DNA from: Candidatus Thorarchaeota archaeon
Lineage (GTDB): Archaea > Asgardarchaeota > Thorarchaeia > Thorarchaeales > Thorarchaeaceae
Reading direction: 5' to 3'
DNA length: 14,717 nt
NCBI GenBank assembly: GCA_048882045.1
Contig: JBHLRZ010000055.1
Span: 1 to 14,717, forward strand
This document shows, one piece after another, positions 1 through 14,717 of this stretch. Below the pieces are notes generated by a model that did no database searches, was not told where the DNA came from, and saw only the letters and a program-made list of their open reading frames with translations. How positions within the stretch are numbered: position 1 is the first letter of the stretch; each line of letters opens with the position of its first letter. The position numbers were made by a program, and so were the translations under genes.

Positions 1-57
1 TATCAACCAAACACTTAAGTGAAACTTAACTATTGTAAAGTCAGGAGATGTTTTAGA

Positions 58-441
58 ATGAACATTCTGGGTACAAAAGCATGGATGTGGATCAATGGAT
101 TAAGTTTGATCATTGTGGGTGCACTTTCACTCATACCCGAAACCTGGGCGATAATAGCCTTTGATGGAGGAACTACTATCAGCATCGTCAAGATCATAGT
201 CGCCTTAATCACTCTCATCGTCGCCTTTAGAGAAACCGACATTGAGATGCTCAATGGTAAGCTGTGGCTCATCACCGTTGGTCTGATCTTACTGTTTATG
301 GGTATGCTTCCATTCTTCCCTGCAGCGATGACTGCTATGGGAGGCGGCGACCTTGGCAACTTTCTCAATACCCTGAAAGTCGTACTTGGTGGACTCACAT
401 TTTTGGTCATCATTATTGATTGGTCCAAGCTTGGAACATGA
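58..441 (+). CDS. Small 4-TM membrane protein made of two tandem helical-hairpin repeats, function unknown
   Basis: Four hydrophobic segments with clear internal duplication (LxxKxW...GL.L...G.L...P ... K.....T twice). ATG at 58 is preferred over GTG at 19 because AGGAG lies at 43-47 and the extra N-terminal residues are not membrane-protein-like. Confidence 0.8.
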   Translation: MNILGTKAWMWINGLSLIIVGALSLIPETWAIIAFDGGTTISIVKIIVALITLIVAFRETDIEMLNGKLWLITVGLILLFMGMLPFFPAAMTAMGGGDLGNFLNTLKVVLGGLTFLVIIIDWSKLGT

Positions 442-529
442 CTGACAGGTAATGGTCAATCCCTGAAATCACCATCACATCATCCTTGGAAACAAAGGAG
501 AATAAACTGCACGCTAGGTGAAAGCCGAT

Positions 530-1264
530 ATGACTGATACTGAACAAGAGAGTACAAGTCTGAATGTCAATCTCAAGAGTATCATAGAGAGGTATCGAGA
601 CCCGTCAGGAAATGTGAACTACTTCTCCCTGATGGCCGACCAAGCAATGGTCGATTATGCTGAATCTCTCGCTGATTTTGACATGAGTACACTGAAGACT
701 CGAAACCAGCGACTTGCCTTCTGGATAAACAGTTACAATGCATTGTCCATCTACGGAGTTGTCAAGAAGCTCAAAAAAGATCCAGACTTCGCATCAAAGG
801 GGAACAAGAGCTGGTTTGGGCGGGTCAGGTTCTTCGCAATCCAGAAGTTCAATGTAGGAGGGGAGATGTACTCGCTGAGAACCATTGAGGACAACATCCG
901 TAAAGACTTTGAAGACCCAAGGGTCCATTTTGCCTTAAACTGCTCATCCTTAGGATGCCCTCTCCTAAAGGATGGACTCTACAGTGCAGAGAACCTTGAT
1001 ACTGAAATTGATGCGGCCACCAGGCTGTATCTAAGCAGCAAGGAAGGGCTCATTTTGGATGAGGAGAAGGAGATTCTCTACATCAGTATGATCTTCAAAT
1101 GGTACAAAAAGGACTTCGAGGCTACTGGAAAGACAGTCATCGAGTACATTAGAAACTACGCCCCTGAACATATTCGCAAGTTTATCGATGAGAAGGGGGA
1201 CGAGGTGAAGCTCAAGAACATTGATTACGACTGGGCTCTCAACATTAGCTCGGAGGAAGATTGA
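530..1264 (+). CDS. DUF547 domain protein (no signal peptide visible)
   Basis: Family motifs LAFWINSYNAL, SLRTIED, DPRVHFALNCSSLGCPLL, SMIFKWYKKDF, YDWALN. ATG at 530 follows SD AGGTGA (516-521); the track start GTG 518 lies inside that SD. Confidence 0.92.
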   Translation: MTDTEQESTSLNVNLKSIIERYRDPSGNVNYFSLMADQAMVDYAESLADFDMSTLKTRNQRLAFWINSYNALSIYGVVKKLKKDPDFASKGNKSWFGRVRFFAIQKFNVGGEMYSLRTIEDNIRKDFEDPRVHFALNCSSLGCPLLKDGLYSAENLDTEIDAATRLYLSSKEGLILDEEKEILYISMIFKWYKKDFEATGKTVIEYIRNYAPEHIRKFIDEKGDEVKLKNIDYDWALNISSEED

Positions 1265-2280
1265 TGGAACGGTTCAGTGGAACCATCTTTGGACTCAAAC
1301 GGGTTGGGAAATATCTCACAGATGGAGACCTTAGAAAAGCCTATGCAGAGTACAAGGAGTCAGAGGAAACAGCCCTTAGACTGATTGTGAATACGATATT
1401 GGCTGAGGGCTGGATCATAACTCTATCAAATTCCAAAACCATCGATGAGATAGCGCGAGAACATGGTTATACTAACATGCGACTTCTTAGTGACATTCTA
1501 AATCTACTCATTGGAGAGAACATAGTAGGATTTGCTGATGGCAAGTATCAGATCCGTGAAGTGAAGACGACTGCTATCCGCCCAGAGGATGTAGGTTCAG
1601 CAATGACCAACTTCTACTATGACTGTTCGAAATATCTCCCTCAGGCACTCAAGGGAAGAAGAGTATCGTTAGAAGAAGTACCGAGAGTCGTACTTGAGAC
1701 CGTATTCAATAGCACTCTGACTGAGAAAGGGCGGGGAGTCTTATTGAGGTCATTTTCACCCAAGAATACGAAGGAGATCGGAGTGGCTGCATTTGCAGAT
1801 GTGGGACTTCCATTCGCCCTAAGACAGATAGATGAGATATTCAATCCAGAGAGAATACATATCTTCCTACACGACCTTCGATGGTTCACACCACTCAAAA
1901 CGATTCTTCAATTACTCTCCCTTGACGAAATCTTCTACAAACTTGTTCCAGACCTACTCGGTAGAAGAGTAATAACAAAAATGGACCTCTTCTATGGAGA
2001 GGAGATTTTCTCATTCTCACACGAAGAAGTTGATGAGAGAGTGAAGACAGTTTCAGACTACCTCAGCCCTGGTGGGCGATTAGTGACGAACGATCCAACG
2101 TTACCCCCTGGCAAGACTGTAAGTACTCCTGCATATGTCCTTATGCAGACGATTGAAGGATATCCACAACCACTTGACAGGGACATTATAAACAACACAT
2201 TCCAGAAGCACTCATTGACAGTACAGACAATCGGAGACAACTGGATCATCGCTGGAAAGGAGGGGACTCGCAGTGGCTAG
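1264..2280 (+). CDS. N-terminal winged-helix + degenerate class I SAM-methyltransferase-like fold protein
   Basis: wHTH-like segment KTIDEIAREHGY...LLSDILNLLIGENIV...DGKYQI. Late MTase elements MDLFYG...F and VSDYLSPGGRLVTND are present, but the motif I position reads EIGVAAFADVG with no DxGxGxG. Start is coupled to the DUF547 stop (TGATG, 1262-1266). Confidence 0.65.
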   Translation: MERFSGTIFGLKRVGKYLTDGDLRKAYAEYKESEETALRLIVNTILAEGWIITLSNSKTIDEIAREHGYTNMRLLSDILNLLIGENIVGFADGKYQIREVKTTAIRPEDVGSAMTNFYYDCSKYLPQALKGRRVSLEEVPRVVLETVFNSTLTEKGRGVLLRSFSPKNTKEIGVAAFADVGLPFALRQIDEIFNPERIHIFLHDLRWFTPLKTILQLLSLDEIFYKLVPDLLGRRVITKMDLFYGEEIFSFSHEEVDERVKTVSDYLSPGGRLVTNDPTLPPGKTVSTPAYVLMQTIEGYPQPLDRDIINNTFQKHSLTVQTIGDNWIIAGKEGTRSG

Positions 2281-2980
2281 GGAAGCAGTAAGAGAACTCT
2301 TTGTCATCCATAAGAGTGGGATTCCAGTCACTCATGTTGGAACAGGGCACCTCCAGATAGATGACGCGTTGTTCGGGGGGTTACTATCAGCAATTGAGAA
2401 TGTGGGAGTCAGTCTTGGTCTTGAGGGGGATGTTGCTCTGGACACCATCCGTTTCAGAGCATACGAACTGGTCTATTCCAGGACTGAGAATAGTCTGATA
2501 GTCTTGCTTACTGATGATGCTTCAGCGAGTTATCTTGGAAAGGCGAAACCCGAACTTGAGGAGATAGGTAGGGAGCTAGAAACTCTCGGCTTTATGCAGG
2601 ACTTTGAAACACGTACTGCAGAAAAGACATCTCAGATTGACGGATTGATCACTCGATTTGCCCGGACAATCTTTGCAGAGCAGGATGATGTGTTCTTCTG
2701 GGATGAGGACCATACGTTCCAGCTCATGCAGCATGAGAATCCGCGATGGAACGGAGCGAACCTGTTCAGCAACTACCTTCTACCGTCACCCCTGATGAAG
2801 ACATTCGACTTACAAATGGACGACATCAAAAGAATCTGTAGTCTGTTGTCGGAGAAGAGGCGTCCTTCAGAAATAATGCAAGATCCTCAATTATCAACAA
2901 AGGATGAGCGAATGATTGAGAACACACTTCGTCTGCTTCATATGTACGGACTTATTCAATGCTACAGGTCAGCAGTTTGA
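2273..2980 (+). CDS. Asgard-type longin/roadblock-like domain fused to a C-terminal winged-helix
   Basis: N-terminus ELFVIHKSGIPV...DDALFGGLLSAIENV...LDTIRFRAYELVY...LIVLLTD matches the longin/roadblock pattern typical of Asgard proteins. C-terminus ICSLLSEKRRPSEI...MIENTLRLLHMYGLIQ is wHTH-like. GTG start overlaps the upstream gene by 8 nt. Confidence 0.72.
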   Translation: MAREAVRELFVIHKSGIPVTHVGTGHLQIDDALFGGLLSAIENVGVSLGLEGDVALDTIRFRAYELVYSRTENSLIVLLTDDASASYLGKAKPELEEIGRELETLGFMQDFETRTAEKTSQIDGLITRFARTIFAEQDDVFFWDEDHTFQLMQHENPRWNGANLFSNYLLPSPLMKTFDLQMDDIKRICSLLSEKRRPSEIMQDPQLSTKDERMIENTLRLLHMYGLIQCYRSAV

Positions 2981-2992
2981 GGATAGAGAACA

Positions 2993-3664
2993 ATGAGTGG
3001 AGTGACAAGGGAAGAGATTCGCCACATCTATAGTTCATCTGCCTTGCACTATCAGATGCTTCTCAAGTTCTATCGTGGTCTTGGAGTCAACCTGGAAAAG
3101 TGGAGGAAGGATGCAATCCGCAGACTGCCTGACCTGAGGAAGCCGAGAATTCTCGATGTGAGTACAGGTACTGGAGCAAACCTACCACTGCTTGTAGAGA
3201 AGTATCCGGACTATAGAGAAATTGTCGGAATAGACTACACTCCAGCCATGCTACAGCAGGCAGAGAGGAGAGTCAGAGTTAATGATTGGAAGAACATTAG
3301 ACTCATCCTTGGTGATGCAAGGGAGATGTCCAAAGTTATAGATGGCAAGTTCGACCTGATCATGTCCACCTATTCTCTCTCCATCATTCCAGATTCACCC
3401 TGTGTTCTCGACGAGATACGTAAACTCGTCATTGACAATGGATACATCTTGCTCTTGGACTGTCAGAAATTCAAGGGAGTTCTCAGAATCTACAATCCTA
3501 TCGCGATTTTTCTCTCCACAAGGCTTGGTGGTAACTCTCAGACCTACTCAGTTCGAGTCAGTGACTTGGCATCGGGGATGTTCAATCTTGTATACCGTCG
3601 GTTGATGTACTCTGGAATGTTCTATGAGGACCTTTACAGACGCAAAAAAAACCTAGTTCTCTGA
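2993..3664 (+). CDS. Class I SAM-dependent methyltransferase (UbiE/PmtA-like)
   Basis: Motif I ILDVSTGTGANL, VGIDYTPAML, LILGDA, FDLIMSTYSLSIIPD. Starts 12 nt after the previous stop, with GAGG upstream. Confidence 0.9.
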   Translation: MSGVTREEIRHIYSSSALHYQMLLKFYRGLGVNLEKWRKDAIRRLPDLRKPRILDVSTGTGANLPLLVEKYPDYREIVGIDYTPAMLQQAERRVRVNDWKNIRLILGDAREMSKVIDGKFDLIMSTYSLSIIPDSPCVLDEIRKLVIDNGYILLLDCQKFKGVLRIYNPIAIFLSTRLGGNSQTYSVRVSDLASGMFNLVYRRLMYSGMFYEDLYRRKKNLVL

Positions 3665-4453
3665 CTCGAAGATGAACATCTCATATCCAATGTTTCCGGA
3701 GGAGATCTGTCCCTCAATCATCTTGATGATTCTAATCGCCTCAGTCATCAAGTTCATTGATTCTTCTGTCCCACCTACGTCTCTGAAGAATTGTGCACGG
3801 CCTCTTGCCTTCCTGGCCATTTCTTCCAGCAGAGCTGAGTGATTAGACGCTGCCAAGAGTCTGTAACCATTCTTTACGAACAGGTCAATGTAGTCATCTG
3901 ATGAGAGAGCATCTGCAATGCAAGCAACTCTGCCCAGAAGACTCCGGAGTTCTTCATCAAGCTCTTGATGATTCTGCACGGTCACATCATTCAGGCCAAA
4001 GATGCCTCCTGGTTTTAGAACTCGAGTTATCTCGGAGACAGCCTGTTCCTTGTCGACGAAGGTACACAGTGAACATTCACTCAGAGCATGGGTGAATGAA
4101 TCGTCTGGGTGAGGGATATTCCCTGCAAGAGCGACAGCAAAGTCAGTTTTATCCGCCACGCGAAGATCGGATGCTATCTCGTAGGCCGCATCTATCATCT
4201 GTTGGTTTGCATCGATTCCAGAAACCTTGCATCCCAGGGTTTTTGCTAGATAGGTGGTTGTCTTTCCATTACCGCATGCGATATCCAGAACTGTGGATTC
4301 AGCATTGACACCCATCTGGTCTGCCATGAGCTTGCTGAGAGCCAATCCTCCTGGATGGAAGATGCCGTCCAGTAGTTTTGAAACAATGGGATGGTTATAG
4401 AAGTCGCCACAGCAGGCCGCAACCTCATTTTCAGATGTTTCATCCAACTCCAT
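3653..4453 (-). CDS. Class I SAM-dependent methyltransferase with ArsM/DVU_1556-like cysteine pattern
   Basis: HPGGLALS, VLDIACGNG, GIDAN, RVLKPGG. Cysteines in ACCGDFY, SECSLC and RVACIADAL. SD AGGAGG lies in the end of the upstream gene. Confidence 0.88.
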   Translation of the reverse strand: MELDETSENEVAACCGDFYNHPIVSKLLDGIFHPGGLALSKLMADQMGVNAESTVLDIACGNGKTTTYLAKTLGCKVSGIDANQQMIDAAYEIASDLRVADKTDFAVALAGNIPHPDDSFTHALSECSLCTFVDKEQAVSEITRVLKPGGIFGLNDVTVQNHQELDEELRSLLGRVACIADALSSDDYIDLFVKNGYRLLAASNHSALLEEMARKARGRAQFFRDVGGTEESMNLMTEAIRIIKMIEGQISSGNIGYEMFIFESEN

Positions 4454-4456
4454 AGG

Positions 4457-5779
4457 TCATTTAGCCTCCTGTCTTCTGAACATGTTATAGTTGCAGAAGG
4501 GAATCATTTTGCCATCAGGTTGGATGACATGAATACAACACTTCTGTGCTCGCTCGAGCTGGTATGTCTGACGGCCCATAAATGAATGCACAGACACTAT
4601 CTTCACAGACTTGCCAAGTACCTCAGGAATGGTCATTCCACATGCTTCACAGAAAGCTTCGAGATTGCTCTCAGTTCCTGGGACAGCTCGTGTCGAGAAT
4701 AGACTCTTGAAGGCTTCATCCATCAGGACAGCCTCCTTGACAAGAGTGCGGTCTCGAGCATAGTCAATGTACTCATCAACGTTCACAATGTCAGTGAGTG
4801 GTGTCACCTCTTTGTCATCCACGAGGACATAGGATATTGATGTGCAGTGAGGATGGGGACAGGGGATTGGGCGAAAGTCACTCTTCTCAAGACTACCGTC
4901 AGTCTGTGTTTCAATCTCATCTAGAACTTTCGAAACGGATATGGTCGAGATGTCAGGAACACCAATCCTGCCTGTGAGAGCTACGGGCTGAAAGTTGATG
5001 CCAAAGACCTTCTTCTGAGAAAGAGCATAGTTGGTCAGAGCCCCGATCTCATGATCGTTGATTCCTGTGATCAGTGTGGGAACAAGGACTGCAGTCATTC
5101 CGAGCTCGTTACAGACCTCTACAGCTCGCTTCTTCTCCTCGACAAGGTCCCTTCCACGAATCTTCTTGGAAACCTCAGGATCAAACGTATCGAACTGGAG
5201 ATAGATGACTGGGTCAGTCTTTGCAAGTTCTTTTGCAAAGTCCTCTTCGAGTAGTCTCAGACCGTTTGTGGATACTGCCACATCTTGGATGCCTAGGTTC
5301 TTTGCATATCTCACTATCTCAAGAATGTCTGGGTGAAGTGTGGGTTCGCCACCACTCAGCTGGAGAAGCTCGGGCTCAGCTTCGTATGAAACATAGGCAT
5401 CTATCATGTTAGATATTCGGTCAAATGGAATGTGACTTCCAGAAGGGGCATCAGCAAAACAGATGTTGCAGTTCAGATTGCATTGGCCTGTTATCTCCAT
5501 TACTCCAACACAGGTGTGTTGTTTGTGTGCAGGACAGATGCCGCAGTCATCCGGACACCCTTTGTCTATCTGAGATGACCAGACCAAGGGAGTTGTTCCT
5601 GGTCTGTTGTATTTGAGAGCCTCCTTCCAGTATTCTGCATCTGATGAAGCAAGGGTTCGAGTAGGACCATGTTCAGGACAAGTCTTGTCAAGATAGACGT
5701 TCTCACCCTCCACTACTTCTGAATTGTCAATCAAACGGCCGCATACAGGGCATAGACTCTTCATTCTATGTTCTCTCAA
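4457..5779 (-). CDS. Radical SAM protein, Tes/GDGT-MAS (MJ0619)/TrsS-like family paralogue
   Basis: N-terminal SLCPVC...KTCPEHG, auxiliary GCPDDCGICPAHKQHTC, radical SAM CNLNCNICF, QLSGGEPTLHP, YLQFD, FQP, PCPHPHC, and C-terminal ERAQKCCIHV...DGKMIPFCNYN. Start is TTG 5779 or ATG 5764. Confidence 0.92.
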   Translation of the reverse strand: MREHRMKSLCPVCGRLIDNSEVVEGENVYLDKTCPEHGPTRTLASSDAEYWKEALKYNRPGTTPLVWSSQIDKGCPDDCGICPAHKQHTCVGVMEITGQCNLNCNICFADAPSGSHIPFDRISNMIDAYVSYEAEPELLQLSGGEPTLHPDILEIVRYAKNLGIQDVAVSTNGLRLLEEDFAKELAKTDPVIYLQFDTFDPEVSKKIRGRDLVEEKKRAVEVCNELGMTAVLVPTLITGINDHEIGALTNYALSQKKVFGINFQPVALTGRIGVPDISTISVSKVLDEIETQTDGSLEKSDFRPIPCPHPHCTSISYVLVDDKEVTPLTDIVNVDEYIDYARDRTLVKEAVLMDEAFKSLFSTRAVPGTESNLEAFCEACGMTIPEVLGKSVKIVSVHSFMGRQTYQLERAQKCCIHVIQPDGKMIPFCNYNMFRRQEAK

Positions 5780-5906
5780 CGATTTTGTGTCTAAAACATT
5801 CTGTTCATATCAGTATTCCTGAGAGCCTATTCTAACGGTGAATTCCGTTGTCCGCAAACATGTAGTGCTGCTAGGATAGAGTCACTGCCAAGAAAGGCAG
5901 GAATAT

Positions 5907-5919
5907 AGAGCTTAATAGC
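5907..5919 (+). promoter_or_regulatory. Putative BRE/TATA element for the GNAT gene
   Basis: Purine-rich AGAG followed by CTTAATAG, about 40 nt upstream of ATG 5952. Confidence 0.4.
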
Positions 5920-5951
5920 AGGAGAGTTTCTGTCTTCAGGTGGTTCTTCGG

Positions 5952-6860
5952 ATGACAGTCAAGATGAGAGACTATCACTGGGACGATGACTTTGACAATG
6001 TGAGAAAGTTTCTTGGAAACATGTTCTTCATACAGAGGTCATACACAAACTGGTTGCCAACCTCACTGGAAAATGTCAAATTCGGTCCTGGCGGAACTGA
6101 ATATCTGGAAGAAGAAGATGAGCACCTCAAGATATGGGAGTGTTATGGGTTGATTGTGGCATTGTCAGTCACGAAACCCGCTGGTGACTGTCACCTTTCA
6201 ATTCATCCTGATGTCGTGACATCCGCACGCAAAATTGTTCTTTGGATGCAGGAGCAAATCAGGAGTTTCAAGGAACACGAGAGTTTGAAGATGCGTCTTG
6301 TCGTGGATGATGCAGATGAGGAACTCAGGTCAATCCTAACTGATTTGGGATTCAAAGAAGACGAGATTGAGGGGGACAATCAGATATGGCAAGTGGGCTC
6401 ACCCATCCCAGACTATTCCTTACCTGATGGATACACAATACGGAACGCTGTCATAAAGGAAGACTACGAGAAATACCGGAGAGTCCAGAAGGCGGTCTTT
6501 CCGCATATCAAGAGCATGTCGAACAAACTTCTTGACACATACTCAGAAGCCTCATTTTACAAGGAGGAACTCGATATTGTAGCAGTGGCACCTGATGGAG
6601 AGTTCGCAGCATTCTGTACTGCAAGAATTGATCCGGTGAGCAGGATAACGGAACTCGAACCTGTGGGAACTCATCCAGATCACAGGAAGCTGGGACTAGG
6701 GAAGGCTGTCATCTTGGAGGCGTTCAAGAGGTTGCAGAAGTTCAGACCAACAGCGGTGGTGATTCTTGGTGCGGCCCCTACTGAGGGTGCAAGAGGACTC
6801 TACAGATCGGTTGGGTTTGAGAGAGAGAGCACAGCGCACTACTGGGCAAAGATGGTCTGA
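5952..6860 (+). CDS. GNAT family N-acetyltransferase (intact C-terminal GNAT, probable degenerate N-terminal GNAT domain)
   Basis: LEPVGTHPDHRKLGLGKA (motif A) and ARGLYRSVGF (motif B); the N-terminal half ends in LTDLGF. ATG 5952 follows SD AGGTGG; the track start is GTG 5940. Confidence 0.9.
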   Translation: MTVKMRDYHWDDDFDNVRKFLGNMFFIQRSYTNWLPTSLENVKFGPGGTEYLEEEDEHLKIWECYGLIVALSVTKPAGDCHLSIHPDVVTSARKIVLWMQEQIRSFKEHESLKMRLVVDDADEELRSILTDLGFKEDEIEGDNQIWQVGSPIPDYSLPDGYTIRNAVIKEDYEKYRRVQKAVFPHIKSMSNKLLDTYSEASFYKEELDIVAVAPDGEFAAFCTARIDPVSRITELEPVGTHPDHRKLGLGKAVILEAFKRLQKFRPTAVVILGAAPTEGARGLYRSVGFERESTAHYWAKMV

Positions 6861-6864
6861 GTCT

Positions 6865-7284
6865 TCATTCTCCGATAATCTTGATGAGAACACGCTTGTT
6901 CCGGCGTCCATCAAACTCTCCGTAGAAGATAGCTTCCCATGGTCCGAGGTCGAGTCGACCTTTAGTGATAGCTACCACGACCTCACGACCCATGATCTGT
7001 CGCTTGTGGTGGGCATCTCCGTTGTCCTCGCCGGTGCGGTTGTGCAAGTATAGACTGATCGGCTCGTGGGGAGCTAGCTCCTCGAGCCAGCGTTTGTAGT
7101 CAGCATGGAGACCACTCTCGTTGTCGTTTATGAAAACGCTCGCAGTGATGTGCATTGCGTTGACAAGACACAGCCCCTCCTGAACACCACTCTCCTTTAC
7201 TGCATCTTGTACATCGTGTGTGATATGAACAAAGTCCATTCTAGTAGGGACGTTGAAGGTCAGGTATTTTGTGTGACTTTTCAT
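6865..7284 (-). CDS. yjbQ: YjbQ/UPF0047 family protein (secondary thiamine-phosphate synthase)
   Basis: [45 protein letters not shown] 7284 gives the typical ~139 aa length. Confidence 0.95.
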
Positions 7285-7337
7285 AGTGAACTCATCTGAA
7301 GAATCTGGTAAAAAAGTTGTCAACACTCAGATCTGTA

Positions 7338-8798
7338 TCAAATGGTTTCGCTCACATTCTGTCTTTTCCGTATGACAATGATTGCTACAATGATTGGAAC
7401 TACTAAAGATGAAATTCCCAAGGTTACAATGAATGGAGTCCACTCCGCAGGCACTAAACCTGACGTTGTTGAAGGTTCGGAGGGAGAGTGCTCAGTGATT
7501 GCGATGTCAACCTCATCTGAAACTCCCTCTCCAAAATCGATGTTTCCGGCAGAAGCTTCAGAAAAAAGGAGACTCGTAATTACATATAAAGTGTCAATTG
7601 AATTTCCAGTGACATTCTCAAGAATCGGGCTTCCAAGGGCATTCTTCTGAACAAACCATCCATCTGAGTCATGATAGACAATAGAAACTCCAGTATATCC
7701 CATATCTGGCTGGCTTATGGCAACTGTGAAGTTGTCAGGGGGATTTGTGATTTTGATGATTTCAGCACCGTAGTAACGAATTGAGAGGCTCTCAATTTCA
7801 ACGGGTATAGTATTCCTGACTGTCAATTCCTGAAACTGAACGTCCATGTTCGCGAATCCGTAGTTATTGTCCGCAAAGCCCAATTCATCAATTGTTATTG
7901 CTGTGACCCAGTCAAGATAGAGCTCATTGAAAGATATGTTGTGTCCTGCATCCAGGAGAGCAGCCTCAATTCCTAATGCTCCATCCTCTTCCTGTTGTAC
8001 TAGTTCAGTAAGGAATTGAACGCCAAATCTCTCCGCCAAATAGAATGCGAAGAGGTAAGACCCGCCATAGTCCTTCTGAGCCACGTCAAAATAGATCAGT
8101 GAGTCATCAGGAGTCTGAAGAAAATAATCGGTGCGATGCGAAACATTGCCTCGGTAGGAGAGATATCCAACGTAATAGGTTGCATACTCAGCCATTCCTT
8201 CAAGAATGAAATGGACCTCATCGAACTCATAGTTGAACCAGATAAGATGACAGAACTCATGGGCTATTGTGTCCAGAATCAAGTAGTTATCATAGTAAAT
8301 GTAGACCATCTCACAGAGGTTTGAATAGGTGGATACGATCTCGTTGTACTGAGAGTAATAACTCATCAGATTGTCTGATATCAGAATTATAATTCTGGGG
8401 TCTCCATCGACATCGCCAATACGCCCATCTGGATTTCCAGTCAGTTCAGTGACCTTGGGATAGATGACATCATCGAACTCGTTTCTGTAGGATTCACATC
8501 TACTTGTTGCCTCTTCTTGACCCAGTAGTGAAATCAAGCTGTCTTGAAAGTAGATGAGACAGTGCTCTCCAATTGCTAACAATGTAGCATCTATCTCATA
8601 ATGAGTAGCAGTATCAAAATCGTTTGCCCAGAATGACCTTGTATCTCCCACATTCTGAGTCAGGCTGTATTTGGTTGGAGGAGAAGTGGGCGATGCCTGT
8701 GGAGGTTCCAAGACAATCTGACTATTTAGTTGAAGGAAAAGGAGTCCGAATACTAAAAGACCAATGTACAGGATTCTCGTGACAGCTCTTCTGTACAT
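7338..8798 (-). CDS. Secreted, membrane-anchored zinc metallopeptidase (HEXXH, M30/M6-like)
   Basis: N-terminal signal/TM, DGDPRIIIL, SNLCEMVYI, TIAHEFCHLI, downstream EGMAEYA, DYGGSYLF, S/T/P-rich linker, C-terminal TM followed by RKR. Confidence 0.85.
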   Translation of the reverse strand: MYRRAVTRILYIGLLVFGLLFLQLNSQIVLEPPQASPTSPPTKYSLTQNVGDTRSFWANDFDTATHYEIDATLLAIGEHCLIYFQDSLISLLGQEEATSRCESYRNEFDDVIYPKVTELTGNPDGRIGDVDGDPRIIILISDNLMSYYSQYNEIVSTYSNLCEMVYIYYDNYLILDTIAHEFCHLIWFNYEFDEVHFILEGMAEYATYYVGYLSYRGNVSHRTDYFLQTPDDSLIYFDVAQKDYGGSYLFAFYLAERFGVQFLTELVQQEEDGALGIEAALLDAGHNISFNELYLDWVTAITIDELGFADNNYGFANMDVQFQELTVRNTIPVEIESLSIRYYGAEIIKITNPPDNFTVAISQPDMGYTGVSIVYHDSDGWFVQKNALGSPILENVTGNSIDTLYVITSLLFSEASAGNIDFGEGVSDEVDIAITEHSPSEPSTTSGLVPAEWTPFIVTLGISSLVVPIIVAIIVIRKRQNVSETI

Positions 8799-8922
8799 CA
8801 AAATCTCAACGCCTCTATTAGTTGAGGAGCATTCCTAGAATGAATATAGGTCTTGATTTCTACGCTATCGAGAAACATTGGATTTTTCAATAGGGAGTCG
8901 CAGTTGGACGTGGGTGTGAATA

Positions 8923-9333
8923 TTGGGATTGTTTGGAAATTCAGCAAGCATTATCGTTGATGTCAATCTTATCATTCAATGGGTAATCTTTGTCTTCTTA
9001 CTTGTAGGATATTTGAAGAGGAGGGAACGAAAAACACACGGGTACTTGATGGTCGTCACTACAATCATCAATCTGGTAACCACGCTCCTCATCATGGCAC
9101 CTTCGCTGGTATTGAATGCAAGCACCCTACCAATTGCAGTATATGGACATGCGATTGTGGGTACAATAGCAATTCTGCTTGGACTCCTTTTCAGTTTCAA
9201 GTTTATGACAGAATTAAGAAACAATCAACCACTTGCATGTGGAACTCGTAGAAATATGAGGATTGCATTCATTCTCTGGATTGTGCCAGTCTTCTTTGGG
9301 ACATTCCTTTACCTGACAATCTATATTCTATAA
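8923..9333 (+). CDS. 4-TM DUF420-like membrane protein (possible heme b ligands)
   Basis: Four TM helices, with GY..+.....HGYLM and YGHAIVG histidines at helix starts. TTG start. Confidence 0.7.
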   Translation: MGLFGNSASIIVDVNLIIQWVIFVFLLVGYLKRRERKTHGYLMVVTTIINLVTTLLIMAPSLVLNASTLPIAVYGHAIVGTIAILLGLLFSFKFMTELRNNQPLACGTRRNMRIAFILWIVPVFFGTFLYLTIYIL

Positions 9334-9336
9334 TCC

Positions 9337-9376
9337 AGTGGGGAGATTATCTTTCGCCCCACTCTATTTTTCTTCT
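9337..9376 (+). terminator. Hairpin plus pyrimidine tract after the DUF420-like gene
   Basis: AGTGGGG (9337-9343) pairs with CCCCACT (9357-9363), followed by CTATTTTTCTTCT, starting 4 nt after the stop. Confidence 0.55.
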
Positions 9377-9494
9377 GTGAAGGTTGATTAGTGACCATCT
9401 GCAGATACAACGTCAACACCCAAGTCAAACAGAATAATACCAGAACATGGCTTTCATAAGCTCGTTTGCAGCTGCGTTTCTTGGTGAATTCATT

Positions 9495-10361
9495 TTGTAC
9501 ATTAAGGGAATGGACAAGCTACGAGAGAAGCTTCCTGCTTACCCTGGAAAAAGACTTGCAATACTTCCACTCAGAGCATTCCTGACGGGAATACTGGCAT
9601 ATGCGTTCCTGATCATTCTGGTCATCACTCCACGCTTCTTTCCTGGCAACGATCTTCTAACGGCACTAGAACCTGTGCTTCCACTTCTTGGAAGTGTCAT
9701 AGTTGCCACGTGTGCTCTCTGGTTGATTTGGGGACTCTGGAACAAACGAATTGAGATGAAGGAGCAGCATGGAGATTTGGCATATCAGAAGATGATAAAC
9801 CGAGGGCTGACTGGAGTCTTTCTAATTCCTTCACTGGTGTTTCTCGAATTCACGTTAAGTCGATCATTCCCACCAGGTTCACCTCTCAATCCGATAACGA
9901 CTCAGTGGTCGACATCAATTCTATATCTCTTGGGAGATCCTTTCGGAATCGAACTCTGGATAAGGATGATACTCTCATTCATTTTTCTTATACTAGGCAT
10001 GCTAACAGTTCGCAGCGCACTAATGACCTTTGGACTAGACTATATGGGTGTAGTCTATCTCTTCTTCCCTGAGGAATCGGAAGTGCAGCAGCATGAGATC
10101 TATTCTGTCATACGTCATCCAACATACCTAGGTGGAGTGTTACTCGGTACAGCTGGGCTATTCTTCAGGTTCTCAGTCTACTCCATCTTCTTGTTCCTGT
10201 TGGTCTATATGGTCTTCAGACTGCAAATCTGGAAGGAGGAGAAAGAGCTTGTTGAACGGTTTGGTGAGGGCTACGTTGAATACAGAAAGAATGTCCCTGC
10301 CCTTCTGGTCAGACCAAGTAAGATTGGAGCATATTTCAGGTTCCTACGACCGAATGAATAA
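9495..10361 (+). CDS. Isoprenylcysteine carboxyl methyltransferase / PEMT family integral membrane methyltransferase
   Basis: IYSVIRHPTYLG and EEKELVERFGEGYVEYRKNVP signature, with multiple TMs. TTG 9495 is preferred because GGTGA sits at 9483-9487; the track start is 9447. Confidence 0.88.
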   Translation: MYIKGMDKLREKLPAYPGKRLAILPLRAFLTGILAYAFLIILVITPRFFPGNDLLTALEPVLPLLGSVIVATCALWLIWGLWNKRIEMKEQHGDLAYQKMINRGLTGVFLIPSLVFLEFTLSRSFPPGSPLNPITTQWSTSILYLLGDPFGIELWIRMILSFIFLILGMLTVRSALMTFGLDYMGVVYLFFPEESEVQQHEIYSVIRHPTYLGGVLLGTAGLFFRFSVYSIFLFLLVYMVFRLQIWKEEKELVERFGEGYVEYRKNVPALLVRPSKIGAYFRFLRPNE

Positions 10362-11135
10362 CTATGACTTCCGCTGCTTTACGAACCAGTCGACGATAGT
10401 CTTCACAGTAATCTCATACGCCCGTGGATCAGAGAGGTTGTGGTCTGCACCCTCAACTATGACCAAGTCCTTTGGTTCACCAGCCAGTTCATAGAGTCGT
10501 TTCACACCAGCAAGAGGGATACCCTCGTCATCGGTGCCATGAACGATGAGCATTGATCGTGGAGATATCTTTGCGATCTCAATCATCGGGTTGTGAACTT
10601 TGGAATCCTCGACCATCGTTCTGAGGACCTTCTCGCATATCTCAGGGTTATCGATACCTCGCATCTGAGCAGGGTCAGTCTCAATAATGTATGCAAATGC
10701 TGGTCGAATCATCGGGGACTCGGAGAGCCATAGTGTGTCATAAACAGGAGCTCTCAGACACAGCGCATCTATCCGTTTGTCCTTGGCTAAGATGCAGATC
10801 GCGACTGCAGCCCCCCAACTTACGGCATATATTCCTGACCAAGAGTCCAATGTTAGGTCGGATTCCAGAAGATGTGTGATGGCCTCTTTTGCATCCTTTA
10901 TCTGACCAGAGAGTGTGAAGATTCCGTCGCTCTCTCTGAATCCTCGAAAGTCAAAGGTCAGGACTGCAAATCCAGCCTCTGCTAGTTTGGTTGCGGCACC
11001 ACTGATTTGGTCAGAACTTCCTGGGAGCCCATGGAAGTTGCATATTCCTGGGAATGGTCCCTTGCCATCTGGGACAACGAAATTTCCTCTGATTATTTCC
11101 CCTTCAGAGGTGAACTCTGTGGGCACTATTTTCAC
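10362..11135 (-). CDS. Alpha/beta-fold hydrolase
   Basis: HGLPGS, FDFRGFRESDG, nucleophile elbow AVSWG, HGTDDE (Asp), GADHNL (His). GTG 11135 is the likely start; the track start is 11159. Confidence 0.9.
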   Translation of the reverse strand: MKIVPTEFTSEGEIIRGNFVVPDGKGPFPGICNFHGLPGSSDQISGAATKLAEAGFAVLTFDFRGFRESDGIFTLSGQIKDAKEAITHLLESDLTLDSWSGIYAVSWGAAVAICILAKDKRIDALCLRAPVYDTLWLSESPMIRPAFAYIIETDPAQMRGIDNPEICEKVLRTMVEDSKVHNPMIEIAKISPRSMLIVHGTDDEGIPLAGVKRLYELAGEPKDLVIVEGADHNLSDPRAYEITVKTIVDWFVKQRKS

Positions 11136-11257
11136 ATCTACCACTGAATGAATTAGCAACGTATTGTTCTATTTCAATTTGTCTGATGACCTCAATGGAT
11201 GATGTCTATCTAGCTGTTTTGTTGGGCAATCTCTTGGACTCCAGCTGACTCCTCCAC

Positions 11258-12160
11258 TCAAGAATTTTTGAGTGCATGTTGGAAACGCGAAATCTCGTGG
11301 AAGAAATCTCCACCTTTTCCAAGAATCTCCATGGGCTCAGTCACGATGTAAGATAGTTTGTAAATAACTCCGAACATCGTTTCTCCCCAGAAGATGACCT
11401 CGGGTTTCTCTATAAACTCATCCTTCCAGTTTTCACATATTTTGTCAAAGTAGTCATGAACCTTGTCAATGTCGAAGTCCTTGTGAACATTGATTTCAAA
11501 GGTGTATTGATACACCTCGGTGCCCTTTGTAAGAGATCGAAGGCCCTCTAACGCATATTGCACCCTACTGGATGATGTCCGGGCTTCATGATATTCCTTC
11601 CCTCTCTCAGCCATGAGGTCGTCAATCCGCCTACGGTAGTTTATCACTTGTGAGTCGACAATCTTACTGTTGGGTACATACTCCCTCGTGTAATCTGGTT
11701 GGAGGAGTCTCGTATAATTGAGGGTTATCTCTTGCACTATTCCCTCAACGCCTCCAACATTGATATAGTCCCCAACCCGAAAAGGACGTGCTGCTAAGAC
11801 ATAGAACCCACTCACCATATTTGAGAGTGCCTTGGAAAAAGCCAGACCAATTGCGGTTCCAAACAGAGCACTCCCTGTCAGAATAGCCTCTGGAGGTATG
11901 ATTGTAGTAGCTGAAAGAAGTGTTGTAAGGCCGAAAGCAAGAAAGAGGACACGTACTATGAGTTTGATTCCGCTGGTTGCTTCTTTTGGCATACCCACCT
12001 TTCTGAATGTGATTGTAATGGTACGCATAACGATGAGATAGAACACATAGATAACAATCAAGAAGGGGATGATCGCGACTGCTTCCGCAAATCCACCTAA
12101 TTGGAATGGATCAAGAATGCTGCGAATGAAGGCAACAAAGTCAGCGAAGATGTTTTGCAT
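11258..12160 (-). CDS. mscS: Small-conductance mechanosensitive channel family protein
   Basis: TM3-like GSALFGTAIGLAFSKALSNMVSG, RPFRVGDYI, GIVQEITLNYTRL, VPNSKI. Confidence 0.9.
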   Translation of the reverse strand: MQNIFADFVAFIRSILDPFQLGGFAEAVAIIPFLIVIYVFYLIVMRTITITFRKVGMPKEATSGIKLIVRVLFLAFGLTTLLSATTIIPPEAILTGSALFGTAIGLAFSKALSNMVSGFYVLAARPFRVGDYINVGGVEGIVQEITLNYTRLLQPDYTREYVPNSKIVDSQVINYRRRIDDLMAERGKEYHEARTSSSRVQYALEGLRSLTKGTEVYQYTFEINVHKDFDIDKVHDYFDKICENWKDEFIEKPEVIFWGETMFGVIYKLSYIVTEPMEILGKGGDFFHEISRFQHALKNS

Positions 12161-12193
12161 GGCGATTAGCTCCGACGGGACTTATCAAGGTCC

Positions 12194-12206
12194 AAATAAA
12201 AAGTGA
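12194..12206 (-). promoter_or_regulatory. Putative TATA element for mscS
   Basis: Minus strand CACTTTTTATTT about 35-45 nt upstream of ATG 12160. Confidence 0.4.
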
Positions 12207-12268
12207 TTGAAATGATATTTCCAGAGTCGCGTCAAACCTCTGAGAAGATAGAGAATATTCCACCAGGA

Positions 12269-12976
12269 CTATGAGCTGGACTCCTTTGCTTGGTGATACA
12301 TGTCATTGTAATATTCTCTCAGCTCTTTCTCAGATTCCAGAGGTTGGCTGATGACATCCAGTGTATCTCTGGACACCTTCCCCTCCTTGATGAGTTGGAC
12401 CCCAGCTACCTTTGCCGCTTCAAGGATCTCATCTGCCTTCTCCTTGTACTTGGTCATGAGAAACGCATGCGGTCTCAGAAGTGACCCTGAGAACTCAACA
12501 CTTGCATCCTTTGCCATATGGTCCACAAAATCGACCAAAAGAGACATGTTTTCCTTCTCCCACCAACCACCTGCTGAAATTAGTACTATCTTTGATATCT
12601 GTACGTCATCATGAAACTTTGCTCGTGTGCGGCCATCATGGAACTCAAGAATAGGTTCTATGAGTGGCATGAGACGGTTCAACAGATTCTGTATCTCTCC
12701 CGGGAGAGGGAAGTAGATTGGGATGGCAAGAACGAGGATGTCAGCCTTACGGAATTTAGGATAGAGTTTCTCCATATCGTCGTTCTGGATGCACTTCCCC
12801 ACCTTTTCGTACCAGCAATGGAAATCACCAAGACAGGGCCTGATCCTGAAACGTTTGGCGAAGATGGTTTCAACTGTTGCATCCGCTTCTTCCATTCCTT
12901 CAACAAAAGAGGCCAGAAGTTTGTGTGTATGCCCCTTCTCCATACGGGCACTGCCATTGATTGCTAGCACTCTCAT
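12269..12976 (-). CDS. Flavodoxin-fold NADPH-dependent FMN reductase / iron-sulfur flavoprotein-like protein
   Basis: VLAINGSAR...GHT, IRPCLGDFHCW...GKCIQNDDM, ADILVLAIPIYF. Confidence 0.9.
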   Translation of the reverse strand: MRVLAINGSARMEKGHTHKLLASFVEGMEEADATVETIFAKRFRIRPCLGDFHCWYEKVGKCIQNDDMEKLYPKFRKADILVLAIPIYFPLPGEIQNLLNRLMPLIEPILEFHDGRTRAKFHDDVQISKIVLISAGGWWEKENMSLLVDFVDHMAKDASVEFSGSLLRPHAFLMTKYKEKADEILEAAKVAGVQLIKEGKVSRDTLDVISQPLESEKELREYYNDMYHQAKESSS

Positions 12977-13014
12977 CGCGCGACACCCAGACTCGCAGAG
13001 AGGATGACCGCTCG

Positions 13015-13794
13015 CTAAAAACTCTTCGACATTCCTTCTATATCCTCAACAGCAATCCGCGGATTAGTATAGCGTCCTCTGGTTTCAGTCCCAGAACGAT
13101 ACTGGATGGCTCTCTCTGGACACCAGTTGATGCAGGCAAGACACAACTCACATTGATGCTGCCATTCTGGTCTGCCTTCGCGCATCTGGATATTTCGGAC
13201 AGGGCACACTCTAACACAGAGTTCGCATTCTGTACAGTTTTCATTGACCCAGTAATTCTTATCACAGGTGTTCACTCGGTCCAAGAACTGCTGGTAACTT
13301 CTAGAATGTCCATGATAGTCAGCAGCAGAGAAATTGACCATCCTGTTACGGATGTTTTCAGCAATCTCCGGAATTGTCTTGTCAGCATTCTCAATGATTC
13401 TCTTGATTCCGCCTTCAGAAGGAGCATCATAGCTGATAATGTAGTTTGATGGCATCCGTAAAAGGAATCCTGCTTGAAGGTCATGGCCGATTGTTTGTAG
13501 CTCACTATTGAGTTGGGAAAGCGATTCCTCTGGATCTCCAGCATGTGTTACAACACCGAAGACAAAGCTGGCTTGAATTTCTTTCAGTTTGGGAAGAAAT
13601 CTGGAAACCTTCAAAGGCAGTCCTCCCCAGTAGACCGGGAACACGATGCCCAAAACATCATATGAACTGCTTTGGCTGTCACCCTGATATCCCGCAATCG
13701 GTGTTACCTCTGTATCTCCCAGAGCTTTACCGATTCCCCTTGCCACCATCAAGGAGTTGCCAGTTCCAGTGAAGTAGAATATCCTATTTGCCAA
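13015..13794 (-). CDS. EFR1-family flavodoxin + 2x[4Fe-4S] ferredoxin fusion
   Basis: YFTGTGNS, GIVFPVY, MPSNYI, CTECELCVRVCP and CELCLACINWCP. TTG start with GGGGGT upstream. Confidence 0.92.
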   Translation of the reverse strand: MANRIFYFTGTGNSLMVARGIGKALGDTEVTPIAGYQGDSQSSSYDVLGIVFPVYWGGLPLKVSRFLPKLKEIQASFVFGVVTHAGDPEESLSQLNSELQTIGHDLQAGFLLRMPSNYIISYDAPSEGGIKRIIENADKTIPEIAENIRNRMVNFSAADYHGHSRSYQQFLDRVNTCDKNYWVNENCTECELCVRVCPVRNIQMREGRPEWQHQCELCLACINWCPERAIQYRSGTETRGRYTNPRIAVEDIEGMSKSF

Positions 13795-13816
13795 TTTGTA
13801 ACCCCCATGATGACTA

Positions 13817-14581
13817 TCAATCCACTTGCCTACGCATCACCGTGTCTCTTTCTCGAACAACAACCGGTTTGAATCCATGCTTTGTGTACATACTTCGGGG
13901 TCCTCGAAAGTGCGCACCATCGTTACTATCGGGTTTGTTGCGAGGGTAACCTTCAATCCACAATGCACCGCGGGCAGAGGCGTCCGCAATCACACGATCG
14001 AGAAGGGCTGATGCGATTCCATGTCTTCGATAGGGCGGAGCAATCACGAAACATGAAACACCAATTACTGATGCTGGCTCAGGACCCTCCGGATCAACCA
14101 GTTGAAGGTGTCCATAGTCACTACGCAGAGAGGCGTTTACCCATCCAGCGGGCTTGTTGTCAACATATGCCAGATACCCGAAAGTTGTTCTCTTTCGCAG
14201 ACGTTCTACCATGATTGATCGTGATTCACGCCACGGACGCTCTTGGGTTTCATCTGTAGGAGGTATATGTGGTTCAAGGCAATAGCAGGATGCCCAGTCA
14301 GGATTATCCGCAAACCCGTCATGATCGAAAAATTGCAGCCAATCATCCATCGAGTCTTCAGTGACTCTATGTATAGTGATTTCACCGATTTCCTCTTTTC
14401 GTACTGTCTCACCTGTGAGTCGTTCTACTGCTTCCGCATAATTACGAGCGTAGTTTCTAACAGCCTCTTCTGGATACTCCCATGAATGGTTATTTTGACC
14501 ATGCGATACAAAAGCATCAGCAAGTGCCTCAAGGTCTTCCGCCTTGATTACTTCGTCACAACCAAAGCATTTGACTTTCAT
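13817..14581 (-). CDS. GNAT acetyltransferase with N-terminal DUF1059-like Cys2His2 domain
   Basis: N-terminal CFGC...IKAED...HGQNNH. GNAT domain WASCYC, GYLAYVDNKPAGW, VSCFVIAPPYRRHGIASALL, IEGYP, MYTKHGF. Double stop TGA-TAG. Confidence 0.88.
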   Translation of the reverse strand: MKVKCFGCDEVIKAEDLEALADAFVSHGQNNHSWEYPEEAVRNYARNYAEAVERLTGETVRKEEIGEITIHRVTEDSMDDWLQFFDHDGFADNPDWASCYCLEPHIPPTDETQERPWRESRSIMVERLRKRTTFGYLAYVDNKPAGWVNASLRSDYGHLQLVDPEGPEPASVIGVSCFVIAPPYRRHGIASALLDRVIADASARGALWIEGYPRNKPDSNDGAHFRGPRSMYTKHGFKPVVVRERDTVMRRQVD

Positions 14582-14624
14582 CAGTTATTCCCTACTCATC
14601 ATTGTTTGAGGGTAGACATGTCCA

Positions 14625-14717
14625 CTAAAGGGTTGCCCCGCAGTTTTTACACTTTGAGCTGAGTGCAGTATTGTCGAAGTGGCAGTATGGACACTCGAGA
14701 ACATCACCAATCCTCTC
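14625..14717 (-). CDS. 3' end of a gene with a C-terminal zinc ribbon (truncated by the window edge; absent from the ORF track)
   Basis: Manual translation gives ERIGDVLECPYCHFDNTALSSKCKNCGATL* with CxxC-x10-CxxC; TAG at 14627-14625. Confidence 0.85.
   Translation of the reverse strand, partial: ERIGDVLECPYCHFDNTALSSKCKNCGATL

Follow-up and report, generated by a model that had tools for sequence, protein, structure and literature searches.

A candidate pseudo-methyltransferase translationally coupled to a longin protein in a conserved Thorarchaeota cluster of SAM-using enzymes

The "eukaryotic signature" proteins of Asgard archaea include longin and roadblock proteins, and to our knowledge almost none of the Asgard members of these two groups has a known partner or task. 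In the GATOR1-linked protein SAMTOR, a class I methyltransferase fold is put to non-catalytic use beside a longin-protein complex and senses SAM through an intact site. According to a statement in PMC10933270, Asgard longin and roadblock genes rarely lie in informative operons. Levine et al. 2013 (PMC3747258) describe the GATOR1 subunits NPRL2 and NPRL3 as proteins with a longin domain at the N-terminus and parts of winged-helix type towards the C-terminus, and a passage of Liu et al. (bioRxiv 10.1101/2020.10.19.343400) places an "NPRL2-like" family in most Thor genomes. Three further systems are close to the locus described here, namely (i) polyketide C-methyltransferases (CurJ, AprA MT2, DszA, and citrinin CMeT) together with the pseudo-methyltransferase domain of fatty acid synthase; (ii) an adjacent pair of longin and winged-helix genes found throughout the lineage; and (iii) Asgard operons that combine a Ras-like GTPase with a methyltransferase. 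A full-text literature search found no paper combining SAMTOR and Asgard, and no paper on a longin–methyltransferase pairing in Thorarchaeota was found as judged by titles.

We analysed a 14,717-nucleotide stretch of Candidatus Thorarchaeota DNA (contig JBHLRZ010000055.1 of assembly GCA_048882045.1), hereafter the window. Two overlapping genes, which an earlier note on this DNA had read from the letters, are both present as forward-strand open reading frames (1261/1264–2280 and 2273–2980) that share 8 nt. We designate them A and B; the start of A was placed at the ATG at 1264 because the database copy of A has 338 residues. The genes for a DUF547 protein, A, B, and a UbiE-like methyltransferase follow one another on one strand with gaps of −1, −8, and +12 nt, and the UbiE-like gene converges with that of a second methyltransferase, their 3′ ends overlapping by 12 nt (Table 1). 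The small hydrophobic protein at the head of the cluster matched no Pfam or NCBIfam family.

Table 1. Features of the Thorarchaeota gene cluster in the window.
Feature	Coordinates	Strand	Description
Small hydrophobic protein	19..441	+	140 aa from GTG 19; first gene of the conserved cluster
DUF547 protein	518..1264	+	PF04784, E 1.4e-24; stop codon shares 1 nt with the start codon of A
Gene A	1264..2280	+	338 aa; winged helix and class I methyltransferase fold; candidate pseudo-methyltransferase
GGAGG ribosome-binding-like motif	2259..2263	+	In the 3′-terminal part of A; the GTG of B lies 9 nt downstream
Gene B	2273..2980	+	235 aa; longin (~5–135) and C-terminal helical, winged-helix-like part (~136–235)
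UbiE/COQ5-like class I methyltransferase	2993..3664	+	12 nt after B; Methyltransf_31 1.2e-18, Ubie_methyltran 2.4e-14
Second class I methyltransferase	3653..4453	-	Methyltransf_11 1e-19
Radical SAM enzyme with N-terminal zinc ribbon	4457..5779	-	Radical_SAM 3.1e-24, Zn_ribbon_HMPTM 3e-14

The predicted structure of A consists of a conserved, poorly modelled N-terminus (residues 1–19), a long helix, a winged helix, and a whole class I methyltransferase fold predicted with high confidence. Among the matches listed, the closest solved structures are polyketide C-methyltransferases, and a PDB sequence search with the A profile returned only CurJ (E 0.03), aligned to the N-terminal part. Compared with the methyltransferase domains of polyketide and fatty acid synthases, A is free-standing and archaeal, and no such synthase is encoded nearby. 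The glycine-rich form of motif I (D/E-x-G-x-G-x-G) is absent from A, which has ADVGLP where active homologues have DVGCGNG, that is to say, a two-residue deletion with proline in place of the second glycine. Predicted structure and alignments thus bear out the methyltransferase-like fold with a degraded glycine-rich motif that had been proposed from the DNA. Asp180 and Gly182 of motif I are retained, and Asp180, Glu247, Glu248, and Asp278, which line an acidic pocket, are kept in all 27 A members. The column aligned with the ribose-binding acid at the end of strand 2 falls on Leu203/His204 in A; nearby, two residues past the predicted strand 198–203, position 205 is Asp in 21 and Asn in 6 of the 27 members.

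A itself matched no curated methyltransferase model in Pfam or NCBIfam. At E ≤ 10, 26 of the 27 members match no Pfam methyltransferase model and one matches Methyltransf_23 (8.7e-5), whereas active homologues score 1e-12 to 1e-19. In a quick tree, in which the placement of A is flagged as a long-branch risk, the stem of the A family measures 2.93 changes per column, a length that fits relaxed or changed constraint. Judged from the sequence, catalysis appears to have been lost in A: the SAM loop has decayed, and A therefore probably does not methylate. The strongly conserved pocket residues fit an enzyme and a sensor equally well. If A were active, the pathway would have three methylating enzymes, A being one whose cofactor loop is unusual and whose assembly or targeting partner is B. 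The intact fold speaks for such an enzyme, as do Asp180, Gly182, Asp/Asn205, and many further invariant pocket residues, whose retention makes an unusual SAM site possible; the nearest homologues outside the A family, moreover, carry the intermediate motifs DLFGYTG and DLFGGTG beside intact motifs. We nevertheless consider an active A unlikely in view of the shortened loop with its proline, the failure of nearly all members on models that active homologues match strongly, and the very long stem branch.

Profile searches placed A among other Asgard proteins. Matches to the A profile at positions 41–136 occurred in open reading frames of ~340–370 residues in 23 further genomes, and A aligned with one Asgard homologue (L109) over 275 columns (hhalign Prob 96.4, E 1.1e-9). 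By these comparisons, A belongs to an Asgard family of winged-helix methyltransferases, with homology extending over the full length and including the N-terminal winged helix. Active homologues of A occur in an operon in which a GTPase-like gene is followed by the gene of a ~310-residue protein and then by the methyltransferase (examination of 25 loci gave 14 copies in 13 of them). The methyltransferase of this operon has the same N-terminal winged helix as A, and its motif I is intact in 14/14 copies, whereas that of A is degraded; the operon includes a Ras-like GTPase gene, and its ~310-residue protein belongs to no family and is not detectably related to B (hhalign Prob < 2). A search of the window's own genome found no such operon. 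In two loci of one family, an A homologue with a variant motif directly follows a longin protein. The ESM Atlas neighbours of the ~310-residue protein (coatomer zeta, Longin, and Gtr1_RagA) were all sub-threshold for a model with a pLDDT of 0.49 and serve as a lead only.

The longin fold that had been proposed for B was recovered in its predicted model. DSSP assigned the expected order strand-strand-helix-strand-strand-strand-helix-helix (E7–13, E18–23, H31–47, E58–60, E65–70, E74–80, H85–105, and H116–129), and most of the domain (residues 5–135) can be matched structurally to solved longin domains. Gly16 and Pro18 are kept in 30/30 B members and Arg70 in 27/30. Pfam models of longin type matched none of the 30 members at E ≤ 10, and a PDB sequence search with the B profile returned nothing meaningful. 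A library-wide search with this profile among 1.84 billion representatives gave 12 matches at E ≤ 0.001, of which five are members or fragments of the B family and the remainder are Asgard longin domains of generic type; the Pfam domains of the matches that were scanned gave no sign of a eukaryotic one. That residues 136–235 form a winged helix is partly shown; pointing to it are the secondary-structure prediction, a single two-domain match to GATOR1, itself loose, and a profile alignment with winged-helix paralogues, which is weak. The best ESM Atlas score for this region was 0.83, under the level at which a match exceeds a lead.

Profile comparison further indicates that B is a divergent paralogue of the lineage-wide adjacent pair of longin and winged-helix proteins, to which we refer as the core pair (hhalign Prob 95.2, E 2.7e-8 against the ~300-residue family; Prob 89.9, E 1.7e-6 against the 425-residue family). 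The core pair and B have homologous longin domains, a common G-x-P-x-x-H hairpin signature, and the order longin then winged helix. They differ in that (i) 59 of 77 family genomes and 16/16 genera have the core pair, whereas 15 of the 77 have B; (ii) the core-pair proteins have two or more winged helices and lie as adjacent paralogues in 24/25 loci; and (iii) the core pair is followed by a ParA/MinD-like ATPase, whereas B is followed by SAM enzymes. Core-pair paralogues match Fuz_longin_1 (26.9 bits, cut-off 26.1) as well as the TrmB, MarR, and HTH_47 models; a PDB sequence search with a 431-residue paralogue returned nothing. From the wording of Liu et al., the core pair is probably their "NPRL2-like" family.

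Among the best 50 structural matches to B, obtained from 48,161 representative chains, a GATOR1 chain was the sole one aligned across both domains; the match is loose (rmsd 11.1 Å, within a range of 11–15 Å) and has a score under those of the longin-only matches. In Foldseek, GATOR1 and SEA-complex chains aligned with B over 266–304 columns. NPRL2/3 and B both have an N-terminal longin domain, with winged-helix-type parts behind it in NPRL2/3 and a winged-helix-like part in B; NPRL2/3 has two or more winged-helix repeats, whereas B offers space for a single short C-terminal domain. In GATOR1, two paralogous longin subunits form a heterodimer in which a catalytic arginine acts on a Rag GTPase; the B cluster contains no paralogous longin partner, DEPDC5-like protein, or Rag-type GTPase. 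No Pfam NPR2 or NPR3 match was obtained for B or its family, and the genome gave no match to PF06218 (NPR2) at E ≤ 10. The likeness to NPRL2/3 that the earlier note saw in B thus has support for the architecture, through the paralogy and the two-domain match, and finds no counterpart in sequence homology.

This bears on the further proposal that A acts in the manner of SAMTOR, in which A would sense SAM or SAH and bind B in a ligand-dependent way, and the NPRL-like B would signal to a small GTPase encoded elsewhere, thereby reporting methyl-donor status. SAMTOR and A share the class I methyltransferase fold and a non-catalytic role, proposed in the case of A; no homology between them is shown. 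The degraded and shortened SAM loop of A, compared with the intact site of SAMTOR, argues against SAM sensing of this kind. SAMTOR was also absent from the best 50 structure matches of A in both lists, which are filled by hundreds of methyltransferases, the nearest being the polyketide enzymes. The looseness of the GATOR1 match, the B motif G-x-P rather than GP, and the lack of an NPR2 signal in Pfam point the same way. No GTPase is encoded in the window, as had been noticed earlier, and the 5 extended cluster loci have none either. We therefore regard the SAMTOR-like scheme as quite improbable, and the link of A–B to eukaryotic nutrient sensing is so far only an analogy.

The winged-helix-like parts of both proteins, and the matches of the B paralogues to transcription-factor-type models (TrmB, MarR, and HTH_47), would suit transcription regulators of the cluster whose methyltransferase-like and longin domains sense a ligand, as in SahR. 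The winged-helix parts are, however, neutral to acidic, with a median net charge of −2 in A (residues 51–100) and −1 in B (residues 178–235). In the structural relatives of A, the N-terminal part is an enzyme lid or dimer interface, a weak match to an O-methyltransferase dimerisation model was obtained for 4/27 A members, and active homologues within GTPase operons have the same winged helix. Of the readings considered here, a pair of transcription regulators is the least probable.

The pairing of A and B is conserved in other Asgard genomes. Of 301 Asgard genomes searched, 15 have A, full-length or fragmentary; these 15 also have B, always next to A, and all of them belong to a single family represented by 77 genomes. 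A sixteenth genome has a B fragment at a contig end, and eight A/B pairs have adjacent locus tags in public records. The spacing from A to B ranges from −8 to +4 nt in 13/13 loci, all of which have a purine-rich, Shine-Dalgarno-like motif at the same position inside A. No A–B fusion protein and no fused or longer form of B was found, which is weak evidence.

A and B sit among SAM-using enzymes, in line with the original reading of the window, and domain scans and conserved loci extend this to a cluster of seven genes: those of the small membrane protein, the DUF547 protein, A, B, the UbiE-like methyltransferase, the second methyltransferase, and the radical SAM enzyme. All seven are present in 5/5 extended loci, which come from four further genera. 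The radical SAM gene led to 11 Thorarchaeota loci, in which every cluster gene is present as far as the contig extends. In a set of 11 short loci, DUF547 adjoins A in 10, the eleventh stopping inside A, and the UbiE-like methyltransferase follows B in 11/11. A homologue of the small protein lies upstream of DUF547 in 8/11 short loci and in 5/5 extended loci, and the second methyltransferase is kept in all five of the latter. In one extended locus, a homologue of the small protein has been relocated to the far side of the cluster. A domain scan of the cluster found no NTPase and no second longin gene.

Relationships of the radical SAM enzyme point to the chemistry of the cluster. This enzyme scored 350 bits with the TrsS model and 322.5 bits with the Tes model, both under cut-off, and matched GDGT-MAS (PDB 7tol) with an E-value of 5.4e-76; the true Tes lies on another contig of the same genome (623.5 bits). 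From these scores, the enzyme is a paralogue of tetraether lipid synthase (Tes/GDGT-MAS) and TrsS. Its close relatives (at least 61% identity) turned up in Thorarchaeota records only, and the cluster is always present. The UbiE-like methyltransferase is under every NCBIfam cut-off, and the second methyltransferase reaches 126.9 bits (cut-off 155) with a DVU_1556-family model. Because the radical SAM enzyme is kin to GDGT-MAS and A is structurally kin to acyl-carrier enzymes, and on these two grounds only, the substrate of the cluster is probably lipid-like.

Taken with the conserved adjacency and spacing, these features lead us to favour, tentatively and with a probability of about 0.4, the reading that A and B form a two-protein, non-catalytic partner module acting as regulator, adaptor, or scaffold for the seven-gene cluster. 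In this reading, A would be a descendant of Asgard winged-helix methyltransferases whose SAM loop has decayed, and its acidic pocket (Asp180, Glu247, Glu248, and Asp278) may remain able to accommodate a ligand or a group resembling a substrate. Among the NPRL2/3-like longin and winged-helix proteins of the lineage, B would be a copy that has diverged. Made together from overlapping frames, A and B would most likely bind each other, and a possible contact is that of the conserved, unmodelled N-terminal peptide or the long helix of A on the longin platform of B. The pair would serve the Tes-like radical SAM enzyme, the two active methyltransferases, the DUF547 protein, and the small membrane protein, which together would modify the lipid-like substrate.

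A broader picture would take Asgard methyltransferase-fold proteins as standing partners of small-GTPase/longin switches, mostly as active enzymes in GTPase operons; in the Thorarchaeota cluster, a ligand-holding pseudoenzyme bound to the NPRL-like B would gate a lipid-modifying radical SAM pathway. We consider this very unlikely; if true, the pair would be an equivalent in prokaryotes of metabolite reading by SAMTOR–GATOR1, and perhaps its precursor. Should A and B be accessories of a lipid pathway only, they would still mark an uncharacterised cluster around a Tes paralogue. Among the Asgard longin proteins, B offers a case in which a longin and winged-helix protein keeps the same translationally coupled partner and the same enzymatic neighbours. 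The recurrence of A homologues beside Ras-like GTPases, and beside a longin protein in one family, hints at a wider, undescribed link in Asgard archaea, the archaea closest to eukaryotes, between methyltransferase-fold proteins and GTPase switches.

Gene A, encoding the candidate pseudo-methyltransferase, and gene B, encoding a longin and winged-helix-like protein, lie within a cluster of 7 genes (positions 19–5779). On one strand, a small membrane protein gene is followed by the DUF547, A, B, and UbiE-like methyltransferase genes, the last 4 arranged head to tail with spacings of −1, −8, and +12 nt. A second methyltransferase gene and a radical SAM enzyme gene converge on these 5 genes, and the 2 methyltransferase genes that face each other share 12 nt at their 3′ ends (3653–3664). 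A GGAGG motif is located within A, 9 nt upstream of the start of B. The coordinates, the A/B overlap, and the C-terminal peptide of B quoted in the earlier note are all correct. The window is one entire 14.7-kb contig of a 3.6-Mb genome (93% complete), and public relatives of its proteins carry the label Candidatus Thorarchaeota.

A search of 301 Asgard genomes revealed A in 15 (13 full-length, one split across 2 contigs, and one fragment) and B in the same 15, adjoining A every time; in a sixteenth genome, a fragment of B lies at the end of a contig. The pair is thus conserved in other Asgard genomes. All 15 genomes belong to one family (15/77 there, 0/224 elsewhere), in which the distribution is patchy (6/25 genomes of the window's genus and 4 further genera); the genomes compared are kin, and these counts do not represent independent events. 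Public records hold 8 adjacent A–B locus-tag pairs. The A-to-B spacing ranges from −8 to +4 nt in 13/13 loci, with a purine-rich motif ahead of the B start, and no fused A–B form was found.

The 7 cluster genes are complete in all 5 extended loci, from 4 other genera, in one of which the membrane protein gene has been relocated to the far side of the cluster. In 11 Thorarchaeota loci found with the radical SAM protein, some of which come from the same genomes as the extended or other loci and are not independent, cluster genes are present as far as each contig extends. The genes flanking the 7 show no conservation in the loci compared. Elsewhere in the window are an ICMT/PEMT-type membrane methyltransferase gene, homologues of which lie no more than a few kb from the cluster in 3 related loci (L025–L027) and are absent from more distant loci, and a 487-aa ORF without a Pfam family, next to which a UPF0047 protein and a small membrane protein are encoded.

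A paralogue of tetraether lipid synthase (Tes), the radical SAM enzyme matches PDB 7tol (GDGT-MAS) at E 5.4e-76. Its scores fall below the cut-offs of both the Tes model (322.5 bits, cut-off 450) and the TrsS model (350 bits, cut-off 490); a true Tes (623.5 bits) is encoded on contig C14 of the window's genome. Judging from this sequence kinship, the cluster probably acts on a lipid-like substrate.

Coordinates of the cluster genes and of related features in the window and in other Asgard loci
Feature	Location	Strand	Remarks
DUF547 protein gene	518–1264	+	
Gene A	1264–2280	+	start ATG, 338 aa
Gene B	2273–2980	+	start GTG, 235 aa
UbiE-like methyltransferase gene	2993–3664	+	
Second (DVU_1556-like) methyltransferase and radical SAM Tes paralogue	3653–5779	-	paired
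487-aa ORF	7338–8801	-	
ICMT/PEMT-type membrane methyltransferase	9447–10361	+	
Core pair and ParA/MinD-like P-loop ATPase	L047:753–3898 (window's genome G000, contig C37)	-	348 and 425 aa
Stand-alone longin paralogue	L002:1351–2021 (G000, contig C15)	-	140 aa
GTPase-like/304–324-aa/winged-helix methyltransferase operon	L017, L090, L092–L097, L099 (two copies), L100–L102, L104		three families
Ras GTPase–GrpE–longin–A homologue–metallophosphoesterase	L107:3107–7212; L109:2166–6250	all on one strand	
KaiC-like ATPase and A homologue	L018:2044–3498; L103:2922–4409		

Neither Pfam nor NCBIfam recognized a family for A. An AlphaFold2 model built with a 27-sequence alignment (pLDDT 84.3, pTM 0.82) comprises, after residue 19, a long helix (residues 21–48), a winged helix, and a Rossmann methyltransferase fold. 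Residues 1–19 form an unmodelled yet conserved N-terminus, with F10 and G16–D21 invariant or nearly so. The final 100 residues (pLDDT ~90) consist of 2 short strands, 5 helices, and a last strand; their charge is acidic to neutral, which does not suggest DNA binding. That A and B are winged-helix transcription regulators is highly improbable. With the A model, the Foldseek matches at E ≤ 0.001 include at least 500 chains of methyltransferases. Polyketide C-methyltransferases top the VIA-align ranking among the matches listed, which include CurJ (23.5; 308 residues, 4.2 Å), AprA MT2 (23.0), the ladderane-cluster enzyme 8hd2 (22.2), DszA (22.1), citrinin CMeT (21.1), and a human fatty acid synthase chain (15.8).

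Compared with active Asgard homologues (matching Methyltransf_11 at 1e-12 to 1e-19), motif I of A reads ADVGLP instead of DVGCGNG, with a two-residue deletion, and the segment after strand 4 reads D-L-F-Y-G-E-E instead of D-x-V-Y-x-S-Q-V-L-H-W. Both replacements are fixed throughout the A family, and for 26 of its 27 members a threshold as loose as E ≤ 10 gave no match to any methyltransferase model in Pfam. Together with the model, the degraded motif and the missing Pfam matches bear out the description in the earlier note of a methyltransferase fold lacking the glycine-rich motif. We infer that A is catalytically dead; that it remains enzymatically active, by means of an unusual cofactor loop, is rather unlikely.

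B is related to the core pair, 2 adjacent longin and winged-helix proteins of about 300 aa (348 aa in the window's genome) and 425 aa, which the window's genome encodes on a separate contig. Using hhalign, B aligns with the ~300-aa family (Prob 95.2, E 2.7e-8) and with the 425-aa family (Prob 89.9, E 1.7e-6), the latter alignment continuing weakly into the C-terminal domain of B. The core-pair winged-helix domains match TrmB (30.5 bits, above cut-off) and HTH_47, and one homologue has a weak HTH_NPRL3 match (E 0.073). The 425-aa protein is present in 59/77 genomes of the family (21/23 high-quality ones, 16/16 genera), its ~300-aa partner adjoins it in 24/25 loci, and a ParA/MinD-like ATPase gene comes next, sharing 11 nt with the 425-aa gene. 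The core pair appears to be the NPRL2-like family that Liu et al. (bioRxiv 10.1101/2020.10.19.343400) describe from most Thor genomes, since it fits the account in the text of that preprint. Thus, B is a rarer, shorter, cluster-bound offshoot of what seems to be this already noted lineage.

In B, G16-x-P18 is invariant ahead of strand 2, and R70, at the turn between strands 4 and 5, is kept in 27/30 sequences. By position, these residues may correspond to the GP motif and the arginine finger in GAP-type longins, as given in a 2025 paper (PMC12290439), although G-x-P differs from GP and the likeness is a lead only. The 140-aa stand-alone longin paralogue is 30% identical to residues 6–85 of B and shares with it the motif D-E-A-L-F-G-G-F-L-S-A; its gene directly follows that of an 88-aa protein, which carries a CxxC pair close to the N-terminus.

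The A profile also matches the winged-helix region of 340–370-aa ORFs in 23 further Asgard genomes, and 25 loci of homologues outside the A family were examined. In 13 of these loci (14 operon copies), a 200–232-aa protein is followed by a 304–324-aa protein without a family and a winged-helix methyltransferase. Motif I of the methyltransferase is intact in 14/14 copies; the G1 and G4 motifs of GTPases are present in the 200–232-aa protein in 13/14, and Pfam Ras was matched in 4 of the 5 scanned. Two loci from one genus of another family, which are not independent, encode a Ras GTPase (E 2e-62), GrpE, a longin protein of 252–279 aa (matched by the 425-aa-family profile at E 2e-9 to 4e-9), a 338-aa A homologue, and a metallophosphoesterase. 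In this homologue, motif I takes the variant form DLFGYTG and an A-like F-G-x-E-x-F is present; hhalign aligned A with this type at Prob 96.4 over 275 columns. These loci are a second longin and methyltransferase-like pairing, with a gene order unlike that of the A–B cluster. Two loci of a further Asgard family have a KaiC-like ATPase gene (484–495 aa) directly ahead of an A homologue with an intact SAM motif, and one of them shows a weak Sybindin (longin-type) match (E 0.03). One locus has a longin-like gene 2 genes from the A homologue, and in 7/25 no GTPase, longin, or KaiC-like neighbour of this sort was seen. The window's genome contains neither the ~310-aa operon protein nor a further member of A's methyltransferase family. 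Because only 15 of its 7,076 stop-to-stop ORFs match any of 3 longin profiles, chance adjacency of longin and A-type genes seems unlikely, as judged from this genome. In a quick tree, the stem of the A family is very long (2.93 changes per column), and the placement of the family, tentatively separate from the 2 other groups, carries a long-branch risk.

As an analogy, the proposal, built on the earlier note, that A is a SAMTOR-like SAM/SAH sensor feeding a GTPase stays alive through the GTPase and longin genes that neighbour A's relatives. As stated, that proposal is distinctly improbable: the SAM loop of A is degraded, the cluster has no GTPase, no sequence homology to NPRL2/3 was found for B, and A has no SAMTOR kinship among the matches listed. 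The observation in the note is confirmed, and its interpretation is supported in part only.

We tentatively favour, at a probability of roughly 0.4, that A and B bind each other as non-catalytic subunits of the seven-gene pathway, which they would serve as a regulator, adaptor, or scaffold. A would have lost methyl transfer and kept a conserved acidic pocket, in which a ligand or a substrate-like head group may sit; the longin platform would come from B. Longin platforms in other systems bind partner helices or NTPases.

Both proteins are of kinds already known, B being an NPRL2-like longin protein of Asgard archaea and A a candidate pseudo-methyltransferase. The fixed A–B coupling and the fixed SAM-enzyme cluster appear to be new, as does the recurrence of A's methyltransferase family beside GTPases in the 25 Asgard loci examined.
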